DNA of 64,000 bases from an uncultured Collinsella sp. (GTDB lineage: Bacteria; Actinomycetota; Coriobacteriia; Coriobacteriales; Coriobacteriaceae). The stretch lies in assembly GCA_900541025.1 (NCBI GenBank), contig UQIL01000006.1:31519-95518 (forward strand), read 5' to 3'. Below, one piece after another: positions 1-64,000 of this stretch (its first letter is position 1; each line of letters opens with the position of its first letter). Position numbers and translations under genes: made by a program. The notes under the pieces were generated by a model, which made no database searches, was not told the DNA's origin, and saw only the letters and a program-made list of their open reading frames with translations.

Positions 1-435
1 CCAAAAAGGCTGGTTGTTGTCCTCGATGGGGCAGATGGCCTTTGCCACCGAGAGGATGTCCTGCTGGTTGGGCCTGCCGTCCGCCTTGCGGCGAATGTGC
101 CTCAGGGGGTTGTAGCCGCAGCGCTCGATGCCGGGCGCAAGGGCCGGGACGGTGTTGAGGTCGGCGAAGTTGAGACATTGCACGCGGTAACCGTGGGCTG
201 CCAGCACGGGTCCCACTTCGCGACAGAGCGTGCCTTTGGTGTCGAGCACGATGTAGCTTGCGTTCATTTGCAGCAGGTTGGGCTTGAGAACGTTTCGGGT
301 CTTGCCGGCTCCCGAGGGGCCGATTACGAGCATATTGTTGTTGAGGCCCGTTTGACGCGTATCACACGAGAGTGCGTGGGCTTGCGCAAGGATGGTGGGG
401 GCCGGGGCATGCAGGGCTGTGTTGAGGTTAGACAT
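1..435 (-). CDS. VirD4/TraG-type type IV secretion coupling protein, N-terminal part (gene runs off the left edge)
   Basis: Own translation of the minus strand from ATG 433-435 (SD AAGGAG upstream): MSNLNTALHAPAPTILAQAHALSCDTRQTGLNNNMLVIGPSGAGKTRNVLKPNLLQMNASYIVLDTKGTL...NQPFW. It shows Walker A GPSGAGKT plus the NNNxLVIGxSGxGKT / KPNLLQ / DxKG / PFW pattern of ICE coupling proteins. Absent from the ORF track because it is open at the window edge. Confidence 0.7.
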   Translation of the reverse strand, partial: MSNLNTALHAPAPTILAQAHALSCDTRQTGLNNNMLVIGPSGAGKTRNVLKPNLLQMNASYIVLDTKGTLCREVGPVLAAHGYRVQCLNFADLNTVPALAPGIERCGYNPLRHIRRKADGRPNQQDILSVAKAICPIEDNNQPFW

Positions 436-1045
436 GGGCGGTCTCCTTGGTCGAGGTGAGAATGCCGTGGGCAAAGCCGAGCTCGACGGCGCGCTCGGCC
501 GAAAGGTACGTATCCTTTGCCGTGAGTGTTTGGATACGCTTGGCCGAAAGGCCGCTGCGATCAGACAGGATTTGCGTCAGGGCCTTGCGGGTCTGCATGA
601 GACGCCGGCTTGTTTCCTGGAGTGCTAGGGCCGAGCCCCCAGCTCCTTGCGGGATGAGCGGGTCGTGAATCATGAGTTCTGCATGGGGCGCCATACGGCG
701 CTCGTCGCCACCCATGAAGATGATGGCGCCCATAGAGGCCGCAAACTCCAGGCAGACGGTGTGGATGGGGCACGGCGAGAGGCGCATGGTGTCGTAGATG
801 GCGAGGCCGGCGCGCACGCTGCCGCCGGGGCTGGCAACAAAGACCGTGATGGGGGCCGTGGGGTCTGCGGCCTCGAGCAGACGAATCTGCTGGCACAGAT
901 CGTGTGCCATCGCACTGTTGATGTCGCCCACGACGGAAAGCTCACGTCGGGCGAGCATCTCGTCGTAGACGGAAGTGAGCGTTATGCCACGAGCCGACTC
1001 GCGCATCGTGAGCGGGCTGATGACAGGGGTCTGAGTGGTGTCCAT
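428..1045 (-). CDS. ClpP-like serine protease (Clp protease proteolytic subunit family)
   Basis: ORF 428..1192 trimmed to ATG 1045 (SD GAAAGGAA). Motifs FAASMGA (Ser), MIHDP (His) and a conserved C-terminal half are present. The stop overlaps the VirD4-like start by 8 nt. Confidence 0.85.
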   Translation of the reverse strand: MDTTQTPVISPLTMRESARGITLTSVYDEMLARRELSVVGDINSAMAHDLCQQIRLLEAADPTAPITVFVASPGGSVRAGLAIYDTMRLSPCPIHTVCLEFAASMGAIIFMGGDERRMAPHAELMIHDPLIPQGAGGSALALQETSRRLMQTRKALTQILSDRSGLSAKRIQTLTAKDTYLSAERAVELGFAHGILTSTKETAHV

Positions 1046-1100
1046 GAAGGTTCCTTTCTTAACGTAGGACGAGGTTCTATTAGGGTTGGTGAAGCTGGCG

Positions 1101-2000
1101 CTAAAGCTCAAAGGCTCGATCGAGCCTGCGCTCAAGCTCCGTTGTAACTTTGCGGTCGGCGGCTTTTGCCAGCGACTCGTCGAATGCGCCAAGTCGTATC
1201 AGCGTGGCAATGGGCGCGGTGTAGGCAAGGTGCAGCTGGCGCTCGAGATCATCGGGAAATTCGTTGGGGTCGTAGCGCTTCTGGTAGAAGTGAACGATGC
1301 TTCGGCTCATCTCCCATTCATCGCGGTAGCGCTCGAACTGCCGCTGCTGGATATCGATAATCCGGACCGTCTGGGTGCGAAGGCCAACAGGCGCCAATGC
1401 TCGATAACCGTCGAAGAGACGATTGAGGCTGAGTATGCGGAGCATGTCGATAAGGGTGCGAACCGTCGTCGGGCCGACCTGGAATCGGGCGGTTGCGCGG
1501 TTGTAACGTTCGCGGTCGAGCACCATGATGCTGGGTGGTCCCGATGGGTCTGCCGTATCGTCCTGCCCGCAGTTTGCCTGCTGGTGCCGCGCCTCCAAGG
1601 CGTTGAGACCCATGGCGAGGTCGTGAATGGGAAGCGTCAGAGCGTTTTGCAGATCGTATCGATGATCCATCAATGTCATCCGCGTCTCGTCGTCCATGTC
1701 GAGTCGCAACTTGGTATCGAGTGCCGTGATCATATGCGCTAGATGGCCCATGGTATACGGGCCGTCGGTCTTGCCGTGGGGTCCGAGATAAGGGTCGGTC
1801 AGCTCACGGACGGCCGAATCGTCCATGATCTCGGCACAGCGATTCGCCGAAAACTCGTGGTTACTTAGAGCCTCGTCGATGGACAGCAAGGCGAAGTTTG
1901 CAATCGTGGCAGCGGCGAAGCTGGCGTCGTAGCCACCGTGTAGGGCGCGGTCGATGCGGGCCTGGAGGACGGTGCCGGCGGTTTGGGGATGGGTGTTCAT
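1101..2000 (-). CDS. hypothetical protein, 299 aa, no family recognised
   Basis: Long ORF with ordinary amino-acid composition, same strand and tightly upstream of the ClpP-like gene. The antisense ORFs are Arg/Gly-rich junk. Confidence 0.55.
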   Translation of the reverse strand: MNTHPQTAGTVLQARIDRALHGGYDASFAAATIANFALLSIDEALSNHEFSANRCAEIMDDSAVRELTDPYLGPHGKTDGPYTMGHLAHMITALDTKLRLDMDDETRMTLMDHRYDLQNALTLPIHDLAMGLNALEARHQQANCGQDDTADPSGPPSIMVLDRERYNRATARFQVGPTTVRTLIDMLRILSLNRLFDGYRALAPVGLRTQTVRIIDIQQRQFERYRDEWEMSRSIVHFYQKRYDPNEFPDDLERQLHLAYTAPIATLIRLGAFDESLAKAADRKVTTELERRLDRAFEL

Positions 2001-2016
2001 GGCGTTTCCAATCTGT

Positions 2017-2082
2017 GATGTGCTTGCTTGCGAGTGATGTGCTGGGTGTCGTTGGTGATGTGCTTGCGGTTCTTGATGTGCT
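2017..2082. repeat. four direct copies of TGATGTGCT(T/G)G, iteron/operator-like
   Basis: Copies start at 2017, 2035, 2057 and 2074 (spacing 18/22/17 nt). They lie immediately upstream (minus sense AGCACATCA) of the ATG at 2000. Confidence 0.8.
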
Positions 2083-2426
2083 GGATTGGGTGCTATGGGG
2101 CCAATATGCTCGAAGGACGTTTGCCGGGTGATGGGCGTGCTCCGTGCTTAGACGGAACAGCTGACGTCAACGAGCGCCTTGGGCGGTCTTGCTCCGCTAT
2201 TTAGTTGTCGATAAAAGATGCTTGGTGTTCATATGCCGATCTTCCTTCTCTTACATGCTGAAAACTGAAACTGAATATGCTCGACCAAATGGTGACCAAC
2301 GTTGCGGTCATCTTCAACTTAATCAGGCTCCAGCGATTTGGCAAGTATCTTTTTCAAAAATGTTCTTCGGGGGATGCTCGGCTCGGATATGATGGTGCGC
2401 GGCAAACTCAATGCAGGGAGGCATAT

Positions 2427-3269
2427 ATGGCAATCAAAGCCATCGCAATGGATATCGATGGTACGCTCACCAACGACCAGAAGGTGATTAGCCCGCGCAC
2501 GCGCGAGAAACTGCTCGCGGCACAGGAGTCGGGCATCAAGCTCATCTTGGCTTCGGGCCGTCCTGCATGGGGCCTTCATGCCCTGGCGCAGGAGCTCGAC
2601 CTTCAGAATCACGATGGCCTGCTCGTGGCCTTTAACGGCGCGCACGTTGTCGATGCCCAGACCGACGAGGTGCTGTTTGACCAGGCTATGCCGGTTGACG
2701 AGCTGCACCGCCTGCTCGACCACCTGCGCAACTTTGACGTGATCCCCATGATCTCGCTCGGTCGCGACCTGCATGTCGTGGACTCGTATCGCTGCATGAT
2801 CACGTTGCCGGACGGTTCGCAGAAGAACATCGTCAAGTACGAGCGCGATGCGTGCGATCTTAAGATTCGCGAGGTCGAGAGCCTTCATGAGGTCGCGGAT
2901 ACTTACCCCGTAGACAAGCTGCTTACCGCGGGCGATCCGGCCTATCTGCAGGCACATCACGAGGAGATGTACGCGCCCTTTACCGAGACGCTTTCGGGCA
3001 TGTTCACGGCAGATTGGTACTTTGAGTTTACGGCGCCTGGTATCGATAAGGCACGTGCGCTTCAGGGCGCTCTGCCCAAGCTTGGCATCGATGCCAGCGA
3101 GGTCGTTTCGTTTGGCGACGGCCAGAATGACAAGTCCATGATCGAGTGGGCGGGTACGGGCGTTGCCATGGGTAACGCCGTCGATGAGGTCAAGGCCGTG
3201 GCCCAGATGGTGACCGCAAATAACAACGAAGACGGCATCGCGGTGGCACTCGACAAGCTGCTGGGTTAG
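2427..3269 (+). CDS. Cof-type HAD-IIB sugar phosphatase
   Basis: ORF 2277..3269 trimmed to ATG 2427 (SD GGGAGG). It has the MDIDGTL nucleophile motif, GRP, and a C-terminal GDGQND. Confidence 0.85.
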   Translation: MAIKAIAMDIDGTLTNDQKVISPRTREKLLAAQESGIKLILASGRPAWGLHALAQELDLQNHDGLLVAFNGAHVVDAQTDEVLFDQAMPVDELHRLLDHLRNFDVIPMISLGRDLHVVDSYRCMITLPDGSQKNIVKYERDACDLKIREVESLHEVADTYPVDKLLTAGDPAYLQAHHEEMYAPFTETLSGMFTADWYFEFTAPGIDKARALQGALPKLGIDASEVVSFGDGQNDKSMIEWAGTGVAMGNAVDEVKAVAQMVTANNNEDGIAVALDKLLG

Positions 3270-3292
3270 AATCGCCGATAGTGCATGGTTCG

Positions 3293-3320
3293 GGCGTCCG
3301 CTTGCGGGCGCCTTTTTGTT
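3293..3320 (+). terminator. candidate rho-independent terminator
   Basis: GGCGTCC/GGGCGCC stem (one G-U pair) followed by TTTTTGTT. Confidence 0.5.
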
Positions 3321-3332
3321 AGGGAGGGTGCC

Positions 3333-3992
3333 GTGTCCGCATTTCCGTTCGACGCCGTTATCTTTGACATGGACGGCGTCATCGTCGATACCGAGTATTA
3401 CTACCTGGGGGAGACCGCTGCGTTTGCCAAAGAGCTTGGGCTGAGCCTGACCCAAGAGGAGTTGAACGGGCAGGTTGGCACCTCGCATCAGTTCTTTTTG
3501 CATATGCTGGTCGATTGGTTTGAGCGCGCCGGAAAGGGGCACTTTACCGGCGAGGAGGCATTGGCCCGCTGGGATGAGTGGGCACATAAACGACCGCGCG
3601 ATTATCAGACCCTGATCAATCCGGGCGCCGTGGAGACGATTCGCGAGCTCCCGCGCCGCGGCGTTCGCGTGGCGCTGGCCAGCTCGTCTCCCATGGACAG
3701 CATCGAGGAAGTGCTCGATGCGTGCGGTCTGTCGGATGCCTTTGAGTACGTGGTGAGCGGCGAGCAGTTTAAGGAGAGCAAGCCCGAGCCCGATATTTAC
3801 CTGCATGCGCTGGATCTGCTGGGGTTGCCCGCGGACCGTTGCTGCTGCGTCGAGGACTCTGTCCCTGGCATTACGGCAGGTAAGCGAGCGGGTCTGACGG
3901 TGATTGCCAAACGCGAGGAGCGCTTCGGCTTTAGCCAGGATGCCGCTGACAAGATCATCGACCAGCTGCCGGAGCTGCTGGAGCTTGCGTAG
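3333..3992 (+). CDS. HAD-IA hydrolase (beta-phosphoglucomutase/phosphatase-like)
   Basis: DAVIFDMDGVIVDTE motif and a later VEDSVPG. GTG 3333 is preferred because SD AGGGAGGG is at 3321-3328 and the terminator sits inside the longer ORF that starts at 3285. Confidence 0.8.
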   Translation: MSAFPFDAVIFDMDGVIVDTEYYYLGETAAFAKELGLSLTQEELNGQVGTSHQFFLHMLVDWFERAGKGHFTGEEALARWDEWAHKRPRDYQTLINPGAVETIRELPRRGVRVALASSSPMDSIEEVLDACGLSDAFEYVVSGEQFKESKPEPDIYLHALDLLGLPADRCCCVEDSVPGITAGKRAGLTVIAKREERFGFSQDAADKIIDQLPELLELA

Positions 3993-4050
3993 GACTGGCG
4001 ATGCGTAATCCGCACCGATTATTGATTCCATATTTGCCAGGGGAGGGCAA

Positions 4051-4794
4051 ATGCCATCGACTGAAGGGTTGACCGACGGAAAAGCGGCAATCCCGCTATA
4101 TCAACAGGTTATCGATATCATCAAAAATGACATCAATTCTGGTACCTATAAGGCGGGCGCTCGGATACCGAATGAATTCGAATTGGCCGAAAGCTACAAA
4201 GTTGGTCGCGTTACCGTTCGGCGGGCCATTGAGGAGCTCGTGCAGCAGGGCTACCTAACCAAGCAGCAGGGGAGGGGCACGTTTGTAAACGCCCCCAAGC
4301 TCAAGCGTAAAATCCGCCAGAAGGACGACGTTCAGAGTTTTTCGGACGCCTGCCGCGTCAACGAGATGGAGCCCGGGGCGCGTATTGTCTCAAGAAAAGT
4401 GTTGCCGGCCGATGCTACCGAAGCGCAGTTTTTTGGCGTTCCCGCTGGGTCGGAGCTGATCTGCATCGAACGCGTGCGCACCGCCGATGGCATCCCCGTG
4501 ATGCTCGAGAACAACACGTACGTTTATGAAGACAACGCCTTTTTGGCGAAGGCGGACCTTACCGATCAATCAATTTTCGAGGTCGTGCGCGAACAGACGG
4601 GTCGCGGGCCTGCTCGCACCGAGCCGTGCACGCTTGAGATCGCGTGTGCGTCACCCGAAGTCGCCCGGCTGCTGTCCGTTCCCACGGGAGAGCCTCTGTT
4701 TTATATGGAGGCATATTTCTATGACGAGCAGCAGCGGCCGTTTATCATCGGCCGACAGCGGATTGTAGGATCGCGCTACGTTTTTGATATTTAG
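4051..4794 (+). CDS. GntR/HutC-family transcriptional regulator with UTRA domain (FrlR-like by context)
   Basis: N-terminal winged HTH (PLYQQV...G.RIPNEFELAESYKVGRVTVRRAIEEL) and a C-terminal UTRA-like half. SD GGGAGGG. Confidence 0.85.
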   Translation: MPSTEGLTDGKAAIPLYQQVIDIIKNDINSGTYKAGARIPNEFELAESYKVGRVTVRRAIEELVQQGYLTKQQGRGTFVNAPKLKRKIRQKDDVQSFSDACRVNEMEPGARIVSRKVLPADATEAQFFGVPAGSELICIERVRTADGIPVMLENNTYVYEDNAFLAKADLTDQSIFEVVREQTGRGPARTEPCTLEIACASPEVARLLSVPTGEPLFYMEAYFYDEQQRPFIIGRQRIVGSRYVFDI

Positions 4795-4810
4795 GACGTT
4801 GATCAAGAGA

Positions 4811-4846
4811 ACGCCCGGCAGGCTAAATTGCCTGCCGGGCGTTTTT
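4811..4846 (+). terminator. rho-independent terminator
   Basis: ACGCCCGGCAGG ... CCTGCCGGGCGT perfect stem followed by TTTTT. Confidence 0.8.
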
Positions 4847-4906
4847 GCCGTTCGCCGCCGTTGAACGACCGTTCACCCGAGTCTTCGCAACCTGTCCGAA
4901 ATATCC

Positions 4907-4955
4907 TTGAAGTGCTAAAAACACGCTGATAATCTATAGAACGTCATAGGACGTT
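4907..4955 (+). promoter_or_regulatory. candidate promoter plus palindromic operator AACGTC-N4-GACGTT
   Basis: TTGAAG-17-TAATCT (or GATAAT) followed by palindrome 4940-4955. Related half-sites GGACGTT (about 4797) and GAACGTT (about 4968) lie nearby. It is located between the GntR gene and the transporter gene. Confidence 0.35.
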
Positions 4956-5014
4956 TGCATTGCGCGAACGTTAAAGCGAGACACGATAAGGTCTCGGGTT
5001 CTTTGGAGGTATCT

Positions 5015-6478
5015 ATGTCAGATACGAAGGCGAAGAAGACAAACAGACGTTTCAAATTCAAATTACCGCACGTCTATACGATCATGTTCTTGCTGATCGT
5101 GGTTTTTGCAGTTTTAACCTGGGTCGTTCCTTCTGGCCAATACCAGCGCAAGACGATCTCGACTGCGGCAGGCGAGCGTGAGGTCGCCGTTGCCGGAACC
5201 TATGAACAGGTCGACAAGAACTACACCGATTCCGAGACCGGCGAGACCACCAACTTGGGGCAGGACATCTTTGCGGTTTTGCAAGCACCCACTAAGGGCA
5301 TTCAGGAGGCTGCCGATGTCGTTGCCTTTGTCTTGCTGATTGGTGGTTCGTTTGCAATCATCACGAAGACCAATGCGCTCAACGCTGGCATGAGCCGAGT
5401 AATCAAGAAGCTCAAAAACAAAGATATTCTGATTATTCCCATCACGATGACGCTGTTGTCCATTTGCGGCACCACGTTTGGCATGTCTGAGGAAGCCCTG
5501 CCGTTCTATGCCATCTTCATCCCCATCATGATGGGCATCGGATATGACTCCATGACGGCATTCATCATCTGCTTCCTCGGTCCCAACTTGGGCTACTGCG
5601 CCTCGACGATTGACCCGTTCAACGTTTTGATCGCGCAGGGCATCATTGGCATCGAGGGCAACCCGCAGCTGTGGTTGCGTGCCGTTGCATGGGTTTTTTT
5701 CACCGCCGCCGGCATCGCATGGGCCATGCGCTATGCCATGCGCGTCAAGAAGAACCCCAAGTCGTCCGTTACGTTCGAGGACGACAAACTCAAGCGCATT
5801 GAGTTCTCCGTGACCGATGCTTCCATCGAGGAAGAGTTCACCACTCGCCAGAAGCTCGTGCTGATTGATTTTGCCGGTGGTATGGCGCTTATCGTGTGGG
5901 GTCTTGTTACGCAGGGCTGGTATATGAACGAGATCTCTGCCGTGTTCCTTGGCATGGGGCTGCTCGCCGGTATCCTGGGCGGTCTTGACCAGCAGACCAT
6001 CGCCGATGAGTTCGTTAAGGGTCTTGCCGACTTTGCCTACGCAGCCGTCGTTATCGGTATTGCTCGCGGCATTCTGGTCATCGCCGAGGGCGGCATGATT
6101 ATCGACACCATCCTTCAGGCACTTGCCACTCTGCTTGCTGGAGCCCCTGCCGCCGTGTACACCACGTTCATGTACGTTGTCCTTGGCCTCCTGTCCTTCC
6201 TGGTTCCTTCGAGCTCCGGCCTGGCCGCGCTTACCATGCCTGTCATGGGTCCTTTGACCGAGCTTATGGGCCTCAACCCCGAAGCCGCCGTAACGGCGCT
6301 GCAGTTTGCCAACCAGACCATTAACACCATTAGCCCCGTGGCAGGTATGACGGTGGCGGGCCTTGCCGTGGCAAAGATCTCGTTTGGCCAATGGTGGAAG
6401 ACCATCTGGAAGTTCTTCATCTTTATGGTCGTGTTTGGCTTGGTCATTACCGCCATCTCCGGCATGCTTCCGGCGTAA
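5015..6478 (+). CDS. YfcC/DcuC-family (C4-dicarboxylate anaerobic carrier superfamily) membrane transporter
   Basis: ORF trimmed to ATG 5015 (SD GGAGG). Polytopic membrane protein of about 487 aa with the YfcC-like pattern. Confidence 0.85.
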   Translation: MSDTKAKKTNRRFKFKLPHVYTIMFLLIVVFAVLTWVVPSGQYQRKTISTAAGEREVAVAGTYEQVDKNYTDSETGETTNLGQDIFAVLQAPTKGIQEAADVVAFVLLIGGSFAIITKTNALNAGMSRVIKKLKNKDILIIPITMTLLSICGTTFGMSEEALPFYAIFIPIMMGIGYDSMTAFIICFLGPNLGYCASTIDPFNVLIAQGIIGIEGNPQLWLRAVAWVFFTAAGIAWAMRYAMRVKKNPKSSVTFEDDKLKRIEFSVTDASIEEEFTTRQKLVLIDFAGGMALIVWGLVTQGWYMNEISAVFLGMGLLAGILGGLDQQTIADEFVKGLADFAYAAVVIGIARGILVIAEGGMIIDTILQALATLLAGAPAAVYTTFMYVVLGLLSFLVPSSSGLAALTMPVMGPLTELMGLNPEAAVTALQFANQTINTISPVAGMTVAGLAVAKISFGQWWKTIWKFFIFMVVFGLVITAISGMLPA

Positions 6479-6488
6479 GGAGGTCGCG

Positions 6489-8072
6489 ATGTCCGATCGT
6501 TTGACGGTGCTGACGTCCAAGAGCGTCTTCACCGGTACGGAAGACCAGCCGTTTGAAGGTTTTGTCGCGGTACGCGGCAATCGGATTGAAGCCGTCGGTA
6601 GCGCTGGCGAGGCAGACTCGTTTCTCGCCCAGGCAGATGAGGTGATCGATTGTGGCGACAGAACGGTCATGCCTGGCTTGGTCGATGTGCATACGTTCTA
6701 TACGGGCTGGGCGTTGCGGAGCTTGGGAGCCGACTTATCCGAAGCCTCTGACGTCGACGAAGTGGTAGCGCTTCTGCGTTTGTGGAAGGATGCCCATCTC
6801 GATTGTGCCGCCGCCTTTGGGCACGACCTTCCCGCATCGCTCGCCGAAGGCGCCGAGAATGAAAAAACGGCGGCAGCGCTCGACGACGCCTTCGGAGACG
6901 TTCCTGTTGTTTGCTTTACTCCGGGTGCCGAGACGTGCGTTCTCAACGCCGCCGCCAGCGAGCGCTATGGTTTTACGCCCGAGGCCTGCTACGCCGAGAA
7001 GACCTGGCGTATGATGCGGGACTTCCTGGCGCTTCCCGAGGTACGCGCCGGGTATTCTGATTACATGGCGATGCTGAACGCTCGCGGTGTCACGGCTATC
7101 AAAGAGATGGCCTTCGACGACTATTACGGATTTGCCGACGAGATGGCGCGTCGTGAGGAATCTGGCGAGCTGACGGTTCGCGTCTCCATGATGTCGCAGC
7201 CGGTGGGCGCCGGGGCGAATCTGTCCTATGCTCGTGCGGCGCGCGATCGCTTCCAGGGACCGTTTGTTCGTTTCTCGGGCTTCAACCGTATGACCGATCG
7301 TGGCGTGTGGGCAGGACTTGCCGAGATGATCGATCCTTATGAGGAGACGGCCGATGCAGGGGCTGCCGGCAAGACGGTTGTCGAGGAGCCCGAGTGGGGT
7401 TTGATTGAGGACGAGCTGCGCGCGATTGATGCCGAGGGCTTCCGTTACTCGCTTCATTGTCAGGGTGACGGCGCCGTTCGCCACACCGTTGCGCTGTATG
7501 CTTCGCTGCCGCGAGATGAACACGGAGTCATGCTTCGACGCCATGCGATTACCGACCTCGAGAACTCTGATCCGGAAGACCTTGCCCTGTTTGGCAAGCT
7601 GGGCGGAATCTGCGAGGTCTACCCCCAGATCCTCACGCTCGATAAACGCGAGGACTGCCTGTCGATGATGCGTCGGCAGATCGGCGAGGTCCGACTGCTG
7701 CACAGCTGGAACCGTCGCGGTATGGAAGACGCGGGGTGCACGGTGTGCTGTGGCACCGACCTCCCGCTCTTGATTCCGAGCTTGGGCGAATCAGTATTTA
7801 GCGCATGCGGCGGTTTCTTTGCCGACGGTTTGTCCGTGAATGAGGGCAATACGCTGACGATTGCCGAGCTCCTTCGTGCGTGGACGGCAGGGGGCGCATA
7901 TGACCTCATGCGCGAGGATGAGCTGGGGACGCTCGAGGCCGGTAAGCTTGCCGACATCTGTGTGTTCGATCGCGATGTGTTTGGCCTTGACTACCATGAT
8001 GCTTGTGACCTTGCTGTTGATATGACCATGTCGGACGGACGTATCGTGTTCGACCGAAATAAGGAGGTTTAG
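6489..8072 (+). CDS. amidohydrolase-3 (YtcJ-like) metal-dependent hydrolase
   Basis: ATG 6489 (SD GGAGG). Motifs PGLVDVHTFY, HCQGDGA and CGTDLP. The first HxH is degenerate (H-T-F). Confidence 0.8.
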   Translation: MSDRLTVLTSKSVFTGTEDQPFEGFVAVRGNRIEAVGSAGEADSFLAQADEVIDCGDRTVMPGLVDVHTFYTGWALRSLGADLSEASDVDEVVALLRLWKDAHLDCAAAFGHDLPASLAEGAENEKTAAALDDAFGDVPVVCFTPGAETCVLNAAASERYGFTPEACYAEKTWRMMRDFLALPEVRAGYSDYMAMLNARGVTAIKEMAFDDYYGFADEMARREESGELTVRVSMMSQPVGAGANLSYARAARDRFQGPFVRFSGFNRMTDRGVWAGLAEMIDPYEETADAGAAGKTVVEEPEWGLIEDELRAIDAEGFRYSLHCQGDGAVRHTVALYASLPRDEHGVMLRRHAITDLENSDPEDLALFGKLGGICEVYPQILTLDKREDCLSMMRRQIGEVRLLHSWNRRGMEDAGCTVCCGTDLPLLIPSLGESVFSACGGFFADGLSVNEGNTLTIAELLRAWTAGGAYDLMREDELGTLEAGKLADICVFDRDVFGLDYHDACDLAVDMTMSDGRIVFDRNKEV

Positions 8073-8073
8073 C

Positions 8074-8925
8074 ATGCCTGAAACCAAACCGACGCTGCGT
8101 CGCGAGCAGATCGCGGGCATGAACATCCACTACATCATGTGGTCGCTCGACTTTTTTTTGGATACGCAACAGCGCCTGGGCTTTGAGTCCATCGAGCTGT
8201 GGTGCGCCGAGCCCCATGTGACGCTCGATCACACTGGGTATTTTGATGCCGAGGTTCTGGCGAAAAAGGCCGCCGACCGTGGTCTGCGCTATCGGACGCT
8301 CTGTCCCGAGAACGTGGTCTACCCATGGCAGTATTGCGCTCGTAAGCCGCTCCATGAGCAGCGGAGCCTGGCGTACTTCAAGCATGGCATCGAGCTTGCC
8401 GAGGTGCTGGGATGCGACCGCATGTCCGTAAACTCGGGTTGGGGTGACTGGGACGAGGATCGCGAAGAGGCGTGGAAGCGCAGTCGCGAGCACCTATCCA
8501 TCTTGGCGGAGTATGCCGGCGAGCACGGTCTGGTGCTAACGATGGAGAGCCTGCGTCCCGAGGAGAGCAACCTTGTGACGACCGTCGCCGATGCTAAGCG
8601 CATGATTGATGAGGTCGCGAGTCCGTACCTGCAGCCTATGGTCGATACGACCGCAATGGGCGTTGCGGGTGAGTCGCTCGAGGACTGGTTTGCCGCATTT
8701 GGCGACGGTGCGATCCACGAGATGCACTTTATCGACGGCGATCCCTATGGCCATCTGGTCTGGGGTGACGGCAAGCACGATATGGATGCCTTCGTCGCCA
8801 CGCTCAACGCCCATGGTTTCGATGGCATGTTGGGCCAGGAAATCACGGACGGTCGCTACTTCGATGATCCGGCGGCGGCAGATGCCAAGAACATGGCCGC
8901 CTTCGAGAAGTATTTGATTGACTAG
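8074..8925 (+). CDS. xylose-isomerase-like TIM-barrel sugar(-phosphate) isomerase/epimerase (FrlC-like by context)
   Basis: 283 aa with SD AAGGAGG, sitting 1 nt after the previous stop. Confidence 0.8.
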   Translation: MPETKPTLRREQIAGMNIHYIMWSLDFFLDTQQRLGFESIELWCAEPHVTLDHTGYFDAEVLAKKAADRGLRYRTLCPENVVYPWQYCARKPLHEQRSLAYFKHGIELAEVLGCDRMSVNSGWGDWDEDREEAWKRSREHLSILAEYAGEHGLVLTMESLRPEESNLVTTVADAKRMIDEVASPYLQPMVDTTAMGVAGESLEDWFAAFGDGAIHEMHFIDGDPYGHLVWGDGKHDMDAFVATLNAHGFDGMLGQEITDGRYFDDPAAADAKNMAAFEKYLID

Positions 8926-8991
8926 ATAAGATTTTGCTCGGCCATGCAAGACACGTCCTGCATGGCCGGCCAAGCTGGAAAGGAACTAAAC

Positions 8992-9960
8992 ATGAACGCA
9001 CATGATCTGATTAAGGAAGCAATTGCCGAGAAGGGCAAGTTCGACAGCGTCTACTGGATTGCTTGCGGTGGCTCCATGATCGATTTGATCCCGGCTCATG
9101 AGCTTCTGCAGCGCGAGGCAACCACCTTCACTTCGTATATCTATACCGCGCGTGAATTCGACATTATGCGTCCGCGTCGTCTGGGCGAGAAGTCCCTGGT
9201 CATCGCTTGTAGCCATAGTGGCAACACCCCGGAGGTCGTCGAGGGCTGCGAGATTGCCCTTGCTGCCGGCGCTACGGTGATCGCCCAGACCGACAACGCT
9301 GGATCCAAGATCGACTCCGGCAAGTGGACCACGTGGGTCTACCCATGGGGCGAGGGCGTGCCGCAGGCCGAGGTCCCCGCTGGCATTTCGCTGTCGCTTG
9401 CAGCAGAGCTGCTCGATCAGCAGGAGGGCTACGCCGATCTTGCCGATATGTATGCCGGTATTGCCGAGATGGATAAGATTCTTCCCCCGGCACGCGAGAA
9501 GGTAAATGCCGAGCTGGGCGATCGCTTTGCCAAGCTTTGCCAGGAGCACGAGTTCTTCTATATTCTGGGCAGCGGTCCCAACTTTAGCCAGACCTACGGT
9601 TTCGCTATCTGCTCTCTTATGGAGATGCAGTGGCAGCACTGCAGCTACATCCACTCTGCCGAGTACTTCCATGGCCCCTTCGAGGCTACTCAGGATGGCG
9701 TCTTCTACTTCTTGCAGATGGGCTCGAGCGAGTGCCGTCCTATGGACGAGCGCGCCCTGGCGTTCCTCGAGACCCATACCGACACGCTGATGGTGCTTGA
9801 TGCCAAGGAGTACGGTATGGAGGCCGTGCCGGCGAGCGTTCGTGCCTATCTGGATCCGGTGCTGTTCTACGCTATGAACTGCGAGCTGCGTGCAGCGCGC
9901 GGCAAGGTGTTCGATCACGACCCCGACTTCCGCCGCTACATGGGCGTTGTTGAGTACTAG
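8992..9960 (+). CDS. SIS-domain fructosamine-6-phosphate deglycase-like protein (FrlB-like)
   Basis: Double SIS layout. The C-terminal ...DHDPDFRRYMGVVEY mirrors the E. coli FrlB tail ...DERRYYGGLVEY as I remember it. ATG 8992. Confidence 0.8.
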   Translation: MNAHDLIKEAIAEKGKFDSVYWIACGGSMIDLIPAHELLQREATTFTSYIYTAREFDIMRPRRLGEKSLVIACSHSGNTPEVVEGCEIALAAGATVIAQTDNAGSKIDSGKWTTWVYPWGEGVPQAEVPAGISLSLAAELLDQQEGYADLADMYAGIAEMDKILPPAREKVNAELGDRFAKLCQEHEFFYILGSGPNFSQTYGFAICSLMEMQWQHCSYIHSAEYFHGPFEATQDGVFYFLQMGSSECRPMDERALAFLETHTDTLMVLDAKEYGMEAVPASVRAYLDPVLFYAMNCELRAARGKVFDHDPDFRRYMGVVEY

Positions 9961-9974
9961 GAAGGATGGATACC

Positions 9975-10838
9975 ATGGCTTTTAACGTGAACGCGCTCGG
10001 GTTCGGTGACAACGTCGTCGATCGCTATGAGCATATCCATACCATGTATCCCGGCGGCAATGCGGTGAATTTTGCCGTTTACGCCAAGAAGTGCGGCGCC
10101 GCGCGCTCCGCGTACATGGGCATCTTTGGTAACGACGCCGCTGCCGAGCATGTGATTGCAAGTCTCGAGGATGAGGGCATCGAGCTCGCTAAGTGCGAGC
10201 AGCTTATTGGCGAGAACGGCGCGGCGCGTGTGACCGTGGTCGATGGCGACCGCGTATTCCTCGGCTCCAACGAGGGCGGCATCCGTGGCGATGCGCGCTA
10301 TGTGCTCGATCGCTTCGATCTGGCATACATGAAGCAGTTCGACGTAGTCCACTCGGGCAACTACTGCTTTACCGAGCGCGAGCTCCCCAAGCTGAAGGCT
10401 GCAGGCATCACCGTATCGTTTGACTTCTCGGACGATTCCACCGATGAATACTATGAGCAGATTGCCCCGTTTGTTGACTTCGCCTTCTTTAGCGCTGCCG
10501 ATGCTGCAAGTGAGGATGAGATTCGCGAGCGCCTCGCTTGGGTTAAGAATTTGGGCCCGCGCTTTGTGTCCGCAACGGCGGGCGCCGAGGGCTGCATCGC
10601 CTATGACGGCGAGCGCTACTATCGCCAGCTGGCAAAGCCCGTAACGGACATGAAGGACACCATGGGAGCCGGTGACTCGTTCCTGACCTCATTCCTGATG
10701 TGCTATCTCGATTCCGCCAAGTGCGGCGAGGACGGACCTGAGGCCATTGAGCGTGCGCTCGATTTTGCGGCAGGTTTTGCCTCGACCGTGTGCGGCATGG
10801 AGGGCTCTTGGGGCCACGGAGCTCCGATCACCGAGTAG
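9975..10838 (+). CDS. PfkB-family fructosamine/fructoselysine kinase-like (FrlD-like), copy 1
   Basis: GDNVVD...GGNAVNFAV, DRVF, FDFSD, DFAF and the TMGAGDSF motifs parallel FrlD. The start may be 9975 or 9966. Confidence 0.8.
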   Translation: MAFNVNALGFGDNVVDRYEHIHTMYPGGNAVNFAVYAKKCGAARSAYMGIFGNDAAAEHVIASLEDEGIELAKCEQLIGENGAARVTVVDGDRVFLGSNEGGIRGDARYVLDRFDLAYMKQFDVVHSGNYCFTERELPKLKAAGITVSFDFSDDSTDEYYEQIAPFVDFAFFSAADAASEDEIRERLAWVKNLGPRFVSATAGAEGCIAYDGERYYRQLAKPVTDMKDTMGAGDSFLTSFLMCYLDSAKCGEDGPEAIERALDFAAGFASTVCGMEGSWGHGAPITE

Positions 10839-10910
10839 CCTGAGAAAGCGCTGGGAGGCTTGGGGCTGAAGCCTTGGCTGACTGACGCTAGATTACATCG
10901 GAATTCGGAT

Positions 10911-10940
10911 AGGGGCTCGCCTTGGGTGGGCCCCTTTTTG
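10911..10940 (+). terminator. candidate rho-independent terminator
   Basis: AGGGGC...GCCCCT stem followed by TTTTT. Confidence 0.5.
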
Positions 10941-10956
10941 ATTGCTGGAGAAGACT

Positions 10957-11757
10957 ATGGATATCAAAGCATGTGCAGCTGGCTTTTGCTGTGCGGACGT
11001 GTACCAAAACATCGGCGTGTTCTATCCGACTGGCAATGGCATCGACTGGGGTATCCACCTGGCGCGAATGGGCATATCGGTATCTGCGGTGTCGGTCGTC
11101 GGAAAGGACGAGTACGGAGACAAAATGCGCGAGGCGCTGGCTGCCGAGGGGTTCGACATCTCGCATCTTCGCGTGGAGGACGGCGATACCTCGGTGATGC
11201 TCATGGCGTTGAAGGACGGCGTCGACCGCGTGCATCTCGAAGCGATTGACGGTGTCATGGAAACGTACCGACCAAACGATGATGACCGGGCATTTATCCT
11301 GGAGCACGATGTCATCCATACCGACCTGTTTGGAAACTGCTTAGACCTGCTGCCCGAATGGCACGAGGCAGGCAAGACCGTCGTCATGGACTTTTCGGTG
11401 TTCAGTCAAGATCCCGAATACGCCTGTGAGAACCATTTTCCTTACGTTGACTATGCCTTTATGTCGTTTGAGGAGGATAGCGCGGAGCTGCGCGACTGGG
11501 TGCGCCATGTGCAGGAGCTGGGCCCGCGCGTGGCAGTCGCCACACTTGGCGAGAAGGGAAGCATCGCCTATGACGGTGAGCGCTTCTATGAATGTGGGAT
11601 CGTGCCGGCCGAGAAGGTTGTCAATACCGTGGGCGCCGGCGACTCGTATATCGCCGGATTCACCAAGGGTGTACTGGATGGGCTTGACGTGCCGGCGTGC
11701 ATGCATGCCGGTGCCGAGCTTTCGTCCCGAGTCATTGGGTCGTTCGAACCGTACTAG
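10957..11757 (+). CDS. PfkB-family sugar kinase, FrlD-like paralog (copy 2)
   Basis: ATG 10957 (SD GGAGAAG). Carries TVGAGDSYIAGF and the same overall architecture as copy 1, but is clearly divergent. Confidence 0.8.
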   Translation: MDIKACAAGFCCADVYQNIGVFYPTGNGIDWGIHLARMGISVSAVSVVGKDEYGDKMREALAAEGFDISHLRVEDGDTSVMLMALKDGVDRVHLEAIDGVMETYRPNDDDRAFILEHDVIHTDLFGNCLDLLPEWHEAGKTVVMDFSVFSQDPEYACENHFPYVDYAFMSFEEDSAELRDWVRHVQELGPRVAVATLGEKGSIAYDGERFYECGIVPAEKVVNTVGAGDSYIAGFTKGVLDGLDVPACMHAGAELSSRVIGSFEPY

Positions 11758-11784
11758 GAATAAAAGCCTGGAAAGGAGTGCAAG

Positions 11785-12645
11785 ATGGTAATCGATATGC
11801 TGGTCCAGCCCATGCTCTACGGCGAGATCTATACGCCAGGCGACGAGCCAGACGGCTTTGGTTTTTGGGAGCGTGAGTTTTGCATGGGGCACATGGGCCC
11901 CATGGACTGGGATGAGCTCGTGGCCGAAATGGATGTCTGCGATGTGCGGAAAAGCGTGCTCATGCCGCTCGATGTGACCACGGCGTGCGGCGGGCACTTT
12001 GGCACCAACGACCAGGTTGCCGCGCTTGTTGCCGCGCACCCCGATCGCCTATGGGGATTCGCGAGCGTGGACCCGCAAGTGAGTGGCGCCGCCGATGAGC
12101 TGGAGCGTGCCTTTACCGAGCTGGGGGCCAAGGGGCTCTGCCTGCATCCGGCAAAGCAAGGTTTTGCGCCCGATGATGCCGTGGCCGAGCCGCTCTACAA
12201 GCTCTGTGAGCGCTACAACAAGCCGGTGGTTTTCCATGCCGGTATGTCCTGGGAGCCGGGTGCGGAGCTTTCGCGAAGCCACCCGCTTGCGTTTGAGCAC
12301 ACCATCGCAACGCATCCGGATGTGCGCTTTAACCTGACGCACTTTGGCTGGCCCTGGGTGCGCGAGACCGTGGCGATGCTGCTCAAGTATCCCAATTGCT
12401 ATACGGATGCCTCTATTACCTATATCGATTCGCCCGAAGAAATGATGCAGCGGCTCTTCACCGTCGATATGGGACCGCTGTGGTATGAGCGTACCCTGTC
12501 TCATCAGGTGATGTTTGCCAGCAATACGCCACGCTTCCGCGCCTTCAAGCTCAAGCGGGCGCTTGATACTGTGCCCATGCGCGATGAGGCGCGGGAGAAT
12601 CTGTATTCTGGCACGGCGCTGCGTTTTCTGAAAGGTGATGAGTGA
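11785..12645 (+). CDS. amidohydrolase-2 (TIM-barrel metal-dependent hydrolase/decarboxylase) family protein
   Basis: 286 aa, SD GGAAAGGAG. Family-like HPAKQGF, VVFHAG and THFGWPW segments. The N-terminal HxH is not evident. Confidence 0.7.
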   Translation: MVIDMLVQPMLYGEIYTPGDEPDGFGFWEREFCMGHMGPMDWDELVAEMDVCDVRKSVLMPLDVTTACGGHFGTNDQVAALVAAHPDRLWGFASVDPQVSGAADELERAFTELGAKGLCLHPAKQGFAPDDAVAEPLYKLCERYNKPVVFHAGMSWEPGAELSRSHPLAFEHTIATHPDVRFNLTHFGWPWVRETVAMLLKYPNCYTDASITYIDSPEEMMQRLFTVDMGPLWYERTLSHQVMFASNTPRFRAFKLKRALDTVPMRDEARENLYSGTALRFLKGDE

Positions 12646-13075
12646 CATGGTGACACTTGAGACATTGAGCTATCTATCGACGGCGCCCGACCAGTTCATC
12701 GACATCACAGAAGATGTGCATGCCGCCATCGAGCGTAGTGCGGTGACCGACGGACTGGCAGCGATTATTTTGTCGCATACGACTTGTGGCATCGTGGTGA
12801 ACGAGGGGCTTCCGTGCGTGGAGACCGATCTCATGGAGACGCTCGATCGCATTGCCCCGCCCGATGCCCCCTATGCGCATGCTCATTTCTTGCCGAGCTA
12901 TGGTGCCACGGGCAATAACTCCTGTGGTCATATCAAGAGCATGATTTGCGGCAATAGCTGCTTCTTCCCCGTTCAAGACGGCCACATTGTATGTGGCGGG
13001 GCCCAGAACATCTACCTTGCGGAGTTCGATGGACCTCAGAAGCGAAAAGTGTTCGTTGAGGTGCTGGGCGAGTAG
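12638..13075 (+). CDS. YjbQ/UPF0047 family protein (secondary thiamine-phosphate synthase-like)
   Basis: About 145 aa with HTTCGIVVNE and the GHIKS...G motifs. It overlaps the upstream stop. The start (12635, 12638 or 12647) is ambiguous. Confidence 0.8.
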   Translation: MSDMVTLETLSYLSTAPDQFIDITEDVHAAIERSAVTDGLAAIILSHTTCGIVVNEGLPCVETDLMETLDRIAPPDAPYAHAHFLPSYGATGNNSCGHIKSMICGNSCFFPVQDGHIVCGGAQNIYLAEFDGPQKRKVFVEVLGE

Positions 13076-13116
13076 CAGTTGATGTCTGTGAGTCGGCGAG
13101 CTAAAGGAGATTGACC

Positions 13117-13926
13117 ATGTCGTTTATGGCTTCGATGTTTGGGACCGAGAAACCGGTAATTGGCATGCTGCATCTGCAGCCGCTGCCTGGCGATCCTCTG
13201 TATTATCCGGGCGGCAGCGTTTCGCGCGTGATCGATGCCGCCAAGCGCGATCTCGAAGCGCTGCAGTCGGGTGGCGTGGACGGCATTCTGATCACCAATG
13301 AGCTATCGATGCCCTACGAGCAGCATGTGTCGGCAGTGACCCTTGCCGCTATGGGGCATGTCATCGGAGCTCTTGCCGCAGATTTCTCGACCCCTTGGGG
13401 TGCAGAGGCTATTTATGACGGCGATGCCACGATCGAGCTGTGCGCCGCCGTTGAGGCGCAGTTTACACGCTGCAATTTCTGCGGTGCCTGGGCTGGCGAT
13501 CTTGGCCTGATCAATCGTGACTTTGCGCACACCATGCGCCGCCGTGCCGCCCTGCGTCTGGATGACCTAAAGATGTTCCATTTCATCACAAGCGAGGGCG
13601 AGGTGTACCTTAACGACCGATCGACTCCCGATATTGCCGATTCGCTGGTATTCAACTGCCTACCCGACGCCCTTGTTATTGGCGGGTCTGCTGCCGGGCG
13701 CGGCGCTTCGGGCGAGCTTGCCGACGAGGTGCGCGTCCGTGTTGGCGATGTGCCGGTGGTATGTGGAACGGGATGTCGCGAGAATACCGTTGCAGACGTG
13801 TTTTCGCATTATGATGGCGCGTTTGTCGGTACCTGCCTCAAGCGAGACGGCAAGCTCGACGCCCCTGTCGAAGCCGAACGGGTCGCGCGGTTCATGGCTG
13901 CCGCCCGTGCCGCGAGAGGGGAGTGA
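13117..13926 (+). CDS. BtpA/SgcQ family TIM-barrel protein
   Basis: KPVIGMLHLQPLPGDP...GVDGILITNE pattern. ATG 13117 follows SD AAGGAG. Confidence 0.8.
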   Translation: MSFMASMFGTEKPVIGMLHLQPLPGDPLYYPGGSVSRVIDAAKRDLEALQSGGVDGILITNELSMPYEQHVSAVTLAAMGHVIGALAADFSTPWGAEAIYDGDATIELCAAVEAQFTRCNFCGAWAGDLGLINRDFAHTMRRRAALRLDDLKMFHFITSEGEVYLNDRSTPDIADSLVFNCLPDALVIGGSAAGRGASGELADEVRVRVGDVPVVCGTGCRENTVADVFSHYDGAFVGTCLKRDGKLDAPVEAERVARFMAAARAARGE

Positions 13927-13931
13927 GCGGC

Positions 13932-15449
13932 ATGCCGTACTATCTTGGCATCGACATTGGAACGAGTGCGTCCAAGGGCGTGTTAATTGATGCGGAGTGT
14001 CGAATTGTGGCGCAGGCATCTTGCCAACATGAAACCGAGAACCCTCAGGATGGTTGGTATCAGCACGATACAGAAGCGATTTGGTGGGGTGATTTTTGCC
14101 GGCTGTCTCGCGAGCTTATCGAGCGCGCGGGCATCGAGGCCAACCAGATCCGCTGCGTAGGGTTGTCGGCTTTGGGCTGTGATTGCGTGCCGGTCGATGA
14201 AGATTGCCACGCCTTGGCTCCGGCAATTCTCTACGGGGTCGATGCTCGCTCGAAGCCGCAGATTGACGAGCTTCTTTCCGAATATGGCCCCGATCGCGCT
14301 CGCGAGCTCTTTGGACACGATCCGTGTTCGTCGGATATCGCCCCTAAGGTCCTTTGGTTTAAGGAGAATATGCCCGAGGTCCATGAGCGGGCGGCGAAGT
14401 TTCTTACGGCTTCGTCCTATCTATGCGCCAAGCTTACCGGCAGGTTTACGATCGACCGTTACCTTGCCGAGGATTTCCTTCCCTTATACGATCGTGAGAC
14501 GTGGCAGGTTAATGAGCGCGGGTGCGCGCGGTTCTGCCGTCCTGACCAGATGGCCGAAGTCATGGCGGCGACCGATATCGCCGGCGTAATCACGGATCGG
14601 GCGGCGGTTGAAACCGGTCTTGCGAGGGATACGCCGGTGCTTGTCGGAACAGGCGATTCGGGCGCCGAGGCGATTTCTACTGGAGTGTTCTGCCCCGGGG
14701 ACATGATGGTGCAACTCGGGAGCACGGCCTACTTTATCTATTTGGCGGACCATATGGTCGATGACGCTCGTCTATGGCCAGGGACATTCATCATCCCCGG
14801 AACCTACGGCATCTGCGCCGGGACCAATACAGCAGGTGCGTTGACGGCGTGGTTGCGACGCGAGTTGTACCGCGATGTCATGGATGCCGAACACTCCGGC
14901 GGTCCCGATGCCTATGAGGTCATGGCGCACGATGCCGGGCAGGTAGGTCCTGGAGCAGATGGCCTGCTGTGTCTTCCATACTTTGCGGGCGAGCGCACCC
15001 CGCTCAACGATCCCGAGGCGCGTGGCGTGTTCTTCGGTCTGACCGAAAGGCATACCCGGGGCCATATGGTCCGCGCGGCTTTGGAAGGGATCGCCTACAC
15101 TGTTGCGGCTCATGTCGACATCATCGAGCGCGAGCACGGGCTTCCCATCGAGCGCATCATGCTCGTGGGCGGCGGAACTAAGAATCCGGTATGGATGCAG
15201 GCGATTGCCGATGTCTGCGGTCGTGAGGTCTCGGTTGCGAAGGTTACGGTGGGCGCATGTTTTGGCGATGCTCTTATGGCGGCACTTGCTGGCGGCGCCT
15301 ATTCATCATGGGGTGAGCTTGCCCGGGTTCTTGGGGTCGCGCAAACGATCGAGCCTGATATGGACGCTCATGAGCTGTACGCATCGCGCCGCCGTATCTT
15401 TGATGAGCTATATGCGCGAAATTGCGACCTTATGCACGAGCTAGTATAG
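13932..15449 (+). CDS. FGGY-family carbohydrate kinase (xylulokinase-like)
   Basis: YYLGIDIGTSASKG N-terminus and a C-terminal GGGTKNPVWMQ. ATG 13932 follows SD GAGGGGAG. Confidence 0.85.
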   Translation: MPYYLGIDIGTSASKGVLIDAECRIVAQASCQHETENPQDGWYQHDTEAIWWGDFCRLSRELIERAGIEANQIRCVGLSALGCDCVPVDEDCHALAPAILYGVDARSKPQIDELLSEYGPDRARELFGHDPCSSDIAPKVLWFKENMPEVHERAAKFLTASSYLCAKLTGRFTIDRYLAEDFLPLYDRETWQVNERGCARFCRPDQMAEVMAATDIAGVITDRAAVETGLARDTPVLVGTGDSGAEAISTGVFCPGDMMVQLGSTAYFIYLADHMVDDARLWPGTFIIPGTYGICAGTNTAGALTAWLRRELYRDVMDAEHSGGPDAYEVMAHDAGQVGPGADGLLCLPYFAGERTPLNDPEARGVFFGLTERHTRGHMVRAALEGIAYTVAAHVDIIEREHGLPIERIMLVGGGTKNPVWMQAIADVCGREVSVAKVTVGACFGDALMAALAGGAYSSWGELARVLGVAQTIEPDMDAHELYASRRRIFDELYARNCDLMHELV

Positions 15450-15516
15450 CGCCGCCGAATTGCCCCACGCTCTTATGGGGGGCTGCGTTGTGCGATTCGC
15501 ATGTCCCTTGAGGGTC

Positions 15517-15746
15517 GTGGGCAAAAAATGCCAAATATGAGTACTGTCACAAATTTAGTAGCAGCAAAATTTGGCTCTTGAGGTCCAAGTTGAGTGTCTG
15601 CGGACAACTTAAAGCCGTCTAATATGTCCCTGGGTATGCTAAAACGACCTGATAATGAACAGTTGTACATTATCAGGTCGTTGTTTTGGTGCAAAATAAT
15701 GTGACCAGTTTTACAACAGTACTCATATTTGGCATTTTTTGCCCAC
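15517..15746. repeat. 230-bp element bounded by perfect 31-bp terminal inverted repeats (MITE-like, or a giant hairpin)
   Basis: GTGGGCAAAAAATGCCAAATATGAGTACTGT (15517-15547) is the exact reverse complement of 15716-15746. The interior is AT-richer. Confidence 0.6.
15643..15682. terminator. bidirectional hairpin terminator inside the IR element
   Basis: AACGACCTGATAATG / CATTATCAGGTCGTT 15-bp perfect stem, flanked by AAAA and GTTTT. Confidence 0.6.
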
Positions 15747-15751
15747 CGAGG

Positions 15752-16534
15752 TCAGCGGAAGTCGAAAATGGAGTGGGAATTATCCAGGACGACCGACTTG
15801 ATGCTCTCCTCGGGGCAGTTTTTAAGCGCAGCAATGACCTCGGATACTCTTATGAGTGAATCGACGAGCTGTCGCGCGGATGTTTCCGCGTCTGGTTCGG
15901 CCGGCGCGTCGGTTTCGAGTAGCAAGCGATCAAGTGGAATCTGTCGCGCGTATTCGCGCCCACGTTTGGTCGCAAGCATGCGTTCATTCACGGAAAAGTA
16001 GCAGCCCGCAATGCGTGCGCGGACAAACTCATCTGAGGTGCCGCTAAACCAGTGGAAGATAATGGTGGGGGAGTTGGGGACGTCCTTTAGAAGGTCGTTC
16101 GACTCCAAAGTGTCCAAAGTTGCTCCCGCCGCGCGAACGGCGTGAATGGATAGAACGCGTCCAGGTAGCGGGGACTGCGATAACGTTCGGCATAGCCGTT
16201 CAAATGCCTGCGTCTGGTTTCCCTCGGTGCCTGCAAAGCGTGGCGAGAAATCGAGCCCGACCTCGCCGATAAACCGTTCCCGGATGGCGAGTTCACAAAG
16301 CAGGCCGACCTCGGCGGTTCCGCATCGGCCGTCGGCAATCCACCAGGGGTGGAGGCCCACCCCTGCAATAACGTTGGGACTACTGCTGGCGCGTTCGGAT
16401 GCTGACGCAAAATCGCGTGGATCGACGCCGCAATCAAAGAGCTCCAGTCCCATCGCTGCGGCTTCGTGGGCAACGGTGTTCGGGCTGGCCATCAGGTCGA
16501 GGTGACAGTGAGCATCAAAGGACTGCAGCTTCAT
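15752..16534 (-). CDS. TatD-family metal-dependent hydrolase
   Basis: FDAHCHLD N-terminus, 260 aa. Confidence 0.85.
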   Translation of the reverse strand: MKLQSFDAHCHLDLMASPNTVAHEAAAMGLELFDCGVDPRDFASASERASSSPNVIAGVGLHPWWIADGRCGTAEVGLLCELAIRERFIGEVGLDFSPRFAGTEGNQTQAFERLCRTLSQSPLPGRVLSIHAVRAAGATLDTLESNDLLKDVPNSPTIIFHWFSGTSDEFVRARIAGCYFSVNERMLATKRGREYARQIPLDRLLLETDAPAEPDAETSARQLVDSLIRVSEVIAALKNCPEESIKSVVLDNSHSIFDFR

Positions 16535-16548
16535 CGCGGTGTGCCTTG

Positions 16549-17346
16549 CTAGTCCAGGCGCTGGCCGTCGGCGCGAACGCGCTCGGTACCGCGTCCACTG
16601 ATCTTGCGAATAACCTCGCCGGCAATCATCTGGCCCATGATGGGCGGCATAAAGCTGGCGGTTCCGAGCTCGGTGCGCTCGTGGATGTTGGAGGGGTCAC
16701 GGCGCTGAGTCTTGACCGACTCCTCGCAGCTAAATAGAACGTGCAGGCTCTTGATGCCACGTTTTTTGCACTCTTTGCGCATGATACGGCTCATGGGGTC
16801 GCGCACCGTGTCAAAGATATCGGCGAAGCGCAGGCATTCGGGATGCAGCTTGTTGCCGCCGCCCATGGAGCTCACCAGGCGAATGTCGTGGTCCTGAGCA
16901 TACTTGGCGACGGTGAGCTTGGCCGAGATGGTATCGATGGCGTCGATAACGTAGTCGAGCGTGCCACCTGTCTGCTCCAGAACGCTCGCGAAGAATTCGT
17001 CGATGTTGTCGCTCAGCAGGTATTCGGTGCGCTTGATGACGGTGGCGGCAGGGTTGATGTCATGGATCATGGCCTCCATGACGTCGACTTTACGCTTGCC
17101 GATGGTGCTGTGAAATGCGATGGCCTGACGGTTGATATTGCTGGGCGCAATGATGTCTTTATCCAGAATTACGAAATGGCCGATGCCGCCGCGGGCGAAC
17201 GCTTCGCAGCAGTTAGAGCCCACGCCGCCGCAGCCGAGCACCAACACCGTGGCGTCGGCGAGCTTGTCGAGCGCCTCGCGCCCCATGATGATCTCGAGCT
17301 TGGTGTCGCGCGTCTCGACGGGAGCGGCGGCTGCGGTTTCGGTCAT
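16549..17346 (-). CDS. tcdA: ThiF/MoeB-fold tRNA threonylcarbamoyladenosine dehydratase-like (TcdA/CsdL)
   Basis: VLVLGCGGVGS Rossmann motif, NINRQ, and about 265 aa. SD GGAGG. Confidence 0.75.
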   Translation of the reverse strand: MTETAAAAPVETRDTKLEIIMGREALDKLADATVLVLGCGGVGSNCCEAFARGGIGHFVILDKDIIAPSNINRQAIAFHSTIGKRKVDVMEAMIHDINPAATVIKRTEYLLSDNIDEFFASVLEQTGGTLDYVIDAIDTISAKLTVAKYAQDHDIRLVSSMGGGNKLHPECLRFADIFDTVRDPMSRIMRKECKKRGIKSLHVLFSCEESVKTQRRDPSNIHERTELGTASFMPPIMGQMIAGEVIRKISGRGTERVRADGQRLD

Positions 17347-17554
17347 AGATATCCTCCGATGGGGAAGTAATTAACGTAATTGGCTATCGCCATTATAGGT
17401 ATTATTCTGCCTCCATTTGAGGCCTTGGGGCATGTTGAAATGAAGCGGGGATTCGCATAAGATTGAAGCAGATGGCACCCGTGGCCGCGGGTTGGCCAAC
17501 TCCGAAACACGTTTATGGCGTGAGAAGTGGCCGTCTTCGCATTACGCGGGGGCG

Positions 17555-17641
17555 GCTATTTCATTCGACCTCCAATGTGGATGCCGAGCTCCACAGCCGC
17601 GATTACAAGCAATAACAACGTCAGGACATCGTCAATACTCA
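17555..17641 (-). CDS. 28-aa hydrophobic peptide MSIDDVLTLLLLVIAAVELGIHIGGRMK (candidate small membrane toxin-like ORF)
   Basis: Own translation. Strong SD GAAGGAGATGG lies 4 nt before the ATG (17639-17641), with a possible -10 TACAAT upstream. It sits in a 460-nt intergenic region and is too short for the ORF track. Confidence 0.4.
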
Positions 17642-17746
17642 TAGTCCATCTCCTTCTCTGGTAGAGGGGAGCTGGCCCATCTGCTTCTAACGGTATTGTA
17701 ACTAAAAGCGAACGAGTGTTCTATGGCTATTGCTGAATTAGATAAT

Positions 17747-17775
17747 TAGACAAACATCTAAATATCGAGTATAGT
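17747..17775 (+). promoter_or_regulatory. candidate sigma-70-type promoter of the arsR-sdpI operon
   Basis: TAGACA-17 nt-TATAGT. TTAGAT-N12-ATCTAA inverted half-sites overlap the -35/spacer. Confidence 0.4.
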
Positions 17776-17809
17776 GTGCGCGTCGAACGAACTGGTGAGA
17801 GGAGGTTCT

Positions 17810-18088
17810 ATGCCGGGAGAGGGTTTTAAGGCGCTTGCCGATCCAACGCGACGGCGCATTTTGGAGTTGCTGCGCGAGGGCAATTGCACGGCGGGGGAGC
17901 TTGCCGAGCATTTCGATATCAGTAAGCCGTCGTTGAGCCATCACTTGGCGACGCTCAAAAACGCCGGGTTGGTGACCGACGAGCGCCATGGCCAAAACAT
18001 CGTATACAGCTTAAACACCACCGTCATGCAGGATTTAATTGGCTGGTTTATGGGCTTTACAAACACGGAAGGTGATAAGGATGAATAA
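17810..18088 (+). CDS. ArsR/SdpR-family transcriptional repressor
   Basis: FKALADPTRRRILELL...ELAEHFDISKPSLSHHL wHTH. ATG 17810 follows SD GGAGG. Confidence 0.85.
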   Translation: MPGEGFKALADPTRRRILELLREGNCTAGELAEHFDISKPSLSHHLATLKNAGLVTDERHGQNIVYSLNTTVMQDLIGWFMGFTNTEGDKDE

Positions 18089-18785
18089 CGAAAACAAGGG
18101 CATTCACCCCACGGGGGTATCGTCGCGCGTGTGGATTGCGCTGGTCGCTCTGTGCGTCGCCAATGTCGTAGCGCACCTCATGGTGATGCCGAGCTTGCCT
18201 GCGCAGATTCCCACGCACTGGGGCGCGAACGGCGCCGTCGACGGTTGGGGTCCCAGCTGGATGGCCTCCGCGCTCGGCGTGCTGCCTCTGGCGCTTCTCG
18301 CAATGTTCTGCGTGGTGCCGCGCATCGACCCCAAAGGTGAGGCATATCGAACCTCGGGCAAGTTCTACCAGGGCTTCGTAATCTCCTTCACCTTGTTCAT
18401 GTGCGCCATAAGCTGGCTGGGAGAGCTTACGGTCTGGGGCGTGGTGCCGGCGGTCGGTTCGGTTAACGTGCTGATTTCCGGTGTTGTCGGTTTGCTGTTC
18501 ATCGGCGTAGGCAACTACTTGCCGCGTGTGAAGCAGAACTATACGCTCGGTATCAAGACACCCTGGGCGCTTGCCGATCCCGAGAACTGGCGCCGTACGC
18601 AGCGTTTTGGCGGCGCCTGCTTTATGGTGCTGGGTATTGGCCTGATTGTGATGGGCGTGGCAGGCAGCGTGCTTTCGAGTGAAGTCGTCGCCGCGGTGAT
18701 TGCGGCTCTGGCGTTTGGTTCGGTTGGAGCCGTCTACGTCTACTCGTATCTGTTGTGGCGCAAATCGCAGCGAGCCGCTCGTTAA
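18081..18785 (+). CDS. SdpI-family membrane protein (DUF1648 + SdpI)
   Basis: Polytopic membrane protein with an N-terminal P.HWG motif (PTHWGANG). It overlaps the arsR stop by 8 nt. Confidence 0.8.
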   Translation: MNNENKGIHPTGVSSRVWIALVALCVANVVAHLMVMPSLPAQIPTHWGANGAVDGWGPSWMASALGVLPLALLAMFCVVPRIDPKGEAYRTSGKFYQGFVISFTLFMCAISWLGELTVWGVVPAVGSVNVLISGVVGLLFIGVGNYLPRVKQNYTLGIKTPWALADPENWRRTQRFGGACFMVLGIGLIVMGVAGSVLSSEVVAAVIAALAFGSVGAVYVYSYLLWRKSQRAAR

Positions 18786-18851
18786 GGTTGCGGAAAACTA
18801 GCGTACGCAGTTCATAGTATGTTCCGAGGGACTTTTCCCAGGTAGTATTAG

Positions 18852-18878
18852 GGGGTATGGGCAACCATGCCCCTTTTT
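18852..18878 (+). terminator. rho-independent terminator
   Basis: GGGGTATGG-GCAA-CCATGCCCC followed by TTTTT. Confidence 0.7.
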
Positions 18879-18969
18879 CGTTAAGTTTCAGAGCTGGTTT
18901 TTTCATTTCGTTTCCACTAAAGCGAAACAAGAATAGGGAAACAGCAGGTAGAAAGGATAGAACAGGCAT

Positions 18970-20649
18970 ATGGCGGAGTTTATCTACCAGATGTATCAGG
19001 CTCGCAAGGCCCATGGCGACAAGGTAATCCTTGACGACGTGACCCTGAGCTTCTACCCCGGTGCCAAGATCGGCGTCGTGGGCCCCAACGGCATGGGTAA
19101 GTCGACCTTGCTTAAGATCATGGCCGGTATTGAGGAGGTCTCCAACGGCGATGCCAGGCTCACCCCCGGCTACACCGTGGGCATCCTGCAGCAGGAGCCG
19201 CCGCTCGATGACGACAAGACCGTCATCGAGAACGTGCGCATGGCGTTTGGCGACATGATCGCCAAGGTCGATCGCTTCAACAAGATCGGCGAGGAGATGT
19301 GCGACCCGGATTGCGACATGGACGCCCTCATGGCCGAGATGGGAAAGCTCCAGGACGAGATCGACGCCGCCGACGGCTGGGATATCGATTCCAAGCTCGG
19401 CCAGGCCATGGACGCCTTGCAGCTGCCCGATTCCGACATGCCGGTCAACGTACTTTCCGGCGGCGAGCGCCGTCGCGTGGCCCTGTGCAAGCTGCTGCTC
19501 GAGGCTCCCGACCTGCTGCTGCTCGACGAGCCCACGAACCACCTGGACGCCGAGTCGATCCTGTGGCTCGAACACTTCCTGCACAACTACCAGGGCGCGG
19601 TGCTTGCCGTCACACACGATCGCTACTTCCTGGATAACGTTGCCGAGTGGATCTGCGAGGTCGACCGCGGTCACCTTTATCCCTACAAGGGCAACTACTC
19701 CACGTATCTGGAGACCAAGGCCGCCCGTATCGAGGCGCAGGGCAACCGCGACGCCAAGCTCGCCAAGCGCATGGAGGCCGAGCTCGAGTGGGTACGCAGC
19801 TCGCCCAAGGCTCGCCAGGCAAAGAACAAGGCCCGTCTGGCACGCTACGAGGAGATGGAGGCCGAGGCCCGCGCAAGCCAGAAGCTCGACTGGACCGACA
19901 TTCGCATTCCCGTTGGACCGCGTCTGGGCAACAAAGTGCTCGAGGCCCATCACCTGCACAAGGAGTTCGATGGCCGTGTGCTCATCGACGACCTATCGTT
20001 CACCCTGCCGCGCAACGGCATCGTGGGCGTCATCGGCCCCAACGGTGTGGGCAAGACCACGCTGTTCAAGACTATCGTGGGCCTGGAGCCGCTGACTTCG
20101 GGCGAGCTTGAGGTGGGCGAGACCGTCAAGATCTCCTATGTCGATCAGAACCGTTCCGGCATCGACCCCGATAAGAACCTGTGGGAGGTCGTCTCGGACG
20201 GCCTGGACCACATGATGGTGGGCGAGACCGAGGTCCCCAGCCGCGCGTACGTGGCGAGCTTTGGCTTTAAGGGCCAGGACCAGCAGAAGCGCGCTGGTGT
20301 ACTCTCCGGTGGCGAGCGCAACCGTCTGAACCTGGCGCTCACGCTCAAGCAGGGCGGCAACCTGCTGCTCCTCGACGAGCCCACGAACGACCTCGACGTC
20401 GAGACGCTGTCCTCGCTCGAAGCGGCGCTGCTCGAGTTCCCGGGCTGCTCGGTGGTCATTAGCCACGACCGTATGTTCCTGGACCGCGTCGCCACACACA
20501 TTCTGGCGTGGGAGGGCACCGACGAGAATCCGGGCAGCTGGTATTGGTTCGAGGGCAACTTCGAGGCCTATCAGGCCAATCGCATCGAGCGCCTGGGCGA
20601 GGACGCGGCCCAGCCGCATCGTATCCACCGTAAGCTGACGCGCGACTAG
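18970..20649 (+). CDS. ettA: ABC-F translational throttle ATPase EttA
   Basis: MAEFIYQMYQARKAHGDKVILDDV... N-terminus, two ABC cassettes, 559 aa. Confidence 0.9.
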   Translation: MAEFIYQMYQARKAHGDKVILDDVTLSFYPGAKIGVVGPNGMGKSTLLKIMAGIEEVSNGDARLTPGYTVGILQQEPPLDDDKTVIENVRMAFGDMIAKVDRFNKIGEEMCDPDCDMDALMAEMGKLQDEIDAADGWDIDSKLGQAMDALQLPDSDMPVNVLSGGERRRVALCKLLLEAPDLLLLDEPTNHLDAESILWLEHFLHNYQGAVLAVTHDRYFLDNVAEWICEVDRGHLYPYKGNYSTYLETKAARIEAQGNRDAKLAKRMEAELEWVRSSPKARQAKNKARLARYEEMEAEARASQKLDWTDIRIPVGPRLGNKVLEAHHLHKEFDGRVLIDDLSFTLPRNGIVGVIGPNGVGKTTLFKTIVGLEPLTSGELEVGETVKISYVDQNRSGIDPDKNLWEVVSDGLDHMMVGETEVPSRAYVASFGFKGQDQQKRAGVLSGGERNRLNLALTLKQGGNLLLLDEPTNDLDVETLSSLEAALLEFPGCSVVISHDRMFLDRVATHILAWEGTDENPGSWYWFEGNFEAYQANRIERLGEDAAQPHRIHRKLTRD

Positions 20650-20652
20650 ATC

Positions 20653-20692
20653 GTTACGCGGTTTTCCAAACCGCGTAACTGCTCGACGCTGC
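20653..20692 (+). repeat. REP-like 3-prime element, copy A: 12-bp-stem hairpin plus a conserved 11-mer
   Basis: GTTACGCGGTTT-TCC-AAACCGCGTAAC-TG-CTCGACGCTGC starts 3 nt after the ettA stop and has no U-tract. Copy B is at 31262-31302. Confidence 0.7.
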
Positions 20693-20811
20693 GCGGGTCG
20701 CAAGCACCCCATCTTGCCGTTCAAGCCGTCGTTCGCGTACCGAAGTACGCGTCGCTCCTCTTTCACGGCAACCTGGGGCACTTGCGGCCCGCTCGCTGTT
20801 GGTTACGCAGC

Positions 20812-20859
20812 ATCAACAAATAAAAACGGCTCAAATCCTGATTTGAATTTGAGCCGTTT
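20812..20859 (-). terminator. rho-independent terminator of the 20864-22171 gene
   Basis: AAACGGCTCAAAT...ATTTGAGCCGTTT stem followed (minus sense) by TTTTATTTGTT. Confidence 0.75.
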
Positions 20860-20863
20860 GTCG

Positions 20864-22171
20864 TTACTGCTCGGGTTCTTCGACTTTATCGATGGCCCAG
20901 GTGGATCCGAGGCCGCCGGTGGTGTTGTGGCGGATGCGCACAGTGACTTCGTGGCGCTCGCCGGCCTGCGTGTAGCGCAGGGGGAAGCTTGCGCGGTTTC
21001 GCGCGGCCTCGATGGTACCGCGCTCGCGGGCAATCCAGTAGTACTCGCCGACGATGCCGAGCGTGTCGGCGCCGTAGGGGAGATAGGTCGACAGCTGGTG
21101 CAGAAGCGGGCCGGGGCAGAAGACTTCGGTTGCGAAATCGACGGGGAAGTCCTCGGGGATGGCGGGCGCTGCAGGTGCGGGGGTTGGGGCCGCTGCGGGT
21201 ACCGAAGCCGGTGCCGGTGCGGGAATTCGGTCGCAAGCGGCGGCGGGCACGGATTCGATGACGGGTGCGGGCTCCAGCGTCGCTTCCGGCTTGATCGTGG
21301 AATCTGCGGGCTTCACGGTGACGGGCGCGTCTGCAGCTGCAGTTTCAACCTCAACCTGCGTCGCGTTCTCGTTCTCGACGCTCGACTTTGCCTCGATGGG
21401 CGTGGATGCCATGGTGGTGATGCCGGCGTTTGCGTTCTCGGGGTCATAGACGACCGTGAGCGAGATGGCGGGCTGCGGCGTCTCGGGCTCCGGCGCCGAC
21501 TCGGTAGCGCCTTGATCGTCGGGCTCGTCGGGCTGATCGTCCTCGGTCTCGTCGCCAAAGACATCGCTGTTTTGGAACGCAGGCGTTTCGGGCTGGTCAG
21601 CGGCTTCTTCGGTTGTCGACTTGGGAGCTTCGTTGAGCTCCGCAGTGGCTTCCTGCTCGGATATGACTTCGGGATCGGTCGTGGCGGTGATTTCGGTGTC
21701 GGCTTCTGCCGTTACCTCAATAGAGACTTCGATCTCTGCCTCGGGCTCGGGCTCCGGAGCGACTTCGGCCACGGGCTCGGGCTCGGCGCGCTTAACGTGC
21801 TTGGGGCGCACGGCCTTGAGGTCCTTCTCGCCGCGCTTTTTCTTTTTGTAGGACTGCTTGGCACCCTTGGCAGCCTTGGGCTTGTCCTCGCCCTTGGCAA
21901 GGGCGGCATCCCAGGCCTCGTTGGCGATGAGCGTGGCATACAGGCGACCGCCCTTAAAGACGGTCAGCCTTATGCAGTCGTCGAGCTCCTCGAGCAGCTC
22001 GCGCGTGGACTCGAAGCCCAGGTCATAAGCGGCCATGTCACCAGCAGCGAGCGCCTCCTCGACCTGCGTCATAAACGTTTGCTTGCCGCACCCAATCGCA
22101 TCACGCAGCAGACGATACAGATAGATGTGGTTGCCCAGCGATAGCGTGGGCTTAACTATTGTCTTGCTCAT
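20864..22171 (-). CDS. hypothetical protein: folded N- and C-terminal domains joined by a roughly 230-aa acidic Pro/Glu/Ala/Thr-rich linker
   Basis: ATG 22171 (SD GAGGAG) and its own terminator. The N-terminus is vaguely OST-HTH/LOTUS-like (DLGFESTRELLEEL) and the C-terminus vaguely DUF3825-like. Both assignments are unverified. Confidence 0.65.
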   Translation of the reverse strand: MSKTIVKPTLSLGNHIYLYRLLRDAIGCGKQTFMTQVEEALAAGDMAAYDLGFESTRELLEELDDCIRLTVFKGGRLYATLIANEAWDAALAKGEDKPKAAKGAKQSYKKKKRGEKDLKAVRPKHVKRAEPEPVAEVAPEPEPEAEIEVSIEVTAEADTEITATTDPEVISEQEATAELNEAPKSTTEEAADQPETPAFQNSDVFGDETEDDQPDEPDDQGATESAPEPETPQPAISLTVVYDPENANAGITTMASTPIEAKSSVENENATQVEVETAAADAPVTVKPADSTIKPEATLEPAPVIESVPAAACDRIPAPAPASVPAAAPTPAPAAPAIPEDFPVDFATEVFCPGPLLHQLSTYLPYGADTLGIVGEYYWIARERGTIEAARNRASFPLRYTQAGERHEVTVRIRHNTTGGLGSTWAIDKVEEPEQ

Positions 22172-22238
22172 GGCAAATCTCCTCTTTACACACCAAAGCA
22201 TCTTACCATCGCGCGGGGCTTGCTACCTCGGCGCCCAA

Positions 22239-22275
22239 GGCAAACGGGCGCGACCGTTGCCGGTTCGCGCCCGTT
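22239..22275 (-). terminator. candidate terminator
   Basis: AACGGGCGCGA / TCGCGCCCGTT 11-bp stem followed by a short U run in minus sense. Confidence 0.55.
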
Positions 22276-22309
22276 ATACAGGTCGATTATCTATGAGGGG
22301 CAAACGTGC

Positions 22310-23263
22310 TTAGTTGCCCGATGCCGTGCCTTGGCTCGAGCTGTCAGATGCCGTGCCGGACGCGGTTCCACTCGAGCTGTTCGAGTTGCTGGTGTTGCTG
22401 CTGTCTGCTGAGCCCGTTCCCGACGTGGTGTCGCTCGTCTGGTCGCCCGTGCTCGGTTGAGAGCCGTCAGTCGTTTGGCTTGAGTCGGTTGTGCCGGATT
22501 GCGTACCGTTGTTGTTCACAGAAGAATCGGCGCCCTGCGACTGATCGGGGGTGTTCGAGGACGAGTCGGTGGATGCGGAGGTGCCCTGCGAGTCGTCCTG
22601 CTGGCTTTGCGATTGACCAGTGCTGTCCGCGTCGTGCTCGGTCGTGCGTGACGACAGAATCGGCTCGGGACGCTCGCCCAGACCCTCACCGGCGGTGGTG
22701 ATAAGGATGGCAGCGGTGCAGGCGATAACCGCGACGATGGCGATGGCGATCGAGAAGATGATGACCTTCTTTTGCGTCTGGCTGCGCTCTGCCGCCGCCT
22801 TGGCGCGCAGGCTGTCGGGGGCGACGCGCGCCGTGGTCGCGCGCCCTGCAATCTGGCGCATCTCCTGGGTAGTCGCGGCGCCGCCTAAGTGCTCCTCGGC
22901 ATTTAATTCAACGGGTTCATAGGCGCCGGCGGGGTAGTCGACGGTGGCGTGCGTACCTTTGAGGGCTTCGGCGCTGGCAGAGATAAAGTGGCGGTAGACC
23001 TGCGAGGACACAACGGTGATGACCGAGCTCACAGCGGCACCGATCACCGATCCGGCGATACCGATCTTGGAGGCAAGCGCGACGCTCGTAGCGGCAGCTG
23101 CGGCGCCGGCGATGATCTGGGGAATGGAAATGTCGTCAAACAGGCCCTTTTTGGGCGCGATGGCCATGGTCTGGCCGATGGAATGGTTTTCGTGAACGCC
23201 GTTGTTGAGCGATGCCGGCGTCATGACACGTGTGCGCGGCGCGTCGGTGTACTTGGTTGTCAT
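22310..23263 (-). CDS. hypothetical membrane protein with a Ser/Thr/Gly/Asp/Gln-rich C-terminal tail
   Basis: ATG 23263 (SD GGGAGGA). Hydrophobic segments IIAGAAAAATSVALA..., VIIFSIAIAIVAVIACTAAILI, then a low-complexity tail of about 100 aa. Confidence 0.65.
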   Translation of the reverse strand: MTTKYTDAPRTRVMTPASLNNGVHENHSIGQTMAIAPKKGLFDDISIPQIIAGAAAAATSVALASKIGIAGSVIGAAVSSVITVVSSQVYRHFISASAEALKGTHATVDYPAGAYEPVELNAEEHLGGAATTQEMRQIAGRATTARVAPDSLRAKAAAERSQTQKKVIIFSIAIAIVAVIACTAAILITTAGEGLGERPEPILSSRTTEHDADSTGQSQSQQDDSQGTSASTDSSSNTPDQSQGADSSVNNNGTQSGTTDSSQTTDGSQPSTGDQTSDTTSGTGSADSSNTSNSNSSSGTASGTASDSSSQGTASGN

Positions 23264-23466
23264 ACGGGGTCCTCCCGGTGTAAATCTGCTTCGTTTCGTG
23301 TAGCCATCAGGGTACCCACCAGATGTGAATCGTACGTGACATTTAACAGATACCATCAACTCATCAATAGCTCACCAAGTTGGTGGGATGCGGTTCCACC
23401 CGGCGGTTGAACTACAATAGGGCTTGCTAATTGTGTTGAATGGCGTCTACGCACGGGAGCATTCTT

Positions 23467-25446
23467 ATGAATCTTCACCTTTCTCAGTCTGATGGCTTTT
23501 TGCGTGTGGCGGCGGCGTCGCCGCAGATTCGTGTGGCCGATGTCGAGGGCAATGCCGAGGTTGCGCTGGCGGCTGTTCGCGAGGCTGCCGAGCGCGGCGT
23601 TCGCGCGCTGGTGCTGCCCGAGCTTAACTTGTGCGGCTATACCGCGGCCGATCTGTTCCATAACCGCACGCTGCTGCATGCCTGCGAGGCAGCGCTGGTG
23701 CATATCCTCGATGAAACTCGTGAGTTGCCGATTGTCTTTACCATCGGTCTTCCCGTTGCAGTTGCCGAGAATATCTACAACTGTGCCGCCGTGTGCTGTG
23801 CGGGCGAGCTTTTGGGCCTGACGGCCAAGAAGTATCTGCCCAACTATGGTGAGTTCTATGAGCGCCGCTGGTTTGCTCCGGCGCCTGCGGATCCCGTGTG
23901 GGTCGAGTTTGCCGGTCAGGGTCCGGTTCCGCTGGGTTCGGGGCTTGTCTACCGCTGCTGTGATGAGGGTGCCGAGGACCTGGTGCTGGGCGTTGAGGTC
24001 TGCGAGGACCTGTGGGTGCCGGCGCCCCCTTCGACCGAGATGGCGCTTGCCGGTGCGACGGTGATTCTCAACCCGTCGGCCTCGGACGAGATTATCGGTA
24101 AGGCAGATTACCGCCGCAGCCTTATCTCTAACCAAAGCGCGCGCCTGTATTGCGCCTATGCCTACGCGGACGCGAGCGAGGGCGAATCCACGACCGATAT
24201 GGTCTTTGCGGGCGAGAACCTTATCTACGAAAACGGCTCCAAGCTCGCCGCGACCAAACTGCTTACCTGCGATATGGCCATCGCCGACGTTGACCTTGAC
24301 CGCCTGGTTGCCGAACGCCGTCGCTCGACGACGTGGACGCGTACCGACGATGCTCCGGAGGCCACGACCGTTGAGTTTTCGTTTGAGGGCGTGCTGGCCG
24401 AAGAACCTGTCCTGCGCGATGCCTGCGACATCGACCGTGTCTTCCCGCGCGCGCCCTTTGTGCCGGCCGACCACGGCGACTTGGCCGAGCGCTGCGAGAC
24501 GATCCTTGATCTACAGACTGCGGGCCTCAAGACCCGCCTCGCCCACACAGGTACCAAGGCTGCGGTCATCGGCCTTTCGGGCGGCTTGGACTCCACGCTA
24601 GCGCTGCTTGTGACCGTGCGTGCCTTCGATGCGCTGGGGCTGCCGCGCACGGGTATCACGGCGGTTTCCATGCCCGGTTTTGGCACGACGCACCGCACTA
24701 AGTCCAATGCCGAGTCGCTCGCTCGTGACTTGGGTGTGAGCTTCCGCGAGGTCTCAATCCATGCTGCCGTGGAACAGCACTTTAAGGATATCGAGCATGA
24801 TCCGGCCGTGCAGGACGTGACCTACGAGAACAGCCAGGCCCGCGAGCGTACGCAGATCCTGATGGATCTGGCCAACCAGGCTGGCGGTTTTGTCATTGGC
24901 ACGGGCGACCTGTCGGAGCTGGCGCTCGGCTGGGCTACCTATAACGGCGACCACATGAGCATGTACGCCGTCAACGCGAGCGTGCCCAAGACGCTTGTGC
25001 GCCATCTGGTGCGCTATGCCGCCGATGTCTTTGGCGGGCGTATTGCCGAGGTCTTGCTCGATATCCTCGATACGCCGGTGTCCCCCGAGCTTCTGCCGCC
25101 CACGGGCGACGGCGAGATTGCGCAGAAGACCGAGGATTTGGTGGGCCCGTACGAGCTGCATGACTACTTCCTCTACTACCTGCTGCGTTTTGGCTTTGAG
25201 CCGGGCAAGATCTACCGCATGGCGCTCAAGAGCTTCGAGGGCGTCTACGACGCTAAGACCGTCCACACGTGGCTACGTACGTTCTACCGTCGCTTCTTTG
25301 CCCAGCAGTTTAAGCGCAGCTGCCTGCCCGATGGTCCCAAGGTGGGCTCGGTGACGCTCAGCCCGCGCGGCGATTGGCGTATGCCGAGTGACGCTAGCTC
25401 GCGTCTGTGGCTTGCGCAGATCGACGCGCTCAATCCAGTTGACTAA
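23467..25446 (+). CDS. nadE: glutamine-dependent NAD+ synthetase (nitrilase domain + NAD synthase domain)
   Basis: C-N hydrolase N-terminal half and an SGGLDS PP-loop in the C-terminal half. Start 23467 (SD GGGAG) or 23440. Confidence 0.9.
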   Translation: MNLHLSQSDGFLRVAAASPQIRVADVEGNAEVALAAVREAAERGVRALVLPELNLCGYTAADLFHNRTLLHACEAALVHILDETRELPIVFTIGLPVAVAENIYNCAAVCCAGELLGLTAKKYLPNYGEFYERRWFAPAPADPVWVEFAGQGPVPLGSGLVYRCCDEGAEDLVLGVEVCEDLWVPAPPSTEMALAGATVILNPSASDEIIGKADYRRSLISNQSARLYCAYAYADASEGESTTDMVFAGENLIYENGSKLAATKLLTCDMAIADVDLDRLVAERRRSTTWTRTDDAPEATTVEFSFEGVLAEEPVLRDACDIDRVFPRAPFVPADHGDLAERCETILDLQTAGLKTRLAHTGTKAAVIGLSGGLDSTLALLVTVRAFDALGLPRTGITAVSMPGFGTTHRTKSNAESLARDLGVSFREVSIHAAVEQHFKDIEHDPAVQDVTYENSQARERTQILMDLANQAGGFVIGTGDLSELALGWATYNGDHMSMYAVNASVPKTLVRHLVRYAADVFGGRIAEVLLDILDTPVSPELLPPTGDGEIAQKTEDLVGPYELHDYFLYYLLRFGFEPGKIYRMALKSFEGVYDAKTVHTWLRTFYRRFFAQQFKRSCLPDGPKVGSVTLSPRGDWRMPSDASSRLWLAQIDALNPVD

Positions 25447-25514
25447 GGTTGGCTAAATTGAACCAATACGGGGGTTGCAAGCGTTACACTTTTGCAATCT
25501 GATGGCCCGTATCG

Positions 25515-25546
25515 CGCGGCGCTCTTGTCGGAGCGCCGCGTTTTTT
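25515..25546 (+). terminator. rho-independent terminator
   Basis: CGCGGCGCTC-TTGTCG-GAGCGCCGCG followed by TTTTTT. Confidence 0.8.
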
Positions 25547-25564
25547 ATATCGAAAGGTGGCACC

Positions 25565-26728
25565 ATGCAGGCATCTCAGCGTCTCGACCGCTTTGGCGCG
25601 GAGGTCTTCGCCTCGCTCAACAACAAGCTTCTCGCGCTGAAGGCTCAGGGCAAGACCATTTACAACATGAGCGTGGGCACGCCCGACTTTAAGCCGTACG
25701 ACCACGTGGTCGAGGCGCTCACGCAGGCAGCCCAAGATCCCGAGATGTGGAAGTATGCCCTGCGCGACCTGCCCGAACTCAAGCAAGCCGTGTGCGATTA
25801 CTATGAGCGTCGCTTTGGCGTTTCGGGCATTACGCCGTCTATGGTGCAGTCGTGCAACGGCACGCAGGAGGGCGTGGGCCATTTGGGCCTGGCCCTGCTC
25901 GATCCGGGTGACACCATTCTGGTTCCCGATCCGTGCTACCCGGTCTTTGAGGCGGGTGCCAAGATTGCCGATGCCAAGCTCGAGTACTATCCGTTGGTTG
26001 CCGAGCATAATTACCTGCCCTATGTGGCGGGTATCGATTCCGAGGTGGCCGATCGTGCCAAGTATATGATCGTGTCGCTGCCCGCGAACCCGGTCGGCTC
26101 GGTGGGCACGCCCGAGGTCTACGAGGAGATTATCGCCTTTGCCCGCGAGCATGATCTGCTCATCGTCCATGACAACGCATACTCCGACATCGTGTTCGAC
26201 GGCGAGCCGGGCGGCAGCTTCTTGCAGTATCCCGGTGCGCTTGAGGTGGGCGTGGAGTTCTTCTCGCTTTCCAAGTCGTTTAACGTCACCGGTGCCCGCA
26301 TCGGCTTTTTGGTCGGTCGCGAGGATGTGGTCTCTGCCTTTGCCAAGCTGCGCAGCCAGATCGACTTTGGTATGTTCTTCCCGATTCAGAAGGCCGCCAT
26401 CGCGTGCCTTAATGGCCCGCGCGATGAGGTCGAGGCGCAGCGTCTGAAGTACCAGGAACGCCGCGATGCCCTGTGCGACGGTCTTGAGGACCTGGGCTGG
26501 GAGCGTCCCAACGCGCATGGCTCTATGTTTGTGTGGGCCAAGCTTCCCGGTGGTCGCACCGATTCCATGGCGTTTTGCGAGGAGCTTATGGAGAAGGCCG
26601 GCGTTGTGGTGACGCCGGGCGCGAGCTTTGGCCCTTCGGGCGAGGGGCACGTGCGTATGGCACTGGTCCTGCCGCCCGATCAGATCGCTTTGGCTGTCGA
26701 GGCCATTCGCGAGGCGGGCCTGTATTAG
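25565..26728 (+). CDS. class I/II PLP-dependent aminotransferase
   Basis: SLSKSFNVTGARIG Lys motif, about 387 aa. ATG 25565. Confidence 0.85.
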   Translation: MQASQRLDRFGAEVFASLNNKLLALKAQGKTIYNMSVGTPDFKPYDHVVEALTQAAQDPEMWKYALRDLPELKQAVCDYYERRFGVSGITPSMVQSCNGTQEGVGHLGLALLDPGDTILVPDPCYPVFEAGAKIADAKLEYYPLVAEHNYLPYVAGIDSEVADRAKYMIVSLPANPVGSVGTPEVYEEIIAFAREHDLLIVHDNAYSDIVFDGEPGGSFLQYPGALEVGVEFFSLSKSFNVTGARIGFLVGREDVVSAFAKLRSQIDFGMFFPIQKAAIACLNGPRDEVEAQRLKYQERRDALCDGLEDLGWERPNAHGSMFVWAKLPGGRTDSMAFCEELMEKAGVVVTPGASFGPSGEGHVRMALVLPPDQIALAVEAIREAGLY

Positions 26729-26929
26729 AAACCTATTTCGACTCGTCAATAGCTCGAAACCGATTTCGTGCAGTTATTTTACGAATTCTGCAAACAATTT
26801 CGGTAAACGGTCGATTTTTGGCTGCGAATAGGAGCATAATCAAAGTCCCGATTGGATGTATTGGGATTACGGCAAGCCGCTCGGGTCGTTCCCGGGCGGC
26901 TTGTTTGTGGAGAGAGATGGGAGTTTCTA

Positions 26930-27880
26930 ATGGTTAACGAGAAGAAGGTCGCTATTGTCGGTTGCGGTTTCGTCGGTTCGTCTTCGGCGTTCGCTCTGAT
27001 GCAGAGCGGTCTGTTCTCCGAGATGGTCCTCATCGACGTGGACAAGAACCGCGCCGAGGGTGAGGCTCTGGATATCGCGCACGGCATGACGTTTGCCGAG
27101 CCGATGAAGATCTACGCCGGCGATTATTCCGATGTCGCCGACGCCGCCATGATCGTCGTCACCGCTGGCGCTGCCCAGAAGCCCGGTGAGACCCGCCTGG
27201 ACCTGGTCAACAAGAACGTCAACATCTTTAAGTCCATTATCCCCGAGATTAAGAAGTCCGGCTTCGACGGCATTCTGCTAATCGTCTCCAACCCGGTTGA
27301 TGTTCTGACCTATGCTGCCATCAAGATGTCCGGCCTGCCCGAGGGCCATGTCATCGGCTCCGGCACCGTGCTCGACACTGGCCGTCTGCAGCAGATGCTT
27401 GGTGCCCACGTCGAGGTTGACCCGCGCGACGTTCAGGCCTATGTCATGGGTGAGCACGGCGACTCCGAGTTTGTCGCTTGGTCCAGCGCCCAGGTTGCCG
27501 GCGTGCCGCTGAACACCTTCTGCGAGCTTCACGGCCACCTGGAGCATGAGGCTGCCGAGAAGCGCATCGCCGAGGACGTTAAGAACTCCGCCTACACCAT
27601 CATCGAGAAGAAGCACGCCACCTACTACGGCGTCGCCATGGCCGTTAAGCGCATCTGCACCGCTGTCATGCGTGATGAGCAGACCGTTCTGCCCGTTTCC
27701 TCGCTCATGGTGGGCGAGTATGGCCTGTCCGATCTGGCCATCTCCATGCCGACGGTCGTTGGCCGCGACGGCGTCGTCTGCCGCGTCCCCGTGCCGCTGA
27801 ACGATGACGAGCAGCATGAGCTCACCGCCTCCGCCAAGGCCCTCAAGGACATCATCGACAGCGTCGATTTCTCCTGCTAA
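26930..27880 (+). CDS. ldh: L-lactate dehydrogenase
   Basis: KVAIVGCGFVGSS, VVTAGAAQKPGETRLDL, GEHGDS. Confidence 0.9.
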   Translation: MVNEKKVAIVGCGFVGSSSAFALMQSGLFSEMVLIDVDKNRAEGEALDIAHGMTFAEPMKIYAGDYSDVADAAMIVVTAGAAQKPGETRLDLVNKNVNIFKSIIPEIKKSGFDGILLIVSNPVDVLTYAAIKMSGLPEGHVIGSGTVLDTGRLQQMLGAHVEVDPRDVQAYVMGEHGDSEFVAWSSAQVAGVPLNTFCELHGHLEHEAAEKRIAEDVKNSAYTIIEKKHATYYGVAMAVKRICTAVMRDEQTVLPVSSLMVGEYGLSDLAISMPTVVGRDGVVCRVPVPLNDDEQHELTASAKALKDIIDSVDFSC

Positions 27881-27910
27881 ATAAGGCTCGTTTGCCAGCA
27901 AGCTACAATG

Positions 27911-27946
27911 AAGGCGCTCAGGCCCCACGGCCCGGGCGCCTTTTTT
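27911..27946 (+). terminator. rho-independent terminator of ldh
   Basis: AAGGCGC...GCGCCTT stem with an inner GGCC/GGCC pairing, followed by TTTTTT. Confidence 0.7.
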
Positions 27947-28019
27947 GGTGCATTTGGGTCAGGTTTGTTTGCACCAAAAGGGGCGCGATTGGTGCAAACG
28001 AACCTGACCCCAATGCACC
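27947..28019. repeat. 29-bp imperfect inverted repeat (27/29) with a 15-nt spacer
   Basis: GGTGCATTTGGGTCAGGTTTGTTTGCACC ... GGTGCAAACGAACCTGACCCCAATGCACC. It ends 18 nt before the next ATG. Confidence 0.8.
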
Positions 28020-28037
28020 ATTGTTGATGGGAGGGCC

Positions 28038-29198
28038 ATGTCGGATTCGCCTAACTTTTTGACCTATGCCCAGACGGCGTTTGATTCGTTTGAGGAGCGG
28101 ACGTTCTGCGCGGTGGACAGCCTGGTGTTTGCATGGCTGTCGTATTTGCGCTTGCCGGGGGATATGCCGGAGCTTGCCGGCTGGCAGGGACTGGACGTGC
28201 GCGAGCTTCTGCGCGCGGAGTGCTACCCGGAGATGATTGGCGACCTGTGGGATCCGGAGGGGAGCCGTGCCTTACTGGAGGCTGTGGCGGCAAGCCCTCG
28301 CTACCGTGGCGTGCGCGTGTGCGGTTATCGTGCCGTGAGCGATGTGGTGGCGACAGAGCAGTTTGCAGCCATGGCGTTCCGGTTTCCGGCGGGGTTTAGT
28401 TATCTTTCCTTCCGGGGGACCGACAGCACGATTGTGGGCTGGAAAGAGGACTTTAACATGGCTTTCCGGTGTCCTGTGCCGGCCCAGGAATCTGCGGCGC
28501 GCTATGTGGACGAGGCGGTGGCCGCGATTGATGGTCCGCTCTTGTGCGGAGGCCATTCCAAGGGCGGAAACTTGGCGGTGTATGGCGCGGCGATGTGCTC
28601 TGACGCTGCTGGCGACCGGATCGAACGGGCCTTCTCCCACGATGGCCCCGGCTTTGTCGAGGAGTTCCTGAGCGGTGACGCCTTCGCAGGTCTTTCCGGC
28701 CGCATCGACAAGACCCTGCCCCAGTCTTCGATTTTCGGCATGATGTTCGAGACACAGGAAGATTACGCCATTGTCGAGAGCACCGAATTCAGTCTGCTGC
28801 AGCACAATCCCTTTAGCTGGGTCGTTGACGGCTACGACTTTGTGTATTGCGAGCGTCTGTCTGCCGGCGCTCGATACGTCGATAGCTCTATTCGCGAGAT
28901 GCTGCTTGCAGTGGGGCCTGCCGAGCGCGAGCGCTTTGTAGATGCGTTGTTCTCCGTGTTTGAAGCCACAGGGGCCGAACGGTTCGCAGATATCGCAGGG
29001 AATTTGCGCGAGAGCCTGCCGGTGATGCTCCAGGCTGCTCAGAGCTTCGACAAAGATACGCGCCGTTTCATCTCGCAGACCGTCGTCGCAATTCTTAAAT
29101 GCGCCCTGCTGCCCAAGCGTTCCGAGCTCAACGTTCCTGCTGCCGGCAAGAGCCTGGCAGAGCAGCTCGAGGCGTGGCAGTCCGAGCTCCTGCGCTAA
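28038..29198 (+). CDS. DUF2974 (Mbeg1-like) alpha/beta-hydrolase-fold protein
   Basis: GGHSKGGNLAVYGA nucleophile-elbow motif, 386 aa, SD GGGAGGG. Confidence 0.75.
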   Translation: MSDSPNFLTYAQTAFDSFEERTFCAVDSLVFAWLSYLRLPGDMPELAGWQGLDVRELLRAECYPEMIGDLWDPEGSRALLEAVAASPRYRGVRVCGYRAVSDVVATEQFAAMAFRFPAGFSYLSFRGTDSTIVGWKEDFNMAFRCPVPAQESAARYVDEAVAAIDGPLLCGGHSKGGNLAVYGAAMCSDAAGDRIERAFSHDGPGFVEEFLSGDAFAGLSGRIDKTLPQSSIFGMMFETQEDYAIVESTEFSLLQHNPFSWVVDGYDFVYCERLSAGARYVDSSIREMLLAVGPAERERFVDALFSVFEATGAERFADIAGNLRESLPVMLQAAQSFDKDTRRFISQTVVAILKCALLPKRSELNVPAAGKSLAEQLEAWQSELLR

Positions 29199-29289
29199 CG
29201 CTGGTGCAAAGGGGCATGTTGGTGCATTGGGGCGGGCACGACCGCTATACTGATTCGTGCTGAAATCGATCTAGAACGGAATGCCGTAT

Positions 29290-30294
29290 ATGAAAATCAA
29301 TCACGCAATCCTGCATATCCTGGACTTTGACTCGGCCGTCAACGTCATGAGCCAGCGCGAGCTCGATATCGAGAGCCGCACCGTGCGCAACTTCGTGACC
29401 ACGCATCTGCGTCGCGCCCGCACGTCTGCCGATAACAAGCGCGCCACGTTTGCCGAGAACTCCGCATTCGGCGGTGAGCTCAAGGGCTATTTCTTTGGCG
29501 AGCGCGAATTCGTGGACCTGTCGCAGCAGATTGCGGAGTTCATCTCCTCGGAGCTTGCCAAGGCCGAAAAGGCCGAGTCTACCGACGTGCTTGTGGCGGA
29601 CTTTGACGACGATGAGGACGCCCGCTGGTTTGCTGTCATGTTACTTGGGTCCAAGCAGGCCTTTATGCACGAGGTGGGCCGCGAGGAGGGCGAGGTGCGC
29701 AACGACATCGCGCGCCACTATGCTATTCTGCCGAATCCTTCCCAAAAGGTGCCGAGCTACGCCATCGTGCGCGCGAGCACCATGGAGATCGGCTACGTGG
29801 ACAAGAAGCGCAAGATCGCCGGCGAGGACCGCATGCTTATTCCTGACGGCCTGCTGCAGTGCGATACGGGCGTGTCGGGCAAGGAGATTATCGACACCGT
29901 GACGCGCGTGGTCGAGGAGGTTGCCGAGGAGCACGGCGCCAATACGGCCGTGGCGCTCGCCAAGGTCAAAGCCGCTGTTGCCGAGAAGGTCGAAGACGAC
30001 GAGGAACTGCCGCCTTGGGATATCGTCGACGAGGTCTTTGAGGACGAGCCGGTCATCAAAGAGAGCGTTCGTGCGGCATTGACCGAGGAAAAGGTGCCCG
30101 AGCGCGTGCCCGTGGAGCGTAAACAGGTCGAGCGTGCGGCCGTGCGCAATCATAAGATTCGAACCGATACGGGTATCGAGATCAGCTTCCCGGCCGAGAT
30201 GGGCTCGAACTCCGAGTATATCGAGTTCGTCAACGAGCCCAACGGCCTCATCTCCATCGAGCTCAAGAACATCGGAAGCATCGAGAACCGATAG
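29290..30294 (+). CDS. NdpA/YejK-like nucleoid-associated protein (NA37 family)
   Basis: MKINHAILHILDF N-terminus and C-terminal HKIRTDTGIEISFP...YIEFVNEPNGLISIELKNIG, typical of the family. An alternative start is at 29281. Confidence 0.8.
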   Translation: MKINHAILHILDFDSAVNVMSQRELDIESRTVRNFVTTHLRRARTSADNKRATFAENSAFGGELKGYFFGEREFVDLSQQIAEFISSELAKAEKAESTDVLVADFDDDEDARWFAVMLLGSKQAFMHEVGREEGEVRNDIARHYAILPNPSQKVPSYAIVRASTMEIGYVDKKRKIAGEDRMLIPDGLLQCDTGVSGKEIIDTVTRVVEEVAEEHGANTAVALAKVKAAVAEKVEDDEELPPWDIVDEVFEDEPVIKESVRAALTEEKVPERVPVERKQVERAAVRNHKIRTDTGIEISFPAEMGSNSEYIEFVNEPNGLISIELKNIGSIENR

Positions 30295-30317
30295 CGCAAT
30301 AGTTTCTTCCAAAGAGA

Positions 30318-30363
30318 AATCTGGATTATATTTTGAAGTATACTTTGAAATATAATCCAGATT
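30318..30363. terminator. 46-nt near-perfect AT-rich palindrome followed by T7: terminator of the NAP gene and/or TA operator
   Basis: AATCTGGATTATATTT-TGAAGTATACTTTG-AAATATAATCCAGATT, then ATTTTTTT, ending 9 nt before the antitoxin SD. Confidence 0.55.
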
Positions 30364-30381
30364 ATTTTTTTGGAGGTACAA

Positions 30382-30732
30382 ATGTCCCCACTTGTTCTGG
30401 AAAAGCCGGTGTTTACAAAAGATCAGGTAGTTTCTGCCACCGAAGCGAGCAAGTCCTTATCTGCCGTTCGCAAGCGCGCTAAGCGCGCGCCGCAGTTTAT
30501 CGCCGATCATAACGATATCGATACCGTGATTATCGACTACGCCGCCTATGAGGAAATGTACGGCGCCCTACAGTACCTTCGCGAACTTGAGCTTGATCGT
30601 ATTGCGGCAGATCGAATCAAAAACGGACCGCATGAGTTTATTCCGTTTGAAGATACCCTGACTCCTGAGGAGCTCGCGGAGTTCGAATCGATGGACTCCG
30701 ACGCGATTTCGGATGAGGATCTTTTCGAATGA
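30382..30732 (+). CDS. Phd/YefM-like type II antitoxin
   Basis: 116 aa with an acidic C-terminus. ATG 30382 follows SD GGAGG, and the stop overlaps the toxin start (ATGA). Confidence 0.7.
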   Translation: MSPLVLEKPVFTKDQVVSATEASKSLSAVRKRAKRAPQFIADHNDIDTVIIDYAAYEEMYGALQYLRELELDRIAADRIKNGPHEFIPFEDTLTPEELAEFESMDSDAISDEDLFE

Positions 30733-31073
30733 GCGGGCACTTTGTCGTCGGCTTTTTGAATCGAGACGTCGAGAAGGAATATCAAAAACTAGATGGTTCT
30801 CAGCGAAGGCTCGTCCGCATTGCAGTGGCGAAATTAAAGACGCGCGCCGATGAAATCGGAACGCCGCTTCACGGTGAGCTTGCCGGCTGCAAAAAGATTA
30901 AATGGAGAAAGGCGGGACTCCGAATGGTATTTCGAATTCGAGAGGACGGAACGGTTGAGATTGCCGAGATCGTTGCAATAGGTCGACGCGACCGTTCAGA
31001 GGTCTATAAGACGGCTGCCGATCGTTTGTCGAAGCATCCAGCCATGGTCGAATACGACGGAACCTTGAGATAA
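30729..31073 (+). CDS. RelE/ParE-superfamily type II toxin
   Basis: 114 aa. The pattern ...L.G.L.G..K...R..G.R.V.R......V.I..I..R is RelE/StbE-like. Confidence 0.75.
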   Translation: MSGHFVVGFLNRDVEKEYQKLDGSQRRLVRIAVAKLKTRADEIGTPLHGELAGCKKIKWRKAGLRMVFRIREDGTVEIAEIVAIGRRDRSEVYKTAADRLSKHPAMVEYDGTLR

Positions 31074-31075
31074 AG

Positions 31076-31117
31076 AAGGCCGAAGCCCTGGTTGGGGCTT
31101 CGGCCTTTGTTGTTTTT
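31076..31117 (+). terminator. rho-independent terminator
   Basis: AAGGCCGAAGCCC / GGGCTTCGGCCTT followed by TGTTGTTTTT. Confidence 0.8.
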
Positions 31118-31261
31118 AGCTTGGTTGCTGACATTGCGCCGCAGGTTGAGCATGCGTCAGCGAAAACGCCCCAGAGCGAGCAAGGTGACGTGAAAGAGGA
31201 GGGCATTGACCTTCTGGTCATGCCCGACGATTGAACGTCAGATTGCCGTTCTGGGGCGTTT

Positions 31262-31302
31262 GCAGCGTCGAGGCGTTACGCGGTTTGGTAAAACCGCGTA
31301 AC
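31262..31302 (-). repeat. REP-like 3-prime element, copy B (reverse orientation)
   Basis: Minus sense reads GTTACGCGGTTT-TACC-AAACCGCGTAAC-GC-CTCGACGCTGC, starting 1 nt after the dapH stop. Confidence 0.7.
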
Positions 31303-31303
31303 C

Positions 31304-32023
31304 TTAAAGTTGGCGCAGACCTTCCTCGAGACCGGTCTTGCTGTCGGTCTTCTCGTCGCGCATCTTGATGACGCGGGCGGGAATGCCGGCCACGACGGCG
31401 CCGGCGGGGACGTCCTCGACGCACACGGCACCGGCGGCCACGACGGCGCCCTTGCCCACGCGCACGCCCTCCAGGACCACGGCGTTGGCGCCAATCATGA
31501 CATCGTCCTCGACGATGACGGGCGTGGCGCTGGCGGGCTCCACGACGCCTGCCAGCACGGTGCCGGCGCCGATGTGGCAGTTCTTACCCACGGTGGCGCG
31601 ACCGCCCAGCACGGCGCCCATATCGATCATGGAACCCTCGCCGATAACGGAGCCGATGTTGATGATGGCGCCCATCATGATGACGGCACGGTCGCCAATC
31701 TCGACGCGGTCGCGGATGATCGCGCCCGGCTCGATGCGGGCGTTGATGCCCTTAAGGTCGAGCATGGGCACGGCGGAGTTGCGGCAATCGTTTTCAACGT
31801 CGTAGTAATCGATGGAGTCGGCGTTGGCGTCCAGGATGGCCTTAAGCTCATCCCAGTCGCCAAAGACGGTCTTGCCACGACGACCGCCGTAGACATGTGC
31901 GTTGCCCCAGGCAACCTTCATGCCCGGCTTCTCGCGCACGTACAGCTTGACGGGCGTCTTTTTGGGCGCGGTGGCGATGTAGTTGATAATCTCCTGTGCA
32001 TCCATCTCGGCTGCGTTGCTCAT
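31304..32023 (-). CDS. dapH: tetrahydrodipicolinate N-acetyltransferase (DapH type, hexapeptide repeat)
   Basis: 239 aa with the N-terminal DapH-type domain and LbH repeats ([38 protein letters not shown]...). Confidence 0.85.
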
Positions 32024-32062
32024 TTGCTATCTCTCCTTTGGGTGGATTCGGTTGATACCCGG

Positions 32063-32803
32063 TTAGGCAAACATGACCTTGTCGAACGTATAGAAGCCGG
32101 GTTCGCGGGTGACGAGCTTCTGCGCGGCTGCCAAGGCGCCGTTGACAAAGATCTGACGGCTCGTGGCGCGGTGGGTGAGCGTGACCTCCTCGTCCTGGCC
32201 AAAGAAACTAACCTCGTGTACGCCGGCGACGGTGCCGCCGCGCAGCGAGTGCATTCCGATCTCCTTGGGGCCACGCGCGCCGCACATGCCCTCGCGGCCA
32301 TAGACGGGGTGGTAGCCTGCCTCGGGTTCAGCTTCGACGACGGCGTCGAGCAGTAGCTTGGCGGTGCCGCTCGGGGCGTCGACCTTTTGGTTGTGGTGCG
32401 TCTCGACGATCTCGCAGTCAAAGCCGGGCAGCTCGCGTGTGGCCTGGGCCACTAGATGACGCAGGGCTGCGATGCCGATGGAGTAATTGCCCGAGTGCAT
32501 AACGCGGGTGTTCTGGCCCAGCTCACGCAGGCGGTCCATCTGCTCAGGTGAATAGCCCGTGGTGCCGGAAACGAGTGCGGCGCCCGTGCGCTCGACATAG
32601 GCGACGACGGCATCGAAGGTCACGACGTTCGAGAAGTCGATAATCACATCGGCAGCCGGTGCGTTCTCGAGCTCGCTCAAATCGAAGCCAATCTGGGCCA
32701 CGATATCAAAAACGGGCTGACCGGCGGCGTCGACAATGCCCTCGGCGGTAGTGCGGATGAGCGAGCCCATGCGGCCCGTTCCCATAATGACGGTCTTAAT
32801 CAA
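32063..32803 (-). CDS. dapB: 4-hydroxy-tetrahydrodipicolinate reductase
   Basis: MGTGRMG N-terminus, E.HH..K.DAPSGTA motif, 246 aa. Confidence 0.9.
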   Translation of the reverse strand: MIKTVIMGTGRMGSLIRTTAEGIVDAAGQPVFDIVAQIGFDLSELENAPAADVIIDFSNVVTFDAVVAYVERTGAALVSGTTGYSPEQMDRLRELGQNTRVMHSGNYSIGIAALRHLVAQATRELPGFDCEIVETHHNQKVDAPSGTAKLLLDAVVEAEPEAGYHPVYGREGMCGARGPKEIGMHSLRGGTVAGVHEVSFFGQDEEVTLTHRATSRQIFVNGALAAAQKLVTREPGFYTFDKVMFA

Positions 32804-35105
32804 GTAGACCAGCTCCCTTCAGAGCATCGGTAAGTGCGGCTCGCGTGTCGTTGGCCATGGGGCACAGCGGCATGCGGTAGTTTGCCTCGATCATATCCAT
32901 CTGAGCGAGCGCCTCTTTGACGGGGATGGGGTTGACCTCACTAAAGAGGGCATTGATGAGCGGCTGGCCGGCAATTTGGATATCGCGGGCACGTGCCACG
33001 TCACCGTCCAAATAGGCGCGGCACATGTCATGCACGAGCTGCGGCTGAACGTCTGCCCACACGCTGATGGTGCCCGAGGCGCCCAGGCTCATGAGCGGCA
33101 CGGTGAGGGCATCCTCGCCCGAGTACATGCGGAAATCGTCGGACAGCAGGTGGGCGATCTTGGCCGCGTAGGCGACGTTGCCCGAGGCCTCCTTGATGCC
33201 CATGATGTTGGGGTGCGCGGCTAGGCGCTCTACGTTGCGCTCGCTGATACCGCAGCCGCAGCGGCCGGGGATGTTGTACAGGATGCAGGGGATGTCAACG
33301 GCATCGGCGACGGTCTTAAAGTGCTGATAGATACCCTCTTCGTTGGACTTGTTGTAGTAGGGGGTAATGAGCAGCAGGCCGTCGGCTCCCAAGCCCTGGT
33401 AAGTAAGCGACTTGGTGAGCATGGTCTGCGTGGAGTTGGAGCCTGAGCCGGCGATGACGGGGACGCGTCCTGCAACATGCTTGACCACCGCGGCGACGAC
33501 GGAGTTGTCCTCGTCATCGGTCATCGTGGCACTCTCACCGGTGGTGCCCAGGGTGAGGATGGCATCGGTGCCATTTTGCAAGTGGAAATCGATAAGGCGC
33601 TCGAGCGCGTCAAAGTCGACGCTGCCGTCCTTTTTAAACGGCGTGACGAGGGCGACGATCGAGCCCTCGAGGTTGCGGATATCCATGTTCTTCTCCTTCG
33701 CCTCCGCGATCTGGATGCGTTTGTTCCATTGAGCTGCGACTGCCAGGCGCTCGTCTTGGGCGCGACGGCGGGCACTTTCGGCGCGCGACTTGGCCAGCAG
33801 CTCGCGGCCGCACGGCAGCACGTCGAGCGTGGCAAAGTAATCGCCCGGGCGCTCGGCGCGGCGGATGAGGTCGGCCGCGCCATCGGGGCGCAGCAGGACC
33901 TCGGCGGAGCGCAGACGTCCGTTGTAGTTGTAGCCCATGGAGTAGCCATGCGCACCGGTATCGTGGATTACAAGCAGGTCACCCATGTCGATATGCGGCA
34001 GCTTGCGATCGATAGCGAACTTGTCGTTGTTCTCGCATAGGTTGCCCGTGATGTCATAGGTGTTCGTGACGGGCGCTGTGGCCTTGTCGGCGCCGCCCGG
34101 CTGACCCATCACCGTAATGTGGTGGTAGGCGCCATACATGGCAGGGCGAATCAAATCGACGGCGCTTGCATCGACACCGATATAGTCCTTGTAGATCTGC
34201 TTCTCGTGGATGGCCTTGGTGACCAGGCAGCCGTAGGGGCCCAACATAAAGCGGCCCATCTCGGTGCAGATGGCCACATCGCCCATGCCGGCGGGAACCA
34301 GGATCTCGTCGTATGCCGCGTGTACTCCCTCGCCGATGGCGCGAATGTCGTTGGCCTGCTGCTCAGGCAGGTAGGGGATGCCGACGCCGCCGGACAGATT
34401 GATGAAGGCGACGTGTGCGCCGATCTCGCGCTCCAGGCGTACGGCAAGCTCAAAGAGGATGCGCGCGAGCTTGGGGTAGTAGTCGTTGGTGACAGTGTTG
34501 CTGGCAAGGAATGCGTGGATGCCAAAGTCCTCGGCGCCCTTGGCCTTGAGCATGCGGAAGGCCTCGAAGAGCTGCTCGGTGGTCATGCCATATTTGGAGT
34601 CGCCCGGGTTGTCCATGATGCCGTTGGAGAGCTGGAACAGGCCGCCTGGATTAAAGCGGCAGCTGACCGTCTTGGGGATGGGCCCCGCAACGCGCTCAAA
34701 GAACTCGATGTGGCTGATGTCGTCAAAGTTGACGATGGCACCCAGCTTGTCGGCGAGCTCAAAGTCGGCAGCCGGCGTGTCGTTGGACGAGAACATGATG
34801 TCGTGTCCCGTGATACCCAGCGAACGGGCGATCATGAGCTCGGTATAGCTCGAGCAATCGCAGCCGCAGCCGTATTCGTTGAGAATGGAGATGAGCGCCG
34901 GGTTGGGGTTGGCCTTGACGGCAAAGTATTCCTTAAAGCCCGGGTTCCATGCAAAGGCGTCGCGCACTTCTTGCATGTTGCGGCGGATGCCCGCCTCGTC
35001 GTATAGATGAAACGGCGTGGGGAACTGCTCGACGATATGCTCGAGTGTCTCTTTGTCCACAAACGGCTGCTTGGCCGCATATGCCTCGTTGGGGGTCAAT
35101 GCCAT
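32796..35105 (-). CDS. lysA-dapA: single 769-aa ORF fusing diaminopimelate decarboxylase (LysA, aa 1 to about 440) to 4-hydroxy-tetrahydrodipicolinate synthase (DapA, aa 474-769)
   Basis: N-terminal half: AVKANPNP, GG.GIPY, the fold-III decarboxylase pattern. C-terminal half: ALVTPF, TTGES, YNIPGR, GIKEASG. No stop separates them. An internal AAGGAGAAGAAC-ATG lies at 33686. Confidence 0.85.
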   Translation of the reverse strand: MALTPNEAYAAKQPFVDKETLEHIVEQFPTPFHLYDEAGIRRNMQEVRDAFAWNPGFKEYFAVKANPNPALISILNEYGCGCDCSSYTELMIARSLGITGHDIMFSSNDTPAADFELADKLGAIVNFDDISHIEFFERVAGPIPKTVSCRFNPGGLFQLSNGIMDNPGDSKYGMTTEQLFEAFRMLKAKGAEDFGIHAFLASNTVTNDYYPKLARILFELAVRLEREIGAHVAFINLSGGVGIPYLPEQQANDIRAIGEGVHAAYDEILVPAGMGDVAICTEMGRFMLGPYGCLVTKAIHEKQIYKDYIGVDASAVDLIRPAMYGAYHHITVMGQPGGADKATAPVTNTYDITGNLCENNDKFAIDRKLPHIDMGDLLVIHDTGAHGYSMGYNYNGRLRSAEVLLRPDGAADLIRRAERPGDYFATLDVLPCGRELLAKSRAESARRRAQDERLAVAAQWNKRIQIAEAKEKNMDIRNLEGSIVALVTPFKKDGSVDFDALERLIDFHLQNGTDAILTLGTTGESATMTDDEDNSVVAAVVKHVAGRVPVIAGSGSNSTQTMLTKSLTYQGLGADGLLLITPYYNKSNEEGIYQHFKTVADAVDIPCILYNIPGRCGCGISERNVERLAAHPNIMGIKEASGNVAYAAKIAHLLSDDFRMYSGEDALTVPLMSLGASGTISVWADVQPQLVHDMCRAYLDGDVARARDIQIAGQPLINALFSEVNPIPVKEALAQMDMIEANYRMPLCPMANDTRAALTDALKGAGLLD

Positions 35106-35176
35106 GTCCCGTAAACCTCGCTATCCAGACGGCGCCATCTGCGCATCGAATCCGCATAACGTGGACCCAATGTCCG

Positions 35177-35333
35177 GATAGCGCTCCCGCATTGCTGCAG
35201 ACAGTCCTGTGGGTGTTTCCCACAGGCCCACCAGGTTGTTCGTGCCCGTAAAACCCAGTTCGGCGGGTTTCGCCTCCCCACGGGGTCAAAGCCTGCCGGC
35301 TCGCCCGCGGCTCTTCGTGCCCGCGCCTCTATC
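35177..35333 (-). promoter_or_regulatory. lysine riboswitch (L-box) aptamer in the lysA-dapA leader
   Basis: Minus sense: GATAGAGGCGCGGGCACGAAGAGCC...GGGGAGGCGAAACCCGCCGAA...AACCTGGTGGGCCTGTGGGAAACACCCACAGGACTGTC...GGGAGCGCTATC. This matches the conserved AGAGGCGC, GCCGAA, CCUGG and ACUGUC blocks. Confidence 0.8.
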
Positions 35334-35483
35334 AAGTGGTAAAGACCCTATCACGTTGCACTTTACCAAACAAGAGTATTCGTATATAACGTTTAAAAAA
35401 TGCAGGGATATGCTGGAAACATGTGCGCCACAATCCTGTATCACAATAAGTTGCAACAGATGTGCCTCACGAAGGGATCCTCT

Positions 35484-36671
35484 ATGACCGAGCTCCAAGA
35501 ACTCCGTCGCTATCGCCGCGATCTCCATCGCATTCCGGAGCTCGATTTCGATCTTCCGCAAACCATTGCCTATATCGAGGGCGTGTTGGCACCGCTCACC
35601 TGCGAAGTGACCCATCCGTGCCCCAACTGCGTCTGTGCTTTCTTCGACGCCGGCGTTGATGCCGCGCATGCCACGGCGATTCGCGCCGATATGGATGCGC
35701 TGCCCATCGCGGAGGCGACGGGAGCGGCCTTTGCCTCGACCCATCCCGGCAAGATGCACGCTTGCGGACATGACGGACATATGGCCATGGCGCTTGCCGC
35801 CGCGACGTATGTCGACCGTACGATTCGCGAACAGCCGGGCGCCATTAGGCGCAACGTTCTCTTTGTGTTCCAGCCGGCCGAGGAAACGACCGGTGGTGCC
35901 AAGACGGTATGCGAGAGCGGTGTGTTCGAGCGCTATGGGGCCGACCGCATTTTTGGCTTCCATGTGTGGCCCGATCTGCCCGCCGGCACGTTGGCGAGCT
36001 GCCCCGGTCCGCTGCTAGCGCGTTCGAGCGAGACGCATGTGCACATTCACGGGACGAGCATCCATATCGCCAAGACCTACGGCGTTCCCGTTGGCGAATC
36101 GCACGATGCGGCATTGGCGGCTGCCAAGTTCTTGGTTTCCGAGCGCGAACTCATGGACAAGCTGGGTGCCGACGAGCCCTGCATTGGTAAGTTCGGCTTG
36201 CTGCAGGCCGGTACCGTCTGCAATGCGGTGGCAGGGGAGGCCCATGTTGCCGGCAGCCTGCGTGTGTTTACGGACGACATGTTCGACCGTGCGCGCGAGG
36301 GCGTACGCCGTGTACTCGACGAGGCGTGCACCGCAACGGGCTGCACGTATGATCTCGACTTTGCCGAGGGCTATCCACCGGTCGATAACGACCCCGAGCT
36401 GTTTGCCAACATCACGCCTGCCTTGCCCGGGCTGCAGCTTGTAGAGGAGCCGCTGTTAATTGCCGAGGACTTTGCTTTCTATCAGCGCCATCTGCCGGGC
36501 GTGTTCTTCTTGCTGGGCACGGGTATGCCAGAGGACCAAGACAACCCGAGTGATTCGGATGGCTGCCCCGCCTATGCCACAAGCGCTCTGCATACCGATA
36601 GCATGCTCTTCGACGAGGAAATCCTACTCAAAGGCCTCGATGTCTACAAACGATTACTTTCGCTTGACTAA
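35484..36671 (+). CDS. M20D-family amidohydrolase, N-acetyl-diaminopimelate deacetylase-like by context
   Basis: RRDLHRIPELDF, HACGHDGH, 395 aa. ATG 35484 (SD GAAGGGA). Divergent from the riboswitch operon. Confidence 0.8.
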   Translation: MTELQELRRYRRDLHRIPELDFDLPQTIAYIEGVLAPLTCEVTHPCPNCVCAFFDAGVDAAHATAIRADMDALPIAEATGAAFASTHPGKMHACGHDGHMAMALAAATYVDRTIREQPGAIRRNVLFVFQPAEETTGGAKTVCESGVFERYGADRIFGFHVWPDLPAGTLASCPGPLLARSSETHVHIHGTSIHIAKTYGVPVGESHDAALAAAKFLVSERELMDKLGADEPCIGKFGLLQAGTVCNAVAGEAHVAGSLRVFTDDMFDRAREGVRRVLDEACTATGCTYDLDFAEGYPPVDNDPELFANITPALPGLQLVEEPLLIAEDFAFYQRHLPGVFFLLGTGMPEDQDNPSDSDGCPAYATSALHTDSMLFDEEILLKGLDVYKRLLSLD

Positions 36672-36773
36672 GGCGTGAAGGACTATTTGTTCTAGAAAAC
36701 ACGAACAAACGTACGATATAATAGAGATGTAAGTCTATAGAAACGTTTGACGTTACTAACGTAAGGCGATACT

Positions 36774-37055
36774 ATGATTGCATCGTATAAAGATGAGGAT
36801 ACCGAACGCTTTGCCATGGGTGTGCGGGTCAGGAGGTTCGTGCCCTTTGAGCGTGTTGCGTTGAGGAAGATTCGCCAACTGCAGGTTTGTGCTTCGCTTG
36901 ATGATCTTCGCGTTCCGCCGGGCAATCGCCTGGAAGCTTTGAAGGGCGATCGTGCCGGTCAATATAGCATCCGTGTTAACGAGCGCTATCGGGTCTGTTT
37001 TGAGTGGAGACAGGAGATGGCTTGGAATGTCGAAATCGTCGATTATCACAAGTGA
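36774..37055 (+). CDS. higB: HigB-type (RelE-like, plasmid maintenance killer) toxin
   Basis: 93 aa. ...L..L......L..L..PPGNRLEALKGDRAGQYSIRVNERYRVCF.W is the HigB signature. Confidence 0.8.
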   Translation: MIASYKDEDTERFAMGVRVRRFVPFERVALRKIRQLQVCASLDDLRVPPGNRLEALKGDRAGQYSIRVNERYRVCFEWRQEMAWNVEIVDYHK

Positions 37056-37368
37056 TGAGACTTCGGCCGATTTGCTGTCGCCGGTGACTCCCGGTGAGCT
37101 TCTCAAAGAGGAGTTTCTTGTTCCCATGGGCATTTCTCAATATCGCCTTGCGAAAGAGACCGGGATTCCGGCTCAGCGTATCGGGCAGATTGTCTTGGGA
37201 AAACGTCGCGTGACGGCCGACACCGACCTTCGCCTTTGTCGCTATTTTGGCCTGACGGATGGTTATTGGCTGCGCGCTCAGGTGGCGTTTGACCTTGAGG
37301 CCGAGAAAAGGCGGATCGAACCGGAACTGGATAAGATCGTTCCTGTCCAGCAGGTTATCGCATTGTAG
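37027..37368 (+). CDS. higA: HigA-type antitoxin (XRE HTH)
   Basis: TPGELLKEEFLVPMGISQYRLAKETGIPAQRIGQIVLGKRRVTADTDLRLCRYFG. The start is uncertain: ATG 37027 overlaps higB by 29 nt. Confidence 0.75.
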   Translation: MSKSSIITSDETSADLLSPVTPGELLKEEFLVPMGISQYRLAKETGIPAQRIGQIVLGKRRVTADTDLRLCRYFGLTDGYWLRAQVAFDLEAEKRRIEPELDKIVPVQQVIAL

Positions 37369-37397
37369 TGTTCAAAGATGTTGAGGTTGAAGTGACG

Positions 37398-37721
37398 ATG
37401 GAACGACGCCGACAGTCTGCCGTGTATAGTCCTGGTGGGTGTGGGTGTGGCTTGCTACTGCTCCCGGTTATTGCTGTGAGCGTTGGCGTGATGTTTGCGC
37501 TTGCTGGGCTTGCCGCGGCGGCGCTCGTGCTGTTTATCACTGCCATCGGCGTGACGATTTGGCTCTGCCGCAATCGCGAGCAACGCCGTGCCGACGGTAA
37601 AACCAATGTCGGCTGGGTCGTCTTCCTGATCATTGCGTACCCGCTGAGTGTCAGCTACCTGGTGTTCTTTGCCCTGTTGATGATCAGTGCCTTTACCGGG
37701 AAATCCGTCACGGTGGGTTGA
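37398..37721 (+). CDS. hypothetical small membrane protein (3 predicted TM segments)
   Basis: ORF 37368..37721 trimmed to ATG 37398. Hydrophobic stretches LLLLPVIAVSVGVMFALAGLAAAALVLFITAIGVTIWL and WVVFLIIAYPLSVSYLVFFALLMISAF. Confidence 0.5.
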   Translation: MERRRQSAVYSPGGCGCGLLLLPVIAVSVGVMFALAGLAAAALVLFITAIGVTIWLCRNREQRRADGKTNVGWVVFLIIAYPLSVSYLVFFALLMISAFTGKSVTVG

Positions 37722-37885
37722 TGCGCTGCCAGCAGACGGTCGCGCAAAGTGCGTTTGCTCGGCGTTTGGATAACTGCATTGGCCGTTTACTGCAGCCTTA
37801 GCTCTCAGCTAATGAATTCAAGTTCAATCCTTTCTACGATGTGCTGTGTGCCGGCGCGGTAGCCGGATCGTAGGAAGGATGAATA

Positions 37886-38329
37886 ATGGCAAAAGAGGGA
37901 AAGAAGCCGATCGGCAAGATTGTCCTAGGCGTCATCGTGGTGCTGGTTATCGTCGGTGCCGTGGGCTCTATGGGTGGCAATTCAACCGATTCGTCTGCGA
38001 GCGATTCGGCAAAACCTGCCGAGGCGACACAGCAGGCTGAGGAGCAAAAAGAACCGCAAGAACCGTATACCATTGCTGATGAGGCTGAAGACACCTCCAA
38101 TTAGTTTGCCTATAAGATCACGGGCACGCTGACCAATAACACGGACAAGGAAAAGAGCTACATTCAGATTGAGTATGTTCTGTATGATGCCGATGGCAAC
38201 CAGGTTGGAACGGCTCTTGCAAACACCAATCATCTGAAGGCGGGCGGCTCCTGGAAGTTCGAGGCGCTGGGTACAGTGTCTCCCGACCAGGTTGCTAGCT
38301 GGGAGCGTTCGGACGTAAGTGGTTTCTAG
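37886..38329 (+). pseudogene. FxLYD-domain membrane-anchored protein interrupted by an in-frame TAG at 38102-38104
   Basis: 37886-38101 encodes a TM anchor plus acidic linker. After the in-frame TAG the same frame continues FAYKITGTLTNNTDKEKSYIQIEYVLYDADGNQVG...WKFEALG...* to 38329. The second half has no start codon of its own. Confidence 0.65.
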
Positions 38330-38361
38330 CATGTTGCATGCACTGGGGGAGGTGAAGTCGT

Positions 38362-38784
38362 ATGCCCGATAAAAAGCTGACTGACGAGTTGCTCAATGAG
38401 CTTCTCGACGCGCCAAACATCGATGGCTATATCAAAGAACACGACTTTGCCGCCCCGTCGCTTTCGAACTACCTGAAGCAGCTACTGCAGGAAAAGGGCT
38501 TGGAGCGCTCGCGCGTGGTTCGTATGGCCGATCTCAATGAGACCTTTGGCTATCAGATCTTTACCGGTGCGCGGCATCCGAGCCGCAATAAGGTGCTGCA
38601 GATTGCCTTTGCGATGGTGCTGACGCTCAAAGAAACCAACCGTGCGCTGACGGCTGCCGGGGTAAGCGTCCTTAACTGCAAGGACCGCCGCGATGCGATT
38701 ATCATTTTTTGCATCGATCGCGGGTGCAGCCTCCAAAAGGTCAACGAGGAGCTGTATCGCTTTGGCGAGGAGACGGTGAGTTAG
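38362..38784 (+). CDS. XRE-like helix-turn-helix protein (140 aa)
   Basis: SD GGGGGAGG. The central LNETFGYQIFTGARHPSRNKVLQIAFAM...RRDAIIIFC resembles a common Firmicutes HTH family. Confidence 0.7.
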   Translation: MPDKKLTDELLNELLDAPNIDGYIKEHDFAAPSLSNYLKQLLQEKGLERSRVVRMADLNETFGYQIFTGARHPSRNKVLQIAFAMVLTLKETNRALTAAGVSVLNCKDRRDAIIIFCIDRGCSLQKVNEELYRFGEETVS

Positions 38785-38870
38785 CGGCTGATATCTGAGC
38801 CGGCGGAGCTGCCGAACAACGATGCAAACGAACGGGGCGCGGATGCCATGGGGTGTCTGCGCCCTGCGCT

Positions 38871-40262
38871 ATGATGGAGGCTATGGATACTCAGACCCCA
38901 ACATATTCCGATGACGAGCTGACCGCAGCGCTTGCCGAGCACCTGGCGTCGCTCGATTGCGACGACAGCTATCGCGTGGAGCGTGTACTTAAGCGCTCGA
39001 CCGTTGAAACAACCGAGCTCGTGTACTTTGAAGGAACCGGCGGTGGCTCGCTCGGCCCCTTTGTCCGTAAACGCATCGATGCTTCGGCTCAAATCGGCGG
39101 GGCATACGAGCGTCTGTTTGCCGTTCAGCGGGCAGGCAGGCGTTTTGAGCACCTGCCCAGAATCGTCGATTGTCGTCGTGTGGGCGACGAGCTCAACGTG
39201 GTTATGGAATACATCGAAGGGGAGACGCTCGGGGCGCTGGTGGACCGTCTGGGAGCCACCCCCGATTATGCGCGTGAATTGTATCCTGTCCTTTGCGACG
39301 CCGTGGGCGAGCTCCATGCCGGTTTTGCAATGGCGGGGGAGACGTCGGCGCCGGTGATCCATCGTGACCTCAAGCCGTCGAATATCATCGTGACAGGTGC
39401 CAACTATACGCCTGATGACGGCCTGACGTTTTCATCGCTGGTGATTATCGACCTGGGGATCGCGCGCGTATGGCACGATGGCGCCGATGCCGACACCGTC
39501 AAGTTTGGCACGCGACCCTATGCGCCGCCCGAGCAGTATGGGTTTGGGCAGACGAGCGTGCGAAGCGACGTCTACGCACTTGGCGCCCTGTTGTTCTTCT
39601 GCTTGACGGGAGTCGACCCTAAACCAGGGCTCGACATGCGCGAGCAATGCGAGGCGCGTGGCATTCCCACTCCACTTGCCGATGCCGTCTGCATGTCGAT
39701 GGCGCTCGACCCGGCCAAGCGTTTTGCGAGTGCGGAGGCATTGGGACGGGCGACGCGCGCGGCATACGACCTGAGTCGCCCCGTGCGGCCCCCTGCGCCT
39801 GCGCCTGTCCGTAATCCGGCATCGGAGACGGAGCTGACGCCCCAAGGGCTCCAGAACCCCGCAGGGCCTCCTGGCCTTGCCGCCTCCGCTGCATGCGGTC
39901 TGCTCTCTCGCGTTCCGGAGTCTCTGGGGCGCATTTGGAATACGCTCGTCTGCTTCTCGCTGCTTGTGTTCTTTGCCGGAAGTCACTTTGCCGTCTTTCA
40001 CCCCACGGGAGCAAACCAAAGCTACCCGACGTGGCTTCTCGTAATCGAGTATTTTTTCTTTGTCGATGGCCTTATGGTGCTTATGCATTTTGCGCTGCTC
40101 GATAAGCGCCGTCTTCGTCGGCGATTCGCACTGCTCGACAGCTATCGCGGCAAGAAACTCGCGAAACTCTGGCTCAAGGCATTGGGTGTGCTGCTCCTAT
40201 GCATGATCGTCATAGTCGCGGTTGCCAATGCGACTGGCGTCGTCGATACCTCCGCTACCTAA
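38871..40262 (+). CDS. Hanks-type Ser/Thr protein kinase with a C-terminal multi-TM domain
   Basis: VIHRDLKPSNIIV, DLGIAR, PYAPPEQ, then a Pro-rich linker and 3-4 TM segments. The start (38853, 38871 or 38883) is uncertain. Confidence 0.8.
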   Translation: MMEAMDTQTPTYSDDELTAALAEHLASLDCDDSYRVERVLKRSTVETTELVYFEGTGGGSLGPFVRKRIDASAQIGGAYERLFAVQRAGRRFEHLPRIVDCRRVGDELNVVMEYIEGETLGALVDRLGATPDYARELYPVLCDAVGELHAGFAMAGETSAPVIHRDLKPSNIIVTGANYTPDDGLTFSSLVIIDLGIARVWHDGADADTVKFGTRPYAPPEQYGFGQTSVRSDVYALGALLFFCLTGVDPKPGLDMREQCEARGIPTPLADAVCMSMALDPAKRFASAEALGRATRAAYDLSRPVRPPAPAPVRNPASETELTPQGLQNPAGPPGLAASAACGLLSRVPESLGRIWNTLVCFSLLVFFAGSHFAVFHPTGANQSYPTWLLVIEYFFFVDGLMVLMHFALLDKRRLRRRFALLDSYRGKKLAKLWLKALGVLLLCMIVIVAVANATGVVDTSAT

Positions 40263-40266
40263 AAGA

Positions 40267-40289
40267 AAAGGGCCCCATTGGGGCCCTTT
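40267..40289. terminator. bidirectional terminator between convergent genes
   Basis: AAAGGGCCCC-ATT-GGGGCCCTTT. Confidence 0.8.
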
Positions 40290-40299
40290 GCAGTTGCAC

Positions 40300-41433
40300 T
40301 TAGATGCGGTTCATCTGAGCGGCGACTTTGTTGTACCAGTCCTGCCACGTGGGCGGGCAGTACTTTTTGGCCGCTGCCGGGGTAAGGGTGGAGCCGTAAT
40401 TGGCGCCCAGATAGGCAACGTGAGCGGAGATGCCCTCGCTCCAGCTGCCAAAGCTGCGCCAACCGCCGCCACGGGCGCTCCAGCCCCAGGCGTTGTAAGA
40501 ATTGGCGCAATAAGCACCCTTGGTGCTCTCGATGCAGGCGATGGCGGGGGACCAACGGGGGTCGACACCGGTATTCCAAGCGGCGACGGCAAAGTTATAG
40601 CCCTGGCCTGCCATGGGGGAGCCGGCGAGATAATTGTCGATGCGGCTCGTCCACTCATTGATGAACGAATCGTAATCGGAGCTACCGGTATTGGCGTTGT
40701 TCACCGTGGTGTCGATGGTGGTGTTGGTGTTGGTGGCCTGGCTGCTGGAATTGCTGCCGCTTACGCCCTCGCCCGAGAGCTTCTCGGCGGCAGCGGCCTT
40801 ATCGGCCTCAAGCTTGGCAAGCTCGGCGGCATTTTCCTGCTCGGCTTTTGCCTGTGCCTCGCTGCGGAGCTGCTGGGCCTGAGCTAATGCATCCTCGGCG
40901 TTTTTCTGCTCTGCCTCAAGCTGAGACTTGGCCTGCTGGAGCTCAGCCTTGTTCTGCTCGAGTTCGGTTTGCATGTTATTGAGCTGTTCGATCTCGTCGA
41001 CGCTCGAGCTCGTGATCTGGTTGGTGTATTTGCAGGTCGTAATGAACTCACCCAGGCTCTGCGCGTTGACCAGGAAGCTCACGATGGGGTTGGTGCCCTT
41101 CTGATACTTGTACAGATCGCGCATGGCAGAGCTTGCCTTGGCCTGCTGCTCGGGAAGCTTAGCCTCGATTTCCTCGATGCTTGCCTCATTGGAGTCAATC
41201 TGCTTTTGCAGGTCATCGAGTTTGGTGCGGGCGTCGTTGTAGGCGCTCGTGGCGGCTTCGATCTTCTGCTGGGCTGCGGAAAGCTGGTCCTGCGTTGCCT
41301 GCGAGGCGGCATACGCCGCAACGGGGGAGAGCATCGGCGTGGCCGTCAGCGCAACGGCGAGCGCGGCGCTCGTGATGATGCGAGCCGGCTTCGACGCAAT
41401 GAGCGCTGCGGTGCGATGATTCGAATGCTGCAT
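40300..41433 (-). CDS. secreted coiled-coil protein with a C-terminal GH73-like N-acetylglucosaminidase domain (PcsB-like architecture)
   Basis: Signal-like N-terminus, about 200 aa of heptad-rich Q/A/E/K sequence, an S/T/N linker, then VDPRWSPAIACIESTKG...NAWGW...Y pattern. ATG 41433 (SD GAGGGA). Confidence 0.75.
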   Translation of the reverse strand: MQHSNHRTAALIASKPARIITSAALAVALTATPMLSPVAAYAASQATQDQLSAAQQKIEAATSAYNDARTKLDDLQKQIDSNEASIEEIEAKLPEQQAKASSAMRDLYKYQKGTNPIVSFLVNAQSLGEFITTCKYTNQITSSSVDEIEQLNNMQTELEQNKAELQQAKSQLEAEQKNAEDALAQAQQLRSEAQAKAEQENAAELAKLEADKAAAAEKLSGEGVSGSNSSSQATNTNTTIDTTVNNANTGSSDYDSFINEWTSRIDNYLAGSPMAGQGYNFAVAAWNTGVDPRWSPAIACIESTKGAYCANSYNAWGWSARGGGWRSFGSWSEGISAHVAYLGANYGSTLTPAAAKKYCPPTWQDWYNKVAAQMNRI

Positions 41434-41667
41434 CCAGTCCCTCTGCAATCAATCGTAGGTTATGGTTCGAACGGTATTTTACTACTGCTTTCGACCTCAA
41501 CTTGAACCTTAAAGGTTCCAAAGGGTCAAGTTGAACTTGAGGCTTTGGCTTTGACCTGCAGTTATGATGAATTGTTGAGAAACCATAGAGTTCAACTTTA
41601 ACGTTACAGAGCCCTGTTTGAGAGGTGTTTTGGGCTGTAAAAGCTATCTCAACGTGGGGTTTTACAA

Positions 41668-42300
41668 CTACAGCGTGCCCTCCTGACGAGCCCACTCAAT
41701 CTCTTCGAGGGCCTCGGCAGGGGTGAACGAGCAAGTGCCGTCGCCGAGCTTGACCACCTGGATGTCGTCGCCGGTATGGACCTCTCCGCCCTTTAGTACC
41801 ACGCCAAAAATGCCCTCGTGGGGAAAGATGCAGTCGCCAGCGAGATAGTAGATAGCACAGCGTGTGTGGCAGACCTTGCCGATTTGGCTGATTTCGACAA
41901 GCACCTCGCTGCCAAGCTTGAGCTGCGTGCCCAAGGGGAGCGAGAGTAGATTGATGCCCTGGGTAGTGAAGTTTTCTCCAAAGTCACCCTCGCGCACATC
42001 GAGTCCGCGAGCCTGCGCCGTCTGGATGGACTCCGCGGCCAAAAAGGAAACCTGACGGTGCCAATGCCCGGCGTGTGCGTCGGAGGCGAGGCCAAATTGC
42101 TCTATAACGGTGTCGTGTCCATCGGCGACAGGCGACTTGCGTGTGCCCTTGTGCGCCGACGTGTTGATCGAGACGATGCAGGTGGGCCTGTCGTAGGCGT
42201 CGTTTGCCGTGCACAGGGGAGCGGTCGCTTTCGCACGTTCCACCAGCTCGCGCTTCGCAGCATTGAGGATGGGATTATCGGTCAGATGGTCTTGGGGCAC
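41668..42300 (-). CDS. MOSC-domain protein
   Basis: GDFGENFTT.G, LG..L.LG and a beta-barrel pattern. GTG start at 42300 after GAAAGG. Confidence 0.8.
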   Translation of the reverse strand: MPQDHLTDNPILNAAKRELVERAKATAPLCTANDAYDRPTCIVSINTSAHKGTRKSPVADGHDTVIEQFGLASDAHAGHWHRQVSFLAAESIQTAQARGLDVREGDFGENFTTQGINLLSLPLGTQLKLGSEVLVEISQIGKVCHTRCAIYYLAGDCIFPHEGIFGVVLKGGEVHTGDDIQVVKLGDGTCSFTPAEALEEIEWARQEGTL

Positions 42301-42534
42301 GTGTGCGCCTTTCGCTCGAGGATGTCAATACGCTGAATCCTACAACAATGGTAGGTTCATTGCCCATTGTCATACAACGGTGAGCGCCGTCTTCGTGCTG
42401 GCCTTCGTGCTGGACGATTACGTCGATTGCCATAGATACGGTGGAGCTTTGGGCGCCGGCGGCTTGGCACGCTAGAATAAATCAGTTGCGCAAAGACCGC
42501 CCATTGTGTGGGCAGTTCATGATAGGAAGTTTCC

Positions 42535-43791
42535 ATGGCATTGCAATTTACAGAGCGCGAGTTCATTCCCGTGCTGCTCGGTGGCGACATCAACGCCTAT
42601 TCGGTGGCGCGCGCCTTCTACGAGGAGTACCAGGTCAAGAGTCTGGTCTTTGGCAAGTATCAGACGGGTCCCGCGTACCGCAGCCAGATTATCGACTACA
42701 CGCCCAACGTGGATATCGACACCATGCCCGTGATGCTCAAAACCGTCAACGGCATTGCCCAAGCGCATGCCGACAAGACGATTGTCCTTGTGGGCTGTGG
42801 CGACAACTATGTTGCCCTCGTGGCTCAGGCCAAGGATGCCCATGAGCTGGCGGACAACATCGTCGCTCCCTACGCGCCCTACAACATGCTCGAGCAGTGC
42901 CAGAAGAAGGAGATCTTCTACGAGCTGTGCGAGAAGCATGGCGTGCCCTATCCGCACACGTTTACCTTTACCAAGGCGATGCTCAATGCCCAGGGTGAGG
43001 CGCCTGCCGAAGTGCTCGACCAGATCGATTTTCCTTACCCGATGATTCTGAAGCCTTCTGACGGCATCATGTGGTGGCAGCACGAGTTCGAGGGCCAGAA
43101 AAAGGCCTATGAGATTGCCGACCGTGCCGAGCTGGAACAGGTCATTCGCGACTCGTATGCCAGTGGCTACACCGACGACCTGATCTTACAGGACCGCGTG
43201 CCCGGTAACGACGAGTACATGCGCGTGCTCACCAGCTATTCCGACCGCAACGGCAAGGTGCGCATGATGTGCCTGGGTCACGTACTGCTCGAGGAGCATC
43301 AGCCCCACGGTGTCGGTAACCATGCCTGTATCATCACCGAGCCCAATGACGAGCTCATGGGCGGCGTGCGCAAGTTGCTCGAGGACCTTCACTTTGTGGG
43401 CTATTCCAACTTTGACGTTAAGTACGACGAGCGCGACGGCTCGTTTAAGTTCTTCGATTTCAACACGCGTCAGGGCCGCAGCAACTACTACGTCACCAAC
43501 AGTGGCTTTAACGTTGCCAAGTATGTGGTGGACGAGTATGTGTTCGACCGCCCGTTTGAGCCGGAGTTTGTGACGGCGCAGGACGAGGCGCTGTGGATGG
43601 TCGTTCCCATGGGCGTCGTCGACAAGTACGTCAAGGATCCCGAGTTGCGCGCGAAGGTGCATCGCCTGGACAAGGAGGGCAAGGGCGCCGACCCTTCGTT
43701 TATGAAGGGCGACTTTGTCTTTAACCGCTGGCTGCGCATGTGGCACACCAAGCTGCGCCACTTTAAGCTGTTCAAGACGTATTACAAGTAG
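42535..43791 (+). CDS. ATP-grasp D-aspartate ligase (Aslfm family)
   Basis: FIPVLLGGDINAYSVARAFYEEY, MRVLTSYSDRNGKVRMMCLGHVLLEEH and NFDVKYDERDGSFKFFDFNTRQGRS match my memory of the Enterococcus faecium D-Asp ligase. It is followed by an Asp racemase gene, as in that operon. Confidence 0.8.
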   Translation: MALQFTEREFIPVLLGGDINAYSVARAFYEEYQVKSLVFGKYQTGPAYRSQIIDYTPNVDIDTMPVMLKTVNGIAQAHADKTIVLVGCGDNYVALVAQAKDAHELADNIVAPYAPYNMLEQCQKKEIFYELCEKHGVPYPHTFTFTKAMLNAQGEAPAEVLDQIDFPYPMILKPSDGIMWWQHEFEGQKKAYEIADRAELEQVIRDSYASGYTDDLILQDRVPGNDEYMRVLTSYSDRNGKVRMMCLGHVLLEEHQPHGVGNHACIITEPNDELMGGVRKLLEDLHFVGYSNFDVKYDERDGSFKFFDFNTRQGRSNYYVTNSGFNVAKYVVDEYVFDRPFEPEFVTAQDEALWMVVPMGVVDKYVKDPELRAKVHRLDKEGKGADPSFMKGDFVFNRWLRMWHTKLRHFKLFKTYYK

Positions 43792-43875
43792 ATGAGTGCG
43801 GCGCCCGTCCGGTTTGCATCGGGCGGGCGCGGGTATGATACGCGCAATTGCGCAAGCGTCACCAAGGAGGCGGCG

Positions 43876-44622
43876 ATGGAAAAGCTGGGAGTTATCGGCG
43901 GCATGGGCGCCGAGGCCACGTCGTATTACTACGACCAGGTGGTGCGTCATACGGCTGCTGCCTGCGATCAGGAACATATCGACATGGTGGTACTCTCCAA
44001 GTCGACCATGCCCGACCGCACGCTGGCCATTAAGACCGGCGAGCATGCCAAGCTGCTGGCGACCATGAAAGAGTGCGCCCAGGCACTCGAGTCGCTGGGC
44101 TGTGCGCACATTGCCATTCCCTGCAACACGTCACACTACTTCTACGACCAGATCCAGTCGTTTACCACAGTGCCGATTATCCACATGCCGCGTGAGTCGG
44201 TGCGCTATGCCCTTGCGGGTGCGGTGATGGGGGAGTGCGAGTTCGACCCCAACCTGAGCATGCCGGCCGAGCCGGTGCACAAGATCGGCATTATGGGCAC
44301 CGACGGAACCGTGGGCGCGGGCGTCTACGGCCGCGAATGTAAGGCTGCGGGTGTTGAGGTCGTCTATCCCAGCGAGAAACGTCAGAACGATGTGATGTCG
44401 CTTATCTACGATGATGTGAAGGCCGGACGTGAGCCCGATATGGATAAGTTCGACCGCGTGATGTGGGAGTTCGCCCGTAGCGGCTGCGACCGCGTCATCC
44501 TGGCCTGCACGGAGCTCTCGGTGCTGCAGAAATACCGCGAGATGCCCGAGATCACCCTCGACGCCATGGACGTCTTGGTGCGCGAATCCGTCATCCGCAG
44601 CGGCGCCCCCTACCGCCAATAG
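43876..44622 (+). CDS. aspartate racemase
   Basis: MEKLGVIGGMGAEATSYYY, IPCNTSH, ILACTELS (two catalytic Cys motifs). SD AAGGAGG. Confidence 0.85.
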   Translation: MEKLGVIGGMGAEATSYYYDQVVRHTAAACDQEHIDMVVLSKSTMPDRTLAIKTGEHAKLLATMKECAQALESLGCAHIAIPCNTSHYFYDQIQSFTTVPIIHMPRESVRYALAGAVMGECEFDPNLSMPAEPVHKIGIMGTDGTVGAGVYGRECKAAGVEVVYPSEKRQNDVMSLIYDDVKAGREPDMDKFDRVMWEFARSGCDRVILACTELSVLQKYREMPEITLDAMDVLVRESVIRSGAPYRQ

Positions 44623-44682
44623 CCCTCGATCTGCCAAAAAGGGACAGGTTTATTTTTGGTAGGTATTATCTGGGGAAACAGT

Positions 44683-44720
44683 AAAGGCCTCGGCTCGTTT
44701 GGTGCGAGCCGAGGCCTTTT
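44683..44720. terminator. bidirectional rho-independent terminator
   Basis: AAAGGCCTCGGCTCG-TTTGGTG-CGAGCCGAGGCCTTTT. Confidence 0.85.
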
Positions 44721-44748
44721 GCGTTGGGTGGTTGCTGTCGGTGGTGAA

Positions 44749-45528
44749 CTAGAACAGGAAGCCGATGGCGATGAGGGCGATGCTGACGATGAGCACGGCG
44801 ATGTCCAGACCCTTGATGGGATAGCGCTTGTACGAGCTGGCGCGTGTGCGCAGATAGAAGCCGCGCTGTTCTGCCGCCAAGGCTGTGGCATCGGTCTTGC
44901 CCACGCTCGAGATGAGCAGTGGCACGCACAGTGGCAGCATGAGCTTAAGCTTCTTGATGGGGTTCTTGGTATCGTACTCGACGCCGCGTGCGGTCTGCGC
45001 CTCCATGATGGCATTCATCTCCTGACCAAACACCGGTACAAAGCGCAGCGCCGTGGTAAAGGTGAAGGCATAGCGATACGGCACATGCAGCACCTCGACG
45101 CAGGCGTTGGCAAGGTCGTTGAGCTTGGTCACCATGAGCATGAGGATGAGTGGTAACGCCACACCCAGCAGGCGCAGGCAGGCCTTCGATCCTGTGATGA
45201 GGCCCGTGTCGGTGATAAAACCCCACACCACGTTGCCATCGCGCATAAAGGCCAGCTGGAGCATCAGCATGATAAGCGCGAGCGGAATCAGCAACTTGAG
45301 CAGCGAGAACAGACGGTCGACGACGCCGGCATAGGCACCCAGCGCAAGGGTGAGTGCCAAAAAGCCCAGCAGCGCCACGTAGGTGTCGGACAAAAAGATG
45401 CCGACGATGATGGCGGCGGCGAGGCCCAGTTTGACGACGGGATTCAGGCGATGCAGCAGCGTATCGCCCGGCATGTAGTCGATGACGTTAACCACGGTGG
45501 ACCATCTCCTTGGTAATTCGAACGACAT
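44749..45528 (-). CDS. ecfT: ECF transporter transmembrane (T) component
   Basis: Y.PGDTLLHRLNP..K N-terminus and Ala-Arg-Gly signature (AQTARGVEY). The start is ambiguous (45528, 45495 or 45474) and overlaps the ecfA end. Confidence 0.8.
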   Translation of the reverse strand: MSFELPRRWSTVVNVIDYMPGDTLLHRLNPVVKLGLAAAIIVGIFLSDTYVALLGFLALTLALGAYAGVVDRLFSLLKLLIPLALIMLMLQLAFMRDGNVVWGFITDTGLITGSKACLRLLGVALPLILMLMVTKLNDLANACVEVLHVPYRYAFTFTTALRFVPVFGQEMNAIMEAQTARGVEYDTKNPIKKLKLMLPLCVPLLISSVGKTDATALAAEQRGFYLRTRASSYKRYPIKGLDIAVLIVSIALIAIGFLF

Positions 45529-47239
45529 CGGTGACCTCGCTCACCTGCGCAAAAGCGGGCGAGACGGAAGATGCCAGACGGCGCGAGAGTTCGATGACCT
45601 GGGGCGGCTCAACGTAGGCATGCTGCATGAGTTCGATGTTCGAGAACAGCTCGTGCGTGCGGCCGCGATCGAGGATGCGGCCGTCGGCCATTACTACGAT
45701 GCGCTCGGCAAAGTCGGAGACGACTTCCATGTCGTGGCAGACCATGATTACGGCGCAGCCACGCTCGGCCATGGTACGCACCGTTTCCATGACGGTCATG
45801 CACTCGCGGTAATCAAGGCCGCTCGTGGGCTCGTCGAGCACCACGATTTTGGGCTCTACGACCATGACGGAGGCGAGTGCCACCATTTGTCGCTGGCCGC
45901 GCGAAAGCGAGAAAGGCGCCTCGTCGGCCGGCAAGCCAAAGCGGTCGATGACGAGTTGGGCACGACGCAGAGCCTCGGCGCGGTCCATGCCGCCAAGCTC
46001 CAAGCCAAAGGCGACCTCGTCGAGCACGGTGTCCTTGCAGATTTGACGGTCAGGGTTTTGGAAGAGGGTTGCGACCTCGCGGGCAATGCGGCTCGTGGGG
46101 ACGGTTGCGGTATCCAGTCCCGTGACGCGCACGCTGCCCGAGGCGGGCTTGAGCAGACCCGTGAGCAGCTTGGTGAGCGTGGTCTTGCCGGCACCGTTTT
46201 GGCCGACGATGCCCACGAGCTCGCCAGGATAGAGCGTCAGGCTAAGGTCGTGTACGGCGGCTCCGCCATTGGGATAGGCAAACTCAACATGGTCGAAGGT
46301 GAGTACGGGTTCGGCGTCCTTGGCATGAGGGCGCAACGACGGTGCATGCGGGGAACCGGCGGGCGCTTGGGCGTCGCTGGCAGCATGTGCGGGGTCGACG
46401 ATGCCCGAAATCAGGCGCTCGGCCTCATCGACATCCAAACAGGGGGTGCCGCTTGCCAGGCCGTCGGCCTCGAGACTATTGAAGATACGCGTTACGCGGG
46501 GACAGTCGACGCCAATAGTACGAAGCTCATCGGTGTGCGCGAAGACCTCATGCGGCTCGCCCTGCAGCGCGATTTCGCCATGGTTGAGCACGAGCACGCG
46601 GTTGCAATACTCCGAGAGCAGGGCGACCTTTTGTTCAACGACCACGATGGTGATGCCAAGTGTGCGGTTTGCCTCGCGCAGGGTCTCGAAGACCAGTGTG
46701 GAGCTGGCGGGGTCGAGTGCTGCGGTGGGCTCGTCGAGTACCAGTACGCGGGGGCGCATGGGGAGGATGGCGGCGATGGCCACCTTTTGCTTCTGTCCGC
46801 CCGAGAGGGTGGCGATCTCGCGGTCGCGCAGGTCGCTGATACCGACGGTCTCGAGCGTCTCGTTTACACGCTGCTCGATCTGGTCGTGAGGGACGCCAAA
46901 GTTCTCCAGGCCAAAAAGCATCTCGTCCTCGACGACCGAGGCGACCATCTGCGTGTCTATGTCCTGCAACACGCTTCCGACGATCTGTGACACATCGGTG
47001 AGCGAGACCTCGCAGGTGTCGTGGCCGTCAACCACGACGGAGCCAAAGAACGTGCCGGTGTAGTGGTGGGGCACAGCGCCCGACAGGCAGGCGGCAAGCG
47101 TGGACTTGCCGGCGCCCGAGGGCCCGATGATGCCGATGAAATCTCCCTTGTTCACGTCGAGCGAGATGTGCTTAAGCGCCTGCTCGGTCTGCGTACCATA
47201 GGAGAACGAGACATCGTCGACGTTGATGATCGTTTTCAT
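45488..47239 (-). CDS. fused duplicated ECF ATPase (EcfA-EcfA')
   Basis: 583 aa. Two Walker A motifs (GPSGAGKST, GQNGAGKTT), two LSGGQ-like motifs (LSGGQKQ, LSRGQRQ) and two Walker B motifs. Confidence 0.85.
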   Translation of the reverse strand: MKTIINVDDVSFSYGTQTEQALKHISLDVNKGDFIGIIGPSGAGKSTLAACLSGAVPHHYTGTFFGSVVVDGHDTCEVSLTDVSQIVGSVLQDIDTQMVASVVEDEMLFGLENFGVPHDQIEQRVNETLETVGISDLRDREIATLSGGQKQKVAIAAILPMRPRVLVLDEPTAALDPASSTLVFETLREANRTLGITIVVVEQKVALLSEYCNRVLVLNHGEIALQGEPHEVFAHTDELRTIGVDCPRVTRIFNSLEADGLASGTPCLDVDEAERLISGIVDPAHAASDAQAPAGSPHAPSLRPHAKDAEPVLTFDHVEFAYPNGGAAVHDLSLTLYPGELVGIVGQNGAGKTTLTKLLTGLLKPASGSVRVTGLDTATVPTSRIAREVATLFQNPDRQICKDTVLDEVAFGLELGGMDRAEALRRAQLVIDRFGLPADEAPFSLSRGQRQMVALASVMVVEPKIVVLDEPTSGLDYRECMTVMETVRTMAERGCAVIMVCHDMEVVSDFAERIVVMADGRILDRGRTHELFSNIELMQHAYVEPPQVIELSRRLASSVSPAFAQVSEVTDVVRITKEMVHRG

Positions 47240-47257
47240 GGATACCTTTCATGGTCA

Positions 47258-47301
47258 TTGGGGACGTTCTTAAATGACGAGTCGTTTAAGAACGTCCCCA
47301 A
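47258..47301 (-). other. intercistronic 17-bp perfect hairpin between the S1 and ecfA genes (no U-tract)
   Basis: TTGGGGACGTTCTTAAA-N10-TTTAAGAACGTCCCCAA. Confidence 0.7.
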
Positions 47302-47368
47302 ATGCTAGCTGTTTGGGACAGTCTTTGGTGATGGGGCCGCTAACGCGCGGCCCGTCCATCATATCAGG

Positions 47369-47920
47369 CTAATTGTTGAGCACCTTGCGCAGGGGGAAGA
47401 AGAGAGCCTGGACCACGACGGCGTTGAAGATGGCGGTGCCGAGCACGATGGGCACCTTGGCGAGCGCGGTGGGCAGCGCGGTACCCATGATGACGGTGCC
47501 CAGGACGGCGAAGAGGGCACCCGAGACCAGGGTGGTGAGCAGGCCGGCGATGAAGGGGTTGACCTTGTTGCCGCCGATGTTGGACTTGACGAGCGCCGCC
47601 ATCGTCAGCGCGCCAGCAAGCTCGGTCACAAAGTTGAGGCCGGGGATTGACGTGGTGATCTGGATGACGGCGGCTGACAGGATGCCAAAGATGGCTGCCT
47701 GGGCAAAGCTCGCCTGCGTGAGTGCGATGGCCAGGGCGTAGGCGGCAATGATGAACTGCGGCTTGATACCCGTTGCGGCAAGCGCGTTGCCCACGGTCAT
47801 GTTGAGGATAAAGCCGGCGGCAAGGAGGACGGCGAGCAGGACGAGCGAGGTGATATCGAGGATGCCTTTGTCGGAAGCGGCGTTGGCAGAAATAGTACGA
47901 GCCTGAGTGTCGGTGGCCAT
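47369..47920 (-). CDS. ECF substrate-capture (S) component, TrpP-like, paralog 1
   Basis: 183 aa with 5-6 TM. The layout and ...GIKPQFIIAAY... / AAVIQITT segments resemble the TrpP tryptophan-transporter family. Tentative. Confidence 0.7.
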   Translation of the reverse strand: MATDTQARTISANAASDKGILDITSLVLLAVLLAAGFILNMTVGNALAATGIKPQFIIAAYALAIALTQASFAQAAIFGILSAAVIQITTSIPGLNFVTELAGALTMAALVKSNIGGNKVNPFIAGLLTTLVSGALFAVLGTVIMGTALPTALAKVPIVLGTAIFNAVVVQALFFPLRKVLNN

Positions 47921-48128
47921 GATGTTCTCCTTAAGGTGGGATTTGAGATAAGAGTGTCCTAGACCCCCACGAAAGGGGTTAAATCGAAAAGGGGATTAAT
48001 TTTGAATAATGAAGCATGGAGACGGCTTTACGAGGGCCCCAGGTTGGCGCGAAAGAGGAGCGAAGCGTACTTGGGCACGCGAGCGACGAATGAACGCCAA
48101 GATGGGGTGGCTCGTAAAGCCGAGCGGG

Positions 48129-48701
48129 TTAGTTGAGCCTAAGGGCCTTCTGGATGGGCAAGTAGAGGGCACCGACCAGAATGGCGTTAAAGACGGCGGT
48201 CATGGCGACGACAGGCAGCATGGCGGCAGCGAGCTCGCCCACCACGCCGAGCATGGCCATCTTGATAGCCATGAAGATGACGCCCGAGACAAAGGTGGTC
48301 ACGAAGGTGGCGACAATGGCGACGACAGGCTTAACTTGGCCGTTCTTGCCGGCAGCGTTGACGATGGCGGCCATAAGCATGGCGGCGATGCCCTCGGCGG
48401 CAAAATCGATGAACGGCGAGGTGGTGGTGATCTGGATCACGGCGGCAGAGATGAGGCCGATGATGAGCGCCTGACCGATGTTGGGGCGCACGACCAAGAT
48501 GGTGAGGCAGAAGGCCGAGATGATGAACTCGGGGCTGATCATGCCGCCCGAGATGCCCGAGATGGCCTTACCGACGGTGAAGTTGAGGATAAAGCCGGCG
48601 GCAAGCAGGATGGCGAGTAGGACGAGGGCGCGGACATCGAGTTTGCCGCGGTCGGCGGTCTGGACGGTGCGGGGCTGGGTGGCGGTGGTGTTCTGAGACA
48701 T
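48129..48701 (-). CDS. ECF substrate-capture (S) component, TrpP-like, paralog 2
   Basis: ATG 48701 (SD GAAAGGA). It is clearly paralogous to 47369-47920 (LVLLAxLLAAGFILNxTVG, SAAVIQITT, FNAxxVxALxxPxxKxL). Confidence 0.7.
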   Translation of the reverse strand: MSQNTTATQPRTVQTADRGKLDVRALVLLAILLAAGFILNFTVGKAISGISGGMISPEFIISAFCLTILVVRPNIGQALIIGLISAAVIQITTTSPFIDFAAEGIAAMLMAAIVNAAGKNGQVKPVVAIVATFVTTFVSGVIFMAIKMAMLGVVGELAAAMLPVVAMTAVFNAILVGALYLPIQKALRLN

Positions 48702-48775
48702 GGTGAAAATCCTTTCGGAATGGGAGTGCAAGAGAAAAGCGGAGGCGCGTGATGCGAATGCGATCGGGCTCGAGA

Positions 48776-48810
48776 TAGAAAAAGGCCCCCGGTCGAAACC
48801 GGAGGCCTTC
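48776..48810 (-). terminator. attenuator terminator in the leader of the ECF operon
   Basis: Minus sense: GAAGGCCUCCGG-UUUCGA-CCGGGGGCCUU followed by UUUUUCU. Confidence 0.7.
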
Positions 48811-48845
48811 CAATCACCTAGAGCGCAAAAACAGGCGTGAGGGAC

Positions 48846-48914
48846 TCACTGTCGACCGATCGTATTCGCATCACGCCACCACCAGTTGTTGAGAGACGTC
48901 ATCGTGTTCTTCAT
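48846..48914 (-). CDS. 22-codon leader peptide MKNTMTSLNNWWWRDANTIGRQ with three tandem Trp codons
   Basis: Own translation. SD AAGGAG (48924-48929) lies 8 nt before the ATG. UGG UGG UGG = 48876-48884. Too short for the ORF track. Confidence 0.7.
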   Translation of the reverse strand: MKNTMTSLNNWWWRDANTIGRQ

Positions 48915-49042
48915 GTCGGTGGCTCCTTTCGTGATGCCATGGCGCGGTCGCACCTAGTTGCTGTTGCGCTGCACTATAGCACAGCGAAGTGTGTGCGGGG
49001 AAATCTTTTTTGAAAAGATTTCAGGCGGGTTTCCCGCCGGTC

Positions 49043-49080
49043 AAAAAGGCGGGCGGGACGAACCGTGCCATCCCGCCCGC
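49043..49080 (-). terminator. rho-independent terminator of the dipeptidase gene
   Basis: GCGGGCGGGA...TCCCGCCCGC stem followed by CTTTTT in minus sense. Confidence 0.8.
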
Positions 49081-49092
49081 ACCAGCGAGGGG

Positions 49093-51054
49093 CTACTCCT
49101 TATTGCGGCGATAGAGGAAGTAGCCGCCTGCGAAGATAACGGCAACACCGGCGACGGCGAATGCAGCCACCATACGGCCATCAAAACGATCACCGGTGGT
49201 GGGCAGGCCGCCCTTGGTGTTCGTCTTGTTGGTGGTTACCGTGGTCGTGGTATCCGACTTACCAGGCTTCTCGGGCTTGGTGGCGGGCTGCTCGGGCTTA
49301 GTGGGCTGCTCAGACTGCTCGGGGGTGCTGGGCTGTTCGGGCTTACCGGGCTGCTCGGGAGTGCCGGGCTGATCCGGGGTGACCGGGTCGGTGGCAAGGG
49401 CGTCCTGGGCGTAGGTGATGGACTCCTTGAGGCCCTTGGTCTCGGTGTTCAGGTCGCTCGGGGTGAAGCGCTCGTCAAAGTTTCCGGCCTTCTGATAAGC
49501 GCGCATCTCCTGGAGCAGGGCCTTGCACTTCTTGTAGGTGTTCTCGGTGGCAGCCTTGCCTGCCTTGTTGGCCAGAGCGGTGCGACCCTCGGTGGTCGTC
49601 TCGGCCAGCATAGCGGCGTCAACTTCCTTGTTCTGCTCGATGAGCTCGTTCTGGAGCGCGTCGAGGTAGGTGCGGACACTGGTACCAAGGGTGTCAGGGT
49701 TCTCAAAGCAGAGCGAGCTGATGTCCATGAGGACGTAGTTAATGGAGTTCTCGGGCTCCTCGTTGTACACGACGTCTTTCGCATTGCAGTGGTCGAAGGA
49801 GACGGTCTGATCGCTGAAGTAGGGGCTAACTTCAGTTATCAGAGCGGAGTACAGCGGGATGGCGACAGAGTACGCGGCACGGGAGAGCATTTCCCACTGG
49901 ATGGTAGCGACTTCGGGATCATACCCGCGACGAATCTGGAAGAGATTGATCTCGGTGTTGCGCTCGCTGCCGATGCAATAAACGCCATCAGTGTTCGCGT
50001 TGAGACCAGGGACGTTCTCTCCGCGGTTGCCGAAGGCACGAATCAGCTCAAAGGTGCTCCAACCAGACTTGCCAGGCTTGAAGAACAGAGGCTGGATTTC
50101 GCTGACCATAGCTCCCTTTTGGACGGGTTTTCCATCCTTATCGGTGATAGTTTTATTTTCGTAATCCGTGCCTTCGGTCAGCTGGCTAGCAAAATAATGG
50201 CGGCCTTGCACATAGCGGGACCATTGGTTAACGCCAGAATCGGCGAGGCTTTCGCCATACGTTTGGGCGACATCGAATTTACCGTCAGCGGAGTATTTGG
50301 CGAAACCCTTCTCCACGGGCATGGACTCGATGTCCTTGGAGTGCAGGCAGTTCTCAGTATCGTTCAGGTCGACATCGTAGTTGAGGCTGCCGATGTTGGG
50401 GTTGAGTGAGGCGACGTCGTCGGCCAGCTTCATGGCAATCCATTGATGGGCAGAAAGCGTGGCGAACAGCCAGGTCTCGTTGTTGTCGGCGATAATGATC
50501 TGGTCGTTAGTGCAAGTGCCCTGCTCGTCGATCAGGCTGCCGAGGAGCTCGACGCCCTCGCGGGCATTGGCGCTCTGGCCCAGGATGACGCTGCCGTAGC
50601 TGTACTCGCCGATGCCGGTAGCCTCATCGATTGGGTCTGCTGCTTTGGCATCCTCGTTATAGGAGGTGCTCAGCGTAGCGGAGCAAGAGACACCCTTCTC
50701 GTTGATACCGGCTTCGGAGTAGGCGTCGGTGTGGCCCTCCCAATTGGAGGGATGGTCACGTACGTAGCTGTAGCGATATGTAGGCTTATTCGAAGTGTAT
50801 TCGAAAGCAGACTCATTCGAGCTGTACGTAAAGCCGGCTTCGTGGGCGGGTTCGATGCCATAGTGCTTGAGATAGCGCTTGCCAAAGTCCTCGGCACGGC
50901 CATAGTACGTGTTGCCGTCGGCCGTTAGATCTTTGCCCATGTACATCTGCGTGCAGGCGAGCGCAGAGGTCGGCATGGACATGATGGTTGCAGCTCCAAA
51001 GGCGAGGCCTATGCCCAGCTTTTTGAGTGCGTTGACGGGGTGAGTTTTCCTCAT
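49093..51054 (-). CDS. C69-family dipeptidase, secreted and LPXTG (LPTTG) cell-wall anchored
   Basis: Signal peptide ending ...SALA|CTQMYMGK (N-terminal nucleophile Cys). The C-terminus has PEQP-repeat spacer, LPTTG, a hydrophobic stretch and RRNKE. Confidence 0.85.
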   Translation of the reverse strand: MRKTHPVNALKKLGIGLAFGAATIMSMPTSALACTQMYMGKDLTADGNTYYGRAEDFGKRYLKHYGIEPAHEAGFTYSSNESAFEYTSNKPTYRYSYVRDHPSNWEGHTDAYSEAGINEKGVSCSATLSTSYNEDAKAADPIDEATGIGEYSYGSVILGQSANAREGVELLGSLIDEQGTCTNDQIIIADNNETWLFATLSAHQWIAMKLADDVASLNPNIGSLNYDVDLNDTENCLHSKDIESMPVEKGFAKYSADGKFDVAQTYGESLADSGVNQWSRYVQGRHYFASQLTEGTDYENKTITDKDGKPVQKGAMVSEIQPLFFKPGKSGWSTFELIRAFGNRGENVPGLNANTDGVYCIGSERNTEINLFQIRRGYDPEVATIQWEMLSRAAYSVAIPLYSALITEVSPYFSDQTVSFDHCNAKDVVYNEEPENSINYVLMDISSLCFENPDTLGTSVRTYLDALQNELIEQNKEVDAAMLAETTTEGRTALANKAGKAATENTYKKCKALLQEMRAYQKAGNFDERFTPSDLNTETKGLKESITYAQDALATDPVTPDQPGTPEQPGKPEQPSTPEQSEQPTKPEQPATKPEKPGKSDTTTTVTTNKTNTKGGLPTTGDRFDGRMVAAFAVAGVAVIFAGGYFLYRRNKE

Positions 51055-51282
51055 AATCCCTCCCAGCGTGCGAAAGCCCTCTGTCGCCAGAGGGCTTCAG
51101 CCAATAAAGACACTCCCTTAGCGTAACGAATCGGAAACAATATTCATCTATGAAAAATACTTACTCGATAAGCGTAATGAAATATACGATGAGCGGTTAA
51201 TTATACTCAGTCTGTAGCTTTAGCCAAATAAAGACGCCCTGCAATTACTGCATCTGGATAAAGCGTCCGGAAATACCGAAAT

Positions 51283-51324
51283 GAAAAATCCCCCGCTGTT
51301 TGGCAAATGCATAAACAGCGGGGG
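51283..51324 (-). terminator. rho-independent terminator
   Basis: TCCCCCGCTGTTT...AAACAGCGGGGGA stem followed by ATTTTT in minus sense. Confidence 0.8.
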
Positions 51325-51360
51325 AGATGATAATCGGATGAATATCATACCAATGTGGAA

Positions 51361-51453
51361 TTACTTCTTCCGGCGGTGGATCACGTTAATCGCATAGCCG
51401 ACGAGCATGGCCAGGACGATGACGATAAAACCGAGCAGGGGATTGTCGTTCAT
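51361..51453 (-). CDS. 30-aa single-TM peptide MNDNPLLGFIVIVLAMLVGYAINVIHRRKK
   Basis: Own translation. SD GGAGGA overlaps the stop codon of the upstream lipid kinase gene, and the terminator follows 37 nt downstream. Confidence 0.45.
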   Translation of the reverse strand: MNDNPLLGFIVIVLAMLVGYAINVIHRRKK

Positions 51454-51462
51454 AGGGTCCTC

Positions 51463-52380
51463 CTATTTTCCGAGCGGGGAGAATTCGTCGACGATGAGGT
51501 CGAGGCATTGCGGAAGCGCGCGGGCTCCAAAGACGCCCGAATTGCTGGAGATAATCTCGCCATCGAACTGCATGCCCAGTGACGGGGTGCAGGTGATCTT
51601 GGCTTCCTTGGTTTGGATGATCTTGAACTGCGGGCGGCCGAGTACCTTGCCGGCGGGGTCGAGTGCGGCGGTGATCACAGTCGGTAGAAGCTGCACGGTT
51701 TTTACGGGTTCGATGACCGCAATATCGACCATGCCATCGTTCATGCGGCAGTCGGGGAACAGGTTGATGTCGTTTTGGATGACCGAGGTGTTGCCGGCCA
51801 TGCAGCAGATGCCGTCGAGCTCCTCGACAATGCCGTCATGCTCAATCGTAAAGTGCGCTACCGTAGGATTGGGCGTGGCGAGCGCAGAGAGGAAGTAGGC
51901 GATCTCGCCGATGTCGTTTTTGGTGGGAGCGGCCTTCATCATGATCTCGGCGTCGAAGCCCGAGCCGGCGATGATGATAAAACCGTGGCGCTTCTCGTTG
52001 CCGTTCTCGTCGAGCCAAAAGAGCTCGCCCATGTCCACTTTGACCGTGCGACCGGCGCGGCAAGCCTTGGCAAGCGCCGCTGCCTCGGGGGCATTACCGA
52101 TGTTGTTAAAGAACAGGCAGGCTGTGCCGGAGGGGAAGACGAGCGTGGGGACACCGCACCCGCGCATCTGGTCGAGCACGTTGGAGACGGTGCCGTCGCC
52201 GCCCGAAACGACCACGCGATCAAACTCGCGCACGTCTGCCACGGCGTCCTCGGGCTCCATGCCATCGCCGATAAAGCGCATCACGACCTCGTCGCCGCCC
52301 TGCGCGAGGGCGTGCGTGAATGCGAAGATTTCATCTGAGCTGGGGCCCGATGCCGGGTTGTGGATGATAAGGCAGCGCAT
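51463..52380 (-). CDS. diacylglycerol-kinase-family lipid kinase (YegS/DagK-like)
   Basis: IIHNPASG, the VVSGGDGTV motif, 305 aa. Confidence 0.85.
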   Translation of the reverse strand: MRCLIIHNPASGPSSDEIFAFTHALAQGGDEVVMRFIGDGMEPEDAVADVREFDRVVVSGGDGTVSNVLDQMRGCGVPTLVFPSGTACLFFNNIGNAPEAAALAKACRAGRTVKVDMGELFWLDENGNEKRHGFIIIAGSGFDAEIMMKAAPTKNDIGEIAYFLSALATPNPTVAHFTIEHDGIVEELDGICCMAGNTSVIQNDINLFPDCRMNDGMVDIAVIEPVKTVQLLPTVITAALDPAGKVLGRPQFKIIQTKEAKITCTPSLGMQFDGEIISSNSGVFGARALPQCLDLIVDEFSPLGK

Positions 52381-52478
52381 ACTTACGTTCCCGTTCTGTG
52401 ACTAACCGAGTATAGTTGTAAGGCAATGCCGATATCCTACCCGTGTTTTTCGGGCCTAACCTTATTCGATGGGTTGAT

Positions 52479-53612
52479 ATGTACATTTCCACACATCAGG
52501 CTCTACTCGACTTTTGCCAGCGCGCCCGTGAGTTCGACGCGATTGCCGTCGATACCGAGTTTTTGCGCGAGCGCACATTCCATCCGCGTCTGTGCTTGGT
52601 TCAGATTGCCACCCCTGCCGAGAGTGTAGCGGTCGATCCCCTGGTAATCGACGACCTATCGCCGCTGGCCGAGCTTATGGCCGACGAGAGCGTGACCAAG
52701 GTCTTCCACGCCTGCTCGCAGGATATGGAGGTCATGCTCCATACCGTAGGCGTGCTGCCGCGTCCGATTTTTGACACGCAGGTGGCCGCCGCCTTTTTGG
52801 GCGAGCGTCAGCAGATTTCCTACGGCGCGCTCGTGCAGACGTTTTGCGGCGTCTCATTGCCCAAGACCGAGTCACTGACCGACTGGTCGCGTCGCCCGCT
52901 GACCGATAAGCAGATTGAGTACGCGATCGATGACGTCAAGTATCTGATCGTCGCCTATACCGAGATGATGAGCCGCCTGCGCGAGCTGGGCCGCGTGGAC
53001 TGGGTGCTCGACGAGCTGCGCCCGCTGGCTGACGAGTCGCACTATCGCGCCGATCGCCACGAGGCGTTCCGCAAGGTCAAACGCATCAACTCGTGCAGTC
53101 GTCACCAGCTGGGTATCGCGCGCGAGCTCGCCGCCTGGCGTGAGGACCGCGCCGAGCGCCGCAACATCCCGCGCAAATGGGTCATGTCCGACGACACGCT
53201 GCTTGCGCTCGTTAAACGCAATCCCGTGCGCGTTGAGGAGTTCCGCAGCATTCGCGGTACCGATCAGTTGGGGGAGCGCGACGTGGACGGTGCGCTCATG
53301 GCCATCAAGCGCGGCGCAAGCTGCCCGCACGATCGCCTGCCGCTCATGGTGCGCGGGCATCGCCAGATCTCTCCGGAGTTGGAGAGCGTGACGGATCTCA
53401 TGTACGCGCTCATCCGCCTGGTTGCCGAACGCTCGGGAGTGGCGACCTCGGTCATTGCCTCGCGCGATGACCTGGCCGACTACATTGAGCATCCCGAGCA
53501 GAGCCCCTTGCGCGAAGGCTGGCGCTTTGAGCTTGTGGGCTCGCGCCTGGACGATCTGCTCTCGGGCAACATGGGGTTGACGGTCAAAGATGGCAAAATT
53601 GAATTGCTGTAA
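52479..53612 (+). CDS. rnd: ribonuclease D
   Basis: AVDTEF, H.C.QD, Y...DV exonuclease motifs plus an HRDC region. Start 52479 or 52443. Confidence 0.8.
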   Translation: MYISTHQALLDFCQRAREFDAIAVDTEFLRERTFHPRLCLVQIATPAESVAVDPLVIDDLSPLAELMADESVTKVFHACSQDMEVMLHTVGVLPRPIFDTQVAAAFLGERQQISYGALVQTFCGVSLPKTESLTDWSRRPLTDKQIEYAIDDVKYLIVAYTEMMSRLRELGRVDWVLDELRPLADESHYRADRHEAFRKVKRINSCSRHQLGIARELAAWREDRAERRNIPRKWVMSDDTLLALVKRNPVRVEEFRSIRGTDQLGERDVDGALMAIKRGASCPHDRLPLMVRGHRQISPELESVTDLMYALIRLVAERSGVATSVIASRDDLADYIEHPEQSPLREGWRFELVGSRLDDLLSGNMGLTVKDGKIELL

Positions 53613-53676
53613 GGAAGCCTAGCCGCTTGAGTGGGTAGAATGCCTCCAACGTGTAACTCGATTCGGAGGAATTCGC

Positions 53677-54381
53677 ATGCCTTATTACTATGGATACGGC
53701 TTTGGCATCGACCCGCTGTACCTGCTGGTTGTTCTTGTCTGCACGGTGATTGGCCTTGCCGCACAGAACTATATCAACTCGACGTACAAAACCTGGTCCA
53801 AGGTTCGCTCGGACGGCGACACGGGCGCCACGGTCGCTCGCCGCATGCTCGACGCCAACGGCTGCAACGCCGTGGGTATCAAGGGTGTCGCCGGCGAGCT
53901 CACCGACCATTACAACCCACAGGACAATAACCTGTATCTCTCGGATGCCAACCGTTCGGGCGGGTCGGTCGCAAGCGTTGCCGTCGCCTGCCACGAGGCG
54001 GGCCATGCCGCCCAGCGTCAAAGCGGTTACGCCATGATGAAGGTTCGCACCGCCCTCGTGCCGGTCGTCAACTTTACCCAGAACACCTGGACCATCGTGT
54101 TGCTCTTGGGCCTGTTTATGAACATCGCGGGACTCACGACCCTCGCACTGATCTTCTTCTCGTTTAGCGTGCTGTTCCAACTGGTTACGCTGCCGGTCGA
54201 GATTGATGCCAGCCGCCGCGCCGTGGCGTACATCGAGCAGTCGGGCATGAGCTCCAAGCAGGTCAATGGTGCCAAGAAGGTCCTGACGGCAGCCGCGCTT
54301 ACCTATGTTGCTGCAGCGCTCACTTCGATCATTCAGCTGCTCTACCTGATGGCTCGCTACAACAGAAACTCCAACCGATAA
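53677..54381 (+). CDS. YugP-like putative neutral zinc metallopeptidase (Zn_peptidase_2)
   Basis: HEAGHAAQ motif, TM segments, 234 aa. SD GGAGGA. Confidence 0.85.
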   Translation: MPYYYGYGFGIDPLYLLVVLVCTVIGLAAQNYINSTYKTWSKVRSDGDTGATVARRMLDANGCNAVGIKGVAGELTDHYNPQDNNLYLSDANRSGGSVASVAVACHEAGHAAQRQSGYAMMKVRTALVPVVNFTQNTWTIVLLLGLFMNIAGLTTLALIFFSFSVLFQLVTLPVEIDASRRAVAYIEQSGMSSKQVNGAKKVLTAAALTYVAAALTSIIQLLYLMARYNRNSNR

Positions 54382-54496
54382 CAAATTGGCTTGACAGGCG
54401 CCGCGGAGATTTGTGTCCCCGCGGCGCTGTACTATGTGTTGGACTTGAATTTGCGCAGGGCCGGAGCCCTTGTGCACGATAACGAAAGGAGGCTGC

Positions 54497-55948
54497 GTGG
54501 CAGGCTGGAATCTGACCGGCAATGCCGTTTCCGCCGAGTTCGACGGTTCGGACGAGCAGGAGCGTAAGGAACTCAGCGTGAGCCAGGCGGTGGAGATCGC
54601 CGCCGGCGCGCTCGATGCCATTCCGCAGCTGAGCGTTTTGGGCGAGGTCACGGGCTTCCGTGGCCCCAATGCCCGAAGCGGCCACTGCTACTTTCAGATC
54701 AAGGACGACTCGGCGGCCGTCGACTGCATCATCTGGAAGGGTGCCTATCTCAAGCGCACGTTCGATCTGCGCGACGGCATGCAGGTGAGCTTTAAGGGCA
54801 GCTTCAATCTTTATAAGGCCACGGGCCGCATGAGCTTTGTCGCTCGCTCATTCTCGCTGGCGGGGGAGGGTCTGCTGCGTCAACAAGTGGCGCAACTGGC
54901 CGAAAAGCTGCGTCGCGAGGGCCTGATGGACGAAGCGCGCAAGCGCCGTATTCCGGTGTTCTGCTCCCGCGTGGCGGTCGTCACCTCGCTTTCGGGTGCC
55001 GTAATCGACGACGTCAAGCGCACATTGCGTCGTCGCAACCCGCTCGTCGAGCTCGTCTGCGTGGGCGCCAAGGTTCAAGGTGAGGGTGCGCCGGCTGAGC
55101 TCATTGAGGGCTTGCGCCGCGCCGCCGCCATCACGCCGGCGCCCGACTGTATTTTGCTGGTGCGCGGCGGCGGCTCCTTTGAGGACCTCATGACCTTTAA
55201 CGACGAGGAGCTTGCTCGCGCGGTGGCGGCTTGTCCTGTGCCCGTGGTGACCGGCATTGGCCATGAGCCTGATACCTCGATTTGCGACATGGTGAGCGAC
55301 CGCCGCGCCTCCACGCCCACGGCGGCGGCAGAATCGGTGGCGCCGGCTATGACGGAGTTGGCCGATGTGCTCGAGGCGCGCCATCAGCGTCTGGGTGCCG
55401 CGATGGCATCGATGATTGGGTCGAATCAGGTTGATCTGGAGATGCTCGACCAGCGCGGTCGCCGCGCCTGGGATACCTATACGGCCCGCTTGGGCGATGC
55501 GCTCGATGCGGCTGCGTGCCGCCCGTGCCTCAACGACCCAACGTTTATGGTCGAGCGTCGCGAGTCTGAGCTTGCCCTGACGGCCGATCGCCTGTCGGGC
55601 GCCATAGTACGCTCGGTCGGGACATTCCGCTCCAACTTTGAGCGCCTGCCCGAGCGTCTGGTTGCAAGCACCTCGGGGCTCGATGGCAAGCGCCATGCGC
55701 TCGCGCTTGCGAGTTCCCGTCTGGAGCATCAGGGGCGCACGATGCTCAACAAGCCCGCGTCCGACCTGGGCCGTGCGGCAGCCTCGCTAGATGCCCTGTC
55801 GCCGCTCAAGGTGCTTGCCCGTGGTTATTCCATCGCGTACAGCGATGATGGGGTGGCCACGAGTGCCAAGACCTTTAAGGCCGGTGACGCCATCCGCGTG
55901 CGCATGGCAGACGGCAACGTGACGGCAACGGTCGATACGGTCGAGTAG
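54497..55948 (+). CDS. xseA: exodeoxyribonuclease VII large subunit
   Basis: OB-fold N-terminus (GEVTGFRGPNARSGHCYFQIKD), GRGGGS-like RGGGSFEDL, TGIGHE. GTG 54497 follows AAGGAGG. Confidence 0.85.
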   Translation: MAGWNLTGNAVSAEFDGSDEQERKELSVSQAVEIAAGALDAIPQLSVLGEVTGFRGPNARSGHCYFQIKDDSAAVDCIIWKGAYLKRTFDLRDGMQVSFKGSFNLYKATGRMSFVARSFSLAGEGLLRQQVAQLAEKLRREGLMDEARKRRIPVFCSRVAVVTSLSGAVIDDVKRTLRRRNPLVELVCVGAKVQGEGAPAELIEGLRRAAAITPAPDCILLVRGGGSFEDLMTFNDEELARAVAACPVPVVTGIGHEPDTSICDMVSDRRASTPTAAAESVAPAMTELADVLEARHQRLGAAMASMIGSNQVDLEMLDQRGRRAWDTYTARLGDALDAAACRPCLNDPTFMVERRESELALTADRLSGAIVRSVGTFRSNFERLPERLVASTSGLDGKRHALALASSRLEHQGRTMLNKPASDLGRAAASLDALSPLKVLARGYSIAYSDDGVATSAKTFKAGDAIRVRMADGNVTATVDTVE

Positions 55949-55990
55949 GCCGCGTTTCATAGCGATAAACCTTTAGGAAAGGAAACAGAT

Positions 55991-56257
55991 ATGGCAGAGA
56001 AAACCCCGGTCGAGCAGCTTACGTACAAGCAGGCTTCGCAGGAGTTGGAGCTCATCATCCGCAGCTTGGAGTCGGGCGATATGGAGCTCGAGGAGTCGCT
56101 CGAGAGCTATACCCGCGGCGTCGAGCTCCTCAAGAGCCTGCGCACCCGCCTGTCCGATGCCGAGCAGAAGGTCTCGGTGCTTCTTAAGGACGTCGACGGC
56201 AACGACGTGCTCGCCGACGGCGAAGCCGCCAACACCGACGACAACCTCTCGTTCTAA
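55991..56257 (+). CDS. xseB: exodeoxyribonuclease VII small subunit
   Basis: 88 aa. ELE.II..LE.G...LEESL..Y..G..L pattern. Confidence 0.85.
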   Translation: MAEKTPVEQLTYKQASQELELIIRSLESGDMELEESLESYTRGVELLKSLRTRLSDAEQKVSVLLKDVDGNDVLADGEAANTDDNLSF

Positions 56258-56306
56258 CCATCCCGACCAAATATAATTACCTTGGTCTGTGAGAAAGGAA
56301 CCAACC

Positions 56307-56642
56307 ATGTGCGATTGCATCTTCTGCAAAATTGCCAACCACGAGATCCCCTCGACCGTTGTCTATGAGGACGACCAGGTCATCGCCTTCGACGACCTCA
56401 ATCCCCAGGCGCCGGTCCATACGCTCGTGATCCCCAAAAAGCACTACAGCGATATCGCCGATAACGTGCCGGCCGAGACCATGGGTGCAATGGCTCACGC
56501 CATCCAGGAGGTCGCTAAGGCCAAGGGCTTGGCGGACGGTTTCCGCGTCATCTCCAACAAGGGCGTCAACGCCGGCCAGACCGTCATGCACTTCCATATG
56601 CACGTCCTCGGCGGCAAAAACCTGGGCGAGAACCTCATCTGA
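56307..56642 (+). CDS. HIT-family (histidine triad) nucleotide-binding protein
   Basis: CIFCKI N-terminus and the HFHMHVLGG triad. Confidence 0.85.
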   Translation: MCDCIFCKIANHEIPSTVVYEDDQVIAFDDLNPQAPVHTLVIPKKHYSDIADNVPAETMGAMAHAIQEVAKAKGLADGFRVISNKGVNAGQTVMHFHMHVLGGKNLGENLI

Positions 56643-56702
56643 GGGCGCTTCTTCCTTGCAATGAAACGGAAGCTCAAGCACCGATAACTTATATATCAAC
56701 GC

Positions 56703-56740
56703 AATAAACCCGAGCGCGAGGGCGTTTGGGTTTATTATTG
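56703..56740 (+). terminator. candidate terminator
   Basis: AATAAACCC...GGGTTTATT stem followed by ATT. Confidence 0.45.
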
Positions 56741-56789
56741 AAGCGTATGTAACCTGGCGGCGCCACACCGCCTGTTAGTAGGGAGACAC

Positions 56790-57968
56790 ATGAACGTTCT
56801 GGTCGTCAACGCAGGATCTTCGACCCTTAAGTATCAGGTCATCGATACCAAGTCCCACAAGGTGTCCGCAAAGGGCTCCTGCGAGCGCGTCTGCTTTACC
56901 GGTGGTACCTTCACCCATGCTGCCAGTGGCTCCAAGAAGGTGACCGAGAACATCGAGTTCCCCGACCACAAGGTCGCCATCGAGGTCGTCCTGAAGGACC
57001 TTGAGGCCAACGGCGTCAAGATCGAGGGCATCGGCCACCGTATCGTTCAGGGCGGTTGGTACTTTGGTGATTCCTCCCTCGTCGACGAGGACGTCCTCGC
57101 CAAGATTCGCGAGGTCGCCCCGCTGGCGCCGCTGCACAACAACCCCGAGGCCAACGTTATCGAGTACTGCCTGGAGCAGTATCCCGATCTGCCCAACGTC
57201 ACGGTCTACGACACCGCTTTCCACTTCAACATGCCCGAGGTCGCCAAGACCTACGCCCTTCCCAAGGATGTTTGCGACAAGCTGCACATCCGTAAGTACG
57301 GCGCCCACGGCACCAGCTATCGCTACATCTCCAAGAAGGTCGCCGAGATGACCAACGGCGAGGCCCGCAAGGTCGTCGTGTGCCATATCGGCTCCGGCGC
57401 TTCCCTGTGCGCCATCGAGGACGGCAAGTGCATGGACACCACCATGGGCTTGACGCCGCTCGACGGCGTCATGATGGGCACCCGCTGCGGCTCCATCGAC
57501 CCGGCTACCGTGTGCTACCTGCAGCGCGAGGGTGGCTACACCTTCGACGAGGTCGACGAGATGATGAACAAGAAGTCTGGCCTTTTGGCTGTGACCGGTG
57601 GCAAGACCAACGACTGCCGCAACGTTGAGGAGCTCGCCGCTGCTGGTGACCCCGAGGCTCAGCTCGCCTTCGATATGTTCGTCTACAAGATTGCCGCTAA
57701 GGCCGCCGAGATGGCCACCTCCATGTGCGGCATGGACACCCTGGTCTTTACCGCCGGCATCGGCGAGCACGCTCCGGCCGTTCGCGCTGGCGTGGCCGAT
57801 CGTCTGGCCTTTATGGGCGTCAAGATGGATCACGCCCGTAATGCCCTGCGTGGCGACGGCGCTTGGTGCCTGTCCGCCAAGGATTCCAAGGTCAAGATTT
57901 TCGTCATCCCTACGGATGAGGAGTTCATGATCGCTTCCGACGTCGAGCGCATCGTCAACGGCAAGTAA
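56790..57968 (+). CDS. ackA: acetate kinase, paralog 1
   Basis: MNVLVVNAGSSTLKYQ, GHRIVQGG, YGAHGTS, GTRCGSIDP, PTDEE. 392 aa. Confidence 0.9.
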   Translation: MNVLVVNAGSSTLKYQVIDTKSHKVSAKGSCERVCFTGGTFTHAASGSKKVTENIEFPDHKVAIEVVLKDLEANGVKIEGIGHRIVQGGWYFGDSSLVDEDVLAKIREVAPLAPLHNNPEANVIEYCLEQYPDLPNVTVYDTAFHFNMPEVAKTYALPKDVCDKLHIRKYGAHGTSYRYISKKVAEMTNGEARKVVVCHIGSGASLCAIEDGKCMDTTMGLTPLDGVMMGTRCGSIDPATVCYLQREGGYTFDEVDEMMNKKSGLLAVTGGKTNDCRNVEELAAAGDPEAQLAFDMFVYKIAAKAAEMATSMCGMDTLVFTAGIGEHAPAVRAGVADRLAFMGVKMDHARNALRGDGAWCLSAKDSKVKIFVIPTDEEFMIASDVERIVNGK

Positions 57969-57973
57969 TTGCA

Positions 57974-58018
57974 AGAGGGGAGGGGCTGGACGACCGAGCG
58001 CCGTTCGGCCCCTCTTTT
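57974..58018 (+). terminator. candidate terminator between the two ack genes
   Basis: AGAGGGG...CCCCTCT stem followed by TTTT. Confidence 0.5.
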
Positions 58019-58131
58019 GCGCTCGTTGGGCGATATGCTGATATCTATTTATCAAGATATGATAACTTCTTATTAAAATGCGGCCGCCTTAAGGGGCCTG
58101 CGTCGACCGTATTGCACTGCGAAGGAGTCTC

Positions 58132-59310
58132 ATGAACGTACTTGTTGTCAACGCCGGCAGCTCAAGCCTTAAATATCAGCTTTTGGATACCGATACCCGC
58201 AAGGTTTTCGCCAAGGGCAACTGCGAGCGTATCGGATCGGACATGGGCATCTTTGGCCACTCCGAGAACGGTGGCGCTAAGCAGACCGAGGAGGTCCCTT
58301 TCCCCGATCATCGCTCTGCTATCGCTCGCGTGCTCGAGGAGCTCGAGAAGACCGACTTTACGATTGATGGCATTGGGCATCGTATCGTTCAGGGCGGCTG
58401 GCACTTCGATGATTCCGCGGTTGTCGACGACGAGGTTATGGCCAAGATTCTTGAGGTGGCACCGCTTGCTCCGCTGCACAACTACGGCGAGGCCGCAGCG
58501 ATTGAGTATTGCCGTGAGAAGTATCCGGAGCTGCCCAACGTGGCGGTCTTCGACACCTCGTTCCACATGACCATGCCCGAGGTTTCCTACACCTACGCGC
58601 TGCCCAAGGACGTTTGCGACAAGTACCACGTGCGCAAGTACGGCGCCCACGGCACGAGCCACCGCTATGAGTGGATGATGGCCAAGGAGATCCTGGGTTC
58701 GCGCTGCCACCGCCTGCTTTCGTGCCATCTGGGCAACGGTGCTTCGCTCGCTGCTATCGAGGACGGCGTGTGCCGCGACACCACGATGGGTCTCACGCCG
58801 CTCGATGGCCTGATGATGGGCACCCGTTGTGGTTCCATCGACCCGGCCACCGTGTGCTACCTGCAGCGCGAGGGCGGCTACAGCTACCAGGAAGTCGATG
58901 ACATGATGAACAAGCAGTCTGGTCTGCTTGCCATCTCGGGCATCTCCAACGACGCCCGCGACATCCGCACGCGCGCCTCCGAGGGCGACGAGCGCTGCCT
59001 GCTCGCCTTCGATATGTTCGCCTACAAGGCCATGCAGCAGGCTGGCTCCATGATCGCCTCCATGGCGGGCGTGGACACCATCACCTTTACCGCCGGCATC
59101 GGCGAGAACGACTGGTCGATCCGCAAGGCCTTCTGCGACTGCTTTGAGTGGCTGGGCGTACGCATCGACAACAACAAGAACCGCGAGGCCGTGGGCAACG
59201 GCCCGCAGGTCATCAGCGCCGCCGGTTCCGCCGTCACGGTCATGGTCATCCCCACCGACGAGGAATACATGATCGCCCACGACGTCGAGCGTCTGACCAA
59301 GAACAACTAA
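58132..59310 (+). CDS. acetate/propionate kinase family, paralog 2
   Basis: Same length (392 aa) and the same catalytic motifs as paralog 1. By eye about 60 percent identical. Confidence 0.9.
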   Translation: MNVLVVNAGSSSLKYQLLDTDTRKVFAKGNCERIGSDMGIFGHSENGGAKQTEEVPFPDHRSAIARVLEELEKTDFTIDGIGHRIVQGGWHFDDSAVVDDEVMAKILEVAPLAPLHNYGEAAAIEYCREKYPELPNVAVFDTSFHMTMPEVSYTYALPKDVCDKYHVRKYGAHGTSHRYEWMMAKEILGSRCHRLLSCHLGNGASLAAIEDGVCRDTTMGLTPLDGLMMGTRCGSIDPATVCYLQREGGYSYQEVDDMMNKQSGLLAISGISNDARDIRTRASEGDERCLLAFDMFAYKAMQQAGSMIASMAGVDTITFTAGIGENDWSIRKAFCDCFEWLGVRIDNNKNREAVGNGPQVISAAGSAVTVMVIPTDEEYMIAHDVERLTKNN

Positions 59311-59333
59311 CGCACGTATTTGCAAGTAAACGA

Positions 59334-59369
59334 AAGGCCTCCAGAGCAACAGCTCCGGAGGCCTTTTTT
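59334..59369 (+). terminator. rho-independent terminator
   Basis: AAAGGCCTCCAGAGC-AAC-AGCTCCGGAGGCC followed by TTTTTT. Confidence 0.85.
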
Positions 59370-59719
59370 ACTAGCAGGCGGACGGCGGAAACCCCATCCC
59401 ATTTCGAGCGCAAATACTGGGACACGCCTTCCGGTTGAGGCACGTTGCGGAAAGTGCGACCCACAATAAAGCAAAATTCCGTCCCAAAGTTTCCCAAACA
59501 GGCCCCAAGCGGAAGCCACATCCCACAATCCGCCTCCAAACTGGGATGTAGTTTCCGGCACAACAACCGCCGAAGCCCACCGTCCTTTCAATCTCCAAAG
59601 TGATCATCATCAGCAACGCCTGCGCTCCCAGCAACGGCACCCATCCATTCAGATTTTCAGCTCCAGCTCGTAGCCAAGCCGCCGTCCACCCCGGATTCCC
59701 TGATTGCTACGTGGCGGCA

Positions 59720-59846
59720 GGGACCCTACAGGGTAAAGCTCTGAAAATATTCCGCAGGACGCATGAAACCCCCGCCGCACGAAGTGCGCAGCGGGGGTTT
59801 CATGCATGTCCAAGGACGTTTTCAGAGCTTTACCCTGTAGGGTCCC
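59720..59846. repeat. 127-nt nested inverted repeat (28-bp perfect outer arms, 15-bp perfect inner stem, 5-bp innermost stem)
   Basis: Outer GGGACCCTACAGGGTAAAGCTCTGAAAA (59720-59747) is the reverse complement of 59819-59846. Inner GCATGAAACCCCCGC (59761-59775) pairs with GCGGGGGTTTCATGC (59791-59805). Innermost stem is CGCAC-GAA-GTGCG. Confidence 0.7.
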
Positions 59847-59861
59847 GAGGGGATATGTTCG

Positions 59862-60842
59862 CTACTCAGCCATCTGAGCCTGGACGGCAGTGATGGCCAC
59901 GACACCCACGATGTCGTCGGCAGAGCAGCCGCGCGAAAGGTCGTTGACCGGCTTGGCGATGCCCTGCAGGATGGGGCCGTAAGCGTCGGCGCCGGCGAAG
60001 CGCTGGACCAGCTTGTAGCCGATGTTGCCGGCCTCGAGATCGGGGAACACAAGCACGTTGGCCTTGCCGGCAACGGAGGAGCCGGGGGCCTTAAGCTGGG
60101 CGACGGTGGGAACGATGGCGGCGTCGAGCTGCAGGTCGCCATCGATGGCGAGCTCGGGAGCCTTCTCCTTGCAGAACTTAACGGCCTCCTGGACCTTCTT
60201 GGCGACCTCGCCGCCGGCGGAGCCCATGGTGGAGTAGGAGAGCATGGCCACGTGCGGCTCGACGCTGCCCATAAAGGTGGACCAGGAGTGAGCGGAGGCG
60301 ATGGCGATCTCGGAGAGCTCGTCGGAGGACGGGTTGATGTTGAGGCCGCAGTCGGCGAAGATCAGCGTACCGTCGGTGCCGAACTGCGGGGTGTCGGTGC
60401 ACATCACGAAGAAGGCCGAGACCAGCTTGGTACCCGGGGCGGTCTTAAGGATCTGCAGCGCGGGGCGCAGGGTGTCGGCGGTGGAGTGGCAGGCGCCGGA
60501 GACCAGGCCGTCGGCGTCACCCATCTTGACCATCATGGTGCCAAAGTAGGTGGCGTCCATCACCTGGGCGCGAGCCTGCTCGATGGTGACGCCCTTCTTG
60601 GCGCGGAGCTCGGCAAACTTCTGCGCGTACTCCTCGTGCTTCTCGGCATTGCGCGGATCGATGACGGTGGCGCCGGGAACGCTGATCTCGTCGGGGTTGC
60701 CCAGGATGACGATCTTTGCCAGGCCCTCCTCGATGATCTTGGTGGCCGCGACGATGGTGCGCGGATCCTCGCCCTCGGGCAGGACGATCGTCTTAAGGTC
60801 GGCCTTGGCGGCAGACTTCATACGGTTAAGGAAATCGCTCAT
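59862..60842 (-). CDS. pta: phosphate acetyltransferase
   Basis: 326 aa. IVLPEGEDPR, the SGA.HSTADT motif, PVNDLSRG. Confidence 0.9.
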   Translation of the reverse strand: MSDFLNRMKSAAKADLKTIVLPEGEDPRTIVAATKIIEEGLAKIVILGNPDEISVPGATVIDPRNAEKHEEYAQKFAELRAKKGVTIEQARAQVMDATYFGTMMVKMGDADGLVSGACHSTADTLRPALQILKTAPGTKLVSAFFVMCTDTPQFGTDGTLIFADCGLNINPSSDELSEIAIASAHSWSTFMGSVEPHVAMLSYSTMGSAGGEVAKKVQEAVKFCKEKAPELAIDGDLQLDAAIVPTVAQLKAPGSSVAGKANVLVFPDLEAGNIGYKLVQRFAGADAYGPILQGIAKPVNDLSRGCSADDIVGVVAITAVQAQMAE

Positions 60843-61073
60843 GTTACTCCTTACAAGCGTTTCACTAAGCTCCAGGCGCCCGGCTGTTCACGAATAAACC
60901 CGCTGCTAGCGGGTTTACCTTTCAAATTTGTACGCCGCGGTGCTTGAGCTTTCCTTGTGTGGCAAGCTCATTATAGGACGCATTAGCGCTATAATCGCTC
61001 TGATAAATATGTCTCGAAGAATGTTCGAGAAAAGCCCAGCTAACGAGCCCGTGGCTTTTGACAAGGAGTATCG

Positions 61074-62276
61074 ATGCAGATTACCTCAGGCCTGCCTGAA
61101 GGCTTTAACGCCGGCGCGTACGACATGATTGTCGTCGGTGCTGGATATGCCGGTGCCGTTTGCGCCCGCCGTCTTGCCGAGACCATCGGCTATCGTGTTG
61201 CCGTTTTGGAGCGCCGTAGCCACATTGCGGGCAATGCCTATGACTGCACTGACGAGGCCGGAATCCTGATCCACGAGTACGGTCCGCATATCTATCACAC
61301 CTTTAACGAGCGCGTGCACAATTTCCTGTCGCGCTTTACCAAGTGGACGGATTATCAGCACAAGGTGCTCGCCAACATCAACGGCACCCTTATGCCCGTG
61401 CCCTTCAACCACGCGAGTCTCAAGCTCGCCTTTGGTGACGAGCGCGGCGAGGAGCTGTATCAGAAGCTCGTGGAGACCTTTGGCAAGGATGTCAAGGTGC
61501 CCATTATGGAGCTTCGTAAGAAGAACGACCCCGACTTGGCCGAGGTCGCCGATTACGTCTACGAGAACGTCTTTTTGCATTACACCATGAAGCAGTGGGG
61601 CCAGACGCCCGATCAGATCGACCCCTCGATCACCGGCCGCGTTCCCGTCTTTGTGGGCGATGATGACCGCTACTTCCCGCAAGCTCCCTTCCAGGGCATG
61701 CCGCAGGACGGCTATACCGCGCTGTTTGAGCATATGCTCGACCACGACCTGATCGACGTGTTCTGCGACGTGGACGCCCGCGATCTCTTTGAGATCGACG
61801 AGACCACCGTCAAGATCGATGGCAAGGTCTACGGCGGCGAGATTGTCTATACCGGTCCTCTCGATGAGCTGTTCAACCTCGACTTGGGTGCGTTGCCGTA
61901 CCGCACGCTCGATATGAAGTTCGAGACGCTCGATATGGACCAGTTCCAGCCCGTGGGCACCGTCAACTACACCACGAGCGAGGACTACACGCGTATCACC
62001 GAGTTCAAGAATATGACTGGTCAGGTCCTGCCCGGCAAGACCACCATCATGAAAGAGTACTCCAAGGCCTATACGCCCGGCTCGGGCGAGACGCCGTACT
62101 ACGCCATTCTTGAGCCCGAGAACCGTGAGCTCTATGAGCGCTATCTTGAGCGCGTCCAGAACCTGACGAACTTCCACCCGGTGGGTCGTCTGGCCGAGTA
62201 TCGTTACTACGATATGGACGCCGTGACCAATTCCGCCCTCGATCTTTCGGATGAGATTATCGCCTGCCATGCATAA
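61074..62276 (+). CDS. glf: UDP-galactopyranose mutase
   Basis: VVGAGYAG..CA, HEYGPHIYHT, and the C-terminal GRLAEYRYYDMD. SD AAGGAG. Confidence 0.9.
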   Translation: MQITSGLPEGFNAGAYDMIVVGAGYAGAVCARRLAETIGYRVAVLERRSHIAGNAYDCTDEAGILIHEYGPHIYHTFNERVHNFLSRFTKWTDYQHKVLANINGTLMPVPFNHASLKLAFGDERGEELYQKLVETFGKDVKVPIMELRKKNDPDLAEVADYVYENVFLHYTMKQWGQTPDQIDPSITGRVPVFVGDDDRYFPQAPFQGMPQDGYTALFEHMLDHDLIDVFCDVDARDLFEIDETTVKIDGKVYGGEIVYTGPLDELFNLDLGALPYRTLDMKFETLDMDQFQPVGTVNYTTSEDYTRITEFKNMTGQVLPGKTTIMKEYSKAYTPGSGETPYYAILEPENRELYERYLERVQNLTNFHPVGRLAEYRYYDMDAVTNSALDLSDEIIACHA

Positions 62277-63300
62277 AGTCATAACATTCGGTATTCCCTC
62301 GTATAACGCCGCCAAGGACATGGACCATTGCATCACCTCCATCTTGGAGGGGAGCAATTTCGCCACCGATATCGAGATTATCGTGGTGGACGACGGCTCC
62401 AAGGACGAGACGGCCGCCAAGGCCGACGAGTGGGAGGCCCGTTATCCTGGAATCATCCGCGCGGTGCACCAGGAGAATGGCGGTCACGGTATTGCCGTCC
62501 TTTCGGGTCTGCGCGAGGCGCAGGGCACCTACTACAAGGTTGTCGACTCGGACGACTGGCTTGACGGCGCTGCCCTTTCGACCATGCTGTCGATTCTGCG
62601 TGGCTTTGAGGAGCGCGACCAGCGCGTTGACCTGTTTATCTCGAACTACGTGTACGAGAAGGTTTACGAGGGCACGCATACCGCTATTGGCTACAAATTT
62701 GCCCTGCCGCGCAAAAAGATCTTTTCCTGGGATCAGATCGGTCATTTCCGCCTGGACCAGAACCTACTCATGCACAGCCTGTGCTATCGCACGGATGTGC
62801 TGCGCGAGTCCAACCTTCCCATGCCGCCGCACACGTTCTATGTGGACAACATCTACGCCTACGTGCCACTGCCGCGTTGCAAGACCATGTACTACGCCGA
62901 CATTGACCTCTACCGCTACTTTATCGGTCGCGAAGGTCAGAGCGTCAACGAGGCAACGATGGTCAAGCGTCTGGACCAGCAGTTCCGTGTTACGCGTATC
63001 ATGATGGAGTCGTACCACCTGTACAGCGATGTCGAGTCGTCGCGCCTGCGTTCGTACATGATGGGCTACTTCACCATGATGATGGCGATCTGCTCGGTGC
63101 TTACCAAGCTTTCCGAGGAAGATTGCGCCGACGAGCGCCTAAAGACGCTGTGGAATGATTTGAAGGCCTACGACGAGCGCATGTATCGTCGTGCCCGCTA
63201 CGGCGTGGTCGGCTTCTTCACCAACCTGCGTGGACGGGCCGGAGACAAAACCACGCTTGGCCTATACCGTCTTGCCTCAAAGATCTTCAAATTCAACTAG
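62269..63300 (+). CDS. family-2 glycosyltransferase
   Basis: ITFGIPSYNAAKDMDHCI, VVDDGSKDET, the DSDDW motif. The ATG overlaps the glf stop by 8 nt. Confidence 0.8.
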   Translation: MHKVITFGIPSYNAAKDMDHCITSILEGSNFATDIEIIVVDDGSKDETAAKADEWEARYPGIIRAVHQENGGHGIAVLSGLREAQGTYYKVVDSDDWLDGAALSTMLSILRGFEERDQRVDLFISNYVYEKVYEGTHTAIGYKFALPRKKIFSWDQIGHFRLDQNLLMHSLCYRTDVLRESNLPMPPHTFYVDNIYAYVPLPRCKTMYYADIDLYRYFIGREGQSVNEATMVKRLDQQFRVTRIMMESYHLYSDVESSRLRSYMMGYFTMMMAICSVLTKLSEEDCADERLKTLWNDLKAYDERMYRRARYGVVGFFTNLRGRAGDKTTLGLYRLASKIFKFN

Positions 63301-63332
63301 CTGCCGAGTAATCGCTGCTGATAGGTTGACTG

Positions 63333-63442
63333 GGCCCCTTGGCCTTTAGTTTGCTACTGCGAACAGTCCTGCTCGCACGGAAAGCACATTTAGTGCTTTC
63401 CGGCTCGTGCGGAACTTGTATCAAACTAAAGGCCAAGGGGCC
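63333..63442. repeat. 110-nt nested inverted repeat (21-bp perfect outer arms plus an inner imperfect hairpin)
   Basis: GGCCCCTTGGCCTTTAGTTTG (63333-63353) is the reverse complement of 63422-63442. Inner hairpin: CGCACGGAAAGCAC...GTGCTTTCCGgctcGTGCG. Confidence 0.7.
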
Positions 63443-63550
63443 TCTGCTATAAGAATCGATTGTCAGGTTATTTGAATTTGAAGATCTTCGACGCGCGGTA
63501 CACAGGGGGCTGGGCTGAAAAAATATTAGTTGGTAGTCGGTCGAGTGAGA

Positions 63551-64000
63551 TTACTTCGCAGCACCTGGGATTCCGTGGGAGGTTTTGGCGGTTTTGGCTC
63601 CGTTTACGATGGCGGTCTGTAGGGCCCTTACGGCGAGCATGCCCAGCAGGTCTAGGGGAACGGCGGCGCTTGCCTGGGCGCCCAGTTTGCCGCTGGCGAG
63701 GGTGTAGATGGTGTCGCCGTCGTTGGTGGTGTGCGTGGGACGGATGGCGTGTGCGTAGGCGTCTGCGGCCATCTGGGAGACCTTGGTGGCTTGTGCCTTA
63801 GTGAGTTCCACGTTGGTGACGATGCAGCTGATGGTGGTGTTGGTGCGGTCGAGCGGCATCTGCATGGATCCGGCGGCGGCAAAGGCTGCGAGTTCCATGT
63901 CGACGATTTGGTCGCTATCGGCTGCGGCGCGCATACCGGCGACCCACTCGCCGGTGAAGGGGTCGACAACGTTGCCGCAGGCGTTGACCGAGACCACGGC
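63551..64000 (-). CDS. S58/P1-family (DmpA-like) aminopeptidase, C-terminal part (gene continues past the right edge)
   Basis: ...NTTISCIVTN..L....A.K...MA.D......P.HT..DGDT... pattern. The ORF is open at the window end. Confidence 0.7.
   Translation of the reverse strand, partial: AVVSVNACGNVVDPFTGEWVAGMRAAADSDQIVDMELAAFAAAGSMQMPLDRTNTTISCIVTNVELTKAQATKVSQMAADAYAHAIRPTHTTNDGDTIYTLASGKLGAQASAAVPLDLLGMLAVRALQTAIVNGAKTAKTSHGIPGAAK

Follow-up and report, generated by a model that had tools for sequence, protein, structure and literature searches.

A putative tryptophan leader-peptide attenuator in front of a TrpP-type ECF transporter operon in Collinsella

We describe a conserved leader which, judging from the comparison of related loci and from folding models, is most probably a ribosome-mediated, leader-peptide transcription attenuator that senses charged tRNA-Trp and is placed on the operon of a tryptophan-type ECF importer in Collinsella. 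The leader lies on the minus strand of a 64,000-nucleotide stretch of DNA (here called the window), whose host genus is Collinsella. While the mechanism of attenuation is classical, its use on this ECF transporter appears to be undescribed: a literature search found no example of a Trp leader peptide on an ECF system and no paper on this leader.

Results

The leader ORF and its conservation

The leader ORF (MKNTMTSLNNWWWRDANTIGRQ*; 48846..48914, minus strand, as are all features of the locus given below) comprises 22 codons and a UGA stop, starting with the ATG at 48914 and ending with the TGA at 48848-48846. Codons 11–13 are UGG-UGG-UGG (48876..48884), the putative site of ribosome stalling, which is invariant in the protein-derived loci. 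A preliminary description of this DNA had proposed both the 22-codon ORF and its UGG codons, and they are borne out in the sequence; the other minus-strand features that it named were also found in place or within 1 nt. The Shine-Dalgarno sequence AAGGAG is real, although it occupies 48923..48928, 8 nt ahead of the ATG, and not 48924-48929 as originally given, a difference of one base. The hexamer TATAGT (48978-48973), named as a possible -10 in the same description, is present and is also preceded by TG, which makes it an extended -10 element (TGCTATAGT, 48973..48981), from which transcription would start at about 48966. In related loci this element reads TATAGT, TAAAGT or TATTGT, often with TTGCGC 17–18 nt upstream; a simple sigma-70 scan gave no full match to a two-hexamer promoter. 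The gene upstream has a terminator of its own (49080-49049).

By itself, a single TGGTGGTGG within 64 kb does not reach significance (0.44 expected; 33 of 100 shuffled sequences have one). Conservation, and not the count of WWW motifs, is what decides that the leader is unlikely to be there by chance, as none of the related loci examined lacks the ORF, the WWW, the stop at its position or the terminator. The leader was kept in all 79 of the 79 protein-derived loci of Collinsella species, and five further protein-derived lineages retain it with the WWW, the 9-codon distance to UGA and the motif GGUCGA-nnn-UGAG; it also occurs in relatives resembling Olsenella and in part of the Eggerthellaceae-type loci. 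The small ORF and its Trp codons are therefore conserved in relatives, the point on which the preliminary description had let its reading stand or fall.

In the leaders compared, the WWW is invariant and the stop falls exactly 9 codons later, UGA being the stop codon in all six protein-derived lineages, and the N-terminal stretch varies from 8 to 16 codons. The only constant residues of the peptide are the WWW, the Arg that follows and a Gly-Arg pair, with the middle residues varying. GGAG or GAGG precedes an in-frame start codon in 39 of 39 non-redundant leaders. A TrpP-like gene lies on the same strand behind 178 of 193 leader copies, and among the remaining 15 is a lineage in which this operon has decayed (7 copies inspected). 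The leader is retained while the downstream S component diverges to 40% identity; inside Collinsella the 5' region is nearly invariant and hence uninformative. A covariance model of the leader, made in this analysis, scores 97–122 bits on leader-bearing loci. Neither the window nor its flanks contain a second copy of the leader, a weak match of the covariance model at 59272-59372 having been rejected as an ordinary gene-end terminator.

The downstream operon

Behind the leader lie, in this order, two S-component genes, a gene for a fused EcfA-EcfA' ATPase and a gene for EcfT. This is a dedicated (group I) ECF operon, in which S components, EcfA/EcfA' and EcfT are encoded together, and the same gene order is seen in relatives. 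The first S component (S1, 190 aa, 48129..48701), the start of which at 48701 is 213 nt past the leader ATG, and the second (S2, 183 aa, 47369..47920), a paralogue with 44% identity to S1, are both TrpP-like. Pfam model PF17099 (TrpP) matches S1 with 26.4 bits, under the cut-off of 27.2 and yet over the full length of the model, and a second TrpP match, of 23.4 bits against the same cut-off, also spans the full model. TrpP was matched at E <= 1e-3 in 14 of 14 aligned homologues, and a precomputed PF17099 match exists for many homologues; no NCBIfam model matched the S components, and the NCBI name for them is 'hypothetical protein'. The ATPase (583 aa, 45488..47239) matches Pfam ABC_tran twice, as well as the NCBIfam ECF ATPase models TIGR04520 and TIGR04521 above their cut-offs, and the EcfT transmembrane component (259 aa, 44749..45528) matches Pfam CbiQ with 92.9 bits. 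In one related locus (L160), an S2-type gene sits directly behind the same leader. A C. glutamicum protein also called TrpP (PMC11995493) was considered as a relative and dropped, being unrelated.

The Shine-Dalgarno sequence of S1 (AAAGGA, 48710..48715) is accessible in the predicted fold and not sequestered. The spacer between S1 and S2 contains a repeat-derived stem-loop of about 100 nt (48023..48122, z = -5.9), which lies outside the attenuator and has a second copy at 20705-20782 of the window.

Predicted Trp auxotrophs prominently include Collinsella and Olsenella (PMC10665431). In four protein-selected homologues from Eggerthellaceae (L205-L208), the place of the leader ORF is taken by a T-box with a UGG specifier, which ties the transporter to tryptophan independently; a single orthologue group of S components thus includes loci with the leader (L097, L129) and loci with the T-box (L205-L208). 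Because of the WWW leader and of the UGG T-boxes on homologues, these S components are, in Collinsella and Olsenella, the likely tryptophan-linked route of uptake.

Terminator and alternative pairings

An intrinsic terminator (48779..48811) separates the leader ORF from the first structural gene; it has a 14-bp GC-rich stem and a UUCG loop, and its hairpin (48811-48780) overlaps a run of five U residues (48783-48779). The GC-rich hairpin with U5 of the preliminary description is thereby confirmed, and 39 of 39 leaders have a U tract together with a hairpin whose energy lies between -19 and -29 kcal/mol. Compensatory changes occur at 4 pairs of the stem, and 99% of the cells in the alignment are paired.

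A second helix, which had been missed before, joins the Trp and Arg codons to the segment just past the leader stop (GGCGnGA:UCnCGCC). Its 5' strand, region 1 (GGCGUGA, 48871..48877), consists of the end of the third UGG, the Arg codon and the next bases, and its 3' strand is region 2 (UCACGCC, 48834..48840), which was identified by covariation and by state-dependent folds. In this helix 1:2, 89–92% of the cells are paired and three pairs have changed on both sides; the synonymous third position of the Arg codon changes in step with the base opposite (CG 17, UA 6, UG 3, unpaired 0). None of 500 shuffles attained the covariation score observed. Helix 1:2 is the predicted anti-antiterminator of the leader. 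When applied to the core alignment, RNAalifold returned a weak pairing, free of variation, between the Trp codons and GGUCGA..UGAG; on the comparison of sequences we prefer the covarying helix 1:2 over this invariant alternative. In many lineages, region 2 can alternatively form a local hairpin with the segment just before the terminator.

Region X (UCGGUCGA-cag-UGAGUC, 48843..48859), which covers the codons for Gly-Arg together with the last codon and the stop, was identified by complementarity and folding as the 5' strand of the candidate antiterminator, with UCGGUCGA (48859-48852) being complementary to UCGACCGG (48796-48789). The core complementarity, UCGGUC:GACCGG, is found in 26 of 26 aligned leaders with no variation, so that covariation lends it no support, and its 5' strand was fixed by the search pattern for 115 metagenome loci. 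The invariant core includes the two 3' bases of the loop, GA, which were unconstrained by the search pattern. All six protein-derived lineages keep GGU-CGA, with CGA making up 2.2% of Arg codons here and GGU 20% of Gly codons. The antiterminator core proposed in the preliminary description is thus invariant, and to it we can add that in many lineages the pairing continues onto the 5' arm of the terminator. This extension (GAGUC:GGCUC) is found in Olsenella-type leaders and is weak or absent in Collinsella-type and L125/L160-type leaders, for which reason it was rejected as a universal feature.

Folding with and without a ribosome mask, a check suggested together with the trpL-type logic of the preliminary description, gave the expected switch: the predicted core forms when the ribosome is stalled and is blocked when the ribosome is at the stop. 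With the ribosome at UGG, the core had a pairing probability above 0.5 in 31–32 of 35 leaders (median 0.96–0.98), as opposed to 0 of 35 (median 0) with the ribosome at the stop codon; L083, L164 and L167 had low core probabilities even with a stalled ribosome. In truncated transcripts free of ribosomes, the core also exceeded 0.5 in 24 of 35 leaders, and these models therefore give no thermodynamic support to the predicted step from no translation to termination. The terminator is the more stable fold at equilibrium in nearly all fully transcribed leaders, and regulation therefore has to be kinetic. The barrier for refolding from antiterminator to terminator has a median of about 16 kcal/mol, as estimated by a direct-path heuristic benchmarked on an E. 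coli sequence.

Proposed mechanism

According to the attenuation model, transcription would begin about 50 nt upstream of the leader ORF. When tryptophan is plentiful, the ribosome would reach the UGA and cover region X and part of region 2, leaving the 5' arm of the terminator free to form the 14-bp hairpin followed by U5, and transcription would end near 48779. When charged tRNA-Trp is scarce, the ribosome would stall on the UGG codons, where it would cover region 1, blocking helix 1:2, while its footprint would stop about 7 nt short of X. Region X could then pair with GACCGG in the loop and 3' arm of the terminator, and in many lineages also with the 5' arm, before the remainder of the 3' arm emerges, a kinetic trap that would allow readthrough into S1-S2-EcfAA'-EcfT. 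If the leader is not translated, helix 1:2 (GGCGUGA:UCACGCC) would enclose X and termination should prevail. The stalling, the timing and the Trp dependence of readthrough are what we infer here.

The long-range helix and alternative readings

Segment A (48881-48856), which runs from the second UGG to GGUCGG and so overlaps the second and third Trp codons, can pair with a segment D located beyond the terminator (CCGAUCGCAUUCGCAUCACGCGCCUCC, 48741..48767), enclosing it. In the minimum-free-energy fold, 48877-48856 pairs with 48767-48744 (z = -4.1; 0 of 200 shuffles fold as well), and the A:D duplex of the window comprises 28 bp with -44.5 kcal/mol. Together with two enclosed hairpins, A:D makes up a three-way junction domain. 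In the attenuation model, A:D can form only once polymerase has read through and the Trp codons are clear of ribosomes. The 22/24 long-range complement reported in the preliminary description is thus real, and A:D covaries, but it is clade-specific: several lineages have recreated it with other sequences and others lack it, with z below -3 against 100 dinucleotide shuffles in 13 of 39 leaders (down to -7.7). Segment D is missing from WWWRNS-type and WWWRDSQAVGRS-type leaders, which keep the ORF, helix 1:2, X and the terminator. The U-rich tract that had been reported to follow the complement is not conserved, being present behind D in the window and in L087, and absent in L083, L089, L127, L147, L164 and L167. 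As the tract is not conserved and D has been lost in whole lineages, A:D with a U-rich tract was rejected as a general second terminator; sequestration of the S-component Shine-Dalgarno sequence by D was likewise rejected, since D lies anywhere from about 40 to over 150 nt from the start codon and there is no complementarity.

It is possible, although we consider it doubtful, that A:D (24–30 bp) acts as a second checkpoint which responds to the presence of ribosomes on read-through transcripts. Ribosomes stalling on the WWW would prevent it and keep the mRNA intact; once tryptophan is back and the leader has been cleared, A:D would form and lead to RNase III-type cleavage or, in some species, to a second termination. 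If this were true, the same three codons would set both transcription and mRNA lifetime.

A different reading would move the main control to this helix, with the occupancy of the Trp codons gating A:D in the full-length mRNA, decay or processing of the RNase III type or a second termination as the outcome, and the hairpin being merely leaky. Such post-transcriptional control would account for the length of A:D, for its strongly non-random pairing, remade from different sequences in several lineages, for its overlap with the second and third UGG, by which it excludes a stalled ribosome, and for the U-rich tract in the window and L087. We nevertheless consider it unlikely, because the D-less leaders of the WWWRNS and WWWRDSQAVGRS types keep ORF, helix 1:2, X and terminator, so that A:D cannot be the core mechanism, and the U-rich tract is lost even in close relatives such as L167.

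We see little chance that the small ORF is there by coincidence, or that its product is a functional micropeptide, with the hairpin being constitutive or under the control of a protein, for instance an RNA-binding protein at the A:D three-way junction. The conserved structured domain formed by A:D and its two enclosed hairpins would fit such a scheme, as would the lineage which retains leader and D despite decayed transporter genes, and Trp-leader RNAs and peptides are known to act in trans in Sinorhizobium (PMC6614838, PMC7298713). However, the peptide is constant only at the WWW, the following Arg and Gly-Arg, the fixed spacing from WWW to stop matches the geometry of a ribosome footprint, and whole lineages without the A:D domain still keep ORF and terminator; in addition, neither a TRAP-type triplet array nor an Rfam family match was found.

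Least probable of all is a TnaC-like arrest peptide, in which the nascent WWW peptide would sense free tryptophan and stall at the UGA, so that abundant tryptophan would induce the transporter, the opposite sign of control. The C-terminal part of the peptide is indeed fixed in length, with UGA always the stop in the six protein-derived lineages, and the first W and the D of the window peptide have the W-x3-D spacing of TnaC. The full pattern (W-x3-D...P-stop) is nevertheless not found: the D is variable, with RN, RS, RG, RP or RC seen in lineages elsewhere, the peptide does not end in Pro, and its last codon varies freely. Conservation is at the level of nucleotides (GGUCGA, UGAG, rare codons) and not of the peptide, the ORF is followed by an intrinsic terminator that an alternative pairing overlaps, whereas tna uses Rho, homologues use a UGG T-box, a starvation sensor, and induction of an importer by excess tryptophan makes little sense in predicted auxotrophs.

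Discussion

The leader and the T-boxes together give a likely function to S components that are without annotation. Collinsella and Olsenella are abundant gut Actinobacteria, and, as predicted Trp auxotrophs, they compete for tryptophan both with other microbes and with the host. What leader-peptide attenuation would control here is import, and it would do so in organisms that by prediction have no trp biosynthetic pathway. Moreover, within one transporter family and a single bacterial class, T-box and leader peptide appear to read the same signal, a case of sensor replacement. The RNA family is absent from Rfam, and the covariance model of the leader can be used for genome annotation.

Classical trp leader-peptide attenuators are also found on the trp operon and on trpS of Corynebacterium and Streptomyces (Seliverstov et al. 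2005, PMC1262725). In the Collinsella leader, as in E. coli trpL and the actinobacterial trp leaders, a short ORF contains tandem UGG codons (three in C. glutamicum trpL), and a GC-rich terminator with a U tract follows. Translation of this ORF, and the exclusive anti-antiterminator, antiterminator and terminator pairings through which classical trp attenuators read out the position of the ribosome, are predicted for it as well. The Collinsella leader has no sequence or structure homology to these leaders: an Rfam search of window positions 47500-50000 gave no match to Trp_leader RF00513 even at E <= 10, and matches in the leader were at chance level only. It would also control uptake, and not biosynthesis or trpS, in a predicted Trp-auxotrophic lineage; its stop lies 9 codons past the Trp run; the candidate antiterminator strand is located within the 3' end of the ORF and would target the loop and 3' arm of the terminator as well as the 5' arm; and many members add the long-range A:D helix around the terminator.

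Trp-specific T-boxes on TrpP-type transporter genes are known in Firmicutes. The window leader resembles a Trp T-box in that it is placed on the same transporter family, would read the charging of tRNA-Trp via UGG and would, within the 5' leader, set an intrinsic terminator against an antiterminator. In a T-box, uncharged tRNA is bound by the RNA itself and translation is not needed, whereas the window leader would rely on a translated WWW ORF; the Rfam search found no match to T-box RF00230 in it. With trpP (yhaG) of B. subtilis it has in common the regulation of a TrpP-family S component and an expression responsive to tryptophan, which in our case is predicted. That gene is controlled by TRAP, a protein which binds (G/U)AG repeats and senses free tryptophan. 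Taking 9–11 (G/U)AG triplets separated by 2–3 nt as the mark of a TRAP leader, the repeat array is missing from the window leader, the 296 nt of which contain 6 scattered triplets and no run of at least 5.

Lastly, His leaders occur on hisXYZ in Firmicutes, and histidine transporters belong to the His-leader regulon (PMC9413887, PMC3766115). These systems differ from the Collinsella leader in the amino acid, in the type of transporter, which is ABC rather than ECF, and in the phylum; what the two would have in common is ribosome-mediated attenuation on uptake genes for the cognate amino acid.

The leader and its transporter operon

The minus-strand leader in front of the ECF transporter genes is well supported as a ribosome-mediated tryptophan attenuator, which would control a tryptophan-type ECF importer and for which Trp-dependent readthrough is predicted. 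All the leader features listed in the preliminary description were found on the minus strand of the window: a TG-extended -10 (TGCTATAGT, 48981-48973), the Shine-Dalgarno (SD) sequence AAGGAG (present at 48928-48923, one base away from where it had been placed) and a leader ORF encoding MKNTMTSLNNWWWRDANTIGRQ from the ATG at 48914 to the UGA at 48848-48846, with its UGG codons at 48884-48876. A small hairpin takes in the leader stop codon, and the terminator, with a 14-bp GC-rich stem and a UUCG loop (48811-48780), enters a U5 tract (48783-48779) with its 3' end. The post-terminator segment D (48767-48741) precedes the first S-component gene, which starts at 48701 and has its own SD. In the minimum free energy (MFE) fold of the 283-nt leader, 48877-48856 pair with 48767-48744 around the terminator (z = -4.1; 0 of 200 shuffles as stable).

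The preceding gene (49093-51054, minus strand) encodes a C69-family peptidase whose repetitive, Pro/Glu/Thr/Lys-rich C-terminal region is followed by an LPTTG-like motif, a hydrophobic segment and a basic tail, which suggests a sortase-anchored surface dipeptidase. As this gene has its own terminator (49080-49049), the leader begins an independent transcription unit. A single TGGTGGTGG string is found by chance in 33 of 100 shuffles of the 64 kb and is therefore not unusual alone, so that the case for an attenuator rests on comparative evidence. Other TGGTGGTGG strings in related loci are antisense of the C69 peptidase repeat.

The four genes downstream of the leader, all on the minus strand, form a dedicated ECF importer operon: TrpP-like S component 1 (S1, 48701-48129), its TrpP-like paralogue S component 2 (S2, 47920-47369, 44% identical to S1), a fused EcfA-EcfA' ATPase (47239-45488) and EcfT (45528-44749). 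The two S components match the full length of the Pfam TrpP model with 26.4 and 23.4 bits, under the threshold of 27.2, and 14 of 14 aligned homologues match the same model; no NCBIfam model matches the window S components, and an Olsenella homologue is labelled 'hypothetical protein' by NCBI. The S1 protein matches that of one uncultured Collinsella sp. contig at 100% identity and those of the other 79 loci retrieved, nearly all labelled Collinsella, at 95-99%, which places the window in Collinsella. The 208-nt spacer between the S1 and S2 genes holds an extended stem-loop of ~100 nt (48023-48122, minus strand; MFE z = -5.9), found in the same position in 63 fetched Collinsella loci; in L083-type relatives the spacer is only 72 nt. 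A second copy, 86% identical over 78 nt, lies at 20705-20782 (plus strand), just after an ORF ending at 20649, and the element looks like a dispersed palindromic (REP/MITE-like) repeat.

Conservation of the leader

When loci were retrieved via the S-component protein alone, without selection for the leader, sufficient upstream DNA was available for 79 from Collinsella; every one of these had a single TGGTGGTGG ~183 nt ahead of the S-component gene, and their peptides are nearly identical. Five further distant lineages (76-84% protein identity, one of them an Olsenella uli-like genome) also carry a WWW leader, with the peptides MSRIARTSMNWWWRSLSAVGRS, MINFSNNSVMNWWWRDAYTVGRL, MFQSMNNNWWWRNSISLGRW, MNKSAMSTSNNWWWRDAFSVGRL and MSAMQNLPMNWWWRDANTVGRL. 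The alignment across relatives suggested in the preliminary description thus bears out the leader, as WWW and the stop position are kept in Collinsella and in these five protein-derived lineages. A metagenome scan by a leader-anchored pattern, biased to WWW and GGUCGA and not to the terminator, segment D or the downstream gene, added 115 loci. Among the 193 leader copies with 450 nt or more of downstream sequence, a TrpP-like gene (40 to 100% identity to the window protein) comes next on the same strand in 178, and the other 15 gave no TrpP match; the seven of these inspected all come from a single metagenomic lineage in which this operon is present as a decayed copy.

In this lineage (loci L091, L102, L106, L107, L110, L130 and L140) the S-component gene is nearly gone, its last ~11 codons (..PIKKALKVED and stop) being left, and EcfA/EcfT are truncated or fused. 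The leader ORF, terminator and segment D are intact, and the few changes in segments A (the leader segment corresponding to 48881-48856) and D preserve pairing (A-U to G-U). Either the decay would be recent, or the leader RNA may have a use of its own.

Each of 39 non-redundant leaders has an SD with an in-frame start codon, nine codons from WWW to stop and a hairpin (-19 to -29 kcal/mol) that leads into a U tract, the N-terminal part of the peptide ranging from 8 to 16 codons. The leader also stands directly before an S2-type paralogue (locus L160, leader 14456-14590, minus strand) and before a third S-component type (loci L097 and L129), where an EcfT-like gene is directly next and whose homologues are annotated as Eggerthellaceae. 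It therefore goes with the whole S-component family rather than with one orthologue, and is present in three or more families of Coriobacteriia. A weak match to the leader covariance model at 59330-59372 (plus strand, 16.8 bits) proved to be an ordinary intrinsic terminator after an ORF ending at 59310.

Base pairing and folding of the proposed switch

RNA structure was assessed in a 26-sequence alignment of the leader core, in which the terminator was 99% paired with compensatory changes at four positions. A further helix, 1:2, forms between GGCGnGA (region 1, 48871-48877, which runs from the end of UGG3 through the Arg codon into the bases after it) and UCnCGCC, directly past the stop codon (region 2, 48834-48840), with 89-92% of alignment cells paired. 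Covariation is seen at the third, synonymous position of the Arg codon, whose pair is C-G in 17, U-A in 6 and U-G in 3 sequences and is never broken; the covariation score was reached by 0 of 500 column shuffles, and sliding the partners abolished pairing. This putative anti-antiterminator is an addition to the earlier model, which had described no such pairing.

The proposed antiterminator survives in its 6-bp core, UCGGUC:GACCGG, and is extended beyond its first version. Being identical in 26 of 26 sequences, the core cannot covary. In six protein-derived lineages the Gly-Arg codons are always GGU-CGA, with the following codon free to vary, while usage in the window genes is 20% for GGU among Gly codons and only 2.2% for CGA among Arg codons. 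The terminator loop likewise always ends in the two bases 'GA', whereas its other bases vary, and the search pattern did not include the terminator. Fixed codons and invariant loop bases together argue for selection of the core as RNA.

With UGG in the A site, the footprint of a stalled ribosome ends ~7 nt before UCGGUC and covers region 1. When RNA has emerged only to GACCGG, the core then forms with a median P of 0.96-0.98 (P > 0.5 in 31-32 of 35 leaders), and in Olsenella-type leaders the antiterminator grows to an interrupted helix of ~15 bp, which also uses UGAGUC against the terminator 5' arm and encloses a local region 2 hairpin. A ribosome that has reached the stop codon covers the core (P = 0 in 35 of 35), and folding under these two masks is as the switch first drawn would predict. 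With the whole hairpin transcribed, nearly all leaders are most stable as the terminator fold; L085-type leaders are the exception, the antiterminator winning there with a stalled ribosome. Regulation must therefore work kinetically, which is also how E. coli trpL is understood. The refolding barrier from antiterminator to terminator fold had a median of ~16 kcal/mol by a direct-path estimate, and ~6 kcal/mol for E. coli trpL, a value that is indicative only. The weak point is that 24 of 35 truncated transcripts keep the core at P > 0.5 when no ribosome is present, so that the predicted superattenuation step rests on folding order and not on thermodynamics.

The 22/24 complement noted in the preliminary description is real and is part of a long-range duplex of 24-30 bp between segments A and D, which reaches back to UGG2-3 (-44.5 kcal/mol in the window). 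Judged by 100 dinucleotide shuffles of each post-terminator region, this A:D helix departs strongly from chance (z < -3) in 13 of 39 leaders, and it is rebuilt from differing sequences by lineage (for example GAUGCGAAUAC with AUUCGCAUC, GGUGUCGAAAC with GUUUCGGCC, GCGCGAUUCGC with GCGAAUCGCGC), with a split version at locus L081 (GGUGGCG/CCUCUC). Among the 39 leaders it is missing from the WWWRNS and WWWRDSQAVGRS types, which retain every other element, and conservation of the U-rich tract beyond D breaks down even among close relatives. This rules out the helix and tract as a general second terminator and makes A:D a genuine add-on in some clades, outside the core switch. As it can form only after readthrough, and only without a ribosome on the Trp codons, it may have a role in message processing, decay or stabilisation.

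The probable tryptophan signal and comparison with known systems

An independent link between the transporter and tryptophan comes from four Eggerthellaceae homologues, for which protein similarity was the sole selection criterion (66-76% identity to the L097-type S component) and which have no WWW ORF (0 of 4). All four have instead a full-length T-box leader (RF00230; 61-75 bits, E 1e-11 to 1e-16), at 2562-2802 in L205, 2631-2877 in L206, 2624-2877 in L207 and 2624-2862 in L208, which routine annotation would miss as the Rfam cut-off is 93. In each, AAA-UGG-N is aligned at the specifier position, which implies control by tRNA-Trp charging, and a terminator and then S-EcfA-EcfA'-EcfT follow. 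T-box and WWW leaders both occur within one S-component orthologue group: the same transporter family would respond to the same signal through two different RNA sensors. At L208 the T-box leader is preceded, at a distance of ~180 nt, by a tRNA gene (2373-2445, 65.5 bits). Of the Actinobacteria predicted to be Trp auxotrophs in a published survey, 41.6% belong to Collinsella and Olsenella (PMC10665431), and it is in these two genera that the WWW leader is most evident.

The in silico evidence for the anatomy and logic of the attenuator is strong, and the original reading stands, with helix 1:2 added, the antiterminator extended and the role of A:D re-evaluated. In contrast to trpP of B. subtilis, which is controlled by TRAP, the window leader has no TRAP-type array. 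No Rfam family matches the leader, Trp_leader (RF00513) giving no hit, and in the full-text literature, the coverage of which is incomplete, we came across no account of a Trp leader peptide that controls ECF or TrpP genes, so that the negative cannot count as evidence of absence. Known actinobacterial attenuators with a Trp leader peptide govern trpS and, in Corynebacterium and Streptomyces, the trp operons, whereas transporters and Coriobacteriia are not reported there (PMC1262725); for histidine, transporter genes are under leader-peptide attenuators (PMC9413887, PMC3766115). The leader is a new family inside a known mechanistic class.
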